A DNA stretch of 64,000 nt from contig JAEOUE010000207.1 in assembly GCA_016839515.1 (NCBI GenBank), forward strand, positions 28,528-92,527, written 5' to 3'. Shown here in pieces: positions 1 to 64,000 of the stretch (the first letter of the stretch is position 1; each line of letters opens with the position of its first letter). Position numbers and translations under genes: made by a program. Under the pieces are notes generated by a model, which saw only the letters and a list, made by a program, of their open reading frames with translations, was not told the DNA's origin and made no database searches. The stretch comes from Candidatus Hodarchaeum mangrovi (lineage in GTDB: Archaea; Asgardarchaeota; Heimdallarchaeia; Hodarchaeales; Hodarchaeaceae).

Positions 1-488
1 TAAATTATTTTTGAAAAAACTAATCAAAATTAAAGAATCTTTAAAATAGCTTTTAAAGGTCTTAATACGTTTATGTTTTTTAATAAACTCTAATGAAATA
101 ATTTTACTTTTTTTAAGTGAAAATGTGTCTATTTTTGTTTCGATGAGAAAAAATGGAAACACAAAATTAATGAAATAAACCCATTTTGACAACAAATAAA
201 GGATGAATAAGTCGATTATTATCCTTGAATGAAGCATAATTATTAATTTTTGACTTAATCCGAGAAAAAATAAGCTTGCAATAAAAATCCTTGAAAGTAC
301 TGTATTAAAAATCCCTATTTTTTCTAAAATAAGAAAATCAAGTGATCTGCTTCTTTCGATTGGTTTCATCCTAAATAATTCCACCAATCGAAAATATTCC
401 TTTACTAAATATAATCTCACTAAAATCTTTAATCTTTGAACAACTTGGGACCTTATAAAAAGAACTTGTAAAATTCTACTGATGATAA

Positions 489-704
489 ATGAAGATTAAT
501 AAAAAACTGCTCAATCGATTATCATTCCTTAATAAAAGGATGAAAACTGACAAAAGAGGGTCTCCTCTAGTTGAAGAAGGGATATTAATCGGATTAGGTT
601 TATTCGGGTTCCTCTTAATATTATCCATTGTTACTGGGGTTCTTGATTGGCTTTTACTTAATGCTGATAAATTATTATCTGAATTAACTTCATTATTTCC
701 TTAA
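489..704 (+). CDS. Small Flp/type IV pilin-like protein with class III signal peptide
   Basis: Basic leader ending KRG|SPLVEE (Glu at +5), then a long hydrophobic helix; 71 aa. Confidence 0.7.
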   Translation: MKINKKLLNRLSFLNKRMKTDKRGSPLVEEGILIGLGLFGFLLILSIVTGVLDWLLLNADKLLSELTSLFP

Positions 705-808
705 AGTATGGAAAATTAAATCCTAAAATCAAAAAAAATAACCAGAGACTTCCTTTCTTCAAATTAATCTTAATTCTGTCTAATTTTTAATCCCAGATAA
801 TTAGTTTA

Positions 809-883
809 TGGACCGAGTGGGATTTGAACCCACGACCTCCTGGATGCAAACCAGGCGCTACTACCAAGCTGAGCTATCGGCCC
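809..883 (-). tRNA. tRNA-Ala(UGC), no intron
   Basis: Cloverleaf GGGCCGA...CCTGG TT TGC AT CCAGG...TTCAAAT...TCGGTCC A; G3:U70 pair. Confidence 0.96.
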
Positions 884-928
884 AAAGATTCAATTCCAGA
901 ACAAAAACCTTTTCTTTTTAAATATGTT

Positions 929-1495
929 TCAATCTTCTTCTAAAGGTGGTTCCTTCCAGATTCTTAGCGGTCTTTGCTTAGATTGAAACCGAATTTGTTC
1001 AAGATAACGATAAACCGTACTATGTCTTGAACCTTGAATAAGTTGTAGAATCGCCTCTTTAGCATAATTGATTTCCTCTAAGTTACCAATTAATGCAACT
1101 TGATTTCCAAAGACAGAAACATGTGTATCGGTACTAGTTTCTATAATATTACGCGTTTTTCCTTTTTCTCCTATTATCCGAGATTTAATTCTTTTAATAT
1201 TATTTTTGGTCCCTTCTAAGTCAATTGTTTCTAAAAAAATATCATCATCAAGGAGATAAAGAGCTTTTTCTGCACTAAAACCCTTACCGATTGCTTTTAC
1301 AATATCTCGGGCTTTTAAAACAAGCGTGGGATCTGTAGTATCAGGGGTTGATTTAATTATTACTGAACCATCATCACTATTTACTAAAATACTTACCTGA
1401 GTAATAGATTCTATATCAGACTTTGTTTCTCCTTTTTTACCTATTAAAACCCCAATTCGTGATTTAGGAATTCGGATATGGCTATCAATTACCAT
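929..1495 (-). CDS. KH-domain pre-rRNA processing protein (Dim2/Pno1 family)
   Basis: KH motifs IGVLIGKKG and RIIGEKGKTR; GSRHSTVYRYLE; next to RIO1. Confidence 0.92.
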   Translation of the reverse strand: MVIDSHIRIPKSRIGVLIGKKGETKSDIESITQVSILVNSDDGSVIIKSTPDTTDPTLVLKARDIVKAIGKGFSAEKALYLLDDDIFLETIDLEGTKNNIKRIKSRIIGEKGKTRNIIETSTDTHVSVFGNQVALIGNLEEINYAKEAILQLIQGSRHSTVYRYLEQIRFQSKQRPLRIWKEPPLEED

Positions 1496-1510
1496 TTTTT
1501 GCGCCTCTGA

Positions 1511-2341
1511 TCAAGTAATTTCTATATCAGGAAAGTCACGGGTTAATGACTCAAAAACTTCATTCTCCAATGGAACTGGAATACCTTTTGAAGAAAATGC
1601 ATATAAGATATTTTCGATATCTCTTTGAAGGAATTCTAAAGCCCTTGGATGTGATGTTAGAACACTTTGACTCATATCAATAAAATAAGGTTTATCATGA
1701 TGAATGATAATATTATAGGCAGAAAGGTCAGCATGGATAAGATTAGCGTTCAATACAAGCCTTTCCATTTGTACGAGTATTAATTCTAACATCTCTTTTG
1801 TAAATGCCTTGGGATAATCTTTCAATAGGGGTGAGGGAGTTCCATCCTCTCCCAAAAGTTCCATGAGGAGCATATTATTTCTTACCAGGATTGGTTTTGG
1901 TACATTAATATTAGCTTGAACACATCTTAAAAGATTCTTATATTCTTTATCAGCCCAAAGATTGATAATTTTTCTAATATTTTTACTCTTTTTATGAAAT
2001 CTAACATCTCCAGAAACATAGTCAATAATTCTCTTAAAATTCAGTGTACTAGTTCTAAAGATTTTAATTACAATTGGTGAGGATACTCCAGATTCTTTTA
2101 CCATTTCAGTGCCTTTTGAACCTAATAACGCTAAAAAAACTCCAGACTCTTTTCCAGAAGCTATAGTACCAGTTATTTGATCGATTATACGCAATGATTG
2201 AAGTTTTTTAATCTGTTTTGCTGTATTTAAATCAATGACAGCACTCACAGTTTCATAATCTTCTTTTTTTTTTCTCTTCTTTCTCCATCGATCTTCTTTA
2301 TCTTCTAATTTTTCCCATATTCTTTTGTCGTTTATTTTCAT
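1511..2341 (-). CDS. rio1: RIO1-family serine kinase
   Basis: SGKESGVF, WADKEYKNL, IHADLSAYNI and IDMSQSV motifs; likely start is ATG 2341 (ORF track extends to 2380). Confidence 0.93.
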   Translation of the reverse strand: MKINDKRIWEKLEDKEDRWRKKRKKKEDYETVSAVIDLNTAKQIKKLQSLRIIDQITGTIASGKESGVFLALLGSKGTEMVKESGVSSPIVIKIFRTSTLNFKRIIDYVSGDVRFHKKSKNIRKIINLWADKEYKNLLRCVQANINVPKPILVRNNMLLMELLGEDGTPSPLLKDYPKAFTKEMLELILVQMERLVLNANLIHADLSAYNIIIHHDKPYFIDMSQSVLTSHPRALEFLQRDIENILYAFSSKGIPVPLENEVFESLTRDFPDIEIT

Positions 2342-2951
2342 CTCGATGGGACACCGGTTTATAAATGATAGGTTTGCCATAATTTCTAGAGGTAATTCTA
2401 GGTTGAATTAATCCACAATTTGGGCATTCTAATAAATCTTGCCTTTTATATTCTATTTCTTGACCACAATGATTACAAAATGCTATTATAACACCTAAAC
2501 CAGATCCTACTAGACCAACAGATAATGGAGTTGATGTTCGAATAATTTTTACTGCTAGCCAATCACCTGGTCTAGCAACTTCATACATATTCCTAACATA
2601 ATGTTTTGACGCCTCAGAAACATGAAGAATCGCATTTACAGGTAGAGGTATATTTATATTGTTAACATAATGCAAGTTAAGGGAAGCAACTTGCTTTTTA
2701 ACAAATTCTACACGACCAATCCCAATATCTCCTACATTTATTTGTAAGTACCTTTTCTTAGGTACAATGGAAATTTTATGTTTCTTACGATCCGTAACAA
2801 TATTCCCGAGTAGAGATGAAAAAATTTCTCCTTCTTCTTCAAAACAAGTTTCATCAGGTAAAAATTCTTCTATAATTGCAATTTTTTCCCCTGGTACAAC
2901 TATTTCATTATGACTTTGATAATCATCTTTTTTACTCATTTCCTTTCCCAA
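2298..2951 (-). CDS. csl4: Exosome complex RNA-binding protein Csl4
   Basis: N-terminal VVPGEKI, S1 domain, LGVIIAFCNHCG...CPNCG zinc ribbon. Confidence 0.9.
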   Translation of the reverse strand: MGKEMSKKDDYQSHNEIVVPGEKIAIIEEFLPDETCFEEEGEIFSSLLGNIVTDRKKHKISIVPKKRYLQINVGDIGIGRVEFVKKQVASLNLHYVNNINIPLPVNAILHVSEASKHYVRNMYEVARPGDWLAVKIIRTSTPLSVGLVGSGLGVIIAFCNHCGQEIEYKRQDLLECPNCGLIQPRITSRNYGKPIIYKPVSHRDENKRQKNMGKIRR

Positions 2952-3077
2952 ATAGCCATTCTAAAGGTTCATTATTAACTCTAACCACTATGATCAATAG
3001 ATAAAAATTTGATTTAATTTCATAATGGAATGCAGTATTAAGTCTATCTAAAATTGTTTTGATTAAAATAATTAAAA

Positions 3078-3773
3078 TCATACATTTGTCTTTAAAATCC
3101 TGAATATATCAATTCTAACGATATGTTTCTCTTTATGGTGAAATATCATACTTGGAAGTAAAGAGAATTCAACAGTTGACACAATCGACACATCCATATT
3201 GTTATTCCCTCCCATCTGAAAAATTCTCTTTCTAGTTCTAAAATTTGATTTATGAATTGAAATTATTGTACTAGCAAATGTCATTGCTTTTATTAAGAAT
3301 ATAAAATCTATTTTTCTTCTTTTTGTCCCGAATGGAGGATTCATAATACATGTTTGGAATTTTTTACCCCAATTAAATGCTTCTAAGAATTCAATTGATG
3401 TGACCAATGAGTCAACTTCGAGTTTTTCTTTATGTGCAACTTGTAACATATGTTTAACACTTATTTCGTCAATATCTACACCTAAGACTTTTTTTGTTAT
3501 ATATTTCCTTAAAGGAAGGGTAAATCTTCCAGTTCCACATCCTAAATCTACAATTGATTTATTCTCTAAATATTTCCATTGAGAAATAAATATAAAAGCG
3601 ATAAGATCACTTGGAAGACTATATTGCTCCAGAATTACTTTTGGGTATTGAAATTCTTGAATAGTTGATATAAAATTAGATATCTGTTCAAGTTTCCTTT
3701 GCTTTTCTACGGTCCATCTTAATTCTTGCGAAGATAGAATTTTAAAATTTTTATTAACCAAGTTCAACTCCAC
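3078..3773 (-). CDS. METTL5-family rRNA N6-adenine methyltransferase
   Basis: LEQY, DLGCGTG and MNPPFG motifs; upstream of csl4. Confidence 0.88.
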   Translation of the reverse strand: MELNLVNKNFKILSSQELRWTVEKQRKLEQISNFISTIQEFQYPKVILEQYSLPSDLIAFIFISQWKYLENKSIVDLGCGTGRFTLPLRKYITKKVLGVDIDEISVKHMLQVAHKEKLEVDSLVTSIEFLEAFNWGKKFQTCIMNPPFGTKRRKIDFIFLIKAMTFASTIISIHKSNFRTRKRIFQMGGNNNMDVSIVSTVEFSLLPSMIFHHKEKHIVRIDIFRILKTNV

Positions 3774-3828
3774 TTATCTATCCTCACGTATGAGTTGAAA
3801 ATCCTAAATGCAAAAAGGATTAAGAAAA

Positions 3829-4272
3829 TTAACGCATTTTCTTCTCTCTTTTTCCAGAGAGCATTGCATCGAGACTAACTCCATTGATGTGAACAACACG
3901 ATATCTAACACCAGGAAGGTCTCCAATGGCTCCACCTTTAGCCCCTCCAATGCCTTCAATAGAAACTTCATCATGTTCATCAATATATAGCAGACCTCCA
4001 TCGCCAGGTATGAATGCTGTAACCTGTTTCCCATTTTTAATTAATTGAACACGAATGCATTTCCTGATTGCGGAGTTAGGTTGTTTTGATTCAATACCTA
4101 CTTTTTCAATCACAATACCCCTTGCTTGAGGGGCTCCCTCGAGGGGGTCATATTTTTCTTTAAGACGAAGAATTTTTCGTTTATATGCAGTACTCTTCCA
4201 ACGGAATTTCTTTCTTTTGCGAACTAACTTACTTGCAGCAAATTCTCCTCGGGGGGATTTAAGTCCTGTCAT
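3829..4272 (-). CDS. rps12: 30S ribosomal protein uS12
   Basis: [20 protein letters not shown] signature. Confidence 0.98.
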
Positions 4273-4413
4273 TTTTATGCACCTACATCTATATTTCGAC
4301 TAATTATTAATTTTACAATAAATTCTATTAGTAATTTTAGGAACTAACATTAATTACTATTTTTTACTTGAGTTTTATGAAGGATTGTATTTTTTATATA
4401 ACTGGGCAGTTTA

Positions 4414-4869
4414 TCATGTTGCCTCGCGAAGCTCTACATGATCAATTCCAAAATGCCTTTTCAGGAGTAATCGAGAACGGTGAATATTTCTACCGTTTTT
4501 TCCAATAGCTTTTCCCTTTTCCTTAGAAACAACAGTTACAACGACAACTTTTTCACCAGCTCTCTTTAAAATTTCTACACTTTTAGTTTTGGCTGGTGCT
4601 AAAGTGTTTGAAACAAAATCTTCAAGTTTATTAGAATATTCTACAATATCAATTTGTTTTTGGAAATATTCTCTTAAACGTCTTATTGTGGTACCTCCGC
4701 GTCCTATTACTTTTCCAGTGTCGTGTCTTTTCACTACGAAAATCACACGACTCCCTTCTTTATCCCAAATACAATCTACAGCTAAAGCTCCAGTGAAACC
4801 TTCAAGTTTAGATATAAATTGAAGCTCTTCTTGGGACATTCGAATATTTGACACTAGTAAACATCCCAA
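4414..4869 (-). CDS. nusA: Archaeal NusA-like KH protein
   Basis: KH motifs GKVIGRGG and AIGKNGRNI; conserved position between eL30 and uS12; true start probably a few codons later. Confidence 0.92.
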   Translation of the reverse strand: MGCLLVSNIRMSQEELQFISKLEGFTGALAVDCIWDKEGSRVIFVVKRHDTGKVIGRGGTTIRRLREYFQKQIDIVEYSNKLEDFVSNTLAPAKTKSVEILKRAGEKVVVVTVVSKEKGKAIGKNGRNIHRSRLLLKRHFGIDHVELREAT

Positions 4870-6373
<1,504 letters not shown>

Positions 6374-6376
6374 CTA

Positions 6377-9064
6377 TTACTTCTCCTCTGAGGATAAAAC
6401 TTCCTCAATAATAGCATCAATATCAACAGGTCTTCCATGGTAAGATTTCATAGGATCTACTCCATCTTCCCCATATTTTAGTTGAACAACATCTCCCTCC
6501 GTTGTTCGAACGATTATATCGTAATTTACATGGAGGTCTTGTAAAGCATTTACTAACCTTCTTTGCAGATATCCACTTGTTGAAGTTCGAACTGCTGTGT
6601 CTACTAATCCTTCGCGACCTCCCTGAGCATGGAAGAAGAATTCGGTAGGAGAAAGGCCGGAACGATAATTTGAACGGACAAATCCACGAGCAATAGGTCC
6701 AATATCATTCTTTTCAAAGTGTGGTAACGCTCTTTTACGGTATCCTCTCAAAATTCTTTCTCCACGAATAGATTGCTGTCCAACACATGCAGCCATCTGA
6801 GCGATATTTAATTGAGTACCTTTAGCTCCAGTTGATGCCATAACAACAGCTGTATTCGATATTCCCATGTAATCATTGGCTATACTTCCGGCACCATCTC
6901 TTGCTTTTGCTAGGACACTCATAATTCGCATTTCTAGCGTTTCTTCAAGTGATTTACCTGGGAGAGGTTCTAATTCTCCTTTACGATATGATCCAATCAT
7001 TTCATGAGCAGAATTCTCTTTTTCTTCAATTAGGGCACGTATTCTCCGCTTTCCTTCTTCGGGAATATTTACATTTGAGTACCCTAAGCTAAATCCTTCG
7101 TGAGACAAGAATTCTAGTAGCATTTGAGTAAGGGAATCTAAGAATTCACGTGCACGATCGCTTCCATGATCTTTAACTACAACATGTAATACACTTTCTG
7201 ATTCATCTGCTCCAATAGCTCGTCGATCAATAACCCCAGATAATAATTGTCCACCTCTGATATACACATAACTATCAAACTCGCAAAGTTCTCCCTTACA
7301 AACATCATGCTTACGACATGTTCTAGATTTTGAGGTTACATTGACATCTGGTGGTAACAATAAACTAAAAACTTGTTTTCCAGTCCAAAGTTCTTTAGGA
7401 TGTTGTACCGCAGGTAAAGGAAGTTCTCTTTCATAATTTCCCGCTAATAGAAGCTGCCATACATCCTCTTTAGTAATTAATGTTTTCTTACGTGTTAAAA
7501 GAAATGCTGCTGAGACATAATCATGTAAAGCACCAATTATAGGGCCACCATACCTAGGAGAAAGAATTTGTTCCTGAACTCTCATTAAAACTCTAGTTTC
7601 TGCCCGTGCTTCTTCACTCTGAGGGACATGAAGATTCATCTCATCTCCATCAAAATCAGCGTTATAGGGGGTACATACACATAGATGAAGTCTAAAGGTT
7701 TTATAGGGCATAACTCGTACTTCATGAGCCATTATTGACATTCGATGTAATGAAGGTTGTCGATTAAATAACACCATATCTCCATCCCTTAAATGTCGTT
7801 CAACAATAAATCCTTGATCAATCATTTCAGCGGTATTATTAAGATCACCAACAAATCTGAGATCTATTCTTTTTCCATCTGGTCTAATGATATAATTTGA
7901 ACCTGTTTTAGATACCCCAGTTTTTTCATCAATCTCAGGATTTGGACCATTCATAACTAACTCTTTCATCTCTTCAATATTCCATTCTGTTACTCTCTCT
8001 GGAACAGTAAGGATCTTAGCTATTTGTTCAGGCACACCAACTTCATTGATAGAGATATTAGGATCTGGAGAGACAACTGTTCGTGCTGAAAAATCTACAC
8101 GTTTACCTGATAGATTTCCTCTGAAACGCCCTTCTTTTCCACGAAGGCGTTGTGTAAGAGTTCTCAATGCTCTTCCCGACCGATGTCTGGCAGGGGGAAT
8201 GCCTGCTACCTCATTATCCATGAAAGTAGTGACATGATATTGTAAAAGTTCCCATAGATCTTCTACTATTAATTGTGGAGCTCCTGCTTCAATATTTTCT
8301 CTCAGTCTTTGATTTATGCGAATAATATCTACTAATTTATGAGTGAGATCGTCTTCACTTCTCACACCAGATTCTAAAGTAATTGATGCACGTACTGATA
8401 CAGGAGGAACTGGAAGGACAGAAAGTATCATCCATTCAGGTCGAGAATGCTGTGCATCTATACCAAGAAGATAAAGATCTTGGGTTACAATTCCTTCAAA
8501 CCTTTTTTGAATTTCTGTGGGGGTAATTCTTACCGAGCCTTCGGGTGTCTCCTCATAAAAGCTTGTTGGTTTCTCATACTTGATTTTATACTGAGTTTGC
8601 TCACAATGTGGACACTCTGACCTTTTTCTAGCCTCTTTAACAACATCTTTATATAAATCAGAGACAAGCTTTAGGTCTTCTTCTTGTTCTGCTTTTTCAA
8701 TCGCGTGATGGTATCTTCTGATTGTTAGAGGATCAAGAAGAATTCTTGAACACGCACGACAAGAGGTTCGAAGAAGCTTATAGATAATTGACTTTGCATA
8801 ACCGACATGGATTACAGGTCTGGCAAGCTCAATCATGCCAAAATGTCCAGGACATTCTCCCACTTGATTTCCACAGGTTTTACAACGTTGACCAGGCTCA
8901 ATTGTACCTAATCTACGATCTATTAATCCACCCTCAATAGGGGTTCCATCTTCGTTATAGGTATCAGCAGTTATAATTTTAGTAACAGCCATTTTCCGAA
9001 TTTCGTCTGGTGAAAGAATTCCAAATTGAATTTGATTAATTTTTTTCAGCTCTGGTGTCCACAT
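6377..9064 (-). CDS. rpoA1: RNA polymerase subunit A' (Rpo1N)
   Basis: Catalytic YNADFDGDEMN, CPGHFG, GYLQRRL. Confidence 0.99.
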   Translation of the reverse strand: MWTPELKKINQIQFGILSPDEIRKMAVTKIITADTYNEDGTPIEGGLIDRRLGTIEPGQRCKTCGNQVGECPGHFGMIELARPVIHVGYAKSIIYKLLRTSCRACSRILLDPLTIRRYHHAIEKAEQEEDLKLVSDLYKDVVKEARKRSECPHCEQTQYKIKYEKPTSFYEETPEGSVRITPTEIQKRFEGIVTQDLYLLGIDAQHSRPEWMILSVLPVPPVSVRASITLESGVRSEDDLTHKLVDIIRINQRLRENIEAGAPQLIVEDLWELLQYHVTTFMDNEVAGIPPARHRSGRALRTLTQRLRGKEGRFRGNLSGKRVDFSARTVVSPDPNISINEVGVPEQIAKILTVPERVTEWNIEEMKELVMNGPNPEIDEKTGVSKTGSNYIIRPDGKRIDLRFVGDLNNTAEMIDQGFIVERHLRDGDMVLFNRQPSLHRMSIMAHEVRVMPYKTFRLHLCVCTPYNADFDGDEMNLHVPQSEEARAETRVLMRVQEQILSPRYGGPIIGALHDYVSAAFLLTRKKTLITKEDVWQLLLAGNYERELPLPAVQHPKELWTGKQVFSLLLPPDVNVTSKSRTCRKHDVCKGELCEFDSYVYIRGGQLLSGVIDRRAIGADESESVLHVVVKDHGSDRAREFLDSLTQMLLEFLSHEGFSLGYSNVNIPEEGKRRIRALIEEKENSAHEMIGSYRKGELEPLPGKSLEETLEMRIMSVLAKARDGAGSIANDYMGISNTAVVMASTGAKGTQLNIAQMAACVGQQSIRGERILRGYRKRALPHFEKNDIGPIARGFVRSNYRSGLSPTEFFFHAQGGREGLVDTAVRTSTSGYLQRRLVNALQDLHVNYDIIVRTTEGDVVQLKYGEDGVDPMKSYHGRPVDIDAIIEEVLSSEEK

Positions 9065-9571
9065 AAGGTATTCTCCCAGCTATTATTACGCTTAATACAA
9101 ATCAAAGTAATCTTGAAGGGTTAATGTCATTTTAAATAGAAAATTGGTCGCGAAATAAGAGAAGTGCTTAGTTAAAGCGAACCACAATTTTGCTTATGTA
9201 TCTTCATACCAAATTTCTCTCAATTGAGAAATTTTGAAATACCATATTTTCAATATTTTTAAACCAAAGCATTAATTTAACCTTTAAATAGCCTTTAAAC
9301 TCATTCTTGGAGATCATTTGAACTAAATATATACATGATACTAACCAGAATCGGATTGATAATATATAATGACAGAATTTCTATAGATAGGAGTAAATTA
9401 GACTTTTTGAAGAATAGAGACTAGCTACGACACGATATAACACTTTGGTTGATATTAAAAATTCTTAAGCTACCTTTCCATGGCTTTTATTAATTATATT
9501 GAACTGTCAAGAAGAACTAAATATTTAATCCTAAAATTCAAAGCATTCCTTTTTATATAAAGTCTCTGAGG

Positions 9572-9817
9572 TTAAAAATGTGAGATCTGGTTAATTGTAA
9601 ATAAGAATAAACCGATAAATAAACAATATTTTCCCAATTTACTTCCAGTTGGAGGATAAATTATTGCACCTAATGCAATTAAAAATGCACCAAATGGAAT
9701 AGAAGTTATTATCTCAACTATTGAATTAATAATTTGGATTATTATTTCATCTAATATTTCTACCACAACCAAATAGGCATTTTTGGAAATTTGAACCCAA
9801 TAGGAAGAAGAACACAT
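9572..9817 (-). CDS. Small hydrophobic membrane protein (possible VirB2/TrbC-like hairpin)
   Basis: Amphipathic helix plus two hydrophobic segments separated by PPTGSKLGK; start uncertain. Confidence 0.5.
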   Translation of the reverse strand: MCSSSYWVQISKNAYLVVVEILDEIIIQIINSIVEIITSIPFGAFLIALGAIIYPPTGSKLGKYCLFIGLFLFTINQISHF

Positions 9818-10269
9818 AAAAGACAGATAATACTTTTCTTTAGACTTTTCTTACGTTTTAAATCTGCTTCTATTAAAAATAATCCTAAATTCCCAATAAA
9901 AACTATTAATGATAAAGCAGCAAAGGTAAATAATAAGTAAGAGGTAATATACGAAGTAATTGGGACAATATCAGATAAATATTCGTTTTCTGACTGTTTA
10001 TTATTCATTTGATATGTAAAAATATTCATTATCAGGATTAACACGATTAATGAACGAGCTATGATCCTTTTCCCATTTTCCTCATTATAATCAACTAAAT
10101 ATGTAATCGCTCCCAAAATTAAAGCAATATTTGAAGTCGCAAATGCTAGGATGATTAAAATCGGTAATATAAACTCTAAACTTGAAATAATATAAGATGA
10201 GAAGTTTCCTAGTGTCTGTTCAATTGTAAAAGGGATATAGGGACTTAAACCACTCATTTTGATTTCCAT
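9760..10269 (-). CDS. Four-TM membrane protein with internally repeated hairpin
   Basis: Two similar TM-charged loop-TM units (LGAITYLVDYNEENGKRIIARSLI / LGLFLIEADLKRKKSLKKSII); downstream of the secretion ATPase. Confidence 0.65.
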   Translation of the reverse strand: MEIKMSGLSPYIPFTIEQTLGNFSSYIISSLEFILPILIILAFATSNIALILGAITYLVDYNEENGKRIIARSLIVLILIMNIFTYQMNNKQSENEYLSDIVPITSYITSYLLFTFAALSLIVFIGNLGLFLIEADLKRKKSLKKSIICLLCVLLPIGFKFPKMPIWLW

Positions 10270-10345
10270 TTATACAAATTCATGCGATTTAATCTACCTG
10301 CTACTATCTAAATTTAATCACCTAAATTTTAGAAGGAGGTAATCA

Positions 10346-11701
10346 TCATATAGTGATACTTTTGAGAGTAAGTGGATCATCAAACATCTGTTTTAAAAAG
10401 TTAATAGTAAAAATGTCAGAAGAATTACACTCTTGTGCAAAAAAAGAGTTAATTACTTCATCTTCAATCACATTTACTTGTCCTTTGTTATTTAATTCTG
10501 CAATCTTTAATACAAATCTTCTTTTTTTGTTTTTATTCCAAGTTACAGCTAGTTCAACAAAAACATGAGGGATTGAAGTTTTAAGAAGACTTAAAGGTAT
10601 ATGATATATGTCATTAAGCCGAATAAACAAGAGCTGAGAATTGGAACCATGAATTGTTTGAATAGAAGGTATTCCTACTGAAAGAATATTTAAAAAGGCA
10701 TTATAATGATCTTCCGTAGATAACTCGCCTAGATTGATAAAGTCTGGACTTCGGTGCAAGATTTTTTGGATTTCAAGCGATTTTGTGATCAATTGAGTAG
10801 AATAAGGATCATAACCTAATCTGAATTTAATTGTTTTTCCAATACGGGTGCTAGATGCCTCTAAAACATCTTCAATTGAGATGAGCCTATAATGAGAAGG
10901 AATAAATTCTATTAATGCGTTCTGAAGCGTTGTTTTCCCCGAGTTAGGAGGGCCTATGATTGTGATCGTAACACGATTTTTTATAAAAAAAGCCAACAAC
11001 AGGGCTTGATTCCTTGTTAAACTGTTATTTTCTATTAAATCTTTCAGCCTAAGGGATTTATTACGAAACTTTCTTATGTCAATATAATAATCTCCTATTA
11101 TTAATGGTGGTATATCTACTGTTACTCGTGTATGGAAAAGAGACGAAATAAAATCTGCTTTCATGGTAGGATTGGCATGATTCAATGAAAAATCATTTTC
11201 TAATGCTATTCTATAAATAAAAGATTCAATTTCGCTTTTTTTTAACTTAATCGATGTGGAACATCTTCCATACTTTGAATGATCAATATAGAGATTATTA
11301 TCACTTGAATCTAAATAAATTTCATCTATTTGATTGTCTAAAAGTAAAGGAGCTAATTTTTCAAGTTGGAGAACTTTAAAAAAAATTGGGATAAACAATT
11401 TGTAGGGTATCTTCATTTTATTTTTCAAAATTTCTTTATTTAGAATTTGGAATAAATTTCCTAATGAATAGAATTCATTTTTTTCCTTTAAAAAAGAAAT
11501 TAGATATTCTTTTAATATGGATTCGTACTCGATAAAGTTTTTGAGAGATTCAAACGTTTTTTGATCATAATCAACAGAATATTCAATATTTTGATTTAAA
11601 TTATCGAATAAAATATTAATTATATAATTGTAATTAGAATACGATTCAATTAATTGGTGTTGCTTCTTTTGTAGACTATTTAACAGGACAGAGTAAGTCA
11701 A
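10346..11701 (-). CDS. VirB11/CpaF(TadA)-like secretion or pilus ATPase
   Basis: Walker A GPPNSGKTT, Asp box ISIEDVLE, Walker B PDFINLGEL, His box QTIHG. Confidence 0.88.
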   Translation of the reverse strand: MTYSVLLNSLQKKQHQLIESYSNYNYIINILFDNLNQNIEYSVDYDQKTFESLKNFIEYESILKEYLISFLKEKNEFYSLGNLFQILNKEILKNKMKIPYKLFIPIFFKVLQLEKLAPLLLDNQIDEIYLDSSDNNLYIDHSKYGRCSTSIKLKKSEIESFIYRIALENDFSLNHANPTMKADFISSLFHTRVTVDIPPLIIGDYYIDIRKFRNKSLRLKDLIENNSLTRNQALLLAFFIKNRVTITIIGPPNSGKTTLQNALIEFIPSHYRLISIEDVLEASSTRIGKTIKFRLGYDPYSTQLITKSLEIQKILHRSPDFINLGELSTEDHYNAFLNILSVGIPSIQTIHGSNSQLLFIRLNDIYHIPLSLLKTSIPHVFVELAVTWNKNKKRRFVLKIAELNNKGQVNVIEDEVINSFFAQECNSSDIFTINFLKQMFDDPLTLKSITI

Positions 11702-11729
11702 TTTCTAAACCTTTTATGAATAGTATAAT

Positions 11730-12041
11730 TTATCGTGAATTGAGTGAATCTTTTAACATTTGGTCAAAAACTAGATCTAATTTTTTGGGTAGGTGTATAT
11801 TTCTATTCAAATCATTCTTTTCAGCTATTTCGAAACAATATTTCCTCCTTACAATTCCCTCCCCATCAATATATAGGGTTAAGACATGACCATTATTTGT
11901 ATGTGAGATTGCCTTAGTGATTAATGCATGATTTGATCGAGCATAATCTAATTCACCTTTACTAAGAAAAATGGTTTCTTTCTCACCACAAAGAGGGCAA
12001 CTTGTTTGAATCATTGACTTTTGAGCTTGAATAGACACCAC
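11730..12041 (-). CDS. Small putative zinc-binding protein
   Basis: CPLC plus H-x4-H-x4-YID-x4-VR pattern. Confidence 0.65.
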   Translation of the reverse strand: MVSIQAQKSMIQTSCPLCGEKETIFLSKGELDYARSNHALITKAISHTNNGHVLTLYIDGEGIVRRKYCFEIAEKNDLNRNIHLPKKLDLVFDQMLKDSLNSR

Positions 12042-12161
12042 AACAATAACCTATCTTCTTTATAATTTCTAGAATAAAAACTCCTAAATTTTTAAGATAA
12101 AAACAAACTAGGGAATTTATAAAGAAGAATATAGGTCTTTAAAGATTGATGAATATTACAT

Positions 12162-13685
12162 ATGAAATATTCCAAGGTCAAAATTTTAAATAAACCTTTT
12201 CCATTCATAAAATACCGCTTTTTGGGAGACTATAACTTTTTTTATGAGATGGAATTTCATAAATATTTTCAATCACGGTTTAAACTTCATTTAAAACATC
12301 TAAGAGTAATTCAGGCTTTATTTATCCTAACAGGTTTTGGATTAATATTTATCCAAGCTTTTGTTTCGTTGAAAAATTTTTTTCTACTAATTTGTATCGA
12401 ATGTGTTTTAGTCTTCTTATTCATAAAATCATTTTATTATATCATTCACATTCAATTCCAAAATTATAAGATAAACACACAAATAACAGGATTTTTTGTT
12501 CTTAACGAGCTATCAATTATTCTAGAGACAACCAAATCCTTAAAAGATGCAACTAAATTCATAATTGCGGGAAGTTATCCTCTTTATTCTCTTATCTTTG
12601 AAGAAGCCTTAATAAAGTCACATCTAGGAAATCCGTTAAAAAAAACTTTATTAGTAGAAATAAGCAAAAAATTGTCTGGAGAGGTCAGAACATATTTTTT
12701 AAACATCATTCAGACTTGGGAAAGAAGCGAAAGAATTATAGAAATATCACGAAGTAATTTAATAAATAAGATAGAAGAGCAAATAGTAAAAGAAATGGAA
12801 GAATTAAATACATGGTCCTCTCTTTCTTCTGGTCTGACTTTTTTAAGCCCCCCGGTAGTCTTATGTTTTTTATTGTTATCTAACACATTTTCCCTTCTTT
12901 CAGGGCTTATTTTATTTTTATTCCTGATAATTTCGTCTGTTTTCATACACCCTGATAGACATGTCTCAATTTTATCATTAAAAAACCATCTATTATATTC
13001 AGAGGATAACTTAGGGTTTGATTTCCTAATTCTTCTTTCAGAAAATCTATCAAAAGGAAATTCTTTTTACCGAAGCTTGTATAATTCTATTAATACTTAT
13101 ATAGAAAGTAATGTGACACTTTCCTCAAAAAAAAGACAAGAAATCCTAAAATTAAGAGTTTATACAAAAGATATATCTGAAAAAGGGATTGAAAAATTCC
13201 AATCTATTTTTCCTAAACGAATTGTAAAACTTATATCACTCTCAGCAAAATTTTCTCTTCTTGATAGCAAAATTGCTGGAGAAAGATTATTTTTTCTGTG
13301 TTCAGAATTACGAAAACCTATTGATCTTATAATTCAAGGGAGAATGCGGCTTAAAGCCTCAAGCTTCCAAGAAAAGGTAATTCAATTACTTTCTCTTCTA
13401 GTTCTAGGATTTATATCTGGAGCAGCTCCTTTTTTTCTTTTTATTTCTTCATTTCTAAGTAAGCAACTTCATGAAACAGAATTAATTATTCAAAATGCTT
13501 TATATGACTTTTTATTCATTGGATATGGCCTTTTCATGAGTTTTATCCCATATAACATTCAAAATCTTGAATATTCTAAAATCTTAACAGCTATTCCAAG
13601 TAAAGTTTTATTAATGGGATTAAAATTCATTTTATTTCTTGGGATTTTTCTATTTACTCGAATCTTCTACCTAAATCTAATTTAA
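12162..13685 (+). CDS. TadB/TadC (T2SS-F/ArlJ)-like membrane platform protein
   Basis: Two soluble domains each flanked by TM pairs (LNELSIILETTKSLKDA; LSENLSKGNSFYRSL); divergent from the ATPase. Confidence 0.65.
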   Translation: MKYSKVKILNKPFPFIKYRFLGDYNFFYEMEFHKYFQSRFKLHLKHLRVIQALFILTGFGLIFIQAFVSLKNFFLLICIECVLVFLFIKSFYYIIHIQFQNYKINTQITGFFVLNELSIILETTKSLKDATKFIIAGSYPLYSLIFEEALIKSHLGNPLKKTLLVEISKKLSGEVRTYFLNIIQTWERSERIIEISRSNLINKIEEQIVKEMEELNTWSSLSSGLTFLSPPVVLCFLLLSNTFSLLSGLILFLFLIISSVFIHPDRHVSILSLKNHLLYSEDNLGFDFLILLSENLSKGNSFYRSLYNSINTYIESNVTLSSKKRQEILKLRVYTKDISEKGIEKFQSIFPKRIVKLISLSAKFSLLDSKIAGERLFFLCSELRKPIDLIIQGRMRLKASSFQEKVIQLLSLLVLGFISGAAPFFLFISSFLSKQLHETELIIQNALYDFLFIGYGLFMSFIPYNIQNLEYSKILTAIPSKVLLMGLKFILFLGIFLFTRIFYLNLI

Positions 13686-13800
13686 GGAATTTTAGTAATT
13701 AATTACATATTCAACCAATCCACTTTTGATTAATCTTTGGGAGGTTTTATTGATTATAAAACATTCATAAGGTGAAAATTATTACAATGAAGTTTTCACT

Positions 13801-16800
13801 ATGATTCAATTTTTAATCCCCAAAAAAAACTCGCGAATTTTTTCACTCTTGATAATGGTTTTGACATTCTCAATTATTTTTACTCATCACGAACCATTGA
13901 ATTTTTTAAATTCACCTGATATATCGTTGGAATTTCCTTTCGACCAACAATTTGAGAATGAAAACACCTTAATTTCGTCTGCTCACGAAATTAATTCTCA
14001 ATTATCCTCATTTGATGAAAATTCATCTATTAAATATAATATAGAGAAGATGGAAGAGAGTATAGTTGATGCATCACAAACATTAAACTTTTTTACACCT
14101 AATGAATCTCAATTTCATTTTCAATCAAATATTAGAAATATTTCTTTTGAGATAAATTCCTATCCAAATTTAACTGGTTCACATTGGGCAAACAGCCCTA
14201 ATATTGGTGATGGTGATGTAAATATTACCAAATTTACTTCTTCTGAGGAGTCATTCTACCGTCTAAATTTTTCTGACACAGGAGAATCCATTATTTATGG
14301 TACGGTCAACGAATTATTCAATTCTATATCAATTCCATCAATTTTTAATCATTCAACAATTGTTCAATTCTCTTTTAGAATACCTTATCTATCATCGGAA
14401 TTAACAAACTCATTACATAGACTAGAATTGGAATTAAATTTCATTAACCGTTCTCTTATATTTGTACTTTCAAATTATGGTTGGAATTATGGAGCTGAAG
14501 TAGAAGAAAATATAGTAAAAGGAACAAATGCTCTTTATATAATGTGTAATCAATCAGAATCTATAGAATGGTATCACTTTTCTATCAACATTACAAGATT
14601 AATTCAGACATATTTTAATCCTGAAGAATTCAGTTTATTCTCACATATTGAATCCTTATATTGTAATATGCTTTCTATGGTTCCAAGGTATGAATTATTA
14701 TTAGATTTCAAACAAATTATTTTTAATACACAATTAGAACCATTATTTCCATTAAATTATACAATTGGGAGCTATGAAACATTTTGTTTTGATGGAACTT
14801 TATTTTATAATACAACGATTGGAAACGTCTCCATTTCAATTGAAGAACAATCTTCATGGGAAAAAAATCTACGAACGATTTTAAATATTAAAGTTAAGAG
14901 AATTTTCATTTATAATTCTATCATAGAATTATCTAATTGGAATTCAACCCATTTAGAACTTTTAATGAAGATAGAGAATCAAATTCTTCTCAGTAATTAT
15001 CAAAGTTTTTTTGTAATTATAATACCTTCTGATTGGAATAATCTAATTTTAAATGTCAACTCCTCATCATTCAAGAGAATGAGAAATTACTCTTCTTTGA
15101 ATACTTATTTAACGTTAGATTTAGTGAGATTTAATATTACTGGTTTTAATCCAACCTTATTCTCTGCAATTTCCCCAAATTATCTAGAGAATATCTCTGT
15201 TCAAACCGAAATCATACACGGAGAAGTATTTAAAGTGAGGGGAGAACTTAAATATCCTTTGCAAGGAAATATTAATTTATTTCTTGAGACTAATCAATTT
15301 ATTTATTATCAAAGCACATTAGTGATGATTAATTGTACATTTATCTTTCCAGAAATTATAATTTCTGATCAATTTCCTACTGGTCTTGTAAATCTAACTT
15401 TAAATTGGACCAATACTTTTGAATATGGTTTTTTCAATCAGATAATTTTGGTTCATGATTTTCCAAATCCTGAATCAGATTATATTTCCCTTGACTCTTC
15501 TCATGCTTTAATAATTAACCAGTTTAATCAATTTATATTAAATGTCTCTTTATTCAGAGATGAAATTCCTTTTATATCAAATAAAACTCAAGTTTTTTTG
15601 TTAAAAGAAACTGAGAGCTATTTTTTCTTTAAAATAATCGATAATAACTATAAACTCCATATAGAACATATAACATGGGAACCAGGTCTCTATCAACTTG
15701 ATATTTATGCTATAGAAGTTTCTGGGTTTTTTACCCAGCATTCTATAAATATCACAGTAATAGAGTCAGAAATTCTCTGGAATTTTGAATATTTAAATCC
15801 TATCTATCAAATTTCCAGTAATTTAACTTTTTTACTATATACATATTTTTTTCCAAGGGGAAGCGAATCCTATTACCCAATTAATGACTTTAAAATTGAA
15901 CTATGGATTGATGAAACTCTTTTGGGCATTTATTTTTCAGATCAATTTGGACTAATACTTGTGAATGTTTATCCTGTTATTCAAAGTAATATATCTGAAT
16001 TTAATCTTTTTATAATTGGATCACTCAATGGAAAAATAGAGAAAATTGACTCCTTATCCTTTATTGTCCAAAATACGAGCATTATTGAGGGTTTTTCTCA
16101 AGTTGTCGTTAAAGAAGTTTCAAGAACTCCCATCGAACCAAATAAATCTTTTTTTGTACATTACGAAGTTGAATATTTAACTGATGCTTCAAATTGGTAT
16201 TATTTTATAGGAACTCAAAGTAATAACGTTCTTTCATCTTTTATTATCAGAGATTCATTTGTAATAAATACAGAAATTGTCAATCAAAGCATTATTTGGA
16301 ACCAACAAGCAAATCCAACTTTTAAAGATTTTTTAATAATTGAGTATCCTGGTCCTAGAATTTATACTACAATTGAATTAGATAAACCCATTTTTAAATT
16401 TAAAATTGATATCAAATCAAATATATCCATTAGTAATTTTTCAATAAGTTTAAATCTTCAATTCCTTGAATTTCCCTTCTCAAATTTGTCACTTTTGGAT
16501 TCGCTTTCTCGAGATGTTACTAGTTCATTCCCATTGGAAATTGATGGCCCCATTATCTTTATTAGATCCCTAAATATACTTGAAGGTAAATCAATAATTC
16601 TTACTCTTTTAGGTCAATATGAAACTCCCGAAATTATAAATTTCTATCCATTTTTAGAAAATTATTCCTATAATGAGAGTATGATAGGAGGGTGGAAATT
16701 CAATTGTTATTCAAATTTTACATATAAGATATATTATGTCATAGATGCAATTAAACGAGAGAATATAAATTCTACTCATTCTAAATTCGAAAATGGAACT

Positions 16801-17316
16801 GTTATTATCATAACAACATTACCTCGACTTTCTTGGAATAATACAGTATATGTTTATCTTTGTCTTTATTTTTCTGATTATTTTATAATACAAAGTATAG
16901 AACAAAAAATTGTTATTAATGACCCTTATCCTCCAGAGCTTACAGTGTCTTTTGAATCTTCTGAAACAGATGTTATTATTCATAGTTTTATTTTTGAACC
17001 TGAAAGAGCTTCAGGAATCAGAAATATAATTTTTAACACTGAAAAACGATTGATTGAAAATATCTCAAAACCTGATTACTATTTACAATTCATATTTCCA
17101 AGATCAGACCTTAAAACAGAACAATATCAAATAGTTGTTTTTGATTTTGCTAATAATAATATTTCGCTAAAATTTGATTTAACAAGGTTTTTTTTAGAAA
17201 ATTTACCTGGATTTTTTGAAAATCCTGTTTTTTTCTCAATATTTTGCTCTTTAATATTTTCAACTGGAATTGTGCTATTGAGGATATACCGAAAGCATAA
17301 AACTACAATTTTATGA
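13801..17316 (+). CDS. Large secreted, C-terminally anchored surface protein
   Basis: N-terminal signal, 1171 aa beta-rich body with many N-x-S/T sequons, C-terminal TM followed by YRKHK. Confidence 0.75.
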   Translation: MIQFLIPKKNSRIFSLLIMVLTFSIIFTHHEPLNFLNSPDISLEFPFDQQFENENTLISSAHEINSQLSSFDENSSIKYNIEKMEESIVDASQTLNFFTPNESQFHFQSNIRNISFEINSYPNLTGSHWANSPNIGDGDVNITKFTSSEESFYRLNFSDTGESIIYGTVNELFNSISIPSIFNHSTIVQFSFRIPYLSSELTNSLHRLELELNFINRSLIFVLSNYGWNYGAEVEENIVKGTNALYIMCNQSESIEWYHFSINITRLIQTYFNPEEFSLFSHIESLYCNMLSMVPRYELLLDFKQIIFNTQLEPLFPLNYTIGSYETFCFDGTLFYNTTIGNVSISIEEQSSWEKNLRTILNIKVKRIFIYNSIIELSNWNSTHLELLMKIENQILLSNYQSFFVIIIPSDWNNLILNVNSSSFKRMRNYSSLNTYLTLDLVRFNITGFNPTLFSAISPNYLENISVQTEIIHGEVFKVRGELKYPLQGNINLFLETNQFIYYQSTLVMINCTFIFPEIIISDQFPTGLVNLTLNWTNTFEYGFFNQIILVHDFPNPESDYISLDSSHALIINQFNQFILNVSLFRDEIPFISNKTQVFLLKETESYFFFKIIDNNYKLHIEHITWEPGLYQLDIYAIEVSGFFTQHSINITVIESEILWNFEYLNPIYQISSNLTFLLYTYFFPRGSESYYPINDFKIELWIDETLLGIYFSDQFGLILVNVYPVIQSNISEFNLFIIGSLNGKIEKIDSLSFIVQNTSIIEGFSQVVVKEVSRTPIEPNKSFFVHYEVEYLTDASNWYYFIGTQSNNVLSSFIIRDSFVINTEIVNQSIIWNQQANPTFKDFLIIEYPGPRIYTTIELDKPIFKFKIDIKSNISISNFSISLNLQFLEFPFSNLSLLDSLSRDVTSSFPLEIDGPIIFIRSLNILEGKSIILTLLGQYETPEIINFYPFLENYSYNESMIGGWKFNCYSNFTYKIYYVIDAIKRENINSTHSKFENGTVIIITTLPRLSWNNTVYVYLCLYFSDYFIIQSIEQKIVINDPYPPELTVSFESSETDVIIHSFIFEPERASGIRNIIFNTEKRLIENISKPDYYLQFIFPRSDLKTEQYQIVVFDFANNNISLKFDLTRFFLENLPGFFENPVFFSIFCSLIFSTGIVLLRIYRKHKTTIL

Positions 17317-17327
17317 GATGAAATATT

Positions 17328-18725
17328 GTGAATAAGAGAATTCTATTCCCAATTCTAGTAACTAATTTTTTCTTATTATTTTTTATTATTTACACTATAA
17401 ATTTTTTTGATATTGCCAGTTATTTATCATTATCTCCTTTAATAATAATTCTTTTTCGAGAAATGTTATGGATTAAAAAAACAAATCTTAAGAAGTTTAA
17501 AATAGTGTTAACTGATCGTAATTTTGCTTTTATTCAAAATCATAGTATATGGATGTGCATATTTGAAGCACAGATTAATGAAAATATTAAACTAGATAAA
17601 TTACAACATTTAACATTTCTTAAGACCTTTTCAATAGAAATCAATAAAAACGAATCCATAATATATATTAGGATATTTACTACCTCATTGGAAGAAATAA
17701 ACCTTTTAGTGAATAAATGTTATCCCATTTTAGAAGTAATCTTTCCTGATATACAATTATTAGAGTTAAACACCTTGATAGAAAAAATTAATGAGTATAA
17801 GATATTAACATTCAGAAATAAAAGCTTTCTTTATTCAAAAACTCATTTTATCTTTCCCTTAATTCCAGAAAAGGAAATTGAAATAAAGGAATATTCTTCA
17901 ATGATATTGACTTACAATAAAGATAGTAAATCAAATAAATTACTTGGAAATATTTATTATATCAAACTATTTGATAAAAAAACCCCTTTCTTATTTTTAA
18001 AAGAAATTTTTCTTACCTATGGAACCCCAAGTTATCTAAAGTTTATTAAGAAAGATTTTGTGAGGATAAGACTAAAATCGCCTTTAAAAGACTATTCTGA
18101 GCTACCATTTGAGAAAACAATTGATAAAATTTCTTTGTTCTTACAGAAGGAAAACATTAATTCTTTCATAAGTGAGGAGAAAATTAAATCAAGAATTCAG
18201 TGTCAGGGGACAAGTAAATTCACTAGTATCCCTCCATCTAATGATAGTTTCATGAGGGGAAAGAAATCAAAATTATTTAATACAATCTACGATCAATTTC
18301 TAAATCTTCCAAATTTAAATCAAATATGTTTTGAATTATGTAGTATTTTCGACGATTCCTTTCTTGCAGAGGATGAAAAACGAGTGAAATGTGACCGAAA
18401 ATCAAAATTTTGCTTGAAATTGCTGAAAAATGAAAACTTCAAGCTTATCATTGAAAATATCACAAAACAAAAAAATGCAGCTGAACTCGAATATCTTTTA
18501 GGAGAATTAGCACAGCATATTTCTACTCAACAGCTGGTCTGTGTTATGGCCCATCTTTCTCAAGAATCTAGTAAAAATTTGTTACATAATGATTTGTTAC
18601 CAATTCTTTACTTTCTCATAAAACTCTTTATTGAAACTCAATTGAAACTAGGAAAAGATGAAACTATTAGTTTAATTCCTTTGAAAAGAGATTTAAATAG
18701 GAATAAAATCTTGGGAGATATTTAG
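17328..18725 (+). CDS. Hypothetical protein, N-terminal TM pair plus soluble domain
   Basis: 465 aa ORF 11 nt after the previous stop. Confidence 0.65.
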   Translation: MNKRILFPILVTNFFLLFFIIYTINFFDIASYLSLSPLIIILFREMLWIKKTNLKKFKIVLTDRNFAFIQNHSIWMCIFEAQINENIKLDKLQHLTFLKTFSIEINKNESIIYIRIFTTSLEEINLLVNKCYPILEVIFPDIQLLELNTLIEKINEYKILTFRNKSFLYSKTHFIFPLIPEKEIEIKEYSSMILTYNKDSKSNKLLGNIYYIKLFDKKTPFLFLKEIFLTYGTPSYLKFIKKDFVRIRLKSPLKDYSELPFEKTIDKISLFLQKENINSFISEEKIKSRIQCQGTSKFTSIPPSNDSFMRGKKSKLFNTIYDQFLNLPNLNQICFELCSIFDDSFLAEDEKRVKCDRKSKFCLKLLKNENFKLIIENITKQKNAAELEYLLGELAQHISTQQLVCVMAHLSQESSKNLLHNDLLPILYFLIKLFIETQLKLGKDETISLIPLKRDLNRNKILGDI

Positions 18726-18748
18726 AATGCTAAAATGTATATATAATA

Positions 18749-18850
18749 TGGGCCCACCCGGATTTGAACCGGGGATCTTTACCTTGCCATCTAAAAAAAT
18801 GGCATCTCGGTTATCAGCCGAGCGCTTTAACCAGGCTAAGCCATGGGCCC
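18749..18850 (-). tRNA. tRNA-Ile(GAU) with 27-nt non-canonical intron at 43/44 (18779-18805)
   Basis: CTCGG CT GAT AA CCGAG arm; intron stem TGCCAT/ATGGCA; bulges AG|A and AA|A; 75-nt mature cloverleaf. Confidence 0.93.
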
Positions 18851-18888
18851 TTCTTAACTTTCAATTGAGGGCATAATCAGTCCTTCTG

Positions 18889-18898
18889 TTTATATAAA
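18889..18898 (-). promoter_or_regulatory. TATA box upstream of tRNA-Ile(GAU)
   Basis: TTTATATAAA about 40 nt upstream of tRNA position 1. Confidence 0.5.
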
Positions 18899-18911
18899 TA
18901 AACCTTATGGA

Positions 18912-19337
18912 TTAACGGTAGCTTTTTGTATATTTTGCTCTTGCTCCAGGTCCACCAAATTGTTTAGGTTCACGCCGCCTAGGATCACCAACTATCATAT
19001 GTCTATCATAATCAAAATATTTGGCTCGAAGTTGATCAGAATTAGTCCATGCAAGTAGGGCTCTAGCTGTTGCAGTTCTAGCAGCATCAGCTTGTCCCAT
19101 AAAACCACCGCCTTTCACTTTAACCTTGATATCGATACTTTTTCTTAATTTTTGGTCGATAAAGTGTAAAGGTTCCATTAATTTCATTTTTACAATATCA
19201 GGTTCAAGAATCTCTAAGGGCGTACCGTTTACTAATACACGACCAGAACCATTCCTTATAATTGCACGAGCAATTGCAGTCCTTCTTTTCCCACTTCTTA
19301 ATATACTTTTCATAATTCTTCCCTCAGATTTTTGCAT
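18912..19337 (-). CDS. rps9: 30S ribosomal protein uS9
   Basis: SGKRRTAIARA...GGGFMGQADA...GPGARAKYTKSYR. Confidence 0.97.
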   Translation of the reverse strand: MQKSEGRIMKSILRSGKRRTAIARAIIRNGSGRVLVNGTPLEILEPDIVKMKLMEPLHFIDQKLRKSIDIKVKVKGGGFMGQADAARTATARALLAWTNSDQLRAKYFDYDRHMIVGDPRRREPKQFGGPGARAKYTKSYR

Positions 19338-19761
19338 TTAATTCCTCTAATGTTATATAAGCTGATTTTTTACTCAGTTCCTTCGTATTTTGGAGGACTT
19401 CTACTTTTTTTTCTTTGAAAATCTCAGGAGAATTCTTAAAGACAATTAATCTCTTATAGGCCTCTTTACCCTGACCTTTCTTATAGGGAAGCATACCACG
19501 TACTGTTCTTTTGAAAATCTGGTCTGTTTCCCTAGGATAAAAAGGACCTCTTAAAGGATTTGATTTTGTTTTAATTTTATACCTTTGAAAATATTTCAAA
19601 CCAATATTATCAGGATTACCAGATATCATTACCTTATTCGCATTAATTATTATAATTTCTTCACCCTTCAATAAACGTTTAGCCACATTACTAGCTAAAC
19701 GCCCTAATATCGAATATTCAGCATTAATTATTGTTGCATTTTCAGAAATAAAATCGTCCAT
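19324..19761 (-). CDS. rpl13: 50S ribosomal protein uL13
   Basis: ILGRLASNVAKRLL, RTVRGMLPYKK. Confidence 0.96.
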   Translation of the reverse strand: MDDFISENATIINAEYSILGRLASNVAKRLLKGEEIIIINANKVMISGNPDNIGLKYFQRYKIKTKSNPLRGPFYPRETDQIFKRTVRGMLPYKKGQGKEAYKRLIVFKNSPEIFKEKKVEVLQNTKELSKKSAYITLEELNAKI

Positions 19762-19780
19762 TTTATCACCACATTTCCTT

Positions 19781-20155
19781 CTACTTTATTATTCGTATAT
19801 TTGATCCTTTAGGGTATTTAGTTAGTAACTCTCGTATTGAAAACATTTGGCTTCCTGAATTATTAAGCTTAGCACGTGCTTTCTCTGAAAAAGATTCAGC
19901 TGCTATCTCAATTTTATGATTGAATTCACCAGAACCCAGAACTTTCCCAGGAATTAAAAGAATATCACCAGACGAAGAAATACGATTTAAATGGGATAAA
20001 TTAACTGTAGGTTTTTTTCGATTAGGTTTAGATAATTCAGAAGCTAATCTAGACCATATCATAACATTTTGACTTATAGATATAGCTTTTAGCTCTTCAA
20101 TCAAGGATACCATGTTTGGATTAGTTCTTCCTTTTATTGTCACTCTATTTCCCAC
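19781..20155 (-). CDS. rpl18e: 50S ribosomal protein eL18
   Basis: TNP...VNLSHLNR...PGKVLGSG. Confidence 0.95.
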   Translation of the reverse strand: MGNRVTIKGRTNPNMVSLIEELKAISISQNVMIWSRLASELSKPNRKKPTVNLSHLNRISSSGDILLIPGKVLGSGEFNHKIEIAAESFSEKARAKLNNSGSQMFSIRELLTKYPKGSNIRIIK

Positions 20156-20156
20156 A

Positions 20157-20957
20157 TTAAAATTCGTCTACGTGTTTCTTAAATGTTTGAGTCTTTTCTT
20201 TTAATACTTTTAGAGATTCTAATAGAATTTCCTTTATTTTCAAAGAACCAGTGCTTTCAATTAAAAATACAAAATCCTTTCCAGTTGTAGAGACATTAAC
20301 AGCATCTAATTCACAGATATCAACACATTGATTGCACAAACTACAATTAATCACATTAATTGCTTTAATTTTATCATCCTCGATTTTAATAATATCACGA
20401 GGGCAGACTTGAACACAATCCCCGCAATAAGTGCAATTATCTAAATTAAATTCAACCACAGGAAAATATTTATAAGAAACTGTTGATACAGGTTGCCATT
20501 TGGCGTGATCCATTCCTCTACCTAATCGAGCAATAGCTTCTAGGAAGATTTTTTGATTCTTAGCAAGTTTAAGGAGAGGTATTGTAGAATATACTGGAGT
20601 AACTTTAGGATCTTGAGAAAGTAGATCACTAGAAAAAACAACTTCAACCTCTTGAGTTCCAGTTTTTTCCAAAGTTAAAGAGACTTCACATGATGTACAA
20701 CCTTGACCATTACAGGAACAGACATCTGATCTTACATAGCTGTTAAGATCAGTTTTTAAGGGTATTAATCCTAGTCGATGAGCGATTATCTCGTCGTAAA
20801 GCGGTGTAGTATTCTCAATAATGATTACTTCATCAATAGCCATCGTAGGTACTTCGCTCATTATCATTCTTCGTAATGAATTAGCGAAAGTTGGAGTTAC
20901 ATCGGAGAGAATGAACTTAATATAGTTCTCCCGTTGTTCAATTATCTCAAGTTCCAA
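20157..20957 (-). CDS. rpoD: RNA polymerase subunit D (Rpo3) with ferredoxin-like insert
   Basis: ANSLRR...EVPTMAID, AHRLGLIPL, HAKWQP; two CxxCxxCxxxC motifs. Confidence 0.97.
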   Translation of the reverse strand: MELEIIEQRENYIKFILSDVTPTFANSLRRMIMSEVPTMAIDEVIIIENTTPLYDEIIAHRLGLIPLKTDLNSYVRSDVCSCNGQGCTSCEVSLTLEKTGTQEVEVVFSSDLLSQDPKVTPVYSTIPLLKLAKNQKIFLEAIARLGRGMDHAKWQPVSTVSYKYFPVVEFNLDNCTYCGDCVQVCPRDIIKIEDDKIKAINVINCSLCNQCVDICELDAVNVSTTGKDFVFLIESTGSLKIKEILLESLKVLKEKTQTFKKHVDEF

Positions 20958-21381
20958 GTATACACTTCCGCTTTAACAAGGATTTATTTTTTCTTTAATA
21001 TTATGTAAATTTCAATCGAAATAAAGGTCTTCAGAGCTTTATTTTTTTGTTGATAAATTACATAGAGTTTTTTTTACCGATTTGGCAACATCTGCCTTAG
21101 CTTTAAATGTTTTTTTCTGAAAATGGTTTCTATTCCTAAGAAAAGTCGAATATTCAACCTAGAATATTTTGATCTTAGAATTAAAAGAGAAAAATACTCC
21201 TGAACTTATATTTACAATTTAAAAAGGATTATTTCAAATCTATATTACCATTTATTCTCATCATTTAAATTATTTTTAGGATATTAACCTTAAATTATTA
21301 AGATATATTTCTCTAATCAATAATTAGGGATTTAATAAGAAAATTTTATCAGATAATTTAAAAAATAGGATTGTTCTGAAA

Positions 21382-21660
21382 ATGATTTTAAAAATCCTAG
21401 GTCAATGGGATGAATATATCCATGGCTGGCAATTATTGATTGAATCTGGTGATCAACTATTTTGGACTTCTCTCGTTCTAGTCGCTTGGATAGTTAGAGC
21501 AATTTCATTAACGATGATACTTTTACAATTAGGTGACAAACTTATTAGAAATAAGAAGGATTTCGAATTTAACTTGTTAATTACAGGAGTAATATTTCTC
21601 TTAGTAACTGTACCATTTTTTTTAGCAGGATTACCTTTAGTTTATCCGTTTTTACCATAA
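21382..21660 (+). CDS. Small two-TM membrane protein
   Basis: 92 aa, hydrophobic hairpin with a charged loop. Confidence 0.6.
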   Translation: MILKILGQWDEYIHGWQLLIESGDQLFWTSLVLVAWIVRAISLTMILLQLGDKLIRNKKDFEFNLLITGVIFLLVTVPFFLAGLPLVYPFLP

Positions 21661-21661
21661 T

Positions 21662-22531
21662 TTAGTTTTCAGGAAAGTTTTTCCTGATATCATTATAAAT
21701 CAACAATATTTCTTCTCGATCAAGATTGATAGGCTGAGACTCCATATTTTCTAGCTCGTCTAACCTCGAATAGTAATTTTTCCATTTAAACGAATATTTT
21801 TCCTTAAAATATGGTTTAAGATTGTTTTTTACCTTTTTATGCTTTCGACAAAATAGATGATTGAGAAAGTTAATATAATCAGCAGTTTTTACAACATCAG
21901 GTGGACTTAGACAGTCTCCTCTTATTATGCTTGAATACACCTTTGGAGATGGATAAAAAGAATGGGGAGAGATATCTTCAATTATAGTTCTGAATTTGAA
22001 GAAATATGAGGGGTAGACTGAAATTTTACTATAATTAGAAGTTGCAGGGGCTGCACAAAGGTGTTTTGCGAATTCTCTCTGCAAAGTAACTACTATTAAT
22101 TCAGGGGACTGTTTAAGCACGCTAATTCTATGAAAAAAGGGAGATGATATATTATATGGTAAATTTGAAACAATTTTATGATGAAAAGGGAGCTCAGTCT
22201 TTAAAAAATCCTCGGAGATGATATCCAGTTTCTTATCGAATTCTATAAACTCTTTCCGAACGAGTGAAGCTAATAACGGATCAATTTCATAAGAATATAC
22301 TTTCTTACAATTTTTCAGTAAAAAATATGTCAAAATTCCAATCCCTGTTCCTATTTCTATTATAATATCATCTGATTTTAATTCAGAATTTAATATAAGA
22401 AGATCAATTAGTCCTTTATCGATCATAAAATGCTGACCAATAGATCTACGTATTCTAAGGGCATATTTATCTGAAATCTCTCTAACAAACTGTCTTAAAT
22501 CCCCAGATTCTAATAAATTTAATACCTTCAA
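21662..22531 (-). CDS. rsmA: 16S rRNA dimethyladenosine transferase KsgA/Dim1
   Basis: GQHFMID, EIGTGIG, VSNLPYNISS, FYPSPKVYS. Confidence 0.95.
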   Translation of the reverse strand: MKVLNLLESGDLRQFVREISDKYALRIRRSIGQHFMIDKGLIDLLILNSELKSDDIIIEIGTGIGILTYFLLKNCKKVYSYEIDPLLASLVRKEFIEFDKKLDIISEDFLKTELPFHHKIVSNLPYNISSPFFHRISVLKQSPELIVVTLQREFAKHLCAAPATSNYSKISVYPSYFFKFRTIIEDISPHSFYPSPKVYSSIIRGDCLSPPDVVKTADYINFLNHLFCRKHKKVKNNLKPYFKEKYSFKWKNYYSRLDELENMESQPINLDREEILLIYNDIRKNFPEN

Positions 22532-23145
22532 ACTTCATCAAGAGTTTTTCTTTTTTTAACAAATAGAAAATATTTTGGAGATCCATCTAATTCAGAGAGA
22601 ATTCGATTGGCAAATAAGGAAATAGGATCAGATATTCCCGTACGAATCGAGAAATCTTCAAATGATTCAAAAGGTGCTTTTTTACGGGTGTCTAATATTG
22701 CCCACAATCTTTTATTCCCAATCCCTGGAAGCAACTGTAACTGATGCATTTGAGTTGTGAGGGGATGAGCTTGATTCAAGAATTGAATAAATCGTTTCTC
22801 AGAGTTCTTAATGATTTCTGTAATAACTTGAGTTAGAATTGAACTAGCTGAATTAGAGATTTGATTTAGAGATGTTTGATTTACCTTAATTATTCGTTTA
22901 TTTTTAGGTGAAATCATTATTGCATCATTTACTTTTAGGCCTGTTCCTGCAGTCATTGTTACATCGAAAAATTCGAACCATTGTGACGTTATAACTACAG
23001 CTAAGGGATTAAAATCCTCAGAACGCCTCCGACTCAATGATTTTCCTTGAGGATAAAAGTCAATAACGATAGCAGTACCTAAATCTTCAAATCTAGGTTT
23101 TAAGTCTCTATTTTCCCGTTTAGGTTTAATATCTCGTTGTTTCAT
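22528..23145 (-). CDS. DUF655 (COG1491) putative RNA-binding protein
   Basis: FLNQAHPLTTQMHQLQLLPGIG...PFESFED; conserved neighbour of ksgA. Confidence 0.88.
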   Translation of the reverse strand: MKQRDIKPKRENRDLKPRFEDLGTAIVIDFYPQGKSLSRRRSEDFNPLAVVITSQWFEFFDVTMTAGTGLKVNDAIMISPKNKRIIKVNQTSLNQISNSASSILTQVITEIIKNSEKRFIQFLNQAHPLTTQMHQLQLLPGIGNKRLWAILDTRKKAPFESFEDFSIRTGISDPISLFANRILSELDGSPKYFLFVKKRKTLDEV

Positions 23146-23374
23146 CCATCAATTTCCTCAATGGGTTATAAAGAAGTCATTTGGTTTCACTTTTAAAATC
23201 TTATAAGCTTTTTTTCTTTGACTTTTTTACTTTAACGATATCATTCTTATTTTAAAAGAAATTAATGTTTTCTTTGACTTTTTTTAAGCTTTTTAAAATT
23301 CTCATTTTCACATCAGTCTCTCATTCTGTATTTAATTTACATATAAGGTTCCTATCTTTTTCCTTGGTGATTAT

Positions 23375-24388
23375 GTGAATTTTAACTGTCTAGAGTGTGG
23401 TGGAAATTTAGTACAAACAGAGTCAGACTTAGTTTGTATAAATTGTGGGTTGGTGGCAAATAGTATTTTTGAAAATCCTGCAATTCAACTTATAAAAGCA
23501 GAAAAAAGTTATGGTAGTCAGTATGCTTCAATAAGTGAAAGGCCTGCAAATATTAAATCACTTGGAACATATGTGGGAACATATCGTAAGTCTTTCCTAG
23601 CTGATATCAAAGGATCTCCATTAAAGATATCTGCAAAAAGACAGTTTCGTAGATTAAAATCATTAAACGATATTTATCTTCATTTTAGCGGAAGACAAAG
23701 GGAATATCGGGGATACAATCTTCTTTCAACAATTTGTAGTGCTTTACAAATTACAGATGCAACTAAAGCAGATGCGCTCTTTCTATTCCAAAGGATCCAT
23801 CCACATCTTCAAAGAGAAATAAAATTATCAAGAATTGTTCTTGGATCTATTTATCTATCTTTAAGATCTAGAAAAGAGAACATTGAACTTTCACGATTGG
23901 TTTCCACTGCTCAAAGTCAAGGTTATGTTATTAGAGGAAAAGATATAATTAAAGCCGCTTCTCTAATTAGACAACATGCTAGAATCCGAGTTTGTCATGT
24001 GAAATCAGAGGAATATCTAGATAATATTCTCTGTCGTCTCCAAAAAGATAACAAGATATTAACGAAACTGGAAAAAAAAGTAGTTGTAAGTAAGAATCAA
24101 TATTTTCATTACCTCAAACTTACCTCAAAAAAGCTTCTATCTCGATTTCCTTCGTTTGACCGAGGAGGTAGAAATCCGTTTATATTAGCTGCTGCTGTGA
24201 TTATTGCTTCTGATATCTTACTAGCTCAAAAGAATGTATTCCCAAATTGTTATAAAAAAAGATCAAAACGAGGAATATTAACTCAAAAATATATTGCAAA
24301 GATACTTGATATCGCAGAATTTACTCTTAGAGAACATTTTTTACTTCTAATTAAACCACTAATTGAACAGGAGCTGTCAATAGGTTAA
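23375..24388 (+). CDS. Divergent TFB/TFIIB-family protein
   Basis: N-terminal CxxC-x14-CxxCG zinc ribbon, cyclin-like repeats, GRNPFILAAA, TQKYIAKILDIAEFTLR. Confidence 0.8.
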   Translation: MNFNCLECGGNLVQTESDLVCINCGLVANSIFENPAIQLIKAEKSYGSQYASISERPANIKSLGTYVGTYRKSFLADIKGSPLKISAKRQFRRLKSLNDIYLHFSGRQREYRGYNLLSTICSALQITDATKADALFLFQRIHPHLQREIKLSRIVLGSIYLSLRSRKENIELSRLVSTAQSQGYVIRGKDIIKAASLIRQHARIRVCHVKSEEYLDNILCRLQKDNKILTKLEKKVVVSKNQYFHYLKLTSKKLLSRFPSFDRGGRNPFILAAAVIIASDILLAQKNVFPNCYKKRSKRGILTQKYIAKILDIAEFTLREHFLLLIKPLIEQELSIG

Positions 24389-24918
24389 TAACTATTTGAA
24401 TTTGAAAAGAGGATCTACTTAATCCCATTGAAGTAAAAATATAATAGATTAATTTTTCAGGAGTAAAACTTGTTTTAATTAATACTTTCCATACAAAAAA
24501 ATTACAATAGCAAAGAAAGAAAAAAAATTCAATGCTTATTGAGGGAGTTCAAATGGGGTTAAATTAACCATAATTTTAAGTAAATCTGTATTATTAAATC
24601 TGGTAATTTTAGTTTGAAATTTGCGTACACGCTATTTTCAGGGGATTACTTACTATATGAAGAAGGCAAAAGAATTGACATTTCAGAAAAAATGATCTAT
24701 TTCCCCTTTTAAAGCAAAAATCTTAATTTCTGATGATTTCCAGACAAAACACGTTGTTTCGGTTATTTATAATCCATTTTTCATATAGAGCATGGAAACA
24801 AAAGTAAGATAAAGAGAGGATCGGGTCGCTCATATGTTGGATTAAATTTTAAATATCACTCGGTAATGAAATATTTAATCCTAAAGTGTTAATACGAGTA
24901 ATATTTTGGTGAATAATA

Positions 24919-26448
24919 ATGGCAGATCTCGAAAGAATGAATCTAGTGGTCACAGGACATGTTGATCATGGTAAGTCAACTGGCCTTGGCCATATGTTGT
25001 TCTTACTCGGTCAGATTCACGATCCTAAAAAGAAACGACAACCTTGGCGAATTGCCAATAGATATTTTAACGAAAGTAAAGCCCAAGGAATGGGAAGTTG
25101 GTCCTACGCATGGATTCTTGATCCCCTTATGGATGAAAGAGAAAGGGGTCTCACAATTAACATTTCCTTCCAAGAATTTAAGACCAATAAATATATTTAT
25201 AATCTCATTGATGCACCAGGGCACAGTGACTTTATTAAAAACATGATTACTGGAGCCTCACAGGCAGATGCTGCAATTCTTGTTGTTTCAGCAAGAAAAG
25301 GAGAATTTGAAGATGGAACGAAGGTTGCTGGAACAGCTTCAGGAAAATATGCTAATGTTATTGGAATGACTACCGAACATATGCTATTACTAACCTCTCT
25401 TGGAGTTACCAATATCGTTGTGGCAATCAACAAGATGGACGTTGTGGATTGGGATCAGAAGAGATATGAACAAATTAAAACTCAAATCCATGCTGTTTTT
25501 ACACAATTAATGACCGCCCTCCAAATTGAAGGCAAAGAAAGTCGTTTAGAAGCAATAAAATATGTTCCAACAAGTGGTTTAATAGGAGTCAATCTTCTAT
25601 CTAAAGAAACAACACTTAAAAACCTAGAAGGACATATCGCAGCAGCTAAATCTGGTGGTGGAGACGCAGAATTTATTGAATCTCTTGAAAAGGAAGCTGA
25701 GGATATTAAAGCTGGATTTGATGGATTATCTTGGTATAAAGGCCCATCTTTGATGGATGCGTTAGATTTACTTGAGTCTCCAGCTGTTAGGAAGGAAACA
25801 CTGTCAAAACAACCATTACGTATTCCTATTCAACAAACATTGAACATAGGTGGAGTAGGTACAGTTTTAACAGGTCGTGTATCAAGTGGTATTTTAAAAC
25901 CAAATACAGAAATGGTCATTGCACCAACTAAGCAAAGTATAGAGCCCCTGCAAATCTCTGTTAAAACACTCCAAGAATTTCATAAAGAAATCCCACAAGC
26001 ATTACCTGGAGACAACATTGGCTTTAATATTAAAACTAAAAATATTGCTGCAAAAGATATTATCCGCGGTGCAGTTGTAAGCGAACCAAATAATCCCGCA
26101 AAAGCACTTCGACCTAATGTAGACGCATTTCTCTCTTTAGTGCTAGTAGTAAGAGGTTTAGGTAAGAAAGGAAAGAAGAAGGATGAGGTTTGGGGTATTC
26201 ATGAGAATTACTCACCAGTAGTTCATTGTGGAACAGCTCAAGTCGCATGTAGAGTAACACAGGTTCAAGAAAAAGATATGTTAAAACAGGGTGATAGAGG
26301 CATGATTTGGATGACTCCTCTTAATCCTATGGTTGTTGAACCTTTATCTCAGTCTCCAGCCTTAGGCCGTTTTGCATTGAGGGATTCAGGAAAAACCGTT
26401 GCAGTCGGGGTAGTTCAGAAAATAGAATTCGGGAAATATGCATCTTAG
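24919..26448 (+). CDS. tuf: Elongation factor 1-alpha, divergent with insertions
   Basis: GHVDHGKS, ERERGLTI, DAPGH, NKMD, PLRIPIQ, LGRFALRD. Confidence 0.88.
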   Translation: MADLERMNLVVTGHVDHGKSTGLGHMLFLLGQIHDPKKKRQPWRIANRYFNESKAQGMGSWSYAWILDPLMDERERGLTINISFQEFKTNKYIYNLIDAPGHSDFIKNMITGASQADAAILVVSARKGEFEDGTKVAGTASGKYANVIGMTTEHMLLLTSLGVTNIVVAINKMDVVDWDQKRYEQIKTQIHAVFTQLMTALQIEGKESRLEAIKYVPTSGLIGVNLLSKETTLKNLEGHIAAAKSGGGDAEFIESLEKEAEDIKAGFDGLSWYKGPSLMDALDLLESPAVRKETLSKQPLRIPIQQTLNIGGVGTVLTGRVSSGILKPNTEMVIAPTKQSIEPLQISVKTLQEFHKEIPQALPGDNIGFNIKTKNIAAKDIIRGAVVSEPNNPAKALRPNVDAFLSLVLVVRGLGKKGKKKDEVWGIHENYSPVVHCGTAQVACRVTQVQEKDMLKQGDRGMIWMTPLNPMVVEPLSQSPALGRFALRDSGKTVAVGVVQKIEFGKYAS

Positions 26449-26463
26449 ATTGCTTATTCCCAC

Positions 26464-26481
26464 TTTTCTCTCTTTTTTCTT
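26464..26481 (+). terminator. T-rich archaeal terminator-like tract
   Basis: TTTTCTCTCTTTTTTCTT 15 nt after the EF-1alpha stop. Confidence 0.4.
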
Positions 26482-26519
26482 ATTAATTTATAGTGCAATT
26501 TTTCTGGTGTCTTCTAGTA

Positions 26520-27851
26520 ATGATAGGTGATAAACCAACTATTTCTTTAATTTGGATAGGTCATGTAGATCATGGTAAATCTACTACTTTAGGCCATTTA
26601 TTGGCACAGATAGGGGTGATTGATCCCCGAACCATCGAAAAACTAAAGGAAGAAGCTATTCAGAATCAGATGGAATCATGGCAATGGGCTTATGTATTAG
26701 ACTCACTACCTGAAGAAAAAAAGAGAGGAATTACATCAGATATAGCTTTTTATCCCTTTAAAACGCAAGAAAGAAATTTTATGCTTATTGATGCACCAGG
26801 ACACAGAGATTTTGTTAGAAATATGATTAGGGGGGCTGCTCAGGCTGATGCATGTGTTCTTGTCTTAAGTGCTGTTCCAAATGATTTGAAATCTGGTTTA
26901 AAAAAAGGAAAAATAAATGATCCTGGAGGACAAACAAGAGAACATGCAATTTTAGCATCGGTATTAGGTATTGGGCAGATTATTATAGCAATTAATAAAA
27001 TGGATCTTGTTAATTATCAGGAAGAAGCATTTAAATTAGCTGTTAAGAGTATTAAGGAATTATTTAGTGAAATTCAATCCCCTTGGATGAAGAATTTCGA
27101 TTCAATACCAATTGTTCCTATTAGTGGTTATTTTGGGGAAAATTTAATAGAAAGCTCAGATAAAATGCCATGGTACTCAGGACTTACATTGATTGGAGCT
27201 TTGAATAGCCTTGAGGGAATGATTCCTAAGCGTGAAGGAATTTCTAGGTTCATAACTTATGATGTTGACGAACGTCATGGATTCGGGACTTTCTTAATAG
27301 GAAAAACTTTGGGAGCATCTTTTAAGATTGGTGATACTATAACTATTCTTCCTCAGGGAATTAACGATGAAATCAAAGATATCTGGGTTCAAGACGAGAA
27401 AAGAGAAGAAATAAAACCAGGAGAACATGGATCTATTCTTTTAAAGAGTTTTGATAAGGATGCGCTTGAAGAAGGCCTTGTATTGGCAACTCAGATGAAA
27501 AGTTATCTAAATCCATCAAGTATAAGAGCCCGTTTACTTTTACTCGAAGGAACATTGATACCTGGTAGCTCAGTGGTTTGTCATTGTGGTGCATCGTATA
27601 GTACAGGTCAAATCTCTAAAATCAACCAAATTCTTAAAAGTAATCCAATACATAAAAACCTTCCAAGAGAATTTGAAGGAAGAATAACAATCGCATTTCC
27701 TAATGAGTTGGTACAAGTTGAAATAAAATTAGATACACCAATCGTTATCGAGAAATTCAATGAATTTCCAGAACTCGGACGACTTATTTTACGCCATTCT
27801 GGACAAACAATCGCTGTTGGTATTGTCCACGATTTAATGTACGAAAAATAG
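26520..27851 (+). CDS. Second EF-1alpha-family translational GTPase (HBS1/eRF3/EFL-like paralogue)
   Basis: GHVDHGKSTT, EKKRGIT, DAPGHRDFV, GQTREH, NKMD, LGRLILR; likely start ATG 26520. Confidence 0.85.
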   Translation: MIGDKPTISLIWIGHVDHGKSTTLGHLLAQIGVIDPRTIEKLKEEAIQNQMESWQWAYVLDSLPEEKKRGITSDIAFYPFKTQERNFMLIDAPGHRDFVRNMIRGAAQADACVLVLSAVPNDLKSGLKKGKINDPGGQTREHAILASVLGIGQIIIAINKMDLVNYQEEAFKLAVKSIKELFSEIQSPWMKNFDSIPIVPISGYFGENLIESSDKMPWYSGLTLIGALNSLEGMIPKREGISRFITYDVDERHGFGTFLIGKTLGASFKIGDTITILPQGINDEIKDIWVQDEKREEIKPGEHGSILLKSFDKDALEEGLVLATQMKSYLNPSSIRARLLLLEGTLIPGSSVVCHCGASYSTGQISKINQILKSNPIHKNLPREFEGRITIAFPNELVQVEIKLDTPIVIEKFNEFPELGRLILRHSGQTIAVGIVHDLMYEK

Positions 27852-27887
27852 GAAATAAAATTCATAATAAAACTTATTTAGGATGAT

Positions 27888-28463
27888 TTAGCGAGCACTT
27901 AATGCAACACGTTCAATATCTTGCTTTCGTTTAATAGCATTTGAATTTAGGTTATTTGTTGACGCCATAATAAGCTGATCTGCTAAAATCTCTTCAAATG
28001 GCCTAATATTATTAAATGATGTTTTTCGTACAGCATCTGCAATTAGCCTGAGAGCAACATCAACTCTTCTTTGTGGAGCACTATCAACTGCAGTATGATA
28101 AACAATTCCACCATATGATATTCTAGTAGTTTCTTCTCTTGGAGCACAATTCACAATTGCATCTACTAATACTTGAACAGGATTAGTACTAGTTTTTAAT
28201 TCAATTAGATGAAAAGCAATTTTAACTGCATTGAGGGCAACGAGCTTCTTTCCAGTATTTCTACCTGGACTCATTAATTTATTTGCTAGACGTTCTACAA
28301 TATGGACATAAGACTTGTGAAACCTTTTATGCTCATGTCGGCCTGCACTATGAGGCACGAGTCTATCTGTTAAGTTTATATAACGAGCGAGACTAATATC
28401 TTTAACCTCTACTTCTCCACAGTTCCAAAGATCAAAAATTTTCATATTTTCAGAAGAACTCAT
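27888..28463 (-). CDS. rps7: 30S ribosomal protein uS7
   Basis: PHSAGRH...APREETTRI...ERVALSAR. Confidence 0.97.
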   Translation of the reverse strand: MSSSENMKIFDLWNCGEVEVKDISLARYINLTDRLVPHSAGRHEHKRFHKSYVHIVERLANKLMSPGRNTGKKLVALNAVKIAFHLIELKTSTNPVQVLVDAIVNCAPREETTRISYGGIVYHTAVDSAPQRRVDVALRLIADAVRKTSFNNIRPFEEILADQLIMASTNNLNSNAIKRKQDIERVALSAR

Positions 28464-28484
28464 TCACTTCTAACCTCTTCTAAT

Positions 28485-28808
28485 TTAGGAACGTAATTCA
28501 ATTTCTACAAAAATTAAGCGGGAAACATTTAATCGAATGATTTGTCTCATGGTTCTATCATCAGCATCTATGTCAATCAAGCGTTTATGAATACGAAGTT
28601 CATAATCTTCCCATGTAGCTGTACCCTGTCCGCTAGGGGATTTTCGTACAGGCAATCGTAATTTTTTTGTTGGTAATGGAATAGGCCCTCTCATCTTAAC
28701 TCCTGATTTTTCTGAAATTCTCTTCATTTCATCACAGATTCCATCAAGTTGCCCTACATCCGTACTCATTAAACGAATCCTTGCTACGGAAACCAAATCA
28801 TAATTCAC
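28485..28808 (-). CDS. rps10: 30S ribosomal protein uS10
   Basis: GPIPLPTKKL...RKSPSGQG...RIHKRLIDI. Confidence 0.97.
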   Translation of the reverse strand: MNYDLVSVARIRLMSTDVGQLDGICDEMKRISEKSGVKMRGPIPLPTKKLRLPVRKSPSGQGTATWEDYELRIHKRLIDIDADDRTMRQIIRLNVSRLIFVEIELRS

Positions 28809-29019
28809 CTAAAGAATTTTGCTTTATCTCTTTCAAGAGTGCTCGATTAGGGGGATTGATATGAGGTTATAAGCATTATTGGCTTTTAACATAGTAATTG
28901 AAGTTAGATGAATTTAGATCTTCTTCTAAATCCACATATGTATTATAATTATTAATGAAGAATTCTAAGATGATCCTGTAAATATTACATTAATAAAGCC
29001 ATTGAAAAACCAATATTAA

Positions 29020-29194
29020 CGCCGGGGGAGGGATTTGAACCCTCGAGTACAGGAGTACACTGGCTTTCTATCTATAGCTTGAACAATCTATAGACTCAAG
29101 GCCAGCGCCGTTCTACAGGGTAATTAAAACCTTAACCCGTCCGCTTGGCTTTCAGTTCAATTTCTTTGTAGAGGTAGAAATATGATACCCCGGC
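29020..29194 (-). tRNA. tRNA-Ser(UGA) with three introns: 8/9 (29151-29186), 20a/20b (29113-29138), 37/38 (29066-29094)
   Basis: Removing 36+26+29 nt gives an 84-nt class II cloverleaf with CTGGC CT TGA GA GCCAG, a long variable arm and G73. Confidence 0.9.
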
Positions 29195-29224
29195 AGAGCG
29201 GATGGTTTTGGGTTTATTAGTAAA

Positions 29225-29677
29225 TTAAGTAGTTTTAAAATCGTACATCACAATCGTACCACCAGAGGCAACAATAGTAAGGATAATACCAAGGAATAAT
29301 AAAGTTAATGACGTTCTTATATCATATGCAAATCTTGTAGAGTAATGAATCAGATACAATCCTCCTGTTCCAATTCCAAAGAATAAAGCAGCTATTAAAG
29401 ATTCAACGAGAAATTGCTCACTAGAAGATCGAAAAATGGGAACTAATGCATTCGCTGTTTGACCCATAGGAAGAGGATTCTCGGCAAGATCATAAATCCC
29501 ACCAGCTAGTATGAATACCACCGCAAACAAAGTAATGGCTAATAGATATTTATGAGGAGCTTCATATGGTAACTCAATTTCAGGGATACGAAAATCAATA
29601 TTAGGTCTCTTAAAACCTGGAAGCCATGGGATACCTTGAGCTTTTTCGGTTTCTTTATCATTTTGTTTTTTTGACAC
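29225..29677 (-). CDS. OSTC/DC2 (OST3/OST6-family) oligosaccharyltransferase accessory subunit
   Basis: AGGIYDLAENP...QFLVES motif with three TM helices, as in eukaryotic OSTC. Confidence 0.75.
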   Translation of the reverse strand: MSKKQNDKETEKAQGIPWLPGFKRPNIDFRIPEIELPYEAPHKYLLAITLFAVVFILAGGIYDLAENPLPMGQTANALVPIFRSSSEQFLVESLIAALFFGIGTGGLYLIHYSTRFAYDIRTSLTLLFLGIILTIVASGGTIVMYDFKTT

Positions 29678-29918
29678 TTTTTTTCCCTTTTTCTCGTCTT
29701 AATAAGAGTTTTTATCTTCAGATTATTGCTTTATTTATTTAAATTATTCTGAAATAGCTTGTAATCTCTGGAATTACTATTAAGCTTGTGATTGACATCT
29801 TAGAGTCTGGCTTTTATTGTAATTATACGATATTAGACGCTCTGAATTAAACTTAATTTCCTTTCGACTAGTAATTTATTTTTACTAAAAGTGAAATATT
29901 ATTTGAAAATCGCTATTT

Positions 29919-30971
29919 CTAGGTTTTCTCACTTTTAATTAATTTAAAAAATTCCTCTGGAGGCATACTTTCTAAATCAGATATATGTAGAATCTTAAAT
30001 GAGAGATCTTCAATACAAGTGCTATTAGAAATATTTTCATCCTCAGTAAACCAGAATGCCTTTTTTTTCAAAAATCTTGATAAACTCTCTATAGTTTGAA
30101 TACGATTTGAATTTATAGATTCATCAGGAGTAGCAACCCCAGTTAGAATAGGAAAAGAATTTTTTTTCCTGATGTTTAGGTTTCCTTCTATGTTTGGTTC
30201 TGATAAACCATCAAAAGGCTCCGATTTGAACCAAAGTACACTAAATTCTTTTTCAGCAAGATAATCTGCGACCTCTTTTTGTAATTTTGATCGTGGTAAT
30301 TTAAAATTATTTAACGTTTCTTGTGTTATGTTTTCTGTCTTAACTTCGAAAATCTCGATAGGAACATCAAGATCCTCTCCTAAAATTTCAGAGAGTAATA
30401 TAAAGCTTTCAATTTTAGGGAAACTCTCACCTTTCTCATAACGATATAAAGCATGACGAGAAATTCCAGTGAGGTTGGAAATAATGCTCATCTCTAGCTT
30501 TAACCTTTCACGACGCTCTTTAAAAAGATCATGTGATAAATTTACAAATATTCCTCCGCGATGGGCAAATTTTGAAATTTTCAGAAACTTTGAGCCTCTC
30601 TCTGAATGTAAAAGTTTACGTAAGGTTTCTAACGATATAGCAGAGATATTATGACGTCGATAAAGGGTGAGATCCGAAATCTCTTTTCCAGATGAATACA
30701 GACCAATTAATAAAGGAACACCTGAGATTAACTTCGAGATTAATAATAATTGGATGGAAACGTGTTTTTTAAAAAAATCGAAATCAATGATATTTTTAGT
30801 AATTATTTTATTTGGTGTTTGAGATACATCTAAATTCGAATCTTCAACTGCAATATAATCAAATGCTTGGGATTTACCACTATCCTCCCATAAAGAGTAC
30901 CCCGCCTTTAAAAACTCCACTTTGGAAAGATCAATCAATAAATTTTTAGTAACAGGTTCCTGTAAAGCCAT
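29919..30971 (-). CDS. COG1395-like HTH transcriptional regulator
   Basis: Central HTH GISRHALYRYEKG, preceded by HRGGIFV. Confidence 0.75.
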   Translation of the reverse strand: MALQEPVTKNLLIDLSKVEFLKAGYSLWEDSGKSQAFDYIAVEDSNLDVSQTPNKIITKNIIDFDFFKKHVSIQLLLISKLISGVPLLIGLYSSGKEISDLTLYRRHNISAISLETLRKLLHSERGSKFLKISKFAHRGGIFVNLSHDLFKERRERLKLEMSIISNLTGISRHALYRYEKGESFPKIESFILLSEILGEDLDVPIEIFEVKTENITQETLNNFKLPRSKLQKEVADYLAEKEFSVLWFKSEPFDGLSEPNIEGNLNIRKKNSFPILTGVATPDESINSNRIQTIESLSRFLKKKAFWFTEDENISNSTCIEDLSFKILHISDLESMPPEEFFKLIKSEKT

Positions 30972-31011
30972 AGCAATTCCAAGATTCTAATATTCAATTT
31001 TGTATATAAGA

Positions 31012-31105
31012 TGGACCGACCGGGATTTGAACCCGGGGTATACGGTCACTATGGGGTGAACTCCGCCTTGCGAAGGTGGCGTGATACCAACTTCACCATC
31101 GGCCC
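31012..31105 (-). tRNA. tRNA-Ala(CGC) with 21-nt intron at 45/46 (31040-31060)
   Basis: G3:U70; central helix GCGG/CCGT, bulges AG|T and AT|A, stem TCAC/GTGA; 73-nt mature tRNA. Confidence 0.92.
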
Positions 31106-31382
31106 TGATTTGCGATTAAATATCTGCATTATCATGTTTAGATTAAGTTATACTAGGAAAGAATATTGGAGTTCATCTATTCTTACAATCTATTTTAGGT
31201 ACTAAAATTTTTTTCCATTCTCCACCATTCGAATTTACACACCCAAAATCATTAATCAATTTAAAAAGATAGTGTAGAGACAAAAATATTGGATAAACAA
31301 CTCTACATTTGATATTAAAGTTGCGAATGAATCCTAATACTTAAAAAAATAAAAAATGTGAGAAAAAAGAAAATTGATTTGG

Positions 31383-31682
31383 TTACCCAAATAGAGAGGA
31401 TAATCCTAAATCATCGCCCTCTTCTTCTTTTTCTTCTTCTACTGCACCTTTGTCCTCTTTTTTAGTCTCTGTTGTAGAAGATACTGTCGGAGCGGCTGCA
31501 GACATGAGAGAAGCTCCTTTAATAGCTTCTTCAATGTTTATTCCACTTAGAGTAGCAACAAGAGCTTTTATCTTAGAATCATCCGGTTTAGCGCCGGCAG
31601 CTTTAAGAATAGCTTCAATTCCTTTTTCTGTTATTTCTTTGCCAGATGAATGTAAAACCAATGCAGCATGTAAATATTCCAA
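31383..31682 (-). CDS. rpl12: Ribosomal stalk protein P1 (aL12)
   Basis: EYLHAALVLH...acidic tail GLSSLFG; TTG start. Confidence 0.96.
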   Translation of the reverse strand: MEYLHAALVLHSSGKEITEKGIEAILKAAGAKPDDSKIKALVATLSGINIEEAIKGASLMSAAAPTVSSTTETKKEDKGAVEEEKEEEGDDLGLSSLFG

Positions 31683-32057
31683 TTAAAGTCACTTCCAGAT
31701 TTATTATCAAACAGTTCTTTGTATTTAATGATGTTAATTTTATTCTACTAACACTAAAGGGTTTTGTGTAGTATTTGAATGCATAAATTGTTACTAAGAA
31801 CCATTTATTTTCTGTTTCTGGCATTTTCGATACGATATTTATCTGTTTAACTCCCCTTTGAGAAAAGTAATAATCCAGAAATTGGATATATGAAATAAAT
31901 AAAAACTATTGCTGGGTTAAAAATAAAAAGTATAGATATTAAAAGGTTTTTTAGTAAAATAAAAAACATCTGTTTAAGGAAAATATCAAATTTTATAATA
32001 TAGATATTTTTTTGATGTAATAATTAATGATTTCGAAGAAATAATATAAAAATTGAG

Positions 32058-32288
32058 TGGGCACGGTCGGAATTTCATTAAGGAAAGGAATTTTTTCTCA
32101 ATTTTGAACCGACGATTTTCGGACACCCTGCAACGTGCAGAGGTGACACCGAGTTTCCTCATTTTTCCAGAACTTCATCATGAGTCTCAGTAAACCCAGT
32201 GTAGTTCATTGGGGGGTTCTGGAGCCCGGCGCGATACTTATCCGGTCTCGCTAACATAACGCGAGGCCCCTAGCTTCGCTACGTGCCC
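32058..32288 (-). tRNA. tRNA-Trp(CCA) with four introns: 18/19 (32238-32269), 37/38 (32155-32218), 45/46 (32117-32146), 59/60 (32072-32102)
   Basis: 231 nt minus 32+64+30+31 gives the 74-nt cloverleaf GGGCACG TA GCGA AGCTAGGTA TCGC G CCGGG CTCCAGA CTCGG TGATC GTCGG TTCAAAT CCGAC CGTGCCC A. Confidence 0.9.
32155..32218 (-). ncRNA. C/D-box guide RNA within the tRNA-Trp 37/38 intron (predicted Cm34 and Cm39)
   Basis: Boxes CTGA, ATGATGA and ATGA; guides GTTCTGGA and ACACTGGGTTT pair with the pre-tRNA, and the D+5 rule falls on C34 and C39. Confidence 0.8.
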
Positions 32289-32342
32289 ACTACGCGTGGG
32301 AAACATGTACATTCCCGATATAATTAAATTCAATACATCTTA

Positions 32343-33074
32343 TTAAAAATTTTCGTTGAAATCACGCCAAGTAATGTTTTGAAAATTCAGGGGAAAATAA
32401 GTTGGATAAATATCCTTTTTAAAACCTTGATGATACCAATGAGTAAAATCAAAGGTTATTTTTCCAGTAAGTAGAATGATAGAGTCATGTGTTAAAATAA
32501 TGTCATTTTCTATTTGTTTTAATTGCTTATCAACTGATTTTAAACATATAGCTGAGCCAGAAACTCCTAATTGCTGCAATTTTGATTCAATTAAGTATTT
32601 ATGGATACGACTATGACTTTTCTGAGCATCAAGATAAAAAATTACCTGTTTTGGTTCCAATTTTTTTAGCCCCTCAATATAAACTTGAATTAAGTTTTCA
32701 TCGATTGCAAATTTCTCTTTAGGATGAATTGATGAAAAAATATCTCTATATAACCCATCACGACTTATGATAAGGGGCTCATTCATAATTAATGAAAAAA
32801 AAGTGACAAGTTGATTATAAGCGTCAATATATAATATTTTATTCATAAGTTGAACAGTGGATTTAAGAACTAAACTATTAATTCTTATAGCTTCATTTTC
32901 TGAAAATGCAGATCGGTTTAAGATATTTCTTAAATTACTTTTTAAACTGTAACGATTTGCTACAAAATTAAGTGTGGTTCTTTTAGGATAACCTTGATCA
33001 AGAAGAAATATAATTTCACGATAAGCCTTAAAAAGGATAGAAGTCGATTCTAGAATATCTAGATAATCTTGCAT
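32343..33074 (-). CDS. DUF434-domain protein
   Basis: FLLDQGYP...FVANRYSL...IDAYN...DGLYRDI. Confidence 0.8.
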   Translation of the reverse strand: MQDYLDILESTSILFKAYREIIFLLDQGYPKRTTLNFVANRYSLKSNLRNILNRSAFSENEAIRINSLVLKSTVQLMNKILYIDAYNQLVTFFSLIMNEPLIISRDGLYRDIFSSIHPKEKFAIDENLIQVYIEGLKKLEPKQVIFYLDAQKSHSRIHKYLIESKLQQLGVSGSAICLKSVDKQLKQIENDIILTHDSIILLTGKITFDFTHWYHQGFKKDIYPTYFPLNFQNITWRDFNENF

Positions 33075-33664
33075 TAGGATCCCAATTTATACTCTTCATT
33101 TAAAAATGAAATTAGTTTACAAACAGCTAAATACCGGTGCGAGAGGCTATATTTTTTCTCTCCTAATTCACCAAATGTTTTCCCATCTCCTTTTGAAGGG
33201 ATAAATACAGGGTCATAACCCCATCCTGATTCGGAAACTGATGCTGAAATAATACCATTTACCCTTCCTGTAAACAAATATATCTTTTTATTAAAGTACA
33301 ACGCGATAGAAGATTGAAAAAAGGCTTTCCGATTATCTTTCTCTTCTAGAAGTTTTAAAATTCCCCATAATCCAATTGTTTTTAGGACATAGGAGGAATA
33401 AGGCCCTGGAAACCCATTTAAGGTTTCAATAAAAAGACCTGAATCCTCAACAAAATAAGGGATGGTGAAATCCTTTTGAAAACAAGTTTTTAAAGAAAAT
33501 TTTGCGATTTCTTCAAGACTATCAGATTGAATTTCACTCAAAATCATATTCAGAAATTTTAGTTGTATTTTAGATTTCTGAAGAAAAACTTTGTAAATCT
33601 CTTTATATTTTTGCACATTGCTCGAAACAAATCCAATTTCAATACTATTTGGTAAATTCTCCAT
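33074..33664 (-). CDS. rdgB: XTP/dITP diphosphatase (HAM1/RdgB family)
   Basis: VEDSGLFI...GFPGPYS, GWGYDPVF, SHR. Confidence 0.94.
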   Translation of the reverse strand: MENLPNSIEIGFVSSNVQKYKEIYKVFLQKSKIQLKFLNMILSEIQSDSLEEIAKFSLKTCFQKDFTIPYFVEDSGLFIETLNGFPGPYSSYVLKTIGLWGILKLLEEKDNRKAFFQSSIALYFNKKIYLFTGRVNGIISASVSESGWGYDPVFIPSKGDGKTFGELGEKKYSLSHRYLAVCKLISFLNEEYKLGS

Positions 33665-33802
33665 AATGATTTCAACTTTTAAAATATGAAATAAGATTTA
33701 TGAAGTAATTCAATTCTCCTTTAAATGACTGCTAATAACAGTTAAAAGAAGAATTAAACATCAAAGTAAATTTATTTATATGTAGCCTCGGTGGAAGATT
33801 TA

Positions 33803-34261
33803 ATGGCCCGAATGCATGCAAGAAGAAAAGGAAAAAGCGGATCTACAAGACCAATATGGAGAAAAACTCCAGAATGGGTTCCTTATTCTCCCGAAGAAAT
33901 TGAAAAACTAGTTATCGATAAAGCGAGAGAAGGTTTAGGGTCAGCACAAATTGGATTGATCTTACGTGATGCTTATGCGATACCTAGCATAAAAAAGATT
34001 ACAGGAAGGTCAGTTACGAAAATCATGAAGGAGAATGATCTAGGACCAAAAATGCCTGAAGATTTCCTAAATCTCGTACGTCAAGCATTAAACCTTAGAA
34101 ATCATCTAGAAAGTGGGAATAAGAAAGATAAGCATTCTAGACGAGGACTACAGCTAGTTGAATCTAAAATTCGACGATTAACAAGATATTATAAAAAGAA
34201 AGGGGTTTTTGATTCAGATTTTAAATATGAACCCTCAAACGCAACCCTATATCTACGTTAA
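33803..34261 (+). CDS. rps15: 30S ribosomal protein uS15
   Basis: [14 protein letters not shown]...ESKIRRL. Confidence 0.97.
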
Positions 34262-34333
34262 AAATCAAAAAAATTTTCAAATATTCTTAATCAAAATAGG
34301 ATCAAGCTTTAAAAATCCAACGAAGGTTATCTC

Positions 34334-35239
34334 TTGTTAGAACAAGATATAGAATCGCAATTGCTAAAGATTTCCAATATGGAAGCTATTGCTCGTGATA
34401 TAAAGCATCAGCGTGAAGGGATTAATAGAAAAGTAACTGAAATTGCAAATAAACGAAATTCACTTAATGAACAGGTAAAAGAGCTAATAGCAACTGCGAA
34501 AGAAGAACGTGAAAAACGAGATAACTGTAATGACAAGATCACAGCACTTAAAGAAAGCAAAACTTTATTATTAAAAGAACTCGAAGGATTTGAAAAGCAA
34601 GCAGAAGGACTAAATGGGCAACTTGAAGGATTAAATGTCAAGGGAAATACACATTCTCGTCGAGTAGACATTTCTGCCAAAAAAATTCGTCATGAGATAC
34701 AAGAACTTGAATGGAAAATTCAAACAACATCAAACTTATCAATTAATGAGGAGAGAGAAATAGTTGAGCAGATTGCAAGATTAGAGCAAAAATTCCGAGA
34801 AGTAAGAGAAACCGATGTCATATCAAGAGATTTAAGAACTTTTAATAATCGAATTAATGTACTTAAAGGAAAAATGCGGTCATTAGAAAATGAACTAAGA
34901 TCAATGGCTCGCGAAAGCCGTTTTCATCATAAAACTATGATTCAAGCATTTAAAAACGCTGATGTAATGAGAAAACAAGCGGATGATCTACATGCTCAAT
35001 TTATCGATGCTAAAAAACAAGCAAATTCAGTCCATAATGAATATCTAAATTATCTACGTGAGATAAACAGAATTCGTCAAGATATAAATAAAAGTAAACA
35101 AAAAGTCAGGGCTAAACAGGATGCTCATCGAAAGGAAAAGCTCGAAGAGAAAACTGAAGACGCACGGAAGAAGTTTGAGGAAGGAAGAAAATTATCATTT
35201 GAGGAATTTAGGACTTTAATAGATAAAGGGTTAATCTAA
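34334..35239 (+). CDS. COG1340-like archaeal coiled-coil protein
   Basis: LEWKIQT...EERE...KLSFEEF; heptad-rich. Confidence 0.8.
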   Translation: MLEQDIESQLLKISNMEAIARDIKHQREGINRKVTEIANKRNSLNEQVKELIATAKEEREKRDNCNDKITALKESKTLLLKELEGFEKQAEGLNGQLEGLNVKGNTHSRRVDISAKKIRHEIQELEWKIQTTSNLSINEEREIVEQIARLEQKFREVRETDVISRDLRTFNNRINVLKGKMRSLENELRSMARESRFHHKTMIQAFKNADVMRKQADDLHAQFIDAKKQANSVHNEYLNYLREINRIRQDINKSKQKVRAKQDAHRKEKLEEKTEDARKKFEEGRKLSFEEFRTLIDKGLI

Positions 35240-35350
35240 ATAAAGATTTAACTTTGTTAATAATACATAAGGAATTGGGTTTTCCTATTAACTAAATCCA
35301 ATATAAAATTTCAAGTAAATCTTCAAATCTCTAGCTATGGTGTTATTTGC

Positions 35351-36754
35351 ATGGGATCATATGAGGAATTCTTCCAAGTGTGTAATCAAACTGCTAGAAG
35401 TCTTCTTTCAAAGGCTTATAACCTTTTTCCGTTTTTAATCTTCTCTCATTATGATCCTGATGGATTAACAGCAGCAACAATACTTGGGACTGCTTTGGCA
35501 CGGGAAAAAATACCTTATCAGATTCAAATCTTAAAACATCTCGAGTATTCCGCTTTAGAAAAAATTAATAGAATTAATCAAGGTGAAATAACGGTAATTT
35601 TTTTGGATTTAGGTTCAGGTGTGATAGATGGCTTTTCAAATTGGGATGAAAAAAAAAGTGTATTTATCATAGATCATCATTATCTTGAAGAGAATATTCA
35701 AATCCCAAAACATGTAGAACTACTTAATCCTCATATTTATTCTATTGATGGTAGTTCAGAAATTAGTGGATCTGGAATTGCTTATCTTATAGCCAAAGAA
35801 ATGAATCCTAGAAATATAGATCAAGCAAAATTGGCAATAATTGGTGCTCTAGGTGATTACCAAGATAAAGGAGAAAAATCAAGTCTACTTGGTTTAAACA
35901 AGCAAATAGTAAATGATGCTATAAAGACAAATCAAATTAATGAAACTGAAGCTGTGTGGTTCTTTGACAGATCACGGTCAATAAAAAGTGTCCTCTGGTC
36001 AAGTAGGTTAATTGAGTTTAATAATGAGATTGAACTTGAATCTTTTTTAGAGGATTCAGGGATTCAATTGTATGATAAAGATAGAGAACGAATTTTCTAT
36101 GATTTATCATATGATGAATGTAAGAATATTGCTTCTAAATTAATAGAATATGGAGTGGAACAAAGAGAAATAATTAAAACAGATTATCGCTTATTAAATG
36201 AAGAAATTGTCGAATTGGAAGACGCAAGAGTCTTTGCAACTAGATTAAACGCATGTGGAAGGTTGGATAGAGCTGATATTGGGATTGCTTTGTGTTCAGG
36301 AGATAGATCTACAGCTTTGAGAGAACTAAAACAGATTATTAAGGAAGATAGGAAGATTATATCTGAGAATTTACAATTTGCGAAATCTGAAGGAAATATT
36401 ACTGAAAAAACAGCTCTTTATGTCCTTGATGGTAGACCAAAAATAAATGAGAAATTTATAGGACGTATTACCTCAATGCTCAGCTATCAGAAGGAATTTA
36501 AACTCAAACCAATCCTTGGAATTGCTAAAACCTCAAATGAGCGGGTTAAACTAAGTTTCAGAAATAATACCAACCAAAATGCTAATTTTGACTTAGTATC
36601 GATTTTGAAGGAAGTTATCTCAAATATTGAACCCAATACTGAAGTTGGAGGCCATTCAGACGCGGCAGGAGCAATAGTTTCGGAAAATAAAATTGATGAG
36701 ATTGTTTGGGAGATTAATGAAACTATAATGAAGGTGAGAAATCAAAATGATTAA
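35351..36754 (+). CDS. DHH-family RecJ-like phosphoesterase
   Basis: HYDPDG, DLG, IDHH, LNACGR and GGHSDAAG motifs. Confidence 0.9.
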   Translation: MGSYEEFFQVCNQTARSLLSKAYNLFPFLIFSHYDPDGLTAATILGTALAREKIPYQIQILKHLEYSALEKINRINQGEITVIFLDLGSGVIDGFSNWDEKKSVFIIDHHYLEENIQIPKHVELLNPHIYSIDGSSEISGSGIAYLIAKEMNPRNIDQAKLAIIGALGDYQDKGEKSSLLGLNKQIVNDAIKTNQINETEAVWFFDRSRSIKSVLWSSRLIEFNNEIELESFLEDSGIQLYDKDRERIFYDLSYDECKNIASKLIEYGVEQREIIKTDYRLLNEEIVELEDARVFATRLNACGRLDRADIGIALCSGDRSTALRELKQIIKEDRKIISENLQFAKSEGNITEKTALYVLDGRPKINEKFIGRITSMLSYQKEFKLKPILGIAKTSNERVKLSFRNNTNQNANFDLVSILKEVISNIEPNTEVGGHSDAAGAIVSENKIDEIVWEINETIMKVRNQND

Positions 36755-37013
36755 GAAAATTAATTTGATTATTCAAGTAGATTACCCAGATGAACTAATG
36801 GCAAAACTGATAAATAGTGCTCTAAGGCCTGACAATTTAGCAAAAGAACCAATGATTCTTATATCGAAAGTATCTAAGACAACACTGAAAATTACGTCAA
36901 AAAGGATGGAAAAAATCGAAACTGCTGTAGCTACAGCAAATGATATAATATCTAGCCTTTCCCTCTCAGAAGAAATAATAGAAGTAGGAAAAAAAGGAAA
37001 ATCTAAGGATTAA
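36747..37013 (+). CDS. pcc1: KEOPS complex subunit Pcc1
   Basis: A..I.SALRPDN motif, size, and position after the DHH gene. Confidence 0.75.
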   Translation: MIKKINLIIQVDYPDELMAKLINSALRPDNLAKEPMILISKVSKTTLKITSKRMEKIETAVATANDIISSLSLSEEIIEVGKKGKSKD

Positions 37014-37608
37014 TTGGCTTTAGGATTTTGGATTTTTGAATTTCGACACTTTTGAGAGGATAAATGTTCTTACACTCATGATATACAACGGAGCCTAGTT
37101 TTCCTCCAGTAGCATCGCGAATGAATTCGTCTTGTGTAAGTTCATTAGCCTGTTCTGCTACAACCTTAAGCATTTTACGACGGATTGCATCTTTTTGACT
37201 GGTTTTTGATCGGTGTTGAGTAAAGCCTGTTGCAGTTATTCGAAAAGGAATTCCATCTTTTGTTTTAACTGTGCTAATACTATCAATTCGAGTTCTTCTA
37301 CGTCGAACTAGAAATCTGAGATAATCTCGAGCAAAAGAATGACCTTTAAACCGTGTTTTTGCATTATTACCTATAACTTCTGTTATTTGAAAACGAATCT
37401 TAACGTGCATCTTTGAATAATCATTATTAATATCTGATAAGGAAATCTCTATAACTCTTCCAATTAATTTATTAGGATCATCAGTAAGAGACTCTCCAAT
37501 TATCCTTTCTTCACCCTCTAGAAAACCTGGGGGGCTGTAAATCTGATATAATTCCTTTGCAGACCATTTATCTACCATTCTACGAGCTGAACGTGAACGA
37601 CGACTCAA
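37003..37608 (-). CDS. rps3ae: 30S ribosomal protein eS1 (S3Ae)
   Basis: DKWSAKELY...RDYLRFLVRRRRTRID...IYPL. Confidence 0.95.
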   Translation of the reverse strand: MSRRSRSARRMVDKWSAKELYQIYSPPGFLEGEERIIGESLTDDPNKLIGRVIEISLSDINNDYSKMHVKIRFQITEVIGNNAKTRFKGHSFARDYLRFLVRRRRTRIDSISTVKTKDGIPFRITATGFTQHRSKTSQKDAIRRKMLKVVAEQANELTQDEFIRDATGGKLGSVVYHECKNIYPLKSVEIQKSKILKPINP

Positions 37609-37861
37609 ACAAATTTTTCTCCTTATGCTTTCTCGTCAAATATTTACATATAGGGGAGATTAAGACTAATCTTTAAATTCTTCTCTTTTTAATATACTCC
37701 CTTATAACAAAAATAATAACTACAGATCTTTAAATTAATCAATTCAAAATTCTAAATGCGAAGAATTCTAAAGAAAGTAAAAATCTTTAGAAGATATCGC
37801 ATTTTTATAAATACAAATACCTTAATGTCATAATACCCTTTTTGTTAATCAAGTGATTTAA

Positions 37862-38524
37862 ATGAAAGGTTTTACTTCATCCTTCTTAATTTTAAGAATA
37901 AATGAGCAAATCTGGAATGATGAAAAAAGTAAGAATCTAGTTGAATATGCAGTTGAAACTTCAAAGAATAAAGACTTTACGATTGGATTTATACCACCAA
38001 TTTCAAGTTTATTTACTTTTGTCGAAGAATTTTCAAACCCTGTTCTTTACCCAGGAATACCATTATCTCCTGATGAAATAAAAAGACAAGGATTATCGGG
38101 AGTAATTATAGATACCGCGAAAGATAACGTTACACTGGTGAACCTTGAATCTACCATAAGACATGCACGTAACAGACAATTGATAACAATAATTTGTACA
38201 GGGAACGAAGCGATTTCCGCTGCAGTGTCAAAATTAGATCCAAATGGAATTGCTTTTACTCCTGAGGAACTTTCAAGAATGAGTACGACGATAGAAAAAA
38301 TAAATCCAGAAATTATTGATAATCACATTAAAAGAGTAAGAATAGAAAATGCAAGAATAACTCCGATCCTTTATGCACCGATTTTAAATGAAAAAGAACT
38401 GAATAAAGTATTAAATCTAGGTTTGAAAGGATTCTTGTTGGATCTAGATTGGATTTATCAATATCCTGATAATTTTATAGATCAATTTGTTAATCAAATA
38501 AAAAATTTTAACTCTACGAAATAA
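37862..38524 (+). CDS. Triosephosphate isomerase-like protein lacking catalytic residues
   Basis: Follows the archaeal TPI pattern (GLSGVII, LITIICT, SAAVSKLDP) but NxK, NHSE and EPP are replaced. Confidence 0.65.
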   Translation: MKGFTSSFLILRINEQIWNDEKSKNLVEYAVETSKNKDFTIGFIPPISSLFTFVEEFSNPVLYPGIPLSPDEIKRQGLSGVIIDTAKDNVTLVNLESTIRHARNRQLITIICTGNEAISAAVSKLDPNGIAFTPEELSRMSTTIEKINPEIIDNHIKRVRIENARITPILYAPILNEKELNKVLNLGLKGFLLDLDWIYQYPDNFIDQFVNQIKNFNSTK

Positions 38525-38555
38525 CAAAAAAGGAGGATAAATAAAAAGAAGAATA

Positions 38556-38696
38556 TTAATCTTTTTTCTCCTCTTCCTCCTCTAATTCTTCATCCTCTTC
38601 ATTATAAAAAAGAATGTAAAATAGAACTAACAAAAGAGCAATTATAACTAAAATACTAGCAATAAATGTGGCATAGAACCAATCTAAGAGAGCCAT
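38556..38696 (-). CDS. 46-aa single-pass membrane microprotein with acidic tail
   Basis: MALLDWFYATFIASILVIIALLLVLFYILFYNEEDEELEEEEEKKD; upstream GGAG; below the ORF track cut-off. Confidence 0.6.
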   Translation of the reverse strand: MALLDWFYATFIASILVIIALLLVLFYILFYNEEDEELEEEEEKKD

Positions 38697-38765
38697 AACT
38701 GAAGAACTCCATAATTATTGAAAAAAGTACTCATTCTTATCTATCTGATCAAACTTAAAAATTAT

Positions 38766-40286
38766 TTATTTATCTTCAGATCTAGAAATCCTTTCAAAAT
38801 TAACTGAATTATTAAATTGCCATTTCTTTGCATAAGATTCTGCAGTTTGTTGAAGGTTTGGTGAAATTGATGTGCCATGGTGTTTTCTAGCACGAATCCT
38901 GAAAAAAATTGGGTAATTTATTCCTTCTCCAACAATTAATGCTTCCCCGACCTCTAGATCTGGTAACATTTTCAATATTGATCGATCAATACCCTCTGAT
39001 GTTTTTCCAATGAAATCTAAATCGTAAGGATTACGGATTCGAAGAATTAAATTAGAATTGCATTGTGAAAGAGCTGTTACAGATAAATTTACCGGTCTTT
39101 GAGAAATTAAACATAAACTGCAGTAAAATTTTCTACCCTCACGGGCAATGGTCTCTATAATACCTTTTGAAACTGATCTAGAGGATTCAGGACAAAATTG
39201 ATGCGCTTCCTCAATCATGAACACTATCGGAGGTATCTTGTTTTGAATACGTAACGAATAAAGGCTTTTAAGGAAATATAATGCCTGGATTCTTCTTGCT
39301 CTAAAACTCTGAAGATCAGAAAGATCTAAAATAACTGTTTTACCAGGTGATATTAAATTTTGGAAGTCTAGATTTGATTCTGGTGAGAATAAATATGTGC
39401 GATGAAGGGAAAGTAACCAGCCAACCATTGCTTCTCGTGTTCTAGGATTTACTCCTTCTGTTATCTCTAATTGTTTTATTAATTCTAAGATAGAATAATG
39501 TCCCAAATTCATTTTTTTGATATTTGTAATAATCCCCTCCAAAACTCTTGTCTGAACGACTGACATTTCAGGTATAAATTCTGAAATATCCCATGCAGAT
39601 AGTTCTGGGACACCGATAGAAATTAAAGATCCACTAAGGACTTCTATATTCTCCTTATATTCAGAAGTGTTAAAAATATTGGAATATTCTCCATGGGGAT
39701 CAATAAGAATCACTCCTAATTTACCATATTGTAAAATCTCTTCTAGAAGAACAGAAGCAGCGTAAGACTTCCCAGCTCCTGAAATAGCTAGAATTGCCAG
39801 ATGTTTACGAAGCAATCGGGAAATATTTAACTTAATATCTACTTCATTTGCTTGGAGAAATCCTAAATGTAGCCCATTTTTATCTAATCCTAAGAATACT
39901 TCAATACTGTGAGGAGATGATCTAAATACTTTCGAACCTGGAGAAACAGGATACTTAACTCTTGAAACAACCTCTTTTTCAATATCCAACTCCCCTAGAG
40001 GTTTAATTTCAGCAATAGTATTCTCCCATTCATTAATTGGAAAAATATTATGGTAATCACGAGAAGCAATTTCGTGAGCACTAGCTTCTAGTGTTTCATA
40101 ATATGCATTATATTTTTTTATCCCACTAATGAGTCCTATGACTTCGATTTTTTCATTTTTGGGAATTGTAACAAACTGTCCTCTTTCTATTATCAAGGAA
40201 GAGTCTTTTTCTAGAATCACTTCGATTTTTTCTAAACTAGGCGAATCAGAAGTGACAATCACTATTCCAATTATCATAATTTTCAT
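38766..40286 (-). CDS. herA: HerA helicase (HAS barrel plus FtsK/HerA ATPase)
   Basis: HLAILAISGAGKS, DPHGEY, IEEAHQF, IAREGRKF, SQRP. Confidence 0.9.
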   Translation of the reverse strand: MKIMIIGIVIVTSDSPSLEKIEVILEKDSSLIIERGQFVTIPKNEKIEVIGLISGIKKYNAYYETLEASAHEIASRDYHNIFPINEWENTIAEIKPLGELDIEKEVVSRVKYPVSPGSKVFRSSPHSIEVFLGLDKNGLHLGFLQANEVDIKLNISRLLRKHLAILAISGAGKSYAASVLLEEILQYGKLGVILIDPHGEYSNIFNTSEYKENIEVLSGSLISIGVPELSAWDISEFIPEMSVVQTRVLEGIITNIKKMNLGHYSILELIKQLEITEGVNPRTREAMVGWLLSLHRTYLFSPESNLDFQNLISPGKTVILDLSDLQSFRARRIQALYFLKSLYSLRIQNKIPPIVFMIEEAHQFCPESSRSVSKGIIETIAREGRKFYCSLCLISQRPVNLSVTALSQCNSNLILRIRNPYDLDFIGKTSEGIDRSILKMLPDLEVGEALIVGEGINYPIFFRIRARKHHGTSISPNLQQTAESYAKKWQFNNSVNFERISRSEDK

Positions 40287-40305
40287 ACCTTTTAAATTAT
40301 TATTT

Positions 40306-41448
40306 TTAAAATTTCCACGGAGATCTTTCTCTTCGTCTTAACCATAAATCGGGTATTGGAAATCGTTTTCTCATCAAGTGAAAAAAAGCATCAACTTCTG
40401 TCTCTTTTATCTTTGCTCTGGCATCAGCTTCAACAATTGGCGCAGGAATCCCATAATTTTTATAATACTGAGAAAGAGGTAAAATCGTTTCTGCTAAGAT
40501 ATTAATCTCCTTGATCATTTCTTTAGTTTCTTTTTGGAGTGGCTGAAATATCTCTACTCTAAGAGGAATATCAAAACGAGCTGTTTTTAAATAGAAGTTA
40601 TAGAACGCGAATTTTTTAGCGAAATCTTGTGAGACATTAAAATCAAGTTTAAGAACCATTGAACGATATTGAAAGTCTAAAAGATAGTAAAAAAGATCCA
40701 TATCACGAGAATTATTAATAATATTTCTATAATCAAGTTCCAATAGTTCAGGCATTCTATCTATCATAAAAGGAAGAATTCTGCCGAGAAATTTAGTCAT
40801 TAAGCTCATTTTACTGTCTTTAACAATCCATGCTAGCTTGACAGTCTTTTTCCTTGCATTAAAAATCAATTCCTGAAGTATTGATAGATAAGTTTCATAA
40901 TAATTAATAATCTTCTGATTCGAAGTTAAAGGTTTATTAATAACTGGGCTACCATCAAGTAATAAAACATCGATCTTTTTCTCACTTAATTCAAGAATCT
41001 GCAACGCTACTTGAAGTTCTGTAATAGCACGACGTAATGTACCCAAATGTTCAAAATCTAAAGAAGAAAAAGCAGAATCTGAAATTGTTATTTCGAGAGG
41101 GGGAATTTTCGCAGGGTAATAAGTAGTATTTTGAATACCTTCAGGAGTATAAGTGATAAATACTGCTACTGCACGAAAGAGGAAAATATCAAAACCTATA
41201 AGTAGACGAGAAATATGTCCTCCATCTATACCCCCAATTGTTAAACCTGAGATATCAAGTGGATTAAGGGAAGAGAAAATATAATGATCAAAAGTAAAAG
41301 ATTGAAGATGAGTAGGTAAAGATTCTAAAGAAGGACTGTACTGTTTTAGAACTCGACAAAACTGAACTTTATCCTTATTAAATTCAGAAATTTTATTGAG
41401 ATGATAATGAATATCTTTAAGAGTCTTGACAGCTGTGTTCTGGATGAT
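40306..41448 (-). CDS. nurA: NurA 5'-3' nuclease, probable non-canonical ATC start
   Basis: Frame open to 41460; contains IGGIDGG, LLLDGS, IVKDS and YGIPAPIVEADARA; adjacent to herA. Confidence 0.85.
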   Translation of the reverse strand: MIQNTAVKTLKDIHYHLNKISEFNKDKVQFCRVLKQYSPSLESLPTHLQSFTFDHYIFSSLNPLDISGLTIGGIDGGHISRLLIGFDIFLFRAVAVFITYTPEGIQNTTYYPAKIPPLEITISDSAFSSLDFEHLGTLRRAITELQVALQILELSEKKIDVLLLDGSPVINKPLTSNQKIINYYETYLSILQELIFNARKKTVKLAWIVKDSKMSLMTKFLGRILPFMIDRMPELLELDYRNIINNSRDMDLFYYLLDFQYRSMVLKLDFNVSQDFAKKFAFYNFYLKTARFDIPLRVEIFQPLQKETKEMIKEINILAETILPLSQYYKNYGIPAPIVEADARAKIKETEVDAFFHLMRKRFPIPDLWLRRRERSPWKF

Positions 41449-41980
41449 AAAACCACTCCTTTAAATTGTTAAATCCATTGTGATTGTAATAGTTTAAGTT
41501 ATGGCTAGAAGAAGGATTATTTTTCACATAATCATCTATTTTTAATACTTGAATGATACCAAAATTATGAAAATTACAAATTTATATAACCTCAAAAAAA
41601 AGACACCAAACCTAAGCCATTTTAAAATCGTTAATTATTTCCTAAAAATAATTAAGTCACTAAACTCTATAAAAGATCGTAGATTATATGGTTCAACAAA
41701 TAAAATATCGAAGAAAAAGGTAATAATTACCTTTCTGGGCATGTGTAACTCTCTTACTACCTCTCAATTGTCTTTAACCAAATTAGGTTTCTTTCTGTAT
41801 GATTTAAATAATGTCCCAATAGTCGCTTCTACTGGGTTCTAGTTGGTTTTGACACTTAGAACCTGTTTTAAATTCCTGCATTAGAACCAATAATCTTTTG
41901 TAATATTGATTATAGGTTCTTTATCTATATAAATAAGTTGAAGGTCAAGATCCCACGTATAAATAAAGGATGAATAGTAT

Positions 41981-42508
41981 ATGGCTAATATTTCGGAAAA
42001 AAAACCCGATTCTGAAAAATATCGATTACTCAATATTCGAAAAAACCTTAGACAAAAAATACCATCTTTTCGAAGAATCGAATCTTGGCGCTTAAAAAGG
42101 ATTAAAAAAAGTTGGAGACGACCACGTGGGATTGATTCAAAGGCCCGTGAGAAGAAAAAAGGATGGCCTATAATTCCAATGGCTGGTTTCCGCAGTCCTA
42201 AAGAAATACGATATAAAACGCGTTCTGGGAAGGAAGAAATATTGGTTTTCTCGGCTGCAGACCTTTCATTGATAGATCCAACTTCTCAAGTTGTAAGAAT
42301 TGCTTCTAATATTGGACAAAGGAAGAAGGAACGTATCATAATGGAAGCAGAGTTGCAGAATGTCCGGATTATAAACCCAGTAGTTGCAAAGGTTAAAGTA
42401 GATTTAGGCGATCTTGAAACCGAGTTAGATCTAGATGAAGAGCTTCTGGAAGATATATCAATCGATGATCTAGAATTAGATGAAGATAACAAGGGTGAAG
42501 AAGAATGA
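41981..42508 (+). CDS. rpl32e: 50S ribosomal protein eL32 with acidic C-terminal tail
   Basis: SWRRPRGIDSK, GFRSP. Confidence 0.95.
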   Translation: MANISEKKPDSEKYRLLNIRKNLRQKIPSFRRIESWRLKRIKKSWRRPRGIDSKAREKKKGWPIIPMAGFRSPKEIRYKTRSGKEEILVFSAADLSLIDPTSQVVRIASNIGQRKKERIIMEAELQNVRIINPVVAKVKVDLGDLETELDLDEELLEDISIDDLELDEDNKGEEE

Positions 42509-42972
42509 ATTTAACCCCTCAGAAAAAAATAGCAGCAAGGATTTTGAATGTGGGTATAAATAGAGTTTGGATAAATCCGGAAGTCGAGGAAGATCTTTCA
42601 CTTGCACTTACTCGTGCTGATGTAAGGAAACTAATAGATGACGGAGTAATTCGGAAAAAACCAACTATTGGTGTTTCCCGAGGAAGATCAAAAATTTTAA
42701 AGGTCCAAAAACAGAGAGGACAACGACGCGGACATGGAAGCAGAAAAGGAAAATTAGGGGGTAGACAACCAGGTAAAGAACTCTGGATGAATAAGATTAG
42801 AAGCCAAAGACGTTATTTACAGGGCTTAAGAGATAATGATCTTATTCAACCCTCTCAATACCGAATGTTTTATTCTAAAGTTAAAGGGAACTCTTATCGT
42901 AATGTAGCTCATCTAAAAAATACGATTGAAGATTTGGGAATAATTAAAAAACCAAAAAAGAAAAGGAGATAA
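42505..42972 (+). CDS. rpl19e: 50S ribosomal protein eL19
   Basis: QKKIAARIL.VG..RVWI, RRGHGSRKG. Confidence 0.96.
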   Translation: MNLTPQKKIAARILNVGINRVWINPEVEEDLSLALTRADVRKLIDDGVIRKKPTIGVSRGRSKILKVQKQRGQRRGHGSRKGKLGGRQPGKELWMNKIRSQRRYLQGLRDNDLIQPSQYRMFYSKVKGNSYRNVAHLKNTIEDLGIIKKPKKKRR

Positions 42973-42976
42973 GAAC

Positions 42977-43555
42977 ATGGCAAGAAATGCAAGGTATAGA
43001 GTACCCTATCGACGAAGAAGAGAAGGGAAAACTAACTATCATTTGCGATTAAGACTAGTTAAAAGTGCAACAACAAGAGCTGTTGTAAGGGTTTCAAATT
43101 CCCATAGCTTAGTGCAATTTGTTGATGCACATATTAATGGGGATCAGACACGTTGTGCTGCTCATACACGAGAATTAAAAAAATTTAATTGGTCTGTTGC
43201 CACTTCAAATATCCCAAGTGCTTATCTGGTAGGATATCTAGCAGGAAAAAAAGCATTAAAAAAAGGAATTTCAAACGCAATACTGGATATAGGAATTAAT
43301 CCTCCTATCTATGGTTCTCGAGTTTTTGCAGTGTTAAAAGGAATAGTAGATGCAGGAATTGAAATACCACACTCAGATAAAATATTTCCTTCAAAAGAAC
43401 GATTAAATGGAGAACATATAGCTGAATATGCAAAAAAGATCAAAGGAGAAGATGAGAATTTATATAAGCAGTATTATTCTGGTTATATAAATCAAAATAT
43501 CAATCCAGTAGATTTACCAAAATTATTTGAAAAAACCAAGAATCAAATAACTTAG
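42977..43555 (+). CDS. rpl18: 50S ribosomal protein uL18
   Basis: YRRRREGKTNY, NIPSAYLVG. Confidence 0.96.
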   Translation: MARNARYRVPYRRRREGKTNYHLRLRLVKSATTRAVVRVSNSHSLVQFVDAHINGDQTRCAAHTRELKKFNWSVATSNIPSAYLVGYLAGKKALKKGISNAILDIGINPPIYGSRVFAVLKGIVDAGIEIPHSDKIFPSKERLNGEHIAEYAKKIKGEDENLYKQYYSGYINQNINPVDLPKLFEKTKNQIT

Positions 43556-43595
43556 AGGAATAAGAAATTATCAATTATAGGATTGTGATTATTTT

Positions 43596-44264
43596 ATGAG
43601 TAGAAGCAGAGGTAGAGATCGAGACCAAGAAATGGGAGCTCCAAGTTTTGATCTTGAATCATGGATCCCAAGAACTGAAGTAGGTCAAATGGTTAAAGAT
43701 GGTACAATAACTTCAATATATGACATTTTCAGAGATAGTTTCAAAATTGATGATGTCGCTATCGTTGATCTTCTGGTTCCAAACCTGACTGAAACAGTAT
43801 TAGATGTAGGCCGTGTTCAACGTCAAACAGATGCTGGTCGAAAAACCTTATTCATTGCAACGGCCGGTGTTGGGAATAAAAATGGAATAGTTGGTGTGGC
43901 TCAAGCTAAAGCAGCTGGTGTAGGAACAGCAATTCGAAATGCGATAATTCTTTCAAAGTTGAATATTATCCCCGTAAAAAGAGGGTGTGGAAGCTGGGAA
44001 TGTACATGTAGTAATCCCCACTCAATACCGTTTGAGGTGGAAGGAAAAGTGGGTAGTGTTAAAGTTATTCTAAAGCCTGCACCAAAAGGATTAGGATTAG
44101 TTATTGGTGACGTTGCTAAAAGTGTTCTTGAATTAGCAGGGGTCTCAGATATTTGGAGTAATACTTTCGGAGATACCAGAACAACACAAAACTTTTGTAA
44201 AGCAACGTTTGAAGCCTTACGAGCAACATATAGCATTTCTCATTCGTCAGAATGGGGTGAATAG
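43596..44264 (+). CDS. rps5: 30S ribosomal protein uS5
   Basis: WIPRT, VQRQTDAG, RGCGSWEC, PAPKGLGL. Confidence 0.97.
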   Translation: MSRSRGRDRDQEMGAPSFDLESWIPRTEVGQMVKDGTITSIYDIFRDSFKIDDVAIVDLLVPNLTETVLDVGRVQRQTDAGRKTLFIATAGVGNKNGIVGVAQAKAAGVGTAIRNAIILSKLNIIPVKRGCGSWECTCSNPHSIPFEVEGKVGSVKVILKPAPKGLGLVIGDVAKSVLELAGVSDIWSNTFGDTRTTQNFCKATFEALRATYSISHSSEWGE

Positions 44265-44265
44265 G

Positions 44266-44763
44266 ATGGGACAAGAGACAATTAATCCAACAAATAGAAT
44301 TGCAGTTATTCGAGTAAGAGGTACTGTTGATCGTAGTTATTCTATCAAAAAAACTCTTAATCTGCTTCGCTTGAACCGGACAAATCACTGTACAATAATT
44401 GATGATCGTGTAACCTTTAAAGGGATGCTTCAAAAAGCAAAAGATACATTAACCTGGGGTGAAATTGATTCTGAGACATTTAAGACTTTATTACTAAAAA
44501 GAGGGCAAGTTGAAGGAGGAGGACGATTAACTGATGAATATATTAAAGCTAATTCAAAATTTAAAAATATGGATGACTTTATCAAAAGCTTTCTTACTTT
44601 TAAAGCTGACATAAAAGATATAAAAGGACTTAAACCAGTATTTCGGTTACATCCGCCTAGGAAGGGGTATAACATTAGAGGCGTAAAAAAACCTTATACT
44701 CTTGGTGGAGCACTAGGCTATAGAGGAAAAGAAATTAATAAATTAATTGATAAAATGGCATAA
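44266..44763 (+). CDS. rpl30: 50S ribosomal protein uL30
   Basis: IAVIRVRG, FRLHPPRKG, GALGYRG; start ATG 44266. Confidence 0.95.
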   Translation: MGQETINPTNRIAVIRVRGTVDRSYSIKKTLNLLRLNRTNHCTIIDDRVTFKGMLQKAKDTLTWGEIDSETFKTLLLKRGQVEGGGRLTDEYIKANSKFKNMDDFIKSFLTFKADIKDIKGLKPVFRLHPPRKGYNIRGVKKPYTLGGALGYRGKEINKLIDKMA

Positions 44764-44773
44764 AGTGAAAAGA

Positions 44774-45220
44774 ATGACAGTTAGAAGACCGAAAAAAGTA
44801 CGTAAACAAAGAGGGAGTAGAACCCATGGATACGGACGAATTTCAGGTGGCCATCGAAAAAGTGGACAACGAGGAGGAAAAGGGGGAGCAGGAATTAAAG
44901 ACCATAAACGTATTACCCGAATAAAAGCCTTAATCGATAGTCAAAAAGGCTTTACAGCTCCAAATCCAAACTTAACCACTCGAGCTATAAATATTGGAGA
45001 TATTAACAGGCAAATTGAAAAACTGGTTACCAACGGTATGGCAACCAAAGAAGGAAAAGGATTTAAAATAAACTTAACAGAACATGGCATAACAAAGGTC
45101 ATGGGAAAGGGACTAGTAACAAACGCCCTTCAAATCACTGTTGAAAACATAACTACAAAAGCACGAGAAAAAATTGAAACAGCTGGGGGAAAAGTAATCT
45201 TAACCTCAGAAGATAGCTAA
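44774..45220 (+). CDS. rpl15: 50S ribosomal protein uL15
   Basis: RGSRTHGYG...HRKSGQRGGKG; start ATG 44774. Confidence 0.95.
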   Translation: MTVRRPKKVRKQRGSRTHGYGRISGGHRKSGQRGGKGGAGIKDHKRITRIKALIDSQKGFTAPNPNLTTRAINIGDINRQIEKLVTNGMATKEGKGFKINLTEHGITKVMGKGLVTNALQITVENITTKAREKIETAGGKVILTSEDS

Positions 45221-45279
45221 TCCGAGACCTATTAGGTAGTTAGACAAAATCAGAAGAAGAAAATCGAGAATGAAAAAAT

Positions 45280-45353
45280 GGGCCGGTGGTCTAGCCCGGT
45301 ATGACGGCTCCCTGACACGGAGCAGGTCGGCAGTTCGAATCTGCTCCGGCCCA
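45280..45353 (+). tRNA. tRNA-Val(GAC), no intron
   Basis: GGGCCGG...GCTCC CT GAC AC GGAGC...TTCGAAT...CCGGCCC A. Confidence 0.96.
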
Positions 45354-45503
45354 CTTACTTTTTGGTAAAATTCCAAATAGAGGAAGGGAATATTCGTAGA
45401 GATTAAATTAATATCAAAAAAGTGAACTTAGAGTAAACTTTATAAGCTCAAACAGGTTATTTCATGGACTGGGAGTTAAAAACCAGAATAGAAAGATAGA
45501 ATA

Positions 45504-45887
45504 ATGACAGGAACCCTTCTGAAGAAAATTGATTGCGTTATGTATTGTGTAAAAGATTTGGAGAAGGCAATACAGTTTTATACAGAGGTTTTCGGTCTGA
45601 AAATAGGATGGAAGGATAAAGAAGAAGAAATAGTGGGTTTAATTCTACCTGAAACGGATGCAGAAATAGTCCTTCATAAGGATACAACTCTACCAACGCC
45701 TGCCATTAGCTTCCATGTAGAGAATGTAGAAAAATTTTGTAGATACTATCAAAAAGCAGGGTATAATATCCTTTTAGAGCCTATTGAGGTCAGATGTGGA
45801 AAATATGCCGAGCTCCAGGACCCCGAAGGAAATACAATCCCTATTATCGATTTGACCAAATTTGGTGGAAAACCCCAGTCCGATTAG
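45504..45887 (+). CDS. VOC/glyoxalase-family protein
   Basis: VKDLEKAIQFYTEVFG...SFHVENV...QDPEGN. Confidence 0.88.
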   Translation: MTGTLLKKIDCVMYCVKDLEKAIQFYTEVFGLKIGWKDKEEEIVGLILPETDAEIVLHKDTTLPTPAISFHVENVEKFCRYYQKAGYNILLEPIEVRCGKYAELQDPEGNTIPIIDLTKFGGKPQSD

Positions 45888-46087
45888 AAGTGGTTTACAT
45901 CGATGAGCTATGACCACAATACGCTAAGAGTGCATCTGTTGATGATCGCTAATATGATGGTACAAGACTTTGATCTCCCCTCAAAGGACGAGTACTCCCA
46001 AACACCTAATAGCCGTTCCCAAATGAAAGGAGAAGACTAAAATTGGACATTTGGTCAAAAAGATTGGGTGAAATCCTATTAAAACAG

Positions 46088-46170
46088 CGTCGGGAGGGGG
46101 ATTTGAACCCCCGAGCTCGCAGAGCACTAACTTAGCAGGCTAGCTCCATACCAGGCTTGGATATCCCGAC
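46088..46170 (-). tRNA. tRNA-Ser(GCU), no intron
   Basis: GTCGGGA...CTAGC CT GCT AA GTTAG, long variable arm, G73. Confidence 0.94.
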
Positions 46171-46261
46171 TGGTTGTTATGTTGGCTGTGGTTCTGTTTG
46201 TTGCTTCATGTAAAGTGTTTTATATTTCGTTTTTTTTCTTTTTTTCTGAGTGTGTGCTTCT

Positions 46262-46738
46262 ATGGTCTTCTCTAATTTATTTATGCTTTTGCATAATTCG
46301 CATAGTCGTAGTTTTGTGCGGTTATTTGCGGATACTTGTATTGCCTTGCAGTGTAAGACTGTGCTTTTTAGTAAGATTACGGCTTCTGCTGCTTCTATTG
46401 GTATTCCTGAGGCGCAAAAGCATGTGTTGAAGTATGACGGGAATTTATTATTTTTTACGGATCTTGAAGATGTTCTTACCACTCTTCAACCAAATACTGT
46501 CTTTTTGGTGGTTGCTCAGAAATATGCTAAGGAACCTGTTCCTTTTCCCGATATTCATACCGCTCTTAACGTAGGTAAGGTGTTAGTGATTGTTGGTGGC
46601 TCTAGTCCTGGGTTAACCCGAAAGGAGCTGGATCTTGGTCATTGTATTTTTCTCCCAAGTGTTTTGTACGATCTCAATCCCATTGCTCAAACCGCGTTGT
46701 TTCTTGGAGGTTTACTTGCTTCCCGTCCTGATGTCTGA
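46262..46738 (+). CDS. DUF2122/COG4080 SPOUT-like protein
   Basis: LHNSHS...AASIGIPEA...DLEDV...GLTRKELDLG. Confidence 0.7.
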   Translation: MVFSNLFMLLHNSHSRSFVRLFADTCIALQCKTVLFSKITASAASIGIPEAQKHVLKYDGNLLFFTDLEDVLTTLQPNTVFLVVAQKYAKEPVPFPDIHTALNVGKVLVIVGGSSPGLTRKELDLGHCIFLPSVLYDLNPIAQTALFLGGLLASRPDV

Positions 46739-46806
46739 AGTGAGTTTTTTGCATTTTACTCTCTTCTATGCCTCTAGAGGAGCTATCTAAGATTTTTGTT
46801 GTTGTT

Positions 46807-47331
46807 TCAAGCTTGTGGAGGGGTAAGCTTCGCTAGAATCTTGGAGTGAAATAACATCCCATACCCTGTTATGAGGAGTAATAGTATCACTACCAGTAAT
46901 CCATTCTGTGGAAAGACAATGACATAGATAATCAAGGTTACATCAATGATGACTCCAAGTATCCAATGAAAGGGTGTTGGGGCAAGGCCATTGTAGAATA
47001 TGATAAAGGCTATCGTTGCTACAGTTGACGAAAGGATTATCAATGGGGGAAGATATTCATTCAAAGCTATAAGATCTAGAACCCCTAATCCACTTCCAAC
47101 AAATAAGATCATGATTAGAATCCAAGTCATTATTCCGATATAAGAGAGAAGTGGGGGTGGTATTACTTTATCTAAGAGCCATGATCGTCGAGCCCATCCT
47201 GTATATACCTTAGTTTTTTCATCATAATTGTAAATTAAGAAGATTAAGTGGATTAACCCATGAAAAATTAGGAACCAGCCTAAAAATATTTGCTCTAATC
47301 CTGTTATCTCTAATATATTCATTTTTTTCAC
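46807..47331 (-). CDS. Multi-pass membrane protein
   Basis: About five TM segments; HGLIHL motif; SWLL. Confidence 0.7.
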   Translation of the reverse strand: MKKMNILEITGLEQIFLGWFLIFHGLIHLIFLIYNYDEKTKVYTGWARRSWLLDKVIPPPLLSYIGIMTWILIMILFVGSGLGVLDLIALNEYLPPLIILSSTVATIAFIIFYNGLAPTPFHWILGVIIDVTLIIYVIVFPQNGLLVVILLLLITGYGMLFHSKILAKLTPPQA

Positions 47332-47649
47332 TCCATACGACAGTGTTGGTCTTTATGATTTATCTTTTTATAATTGTTATCATAAATAAAAATACATAAG
47401 GAATAAAGCATAAAACTTCTTACCTTATGTGATTAAAATCTATTTTACTTTCCTAATATCTTTTCTTTTACCCAATGAAGGTATAGAACTCAAATCTTTA
47501 CCAAAAGGGGTTAATAGAATACTCTATGATAAAAAATAAGATAATTTGTAATATATAGGTAAACCAGAAGGAATATTTCTCAGATATTGAACTGTCTACC
47601 TATTCAATACTTTTTTGTCTTAAAGAGCTTAATCCTTTTGTAGGCTACT

Positions 47650-48630
47650 TTGATTCTTGAGATGAGTTATGAGTCTATAATGTTGCTCCTCGATCTTTTC
47701 TGTGGTTGTGGTGGGTTTACTCAAGGTTTTCGTCAGGTTAGTAATGCATTTTCTATTGTATTAGGGGTGGATCAAGATTCTTATGCCCTTAATGCATATC
47801 AGATGAATTTTCCCCGAACTAAGACATTAGAATGTGATATTCGATCCCTACATAGTTTAGAGCTGTTAGAGCAATTGAACCATCAGTATCCTGATATAAT
47901 CCTTGCCAGTCCTCCGTGTGAAGCGTTTTCGGGAGCCAATCCAAAGCGTTTGTCTAGAGGTTATAATCAATTATTCGAGGATGAGCGGGGTCGACTGGTG
48001 CTTGATGCTATTCGACTGATTATTGATTTAGAACCGCGGGTGTTTCTTATAGAAAATGTGTCTCAGCTTGCCTCTTCTACTCTCCAAGCACTTATTCGTT
48101 ATGAATTCAGACATTCTCCCTATCCTGTGATCTATTTTAATCGCCTAGAAGCAGTGAATCATGGTGTACCCAGTTTTCGTAAACGTGTGTTTATTTCCAA
48201 TGTTCCATTTAATTCAACCCAAGAAACGCCTATAGTGACAGTGAGGGATGCATTCACGGATTTTCCTGACCCTTTAGATGATTTATATCAAGAAACAATC
48301 CCCATTCCCTTCAAAATGGCTAAAAAACTCATTAAACTCCACCCTGGAGGTGCTTTGGTCTATTTTAAGGGAAGTCGAAATTCCACGTTACGTAATTTCA
48401 TTCGTCTTGACTGGGAACACCCCAGTCCCACTGTTATGGGAAAAAGCCGCTTTATTCATCCTTCTGAGTCTCGATTTTGTACTATTCGCGAACATGCTCG
48501 TTTAATGAGTTTTCCTGATTCTTTTCACTTTTCAGGTCCCATTGAGCAGCAATACAACCAAATTGGTGAGAGTGTTCCTCCTACCTTAAGTTCCTTCCTT
48601 GCTAAGCAAATATTAAAAGAAAGTTTATGA
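47650..48630 (+). CDS. C5-cytosine methyltransferase (orphan)
   Basis: DLFCGCGG, SPPCE, ENV, RKRVF, ARLMSFPD, QIGESVPP. Confidence 0.92.
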   Translation: MILEMSYESIMLLLDLFCGCGGFTQGFRQVSNAFSIVLGVDQDSYALNAYQMNFPRTKTLECDIRSLHSLELLEQLNHQYPDIILASPPCEAFSGANPKRLSRGYNQLFEDERGRLVLDAIRLIIDLEPRVFLIENVSQLASSTLQALIRYEFRHSPYPVIYFNRLEAVNHGVPSFRKRVFISNVPFNSTQETPIVTVRDAFTDFPDPLDDLYQETIPIPFKMAKKLIKLHPGGALVYFKGSRNSTLRNFIRLDWEHPSPTVMGKSRFIHPSESRFCTIREHARLMSFPDSFHFSGPIEQQYNQIGESVPPTLSSFLAKQILKESL

Positions 48631-48682
48631 AGTGAAGTCTAAATGGGTTATCCTGCATAGAAAGTCGTTTCTAGGGGTGTTA

Positions 48683-48970
48683 ATGTCGCAAATTAAAATT
48701 CTCAGAAGAGAAGAATCATTACTCGAATTTGAAATAGAAGGAGAAGACCATAGTTTTCTAAACCTCCTACGTGAAGTCCTCAAAGATCAAGCTGGTGTTT
48801 TATTTACAGCTTATAGGTTTCCCCATCCTTTATTGGAAAATCCAATTTTTTATCTAAGAACATCAGAAATCGTTCCAATCGAAGCCTTAGGTGTTGCGTC
48901 CAAATCTATCATTCAAATGTGTGATGAACTAACGGAAATTATTCACTCCACGGTTAAAGGTAACTTTTAA
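48683..48970 (+). CDS. rpoL: RNA polymerase subunit L (Rpo11)
   Basis: EGEDHSFLNLLR...AYRFPHPL; start ATG 48683. Confidence 0.92.
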   Translation: MSQIKILRREESLLEFEIEGEDHSFLNLLREVLKDQAGVLFTAYRFPHPLLENPIFYLRTSEIVPIEALGVASKSIIQMCDELTEIIHSTVKGNF

Positions 48971-48988
48971 CGGAAACTTGGGTTAACA

Positions 48989-49423
48989 GTGGCAGATCTG
49001 AAGGATAAGCTGCAAAAGGTTCTTGATAGTAAAGCATCTCTCACTGATTTTATTTCTCAAAAGGATAATGCAAAATTAGGTGATGCTCTGGTGAACTTTC
49101 TTTATTCCCTTGCGAAAAGTCTAGCAACTAATCATGTAACAGGTATCAAAGTATCAGATTCTATCCTTGCCCAAGCGTATAAAACCTCGATCTGGTACGA
49201 CCAAAAAGCATTATTGATTAAAGGAGACAAAGGAAGAATTGCGGACGCCATTGAGACCCTGATACTTTACTTCTGGGTGGTAAAGGATATTTCTCTTAAT
49301 GAATTAGTTGAACCCTTAAGTCAAACCCTTAAATTCAAGGATCTTTCACATCCTCGCTTAGAACGAATAGCTGCTATTCAGGCCTTTCAGGAACTCTTAA
49401 ATTTATTATTTCTAAAACAATAA
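48989..49423 (+). CDS. Hypothetical helical protein
   Basis: 144 aa ORF in operon-like spacing after rpoL. Confidence 0.6.
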   Translation: MADLKDKLQKVLDSKASLTDFISQKDNAKLGDALVNFLYSLAKSLATNHVTGIKVSDSILAQAYKTSIWYDQKALLIKGDKGRIADAIETLILYFWVVKDISLNELVEPLSQTLKFKDLSHPRLERIAAIQAFQELLNLLFLKQ

Positions 49424-49443
49424 CGAAGACCTAACAAGAGGGG

Positions 49444-50637
49444 TTATAGATATTGGCTCATACGGGCAAGAAAACTGCCTTTCTTATCTAAGACTTTTTG
49501 GGTAGCCTTCTTAAAATCATCAAACGTTACCATAGTCCGTTTTTCCCGAATTGCAAACATTCCTGCTTCCTGAGTGATTGCACGAATATCTGCTCCCGAT
49601 GCCTGTGTTGATTCACTCGCCAAGAAGGCAAAATCCACTTTAGAGTTCACATTCATCCCTCGTGAATGGATTTTAAAGATCTCCAGTCGTTCCTCTTGAT
49701 TTGGGAGTGGAAATTCGATATGTCGATCAAATCGCCCCGGTCGTAGTAAAGCGGGATCCAAGATATCGACTCGGTTGGTTGCCCCAATTATTTTTACATC
49801 ACCTCGTGGGGAAAATCCATCTAATTCACTCAATAACTGCATCAGGGTTCGCTGAACTTCTCGATCTCCACTCGTGGCAATATCAAGTCTTTTACTTCCG
49901 ATAGCGTCGAGTTCATCAATAAATAATATACTTGGAGAATTATCCCGAGCATAGGAAAACACTTCTCGCACCAATCGTGCGCCTTCCCCTATATACTTTT
50001 GAACCAGCTCGGACCCAATCACCCGAATAAATGTAGCTTTGGTCTCGCGTGCGACCGCTTTTACCATCAGTGTCTTTCCTGACCCTGGTGGACCATGTAG
50101 TAAGACCCCTTTGGGTGGTTCAATACCCACCTTCTCAAACAGCTCTGGATTAAGTAATGGTAATTCTACCGTTTCCCTAAGCTCTTGCAATTGCTCTTTT
50201 AATCCCCCAATATCTTCATAAGACTCCGTTGGTTTAGTATCTATTTCCATAGAACGAACTAATGGATCACGACTTGTAGGAAGGACTTCTAATATAGCAA
50301 AGTTCCGTTGATGGAGAGCCACTCGTGCGCCAGGAGTCAGGGTTTCGCTTGGAATGGAAGAATCGATCACAACTACAAATGATGGCCCCGTAGAACTTTT
50401 TACTATCGCTTTGTTGTCATCTAATACCTCTTGGAGAGTTCCTGTAAATAAAGGAGGTTGTCGTAATTTTTGAAGTTCTAATTTTAGATTGTCTCTTTCC
50501 TCCTCAAGCTTGTTCCGCTGAACCTCTAATAATTGTCGTTCAGTCTCTAAAGCACGAATCCTGCGCTCCATGGTGCGGGTATAAGAATCAGCGAATTCAT
50601 CGAAAGTTGATTTTTTATTTTCCACTGTGTCTGGCAT
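49444..50637 (-). CDS. pan: Proteasome-activating nucleotidase
   Basis: Coiled coil plus OB fold, [22 protein letters not shown]-terminal HbYX-like QYL. Confidence 0.97.
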
Positions 50638-51039
50638 GAAGTTCCCTACATCTTAATCTGCTTTCAGTCGTGTATTAAAGCTTTACGAAAGTTACCATTG
50701 GAAATAGTATCAGAGACTGTTGTTTCCACTTAGTCTCCAGACAGGGTGTTTCGGAAGAGTTTTTACCTGTCAATATTACATTGTCATGAACCCTTTATTT
50801 TTGTTTCTTTTCGAGCTATACATAAAAAACTACTTAATTTTTTATATTATCCTGAACTAGTTAGTAATGGGATGCATACAGAAAAAAACCATCTGTTTAC
50901 ACCATTTTGAAGATTTAATGGTTAGTTATTTAACAACTTCACAGAATGGACTATAACTTAAGCTTTGAATTTTTATTTGATGGTCAAAATCTTAAAACCC
51001 CTTTCCAGAAAAATCGTTTATGAAGAGGAAGTAGAATAA

Positions 51040-51576
51040 TTGTCCCGGAATCAACCATGTGAAATGTGTGGTGCAGAAAGTCCCGTTACTTTGGTTGAAA
51101 TTGATCGTGTAAAGCTCTATGCTTGTGCTAGATGTGCGAAGTTTGGTACTCCTGTCCAAAAGAAACCAGAAAAACGACCATTTAAGCCTCCAACAGCCCC
51201 AAGACCAACTCAACGTAGTTCTCCCAAACCTGAAAGACAATACAAACCACCTAAGAAAGATTTTCTCCACGATAAGATCCTTGTCGATGGATATGGCGAA
51301 ATTATCCAAAATGCTCGAAGAGACAAGGGACTAGGAAGAGCAGAATTTGCTCAACTTATAAAAGAGAAAGAAACCCTCCTAGCTAGGATAGAAGCTGAAA
51401 AAGTATTACCCACTGACATAATAATTGCAAAAATCGAACGTGAGCTGGGAATCGAACTAAAAACAGAAATTACAGATGAAAAAACTATTGTAGATGATTT
51501 TATACCCAAAGCTACCACAATTGGTTCAATTGCAAAGATAAAACGAAAAAAACAGGAAAAATCCTCCGAAAATTGA
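51040..51576 (+). CDS. Archaeal MBF1 (zinc ribbon plus HTH)
   Basis: CEMCG...CARCAKFG, YGEIIQNAR, IERELGIEL. Confidence 0.92.
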   Translation: MSRNQPCEMCGAESPVTLVEIDRVKLYACARCAKFGTPVQKKPEKRPFKPPTAPRPTQRSSPKPERQYKPPKKDFLHDKILVDGYGEIIQNARRDKGLGRAEFAQLIKEKETLLARIEAEKVLPTDIIIAKIERELGIELKTEITDEKTIVDDFIPKATTIGSIAKIKRKKQEKSSEN

Positions 51577-51786
51577 CCTAAAAAAACTCTAGATTTATCT
51601 GATACAGAAATTGATAGTAAAAAACTGAAAAATCATTCTTTTAAACAAATTTCACCTAGATAAAATTTAACAACCTGAGGCAAGGACGGTTAAGATGAGC
51701 ATTGAGAGATGATAGAGCTCTCTGAGTTAATGAATAATTATTCTTATATCTTTCAAAAATAATAAACATAAAAAGAGTAGATAGAA

Positions 51787-52173
51787 TTGGTGATGCTTGA
51801 TCCACTAGCAAATGCTATGTCCACGATAGCCAATGCAGAAATTTTAGGGAAAAAAGAAGTAGCGATCCGACCTGCAAGCCGTATAATTGCTAATGTCTTA
51901 CGAGTAATCCAAAAATATGGAGCAATCGGAGAATTCGAAGTCATGGAAGATTTATGGATAATTTCAGTTCAGCTCTTAGGACGAATAACAAAAATTGGGG
52001 TTATTAAACCACGATATCCAGTTAAAGTTTCTGATTATGTAGAATGGGAAAAGCAGTACCTTCCAGCCCGAGACATGGGAATATTAGTTGTATCAACATC
52101 CGAGGGAGTCATGTCTCACCAAGAAGCAAAGGAACGTAACCTTGGAGGAAGATTACTAGCTTATGTGTATTAG
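51787..52173 (+). CDS. rps8: 30S ribosomal protein uS8
   Basis: DPLANAM...STSEGVMSH...GGRLLAYVY. Confidence 0.97.
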
Positions 52174-52195
52174 AGGATTTAGGAAGGACTAAATA

Positions 52196-52747
52196 ATGCG
52201 ACATCATTCAATAGAACGGGTAATTAAAGTCCCAGAGAAGGTGACTGCTACCCTTAAACCTACTCGAGACGGACAGGAAATCCACATCGAAGGACCAAAG
52301 GGAAAATTATCCCGTGTATTCAATCGATTACAGGTTAATTTAACTCAAGAAAAGAACACCTTGAAAGTTCAGAACTACTTTGGGAGTAAAAATGAGGCAT
52401 CAATGGTAGGAACAATTGCTGGACATATTCAAAATATGATTACTGGTGTCACGAAGGGGTTCACATATAAAGTCCAAGTAATAACCTCCCATTTTCCTGC
52501 TACTGTAGAAGTTCAAAAAGAAGTTATACTAATAAAAAATCTTTATGGTCGCCGTGATCCTATTCGTGTCCCTGCAGATGCTGATGTAACTACAAAGGTT
52601 GAAGGAGATCTCGTAATTTTTACAGGAATCGATAAGGAGAAAGTTGCTCAAGCAGCTACCAGATTAGCAGAAGCTACCCGGTTGCGTGGAAAACGGGGAA
52701 AGGACCCTACAGTATTTCAAGATGGACTCTATGTAGTTTATCCCTAA
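52196..52747 (+). CDS. rpl6: 50S ribosomal protein uL6
   Basis: GPKGKL, HIQNMITGVTKGF, KDPTVFQDGLY. Confidence 0.96.
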   Translation: MRHHSIERVIKVPEKVTATLKPTRDGQEIHIEGPKGKLSRVFNRLQVNLTQEKNTLKVQNYFGSKNEASMVGTIAGHIQNMITGVTKGFTYKVQVITSHFPATVEVQKEVILIKNLYGRRDPIRVPADADVTTKVEGDLVIFTGIDKEKVAQAATRLAEATRLRGKRGKDPTVFQDGLYVVYP

Positions 52748-52972
52748 GGTATTTTTAGAATAATCCCTTTTTTTCGCTGAAATTACCTTTGCTTCCCCAA
52801 ACAAAGATTATTTGGGAATTTGTATTAATCTATGATTTTATTTCTATTAATTACATCCTTTGATTAATTTTAATTTCAAAATAATTTTCTATTTGTATAT
52901 TGTCTTTTTAAAACATCCAAATTAGAATATAAATTAATTTAAAACTAATCTTATTAAACAAAGAGAAGAAAA

Positions 52973-53076
52973 CGGCACCAGCAGGACTTTCACTCCAAAA
53001 AATCCTCTTTTGGGGCTTTGAACCTGCGACCACCCGGTTAACAGCCGGACGCTCTACCTAACTGAGCTATGATGCC
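52973..53076 (-). tRNA. tRNA-Asn(GUU) with 30-nt T-loop intron at 59/60 (52987-53016)
   Basis: TCCGG CT GTT AA CCGGG; central helix TTCA/TGAA, bulges AA|G and AG|T; 74-nt mature tRNA. Confidence 0.92.
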
Positions 53077-53092
53077 ATTGTTTTGTGTTTCA

Positions 53093-53169
53093 TGGGCCTG
53101 GGGGGATTTGAACCCACGAACCAACCGGTTATGAGCCGGTCGCTCTAAACCAGACTGAGCTACAGGCCC
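53093..53169 (-). tRNA. tRNA with CAU anticodon, most likely tRNA-Ile2
   Basis: GGGCCTG acceptor and CGG CT CAT AA CCG arm resemble tRNA-Ile(GAU); 16 nt upstream of tRNA-Asn. Confidence 0.88.
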
Positions 53170-53283
53170 TTTTAGCTTCTTTTTGATTTTGGAGTTTACA
53201 ATAGTGGATTATTAATGTTTAATCCTTCTAAAACTATTCTTTATTACAATTTTCTAGATTATATTTAATTTTTTAATTCTTGT

Positions 53284-53390
53284 GTGAACTACCACTAGCT
53301 AAAGCAAGTGGCTTCCTACGAGTTCACAGAACCCTGATCTATCAGAAGCGAGGAAAAGATCGTTTTAACATTGGCTTTGTATCTGTGAAG
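53284..53390 (-). mobile_element. Orphan IS200/IS605-family right end (reRNA/omegaRNA-like), no tnpA or tnpB
   Basis: GTGAACTCGTAGGAAGCCACTTGCTTTAGCTAGTGGTAGTTCAC: subterminal hairpin and terminal TTCAC. Confidence 0.65.
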
Positions 53391-53428
53391 TTTTAGCTAA
53401 AATAGTTCATTAAATTTCTAATTCTTTT

Positions 53429-55291
53429 TTAGGTTTGTTCAGATTTATTTTCAGAGTCTAACACCTTATGTACCGAGATAAATGCTTCTAATATAGGTTG
53501 AATTAATTTAAATGGAATATTTTTCGTTGCGATCATTGCACATACGAGAATCATGTCAATATATTCAAGTTCCTCTTCTTCGAATTTTTCTTCGGAGATG
53601 ATAATTCCTATAAATTGTGATGCCACTTCAGGAAACTCGAGGTCTTCAGGGGGTACTCGATTCATAACAATCTTTGTACTTCGGATCATGGCCAATCCTG
53701 TGTCAATGTAAGCGTTAGTAAGGGGAACATCAAAGAAATCAAGATTAAATAGGAGCTCTTTGACTTCTTCTGTAGTTGGATCTTCCTCAGCTTGAAAGAT
53801 AGCAGCTTTGGTGATATTTTCTAAATAAAGTACAAGATCTATCTTCTTAAAGTAATTATCTACTCTTATCAACCGTTTTGTAGTTAATCTTACATCGTGA
53901 TAATAGATGTTATCACAATCATCGCCTAAATGGCTTATGACTTGTAGGAGGGTAAAAATAGCCCTTCCAAATAGATTTATTAAATGTATCTGTCCAGAAA
54001 TTGTCACATGCTTTAAGTCTCGCACTAGAATCATAATTGATAGTTGCAATAACCCTTGAAAGAAATGCCCTGTCTGTGTTTCCTCTTCATCTAAAATTTC
54101 TTCCAGCTCTGCTATCTCATCTTTATCAATATTATATTCTTTCATTAGCTTTAATAGTTCATCAATATTATGTTGTTGAATTCCAGAGGGATATTCACTT
54201 TTTTGAACATAAGCAGCTTTTAAAATAGGTGTTATTGCCAGTTTTTTTTGCTCACGATCATTTGTCTCGGAATAAATTTGTTCAACTAATTCAGAAGCTT
54301 TTGAAAGATGGTAAAAAACAAAATCTTCTCCCAAAAGATATTCAAGAGCTAGATTGAATAATGCTCCAAACCATTTTACATGAAAGCTTTTGGCAAAGGC
54401 AAAAGATGTCAAAAAGATGTTCTCAATGTTCCACATTTCTTGTGTTATTAAAGAAGGGTTAGTATAGTATTTGTCAAACACGAAGTGTTTTAAATTACGG
54501 GATGCTTGGTAATCGAAAGCATCCACATCTAGAACCATAGCTGGAAGCCATGTGGGTATTAATGATACTGTAAAATTAAATGCTTTAGCAAATTCTGATA
54601 AATCTTTAATTCTAATATGTCCTTTCTCAAATGGTGTATCAAATTTAGGCGTTAAAACCTTCTCTGGATGGTCATAACTTAGTTCCACACCTATATATTC
54701 TAGGAGAAGGCTACAGTACCCACGCTTGATCATTTCGACATTTACAAATATGTCTTTTAAGGTATATAATGTCATTTGGGAAATCTCGCGCAGAAAACGG
54801 AGAATTTCTTCATGTTCAAATGTTCCTGGAGGTATTAATGAAGCAAGTTGACCAAAAAATTCCAAACTGAAAACAAGTGAATTCCTCAAACGGACTTCCA
54901 ACCCTCGTTGTCGCTGTACCGAATGGAGAAGCTCATGGATTATCAATCCTTTGAGTGCACTTTTATGCTCCTCTTCTAGAAAGGAGGAATCTCGTTCTAA
55001 TCGGATAAATACAAACTCTTTTTCTTTATATCCATATGAAAATGATGTTTTGAATGAACCAGCTAAGATAATATTCAATCCTTCAATTTCTTCTTCAGGT
55101 AGGTCTAATAATGAAACATACTCAAGAACTCTGGTATCATTCTCAATGTCTGCAAAAATTATTGATAATTTACTTAATGAACTGCAAAAAGTAGCAATTT
55201 CGGTTGTTTTTATAAGTTGTTTAAGCTTTACTTTTAATTTGGTGAAAAAATCTAGAAACACTAATTCAGGAGAAAAAATAGAGGTTTTCAC
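53429..55291 (-). CDS. Hypothetical 620-aa protein with HExxH zincin-like motif
   Basis: GLIIHELLHSV; acidic, helical C-terminal part. Confidence 0.7.
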   Translation of the reverse strand: MKTSIFSPELVFLDFFTKLKVKLKQLIKTTEIATFCSSLSKLSIIFADIENDTRVLEYVSLLDLPEEEIEGLNIILAGSFKTSFSYGYKEKEFVFIRLERDSSFLEEEHKSALKGLIIHELLHSVQRQRGLEVRLRNSLVFSLEFFGQLASLIPPGTFEHEEILRFLREISQMTLYTLKDIFVNVEMIKRGYCSLLLEYIGVELSYDHPEKVLTPKFDTPFEKGHIRIKDLSEFAKAFNFTVSLIPTWLPAMVLDVDAFDYQASRNLKHFVFDKYYTNPSLITQEMWNIENIFLTSFAFAKSFHVKWFGALFNLALEYLLGEDFVFYHLSKASELVEQIYSETNDREQKKLAITPILKAAYVQKSEYPSGIQQHNIDELLKLMKEYNIDKDEIAELEEILDEEETQTGHFFQGLLQLSIMILVRDLKHVTISGQIHLINLFGRAIFTLLQVISHLGDDCDNIYYHDVRLTTKRLIRVDNYFKKIDLVLYLENITKAAIFQAEEDPTTEEVKELLFNLDFFDVPLTNAYIDTGLAMIRSTKIVMNRVPPEDLEFPEVASQFIGIIISEEKFEEEELEYIDMILVCAMIATKNIPFKLIQPILEAFISVHKVLDSENKSEQT

Positions 55292-55414
55292 GGGATCTCT
55301 TCCTTCTTAAGATTTAATTATTTATGAATTAAACTGTCTTAAATATAACCAAAATCCTGAGATTTGTAAAATCTCATTAATAATTTAAATCTTATATTAA
55401 AAAAAAATAGTCAA

Positions 55415-55702
55415 TTATTCGTTCTCTGGAGGTAAAAGGGGGAAAGGTTTTCCTAATTGAAGAATTTTAAGAGGAATATTTTCCTTGTGTGTTTCTAAGA
55501 ATTTTAAATCCTCATCTTTTTTTCTAAGATCATCGGGAAGCATGACTGGGATTGTTCCACGAATTGGATAAAACCTTGAACATTTTTGACAAAAAATTAC
55601 CCCTGATTCAACCTCATGAGGATTTTCTTGAAAAACAATGAGCTCTAGATCAGGATTTTTGCAGATAGGACAAGCTAAAATCTCCATTAAGTCTTTTCTC
55701 AT
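55415..55702 (-). CDS. Trm112-family methyltransferase activator
   Basis: LMEILACPICK...CQKCSRFYPIRGTIPVMLP. Confidence 0.9.
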   Translation of the reverse strand: MRKDLMEILACPICKNPDLELIVFQENPHEVESGVIFCQKCSRFYPIRGTIPVMLPDDLRKKDEDLKFLETHKENIPLKILQLGKPFPLLPPENE

Positions 55703-55748
55703 GATTTTTCCTCTATTTCTTTATCATACTGAAAAATTATCAGTTTTC

Positions 55749-55819
55749 CACTTCAGACGGCTCTTCAGAATGTCATTGTTGTAGGTACAACTCATGCGGG
55801 GATAACTTCATCATAAGTG
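55749..55819 (-). ncRNA. Stand-alone C/D-box sRNA with two guides to 23S rRNA domain V
   Basis: CACTT/AAGTG terminal stem; C ATGATGA, guide GTTATCCCCG, D' ATGA, hairpin GTTGTA/TACAAC, C' ATGACA, guide GAAGAGCCG, D CTGA. Confidence 0.85.
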
Positions 55820-55873
55820 ACTGATTTAATCGATATTCACTAATTTATCAAGTTAGTCTTGGTAATCAGTAAA

Positions 55874-56191
55874 TCAATAGGTAACAGGGTATATAAAGAT
55901 GAATATTCCAACAAAAACTATTATTAGAATACCTATTATAATCCATTCTCTAAATAAACGCTGTTGAATAGAAAATTTGGAATGTTTTTTTAATTGTGTC
56001 CGAAAATTCCATGTAATTAAAGTAAGAATAGCACACATAAAGATAGGCATTAGATTCTGAACTGTTCTATCCAGAAATAGTAAATATAATCCGATAGATG
56101 CTAGAAATATAATTCCATAACCGATTAAAGAAATGTCCATTAATTTAATCGCTTTAGGTAACATAGACCATTCTTCAACATCAGAACTCAT
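55874..56191 (-). CDS. Three-TM membrane protein
   Basis: 105 aa, three hydrophobic segments, GGAGG upstream. Confidence 0.65.
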   Translation of the reverse strand: MSSDVEEWSMLPKAIKLMDISLIGYGIIFLASIGLYLLFLDRTVQNLMPIFMCAILTLITWNFRTQLKKHSKFSIQQRLFREWIIIGILIIVFVGIFIFIYPVTY

Positions 56192-56539
56192 TCTTTATCC
56201 TCCAATATTCTCAATCTATCGCTTTTACAACTAGTTTTTTTGTTTTCTTTTCTTTTAAAAAGTTAGAATTCCTCATAATCCCTAATTAAGATACACTTAA
56301 ATTCATTGTCACATAAAATATTGTCTGTTATTTAGGTAAATCAACTTCTTTGATTAATCTAGCATTTTCTTTCCGTGCTTTTTAGCCTTTTAATGAATTT
56401 TTTAACTTTTTACTTGACATTTTGAGCAATAAACACATTTTTCAGGCTCAATCTTTTAAAATATTTGAAGTGTCAAAAAGAATATTTTAAAAATTCCTTC
56501 TTTGGGGCTAATGAGTGTTCAACAAAATGAGGAACTACA

Positions 56540-57874
56540 ATGAAACGTACAAACGTAGTCATTTTAGGTGCTGCAGGACGCGATTTTCATAATTTTAACA
56601 CCTATTTTAGGAATAATGAAGCTTATAATGTTGTTGCATTCACTGCAACTCAAATTCCTGATATTGCTGGCAGGAAATACCCTCCCGAATTAGCAGGTTC
56701 ACTCTATCCCGAAGGCATTCCGATACTTCCTGAAGAGGAATTACCAGAGATTCTTAGAAAATTTTCAGTTGAACAGGTTATTTTGGCATACTCAGATTTA
56801 CCCTATGATTATGTTATGCATACAGTATCTTGGATTCTCTCTTTAGGATCTGACTTTCGAATTATTGGACCAAATAATTCTATGTTAAAATCTAACCTTC
56901 CATTAATTGCTGTTTTAGCAGTTAGAACAGGAAGTGGAAAATCTCAAACAACAAGAAAGATTGGAAAGATATTAAGGAACATGGGGAAACGTGTAGCTGT
57001 CATTAGGCATCCAATGCCATATGGCGATTTGTTACTACAGAAATGTCAAAGATTTGGAACTTATGATGATTTAAGAAAAAATAAATGTACAATTGAGGAG
57101 ATAGAAGAATATGAACCTCATATAATGGAAGGAAACCTTGTTTTTGCTGGAGTTGATTTTGAAGAAATTCTTAAAGCAGCAGAAAAAGAAGCGGATGTCA
57201 TTCTTTTTGATGGAGGAAATAATGATTGGAGTTTATATCATGCTAATCTTAAAATAACTGTAGCAGACCCTCATCGGTTAGGGCATGAATCATCTTATTT
57301 CCCTGGTGAGGTTAATGTACGACAGGCTGATATTATAATTATTAATAAAGCAAATACTGCTCCTAAAGGAAATGTGGAAAAATTAACTGAAAACTTAAAA
57401 AAATTAAACCCTAAAGCAAGAATCATAATTGCTAACTCCCCCATTATTGTTGAAAATCCAAACTTGATTACGAATAAGCGAGTTCTTGTTGTTGAGGACG
57501 GACCCACACTAACTCATGGTGATATGAAATATGGGGCTGGATATATTGCTGCAACGAATTATAAGGCCAAAGAAATAATTGATCCTAAACCTTTTGCTGT
57601 TGGTTCGATCAAACAAACCTATAAAAAATATCCACATCTTATAGATGTCTTACCAGCCATGGGTTATGGAGATACACAAATGAAGGAGTTGGAGGAAACA
57701 ATAAATGCATCTGATTGTGAAACTGTTATAATTGGTACACCAATTGATTTGGGACGATTATTGTCAATTAAGAAATCTACAGTCCGTGTTAAATATGAGC
57801 TAGATGAGCAAGGACCCATAAAATTAGAGACAATTCTTGAAGAATTCCTTCAAAAATTTCCCTTTGAAAAATAA
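56540..57874 (+). CDS. COG2403 cDPG-synthetase-like P-loop protein, probable arginine synthetase (ArcE type)
   Basis: GAAGRDFHNFN, AVRTGSGKSQT, RHPMPYG, DGGNND, EDGPTLTHG. Confidence 0.8.
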   Translation: MKRTNVVILGAAGRDFHNFNTYFRNNEAYNVVAFTATQIPDIAGRKYPPELAGSLYPEGIPILPEEELPEILRKFSVEQVILAYSDLPYDYVMHTVSWILSLGSDFRIIGPNNSMLKSNLPLIAVLAVRTGSGKSQTTRKIGKILRNMGKRVAVIRHPMPYGDLLLQKCQRFGTYDDLRKNKCTIEEIEEYEPHIMEGNLVFAGVDFEEILKAAEKEADVILFDGGNNDWSLYHANLKITVADPHRLGHESSYFPGEVNVRQADIIIINKANTAPKGNVEKLTENLKKLNPKARIIIANSPIIVENPNLITNKRVLVVEDGPTLTHGDMKYGAGYIAATNYKAKEIIDPKPFAVGSIKQTYKKYPHLIDVLPAMGYGDTQMKELEETINASDCETVIIGTPIDLGRLLSIKKSTVRVKYELDEQGPIKLETILEEFLQKFPFEK

Positions 57875-57882
57875 AAAAAGGA

Positions 57883-58260
57883 TTAGTATGTTTCCTGAGT
57901 GGAAACTACAACAATGTATAATCCAATTACTGCTAAAACAGCACTTATAAATGCAATTATGACGCCTAGAAGAGGGGGACTCTCCATTATAAACATCCAT
58001 ACAGTAATTATCATACTTCCTACTAGACCAAGGCCACCTATTATTGTTGCCGTGTTACCCTCATTATAACCATATGATTCCCGATTTCCATATCCAATAC
58101 CAATCCCACCTATGATTCCTGCTATCCAAATGAAGAATAATTCAAAGTATTGAGTCTCTGGGAGATCAGTTAATATAAAATCAAGTCTTATGGCTGCGAT
58201 AGCTACTATCAAGAAACTTGAACCGAAAATTAAGGTTCCAATCAGTGTTGGGGTTTTCAT
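57883..58260 (-). CDS. Four-TM glycine-rich membrane protein
   Basis: 125 aa hydrophobic ORF. Confidence 0.65.
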   Translation of the reverse strand: MKTPTLIGTLIFGSSFLIVAIAAIRLDFILTDLPETQYFELFFIWIAGIIGGIGIGYGNRESYGYNEGNTATIIGGLGLVGSMIITVWMFIMESPPLLGVIIAFISAVLAVIGLYIVVVSTQETY

Positions 58261-58724
58261 AATATAAAACCTTCATTTTTTTCTTTTGAATAATACACTA
58301 TTTTTCCATATGTTTTCTCTTTTAATTGTTTTCATTGTTGATACTGATGAACATATTTGATGACATATACAATATAAAAGTTACGTGGTTTAAAATTAGA
58401 ACGTAAATAAGAGTGAGTAACAATTCAGATATGCTTTAGAAAACATAAAATTGTTCTTAGCATACGAAAGAGAATATACCTGTTCTTAAATAAGTGTTAG
58501 CTTATTTTAATAGCCTTTTTAAAAAAAGCATACCTCAAATCTTTTAAAGAGTACAGAAATATCTCAGAGAAGGAATGATGCTAGAACCATAAAAACTTAA
58601 GACTATAATTATTGGAAGTATTAATACCCGGTAATTCTTTGAAAAGGTATTTAATATCAAATAAGGCTGAAAGAAGCAATTAAAAGATTAAAAAAGCTCC
58701 TAAAAAGTATTTTTCCTTTAAAAT

Positions 58725-58828
58725 GGGCCCGTGGCTTAGCTTGGATAGAGCACTGCGCTGCGGAATATTGTCAACCCGACGATATTGAAGAAACGCAGGG
58801 GTCAAGAGTTCGAATCTCTTCGGGCCCG
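58725..58828 (+). tRNA. tRNA-Arg(GCG) with canonical 29-nt 37/38 intron (58764-58792)
   Basis: CTGCG CT GCG G|intron|A CGCAG; intron stem AATATTGTC/GACGATATT; A20. Confidence 0.94.
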
Positions 58829-58991
58829 TCAACATTTAGATAAATTCAATTTCTTTCGATATCCTTACTATGGAAATACACCTAATATCAGCATGACACA
58901 ATTAGTTTTAATGTTAGAGAATGAAAAATAATCACTCAAACCTCAATTCTATATATAGAGAGATTTTCCTATTTCTTATTAAATACTTTAA

Positions 58992-59324
58992 TTGGCAACT
59001 AAAATGACATCAATAATATCTGATTTTTATGATAGTTTAAATAAATCTTTTAGGTCTAAAAATCAGAGAGTACGATGTATCTCAATTACTGTTTTGCAGG
59101 ATGCAGACGATATAGAACTTGAAATGGAAAACCATGGACTTATAGTTATATTCTTTCGCGAATTTAGGATTAAACACCCTATGGAAGCAAAACGTTTTCT
59201 TCAATATTTAAATGCCTATATTAGGAAGTATCATTATTCTATCTTAAACCTTGGTAAATTTGATTATTTCTTACTTCTTCCTAAAGAATTTGAGCTGACA
59301 AAAGAGTCTCTATTATCTCATTAA
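58992..59324 (+). CDS. Divergent SepF-like protein
   Basis: Layout (LQDADDI...GLIVIF...AKRFLQYL...ILNLG..YFLLLP) resembles the archaeal SepF core. Confidence 0.55.
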   Translation: MATKMTSIISDFYDSLNKSFRSKNQRVRCISITVLQDADDIELEMENHGLIVIFFREFRIKHPMEAKRFLQYLNAYIRKYHYSILNLGKFDYFLLLPKEFELTKESLLSH

Positions 59325-59341
59325 TAGAAAAACGGGGTTTG

Positions 59342-60643
59342 TTATTCCCCTTTTCTAATATTCATTCTTAAGAAGAAAGCTGTCGTTATAAATAGTACAA
59401 CTGTAGCTAAAAATAATCCCCAAACTGCCAAATCCGGTGGGATGGGAAATGGAAAAGGTCTTTTTAAATAATTACGTCCTGCTGAGATTTCGATTGATAG
59501 ATAGCCTACTCTACTAGCAAGGAAAAGTACATTGCAATGTCCATAACTAAGTCCCTCTGTACTTATCCATCCAAAATAATTGGATTTATTGACTGGATCG
59601 AGTTGCATTGCTCGTGATTTCAAAATCTTTCCATCTCGCTCAAGGGCTATAAACACTTTACTCTGTGAAATACTTTGATTCTTTGTATCAACAAGCGTAA
59701 CATTACCTTTAATTATAACCCCTATTGATATTGAGGCATCATCTAGATCAACCCATGAGTTATAGAAACTCATGATACCTTGATTTCGTCCTAACCACCG
59801 AATCGAATTTAAAATAAAATCAGTATTATCAAGGAAAAGCAAAGTTGTGTTAGATATTGGTTCAATATAGCTATTATTACAAAATTGAGTAGAGCCAATT
59901 GCTAGTATCCGTGCTCCGTTCTCGAACTCAAGCGTGGAAGCTAGAGTATTGTTTTCTGAAACTGAATCTTCAGAATTCCTTAATAAAATTGGATTATTAA
60001 ATATAATGTCAGGAGATTTGTATTCCTCTATTTTCGTCTTATTACTAGAGATTCCCATTCCATTCGGAACAATAATTTGGGAGATATTTTCAGTAATGGG
60101 TGTAACTGGAGAGGTGAAATTTTGTGCTAAATAGAAATATTGAGGGGTCGCATTCAAAGATGATGTACGATATTTTTCAGGAATAAGAGAGCTTGATAGG
60201 TTGAATACTAATCCAAACGGTTCGAGAAGATCATTAATAGGTTCAGTGGTTTGATTGCGAAAACCTGAAGCCACAAGAAGAGAATTACCATTCTTAATAT
60301 ATTCTTCAACATTATTGATTTCAGCTTCAGTATATTTTTTGGTAGGCGCTAGAATAATCACAACATCCAAGTTTCTTAAGGTATTCTCTGTTAGTTCACC
60401 TTTAATAAAAACGATTTTCTGTGTACTGAAGGTTGAATTAAGGATATTAGTTAAATTAGTTATTTGTTTAGTCGTGAAATTATTTAAATGTCCAATATCG
60501 ATACCGATAACTATATCAACCTCTCTAGTAGGAGTAAATGCTCCCTGAGCTTGTAGGATACTTAGGTTGACAGTATTGGAACTCAATATGTTTAAGAAAA
60601 TGATTAATGACAAAATAATTAAAATCCTTTTTGTTTTAACCAA
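59342..60643 (-). CDS. Secreted, membrane-anchored GldG/DUF4350 (IFT52/Wbp1-like) domain protein
   Basis: Signal peptide; LDVVIILAP...YIKNGNSLL...INDLLEPFGL...GARILAIGS...FILNSIRWL; C-terminal TM. Confidence 0.7.
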   Translation of the reverse strand: MVKTKRILIILSLIIFLNILSSNTVNLSILQAQGAFTPTREVDIVIGIDIGHLNNFTTKQITNLTNILNSTFSTQKIVFIKGELTENTLRNLDVVIILAPTKKYTEAEINNVEEYIKNGNSLLVASGFRNQTTEPINDLLEPFGLVFNLSSSLIPEKYRTSSLNATPQYFYLAQNFTSPVTPITENISQIIVPNGMGISSNKTKIEEYKSPDIIFNNPILLRNSEDSVSENNTLASTLEFENGARILAIGSTQFCNNSYIEPISNTTLLFLDNTDFILNSIRWLGRNQGIMSFYNSWVDLDDASISIGVIIKGNVTLVDTKNQSISQSKVFIALERDGKILKSRAMQLDPVNKSNYFGWISTEGLSYGHCNVLFLASRVGYLSIEISAGRNYLKRPFPFPIPPDLAVWGLFLATVVLFITTAFFLRMNIRKGE

Positions 60644-60822
60644 TGTGCAATCCTCTTACTTTTTTTTCAACCTTTTTTATTTGATATTTCATCGTTAAAG
60701 TAATGTCAATAATTCAAGGGACATATAGTAACGTTTGAGGTCTGTTCTGTCCCATCTCTTAGCCTTTTTTATTTTCTTGTATAAGTGACAATGAATCGTT
60801 TATAACCTCTCAAACTCCCCCA

Positions 60823-61365
60823 TTATGGTACAACTGTGCGATATATTACAAATTCACCAGCAGTTGGACTATTTCGTTTGATTTTTAATACATCTCCAAG
60901 TTTTGCACCAAGAAGCTGAGCTGCTGGATCATCAACTGATATTTTTGGCAATTGATATTTAAAAATAGAATATCTTTCTTCTAATTCCTTAATTTCCTCT
61001 TCAGTGGCAAATTCATGGACAGGTACTAGATAATGGTTGTAGATATTGAAAAATGGAAATTTAATAGAAAAAGTTTCAATTCCAGCCTCATGAGCTTCAC
61101 GTTTAGCATAATGGGTATATTTATTTAAAGCAAGTAATATAGCGTAGTTATATCCTTTCTCTTCTATTTCCTCACGGTAATCACGAAGTTCTTTTACACC
61201 AACCACTTCTTTAAGTGGAATACGCACAATAATAGTCTCTTTTTCATCATTCTTTCCAAAAATATCATAGTATTCATCTTTGGCTGCCTCAGATGTGACT
61301 TTAAATCCTCTAGTGGAAAGAATGGATTTAGCTCCATCAATTACTCTATCTTTTCTACCATCCAC
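60823..61365 (-). CDS. rpoH: RNA polymerase subunit H/Rpb5 with N-terminal jaw-like domain
   Basis: C-terminal HYLVPVHE...LPKISVDDP...SPTAG...YRTVV plus about 105 extra N-terminal residues. Confidence 0.92.
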   Translation of the reverse strand: MDGRKDRVIDGAKSILSTRGFKVTSEAAKDEYYDIFGKNDEKETIIVRIPLKEVVGVKELRDYREEIEEKGYNYAILLALNKYTHYAKREAHEAGIETFSIKFPFFNIYNHYLVPVHEFATEEEIKELEERYSIFKYQLPKISVDDPAAQLLGAKLGDVLKIKRNSPTAGEFVIYRTVVP

Positions 61366-61774
61366 GTTATCACTCTCAAAATTTCTTAGAGTTTATATTT
61401 CTTTTATTTAAGAATGCTTATATTAATTGAATTCCATATGATTTAGCGTTAAACTCATTGGAATAGATGTATAATAGTGATATGGTCGCAAAAAATTTGC
61501 TAAGCACCATTGTTAGAAGTTTTGTCTAATTAAACATTCATACAATCATAATTGACTAATGTAAGTTAATTTTTAGAGACTTATTCTTCAATTAGCTGAC
61601 TTACTAGAATGCTTTTATAGATAGGTTATAACTAAAACACTCAAAGGACTGACCAAATAGTGTTCAAACTTTTTAAATTATTAAGAATTTCTTGATTTCT
61701 GCTATTCTGACCATAAGATCAGATGAGCAAGTTTTTTCATCCCATAAAATAAAATCCCTATTAAGACTTGACTT

Positions 61775-63751
61775 TTAACTATTGGGAATTGAACTTAGAA
61801 AATCTGAATCAGCTTGATATCTAATCAAAGGACAGAATTTATTACATTGTAGACATTTAATACAAGTTTCCATATTAACCTGAATTGACTCTGACTCTAA
61901 ATATAATGCATGTTCATTACAATGATGAAGGCAAATTCCACATCCATCACAACAAATTTTGCGATAGATTGTCCGAATAACTGGATCTATAGCCTCATTA
62001 ATTGATTCCAAAGTATTACCTTTGAGAATTACAGATCCATCACTGAAAATATCAACTCTAACATTCTTCTCAAGATAAATTGAAATAATATCTAATTCTT
62101 CATTGTAATTTACATTTCCTAAAATAGGGAGTAAATGTTCCAAGTATTTTAATTCAAACATCTGATTTGAGGATATAAAGGTTGAAAATCCTCCTTCAAC
62201 GCAAGGAGAAGGATAAGAGGTAAGAATAAATCTCAAATGATCTCCATCCTTCTGGTTCAGAAATTGACCAGTGTATTCAATTTTTTGATAATTTAAGAAA
62301 TTTTTTACTTTTTGAGGGATGTTTTTCCAACGCCATAGGCCCCATGAGATGAACTCTATAGGAAACTTTTCTCTATTTTTAATCATATGTAAATTACTAA
62401 ATAATTTTTGGATCAAATCTGGATGAGTGGTTTTCATAATATGAAAATCAGCCATAGAAGAGGCTGGACATACCCAACAGCCTATTCTGATAAAACCAGA
62501 TTCATATAATGGGTTCAATAAACTAAATAATTTATATTTATATAAATATAAATAAATTTCAAACGCATTCCAATTGTGAATGGGAGCAGCTGTTATCTGT
62601 TTGGGAATCCAAGGATTTTGAGAAATTAATGGCTCACGTGATCGTCCAAATGACTCATAACGCCTTCTTCCAATAAAAGTTAAAACTTTTTTTTCATCAG
62701 GATAAAGAGACTCTAGTATTTCATTAACAGGAAGTAATTTTGCACTTTTACAGCACCATCTTGTATTCCGTGTTGGAGGACCAAACTTGTCAAATCTTTC
62801 CCAAAAATCCCAACGAATATTTTTGAATTGATGCACAGGTCTTTGATAAACTTGACTTATTTTCTTTATATTTGAGATTGTTTCAGGGAATTCAAGTTTT
62901 GTGTCAGAAAAAATAATATCATAAGTGATATCAGATTGAGCAACTAAATTTAATGTGACTAGCGAATCTTTTCCACCTGAATATGCAATTACTTTGTTTT
63001 GAAAGCCAGTTGAAGCGTCCTCGATAAAATTAATGGCTGTAGATTCTTTTTTATTTAAAGAATGCTCATTAGCTTTCAATATTTTCTCCCATGATAACTC
63101 TAAAGGAGCTAATTGATCTAATTTCCCTTTTTTCTTATACTTAGTTTTCACTGCAACCCCTTTTTCGCGAGACATCATTTCAATACCAGTCATTTTTGCT
63201 AATCCAACAGCAATTACTTCTTCTCCACAGATTACAATAACTGGATCGTCATATGAAATTTCTTTATCAGCAAAATTGACTCCAGGCCTTAAAACAGAGG
63301 CTCCGTTTAAAATAGGAGTTTTTGCGCCTTGATCAACATTAATCCATCCTTTGGATTCAGGTTCCCACAAAAATGATGCTAAAGTAATTTTAGGGAGAAT
63401 TTCAAAGGACTCTTTGATTAAATTGTATCTAAAAACCGCTAAAACTCTTCCTTGTATGATTATCTCATCCATTCTGTCAATATAAGGAATTTTATTCAAA
63501 AATATAATTTGGTTTTTAATTAACTGTGTAAATTTTATTTTTACACGGCTTCCATACTGTTTTTCAACCGCTGAAGCAATAAAATCAAGGTCTCCTTTAA
63601 GAGCAGGTCTTATATCTCCAGGAGGGGAAATATTTACTTGTGATCCTTCATTTTGGCAAATATTACAATTTTTATCAATCAAAGGAACTTTACATTGGTC
63701 ACACCAATAAAATCTGATCTTACCTAAATAAGGAATGGGAGTCCTAACCAA
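61775..63751 (-). CDS. PUA + PAPS-reductase-like + ferredoxin domain protein
   Basis: WCDQC zinc finger, PUA domain, YSGGKDS, RWCCK, RIGCWVCP, C-terminal CxxCxxC motifs. Confidence 0.88.
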   Translation of the reverse strand: MVRTPIPYLGKIRFYWCDQCKVPLIDKNCNICQNEGSQVNISPPGDIRPALKGDLDFIASAVEKQYGSRVKIKFTQLIKNQIIFLNKIPYIDRMDEIIIQGRVLAVFRYNLIKESFEILPKITLASFLWEPESKGWINVDQGAKTPILNGASVLRPGVNFADKEISYDDPVIVICGEEVIAVGLAKMTGIEMMSREKGVAVKTKYKKKGKLDQLAPLELSWEKILKANEHSLNKKESTAINFIEDASTGFQNKVIAYSGGKDSLVTLNLVAQSDITYDIIFSDTKLEFPETISNIKKISQVYQRPVHQFKNIRWDFWERFDKFGPPTRNTRWCCKSAKLLPVNEILESLYPDEKKVLTFIGRRRYESFGRSREPLISQNPWIPKQITAAPIHNWNAFEIYLYLYKYKLFSLLNPLYESGFIRIGCWVCPASSMADFHIMKTTHPDLIQKLFSNLHMIKNREKFPIEFISWGLWRWKNIPQKVKNFLNYQKIEYTGQFLNQKDGDHLRFILTSYPSPCVEGGFSTFISSNQMFELKYLEHLLPILGNVNYNEELDIISIYLEKNVRVDIFSDGSVILKGNTLESINEAIDPVIRTIYRKICCDGCGICLHHCNEHALYLESESIQVNMETCIKCLQCNKFCPLIRYQADSDFLSSIPNS

Positions 63752-64000
63752 ATTAAATCGCCAGTTTTATAATTCAAAAAAAAATTTCCAATTAATTTCT
63801 TTCTTTCTCACTATATACAGTTAATTAAAACATTAAAATTGTTATAAATGAAGGGGGTCATTTTAAAACAGATATTATTCTTCAAATTAAATTTTGTTCT
63901 ATAATATGCACATTAAATGTATTATTAATAGATTAACTTTTTATTCCCCGAAAACAGAAAGTTATAATTGAAGTACAAAAAACATACAAACAGGTGTAGA

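What the first reader, a model, noticed from the sequence alone, without database searches (positions are those of the whole stretch)
29020..29194. Three-intron tRNA-Ser(UGA) including an intron at position 8/9
Seen: intron 1 (36 nt) has helix CGGG/ACTG, bulges GT|A and AA|A, inner stem TCA/TGA, and outer pairing of G1C2 with G10C11, so the acceptor stem must unfold. Intron 2 (26 nt) has helix GCGG/CTGT with bulges AC|G and AG|A. Intron 3 (29 nt) is canonical. Splicing yields a standard 84-nt tRNA-Ser. I do not recall 8/9 among reported archaeal intron sites; it leaves an 8-nt first exon. Standard scanners would probably miss this gene.
Basis: partly seen in the sequence, partly recalled or inferred. 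Interest (0 to 1): 0.85.

Follow-up and report, generated by a model that had tools for sequence, protein, structure and literature searches.

The report
Three-intron serine tRNA gene, Asgard
A serine tRNA gene of an Asgard archaeon is interrupted by three small introns, one only eight bases from its start, and related genomes conserve both the gene pieces and the RNA folds needed to cut the introns out.

Summary
Window 29194-29020 (minus strand) encodes tRNA-Ser(UGA) in four exons (8, 12, 18, 46 nt) separated by introns of 36, 26 and 29 nt. Removing them gives an 84-nt tRNA that ARAGORN calls Ser(tga). ARAGORN and Rfam miss the unspliced gene, and no other Ser(UGA) gene was found in the assembly. 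The organism is an Asgard archaeon (most record titles say Hodarchaeota or Heimdallarchaeota). Of 22 syntenic gene copies in 21 congeneric genomes, 15 carry an intron at 8/9 and 7 are contiguous there, which fixes the junction. Intron 1 forms a bulge-helix-bulge motif in all 15 carriers: 95.7% of 255 cells pair, against 24-43% in slid registers. New here: the outer helix of that motif is built from a conserved 5' leader pairing with exon 2. All 15 carriers keep this leader. It also persists in a clade that lost the intron recently, and is gone in an older intron-less clade. Two EndA paralogues and RtcB are present. No RNA evidence could be obtained. Multi-intron Asgard tRNA genes are already published. 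I did not find the 8/9 site or the leader helix in the text I could read, and supplements were closed.

The parts
29233..29240 (-). TTTTAAAA, a TATA-like element 39-46 nt upstream of G1, inside the last codons of the upstream ORF. Possible promoter (inferred).
   Evidence: Sequence read. An equivalent TTTAAAA/TATAAAA/TTCAAAA is conserved in the relatives. Thermofilum tRNA promoters lie 30-49 nt upstream of the mature 5' end (PMC3218864, passage seen).
29195..29206 (-). Conserved 5' leader (positions -12 to -1). Bases -8 to -2 pair with exon 2 (A13 to A20) and form the outer helix of the intron 1 motif.
   Evidence: The motif is present in 15 of 15 intron 1 carriers. The leader helix is in the MFE of the 5' module in 14 of 14 genes tested. 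One pair shows G-C to A-U with a G:U intermediate.
29187..29194 (-). Exon 1 (tRNA positions 1-8).
29151..29186 (-). Intron 1, 36 nt, at 8/9.
   Evidence: Absent from 7 orthologous copies.
29139..29150 (-). Exon 2 (positions 9 to about 20a: D-stem 5' strand and most of the D-loop).
29113..29138 (-). Intron 2, 26 nt, in the D-loop two bases 5' of A21 (about 20a/20b by my own numbering).
   Evidence: Present in all 22 copies. Central helix pair C16-G changes to U16-A in L018 and L019.
29095..29112 (-). Exon 3 (D-loop end, D-stem 3' strand, anticodon stem 5' strand, anticodon UGA, G37).
29066..29094 (-). Intron 3, 29 nt, at the canonical 37/38 site.
29020..29065 (-). Exon 4 (position 38 to discriminator G73: variable arm, T-arm, acceptor 3' strand). 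No encoded CCA.

Best explanation
This is the functional, and apparently the only, tRNA-Ser(UGA) gene of an Asgard archaeon. Its precursor carries three protein-spliced bulge-helix-bulge (BHB) introns: at 8/9, in the D-loop (about 20a/20b) and at 37/38. They are cut by a two-subunit EndA endonuclease and the exons are joined by RtcB. [quoted passage not shown] The two 3-nt bulges are G7-U8-intron base 1 and the last two intron bases plus A9. The outer helix is G1C2:G10C11 extended by about seven pairs between the 5' leader and exon 2. The sequence comparison shows the gene structure, the junctions, the conserved pairing and the presence of the enzymes. The following steps are inferred. The leader helix holds the 8-nt exon in place for cleavage and ligation. 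Intron 1 is removed early, probably while the transcript is still being made, before the 3' acceptor strand appears and before RNase P removes the leader. Intron 2, whose central helix needs the same bases 15-19, is cut afterwards. My odds: real gene with an intron at 8/9, about 0.93; leader helix functional in splicing, about 0.7; fixed order of splicing, about 0.4.
For: The spliced product is a standard class II tRNA-Ser(tga). No other Ser(UGA) gene was found: ARAGORN's C138 call is a false positive (30.8% GC, broken arms, 178-nt 'intron'), and BLAST of the spliced product hits only this locus over exons 3 and 4. 20 of 21 congeneric genomes hold the locus, and all 21 loci are syntenic with the same flanking genes. 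Exons are conserved (median pairwise identity 0.94) while introns diverge (0.59, 0.71, 0.62). 15 of 22 gene copies carry intron 1 and 7 are contiguous at 8/9. RNAalifold, given no structure, returns the outer helix, 4-bp helix, two 3-nt bulges and inner helix, with 4 pairs showing changes on both sides. 95.7% of 255 cells are paired against 24-43% in slid registers, and 0 of 500 shuffles reach the covariation score. The leader motif is in 15 of 15 carriers and 3 of 7 non-carriers. Those 3 form a clade (100/99) nested among carriers, and the other intron-less clade lacks the motif. The leader helix has median probability 0.98 in the nascent 5' module. Two EndA paralogues and RtcB are present. 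Ser(UGA) genes of another family in the same class have no 8/9 intron.
Against: There is no RNA evidence. The two metatranscriptome contigs cover only 28452-28828, not the gene. The window's own intron 1 central helix has 3 of 4 pairs and its intron 3 helix has 2 of 4. In the full precursor the GC-rich acceptor stem wins: its probability is 0.99 and that of the leader helix is about 0, and the intron 1 conformer costs 2.8-10.7 kcal/mol. The leader helix has only one pair with a change on both sides. All sequences that carry it lie in one clade, so it may be a single event. Three intron-less genes keep the leader, so another role for it is not excluded. The transcription start was not determined. 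Relatives are not independent, and the structure tested was derived from the same sequences.
Confidence: 0.85

Rival explanations
1. The gene and its three introns are real, but the conserved leader is not part of the splice substrate. It would be a promoter-proximal or initiator element, or another processing signal, and the 8/9 motif would work with only G1C2:G10C11 as its outer helix.
For: Three intron-less orthologues (L009, L012, L018) keep the leader motif. 5 of the 9 outer-helix pairs never vary, and only one shows a change on both sides. The leader helix has probability about 0 in the full precursor.
Against: Leader position -5 follows base 16 of exon 2: G-C in 12 carriers, A-U in 2, G:U in 1. 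-4 changes from U:G to C-G in two genes. The slid-register control gives 123 of 140 cells against 49-70 of 140. The three intron-less keepers form one recent-loss clade, and the older intron-less clade has lost the motif. A 2-bp outer helix would hold an 8-nt exon poorly (inference).
Confidence: 0.2
2. Intron 1 is excised at 9/10 (or 7/8) rather than 8/9. In the window's gene the first intron base and the first exon 2 base are both A, so 8/9 and 9/10 give the same product.
For: The ambiguity is real in the window. In the five L005-type genes and in L020/L048 (AT|A bulge), 7/8 and 8/9 give the same product (L048).
Against: In the seven carriers with GT|T and AA|A or AG|A bulges, only 8/9 restores the sequence seen in the 7 contiguous orthologues. 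Only the 8/9 register gives the motif: 94 of 98 cells against 13-46 of 98 when slid.
Confidence: 0.04
3. The locus is a decaying pseudogene or an unspliceable remnant, and serine UCA codons are read by another tRNA.
For: Both scanners used here miss it. Two of the three central helices are imperfect in this genome. The assembly is 91% complete, so a second gene could be unassembled.
Against: Exons are 0.89-0.95 identical to congeners while intron 1 is 0.51-0.60 identical. The cloverleaf of the product is intact. The architecture is conserved at a syntenic site in 21 genomes. No other Ser(UGA) candidate was found.
Confidence: 0.03

Closest known systems
[quoted passage not shown] 2024, PMC11291895, passages seen; Goswami et al. 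2026 preprint 10.64898/2026.10.13.758758, abstract, Results parts 1-2, section 2.6 and passages read)
   Same: Asgard host. Several BHB-type introns per tRNA gene at non-canonical sites, especially the D-arm and T-arm. Standard annotators miss them. Two EndA paralogues. Introns gained and lost repeatedly among close relatives.
   Different: [quoted passage not shown] Acceptor-stem and junction insertions are treated only in a supplementary note that I could not open. The word 'leader' occurs 0 times in the preprint's main text.
Multi-intron tRNA genes of Thermoproteales (Sugahara et al. 2007/2008, as summarised in PMC4090602 section 4, read, and PMC4033280, passages)
   Same: Up to three BHB or relaxed-motif introns in one tRNA gene. 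Cleavage by the broad-specificity (alpha-beta)2 endonuclease. An intron at 3/4 is cited as an extreme case close to the 5' end.
   Different: A different phylum. The sites named in the text I read are 3/4, 20/21, 22/23, 25/26, 29/30, 30/31, 45/46, 53/54, 56/57 and 59/60, not 8/9. I saw no description of a co-varying leader and exon helix. Relatives here reach four introns (L011).
Split and permuted tRNA genes (Nanoarchaeum, Caldivirga, Thermofilum, Cyanidioschyzon; PMC4090602, PMC4033280, PMC3218864)
   Same: Sequence outside the mature tRNA (leader or trailer) pairs to build the helix that presents the BHB to the endonuclease.
   Different: There, leader and trailer of two transcripts, or of the two termini, pair with each other. 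Here the 5' leader of one continuous transcript pairs with an internal exon to complete the motif of an ordinary cis-intron.
Ordered removal of several BHB motifs in Cyanidioschyzon merolae pre-tRNAs (Soma et al. 2013, PMC3728597, passages seen)
   Same: Several BHB introns in one precursor are processed in a set order.
   Different: That system is eukaryotic, the order was shown by experiment, and it was ascribed to motif free energy and position, with each motif able to fold independently. Here the order is only inferred, and it would be forced by helices that share bases 15-19 and acceptor bases 3-6.

Membership tests
Archaeal bulge-helix-bulge (BHB) tRNA intron | Removal of the insert restores a canonical cloverleaf tRNA. 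| tested here: met
   ARAGORN calls the 84-nt product tRNA-Ser(tga) and finds 0 genes in the unspliced 175 nt.
Archaeal bulge-helix-bulge (BHB) tRNA intron | A 4-bp central helix flanked by two 3-nt bulges on opposite strands, with the cut after the second bulge base (definition as in PMC4090602 section 4). | tested here: met
   Intron 1: 4 of 4 pairs in 14 of 15 carriers and 3 of 4 in the window. Intron 2: 4 of 4 in the window. Intron 3: 2 of 4 in the window, 4 of 4 in L014 and L020. The window's introns 1 and 3 are therefore relaxed forms.
Archaeal bulge-helix-bulge (BHB) tRNA intron | At least one flanking helix (outer h or inner h'). | tested here: met
   Intron 1: outer helix 97.8% and inner helix 88.3% of cells paired. 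Introns 2 and 3: D-stem or anticodon stem outside, and 3-6 bp inside.
Archaeal bulge-helix-bulge (BHB) tRNA intron | The host encodes a splicing endonuclease able to cut non-canonical sites ((alpha-beta)2 or epsilon2 type) and an RtcB ligase. | tested here: inconclusive
   Two EndA paralogues, 182 and 216 aa, each with both Pfam domains, 35% identical. RtcB scores 416 bits. Subunit assembly and substrate range cannot be tested here. My reading that the second paralogue lacks a catalytic His relies on a recalled motif.
Archaeal bulge-helix-bulge (BHB) tRNA intron | The intron is excised and the exons are ligated in vivo. | not testable with these tools
   The RNA runs held only contigs that lie outside the gene.
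Class II tRNA-Ser | Long variable arm, anticodon for a serine codon, intact acceptor, D, anticodon and T arms. | tested here: met
   ARAGORN drawing of the product: 7-bp acceptor stem, 3-bp D stem, 5-bp anticodon stem plus a G:U closing pair (as ARAGORN draws it), variable arm with a 4-bp stem, 5-bp T stem, anticodon tga. That G73 is the serine discriminator is recalled knowledge.
Split or permuted tRNA | Exons transcribed separately or in permuted order. | tested here: not met
   All four exons lie in order on one strand within 175 nt.

The most novel reading that the evidence does not exclude
The 5' leader is a co-evolving, integral part of the splice substrate. It builds the outer helix of the 8/9 motif and tethers the 8-nt first exon for ligation. 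Because it competes with the acceptor stem for bases 1-6, and with the intron 2 motif for bases 15-19, it hard-wires an order of maturation. Intron 1 is removed on the nascent transcript first, then intron 2, and only then 5' end trimming by RNase P. The leader motif decays once the intron is lost. This would be a built-in RNA folding timer for tRNA maturation in relatives of the eukaryotic ancestor.
Probability: 0.35. Interest if true: 0.6.

Novelty: new variant of a known kind. Interest (0 to 1): 0.45.

Why it matters
The gene appears to be the only reader of UCA serine codons found in an AT-rich Asgard genome, yet ARAGORN and the Rfam tRNA model cannot see it. Annotations of such genomes will therefore wrongly report a missing tRNA. 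The case extends protein-spliced introns to the junction between the acceptor stem and the D-arm, leaving an 8-nt exon. It also suggests how so small an exon can be handled: a conserved leader pairs with the next exon. If that is right, splicing, 5' end trimming and folding of this tRNA are coupled in a fixed order, which can be tested in vitro. The mix of presence and absence among close relatives (two changes for the 8/9 intron and four for a 59/60 intron on a 21-genome tree) gives dated examples of intron loss, including the decay of an accessory element afterwards.

Tried and rejected
RNA evidence. One search of public runs gave 20 rows holding the stretch, only 2 of them RNA and with small shares. 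Laying X19, X20, X24 and X4 showed the RNA contigs at 28636-28828 and 28452-28608 only (the S10 gene region), none on the tRNA and no joints. This is neither support nor evidence against.

A second Ser(UGA) gene. ARAGORN with introns gave one on C138:60622-60890. I rejected it as a false positive.

A 9/10 or 7/8 junction. Rejected by the register and by the contiguous orthologues.

Other 8/9 introns in this genome. My T-arm and acceptor-anchored finder gave 35 candidates, and the sub-threshold Rfam hits were inspected. Together they revealed hidden genes with D-loop, post-D-stem and T-loop introns, but no second 8/9 case. The finder cannot see genes whose acceptor or T-arm is itself interrupted, and roughly ten expected anticodons are still unaccounted for (my own estimate, not counted in any call).

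Thermodynamic support for the central helices. Pair probabilities are near 0 even for the canonical intron 3, so this measure says nothing about any central helix. Only the leader-helix figures were used.

The Promineifilum hit of the collection scan (L021) is a chance match in 60.8% GC DNA that looks protein-coding, with no tRNA.

A C/D-box RNA in intron 1. Read by eye only: no C box seen, and the CUGA at the 3' end of the window's intron is kept only in L002 among the relatives. Dropped.

Literature. Searches found no text naming an 8/9 intron or a leader and exon helix for a cis-intron. The tool cannot search for strings containing a slash. Figures are not held, Marck and Grosjean 2003 is not held, Sugahara 2008 was not seen, and supplements are closed.

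Full report
WHAT IS THERE. The plus strand at 29020 begins with a reverse-complemented T-arm and acceptor, so the gene runs on the minus strand from 29194 to 29020. The result is an 84-nt product (65.5% GC) that ARAGORN folds as a class II tRNA-Ser with anticodon tga. The unspliced 175 nt gives no gene. ARAGORN on the window (5 genes) and Rfam at gathering score (7 tRNA matches) both skip the locus. With a permissive threshold, Rfam sees only the 3' T-arm and acceptor (17.5 bits against a cut-off of 29).

THE HOST. The window lies in a 4.0-Mb, 348-contig assembly with 33% GC. It is 91% complete, with 6% contamination. A pattern scan of one genome per species for the exon 1, exon 2, exon 3 architecture found 14 stretches. 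One is a chance match in GC-rich DNA of a Promineifilum record. The other 13 are MAGs titled Hodarchaeota (5), Heimdallarchaeota (4), and Thorarchaeota, Promethearchaeota, Hermodarchaeota and 'uncultured archaeon' (1 each). The host is therefore an Asgard archaeon that most submitters place in the Hodarchaeota/Heimdallarchaeota group. Only 29 tRNA matches reach the Rfam cut-off in the whole assembly, so many tRNA genes are hidden.

IS IT THE ONLY Ser(UGA) GENE? ARAGORN with introns allowed offers one other candidate on contig C138. It has 30.8% GC, mismatched arms and a 178-nt 'intron', and I reject it. BLAST of the spliced product finds exons 3 and 4 only at this locus. The roughly 9% of the genome that is unassembled remains a caveat.

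COMPARATIVE TEST. 20 of 21 other genomes of the genus hold a homologous locus. All 21 loci, counting the window's, share the same upstream 150-aa membrane-protein gene. Where the locus reaches far enough, they also share the downstream S10 and S7 genes (Pfam for S10). I parsed 22 gene copies, because one genome has a tandem pair. Introns 2 and 3 are present in all 22. Intron 1 is present in 15 and absent in 7, where positions 8 and 9 are adjacent. Exons are conserved (median pairwise identity 0.94 over 66 pairs of the 12 complete carriers) and introns are not (0.59, 0.71, 0.62). In the window the first intron base and the first exon 2 base are both A, so 8/9 and 9/10 give the same product. In the seven carriers whose intron begins with T and ends with A or G, only 8/9 restores the sequence of the contiguous orthologues.

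THE INTRON 1 MOTIF. In the geometry of the archaeal BHB motif (definition read in PMC4090602 section 4), acceptor bases C3-G6 pair with intron bases n-5 to n-2. The pairs are 4 of 4 in 14 of 15 carriers, with five different intron tetramers, and 3 of 4 in the window. The bulges are G7-U8 plus the first intron base, and the last two intron bases plus A9. The inner stem is built from unrelated sequences, and three of its four pairs show changes on both sides. RNAalifold on the 15 carriers, given no structure, returns exactly this outer helix, central helix, two 3-nt bulges and inner helix. On that alignment 95.7% of 255 cells are standard pairs, against 24.0-43.4% when the 3' partners are slid by 1-3 columns. 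None of 500 shuffles reaches the observed covariation score or the observed 17 double-change cells, while 76 of 500 reach the count of pairs with a double change. My own anchored count agrees: 94 of 98 cells against 13-46 of 98 for the central plus inner helices. Two caveats apply. The sequences are related, and the structure was derived from them.

THE LEADER HELIX (new here). The outer helix does not stop at G1C2:G10C11. After an invariant U-1/C12 mismatch, leader bases -2 to -8 pair with exon 2 bases A13 to A20, giving 123 of 140 cells against 49-70 of 140 when slid. Position -5 pairs with base 16 as G-C in 12 carriers, A-U in 2 and G:U in 1. Position -4 is U:G in most and C-G in two, including the window. 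All A-U sequences lie in one clade, so this may be a single compensatory event. The leader motif is present in 15 of 15 carriers and in 3 of 7 non-carriers. On a tree of the three flanking proteins (448 columns), intron 1 needs two changes of state. The three intron-less genes that keep the leader (L009, L012, L018) form a clade with support 100/99, nested in a 97/94 clade of carriers, which indicates a recent loss. The other three intron-less genomes (L014, L017, L019; support 91/94) have no leader motif. The root is a midpoint root only. Outside the genus, Ser(UGA) genes of another family in the same class have at most the canonical intron and are contiguous at 8/9.

ENERGETICS. The unconstrained MFE of leader plus exon 1, intron 1 and exon 2 contains the leader helix in 14 of 14 genes tested. 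Its median pair probability is 0.98 in that nascent module. It falls to 0.78 once intron 2 and exon 3 are added, and to about 0 in the full precursor, where the acceptor stem has probability 0.99. The full window precursor folds at -62.2 kcal/mol (z = -3.8) with the acceptor stem formed. Forcing the intron 1 conformer costs 2.8-10.7 kcal/mol in the 12 complete carriers. The central helices get probabilities near 0 even for the canonical intron, so that measure is uninformative for them. From this I infer, but do not show, that intron 1 is recognised early, before the 3' acceptor strand is made, and before RNase P removes the leader.

INTRONS 2 AND 3. Intron 2 lies in the D-loop, two bases 5' of A21. 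Its central helix (G15, C16, G18, G19 with the intron's 3' end) has 4 of 4 pairs in the window, and C16-G changes to U16-A in L018 and L019. Those same bases form the leader helix, so the two motifs cannot coexist. Intron 3 is at 37/38. Its central helix is relaxed in the window (2 of 4 pairs) but complete in L014 and L020, and it is flanked by a 6-bp inner stem and the anticodon stem.

ENZYMES AND TRANSCRIPTION. The genome has two EndA paralogues, of 182 and 216 aa. Each has the N-terminal and the catalytic-type domain, and they are 35% identical over 95 residues. In that alignment a His of the first paralogue faces a Ser in the second. That this His is catalytic is recalled, not tested. The pair fits the (alpha-beta)2 type, which is reported to cut non-canonical introns (PMC5829648, abstract in a search listing only) and to be common in Asgard genomes (44 of 60; preprint section 2.6). 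RtcB is present at 416 bits. The gene starts 30 nt after a co-oriented ORF, and a TTTTAAAA lies 39-46 nt upstream. That is within the 30-49 nt range reported for Thermofilum tRNA promoters (PMC3218864, passage). The leader is therefore likely to be transcribed, but the start was not mapped.

COMPARISON WITH WHAT IS KNOWN. Multiple BHB introns at non-canonical sites are long known in Thermoproteales, with three as the stated maximum and 3/4 as an extreme site (PMC4090602 section 4; PMC4033280 passages). In Asgard archaea, 92-95% of tRNA genes in three complete genomes carry introns (PMC11291895, passage). A 2026 preprint reports up to five intervening sequences per gene, many of them missed by tRNAscan-SE. 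That preprint puts 'acceptor stem and junctions' into a supplementary note that I could not open, and it never uses the word 'leader'. Leader and trailer pairing that builds a BHB is known for split and permuted tRNAs. Ordered removal of several BHB motifs has been shown in a red alga. The finding is therefore a new variant of a known kind. The mechanism class is established. I did not find the site, or the leader-completed motif of a cis-intron, in what I could read.

VERDICT. The interest is moderate: an essential tRNA gene hidden from ARAGORN and Rfam, a splice site 8 nt from the 5' end, and a testable model in which the leader holds the mini-exon and sets the order of maturation. Direct RNA evidence is missing.

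Noticed in passing
window 52973-53076 (-): A hidden tRNA-Asn(GUU) gene of 104 nt, with an intron of about 30 nt in the T-loop, just 3' of the tRNA-Met at 53093-53169. Rfam sees only the core (model positions 8-63, 26.2 bits, below the cut-off) and ARAGORN misses it.
   Followed up: partly
G000 contigs C10:21504-21663(-), C63 near 33987-34043(-), C10 near 22733-22789(-), C10 near 29287-29364(+), C153:51463-51569(-): Further tRNA genes that were missed or mis-called. Leu(UAA) has D-loop and 37/38 introns. Gly(CCC) and Gly(GCC) have T-loop introns. Phe(GAA) has an intron after the D stem and a T-loop intron. Pro(UGG) has a D-loop intron, and ARAGORN calls it Thr(tgt). Three of the four T-loop introns (Asn, Gly(GCC), Phe) end alike just before the T-stem 3' strand; Gly(CCC) ends differently.
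   Followed up: partly
L011 (genome G009) and L016 (genome G003, cut by the contig end): Orthologous Ser(UGA) genes with four introns: 8/9, D-loop, 37/38 and a 29-nt intron at 59/60. The 59/60 site gives the best motif in every one of the 7 complete genes that carry it. This intron needs four changes of state on the flanking-gene tree.
   Followed up: yes
L003 (genome G012): A tandem pair of Ser(UGA) genes about 180 nt apart. The upstream copy has intron 1 and a variant acceptor 5' strand, but no matching 3' acceptor strand, so it may be a pseudogene. The downstream copy lacks intron 1 and has the 59/60 intron.
   Followed up: partly
L045 (genome G020), minus strand, about 100 nt: A tRNA-His(GUG) with a 29-nt intron best placed at 10/11 (central helix 4 of 4 pairs, inner stem 6 bp; removal restores a 4-bp D stem). 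The window genome's tRNA-His (C341:3914-3984) is uninterrupted. Introns very near the 5' end are therefore not confined to Ser(UGA) in this genus.
   Followed up: partly
G000:C150:20025-20096 (-), upstream of the window: A tRNA-like gene that ARAGORN cannot assign ('???', anticodon given as two letters). The anticodon stem seems to enclose a 6-nt loop.
   Followed up: no
window 29225-29677 (-): The conserved 150-aa membrane protein just upstream of the tRNA gene has only a weak match to the OST3/OST6 family, below the cut-off (17.9 bits against 27). It is 63-75% identical across the 20 congeners.
   Followed up: no
G000:C315:5938-6948 (-): The RtcB match starts at profile position 87, in an open frame of 339 aa. 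The N-terminal part may be missing, split or on another frame.
   Followed up: no
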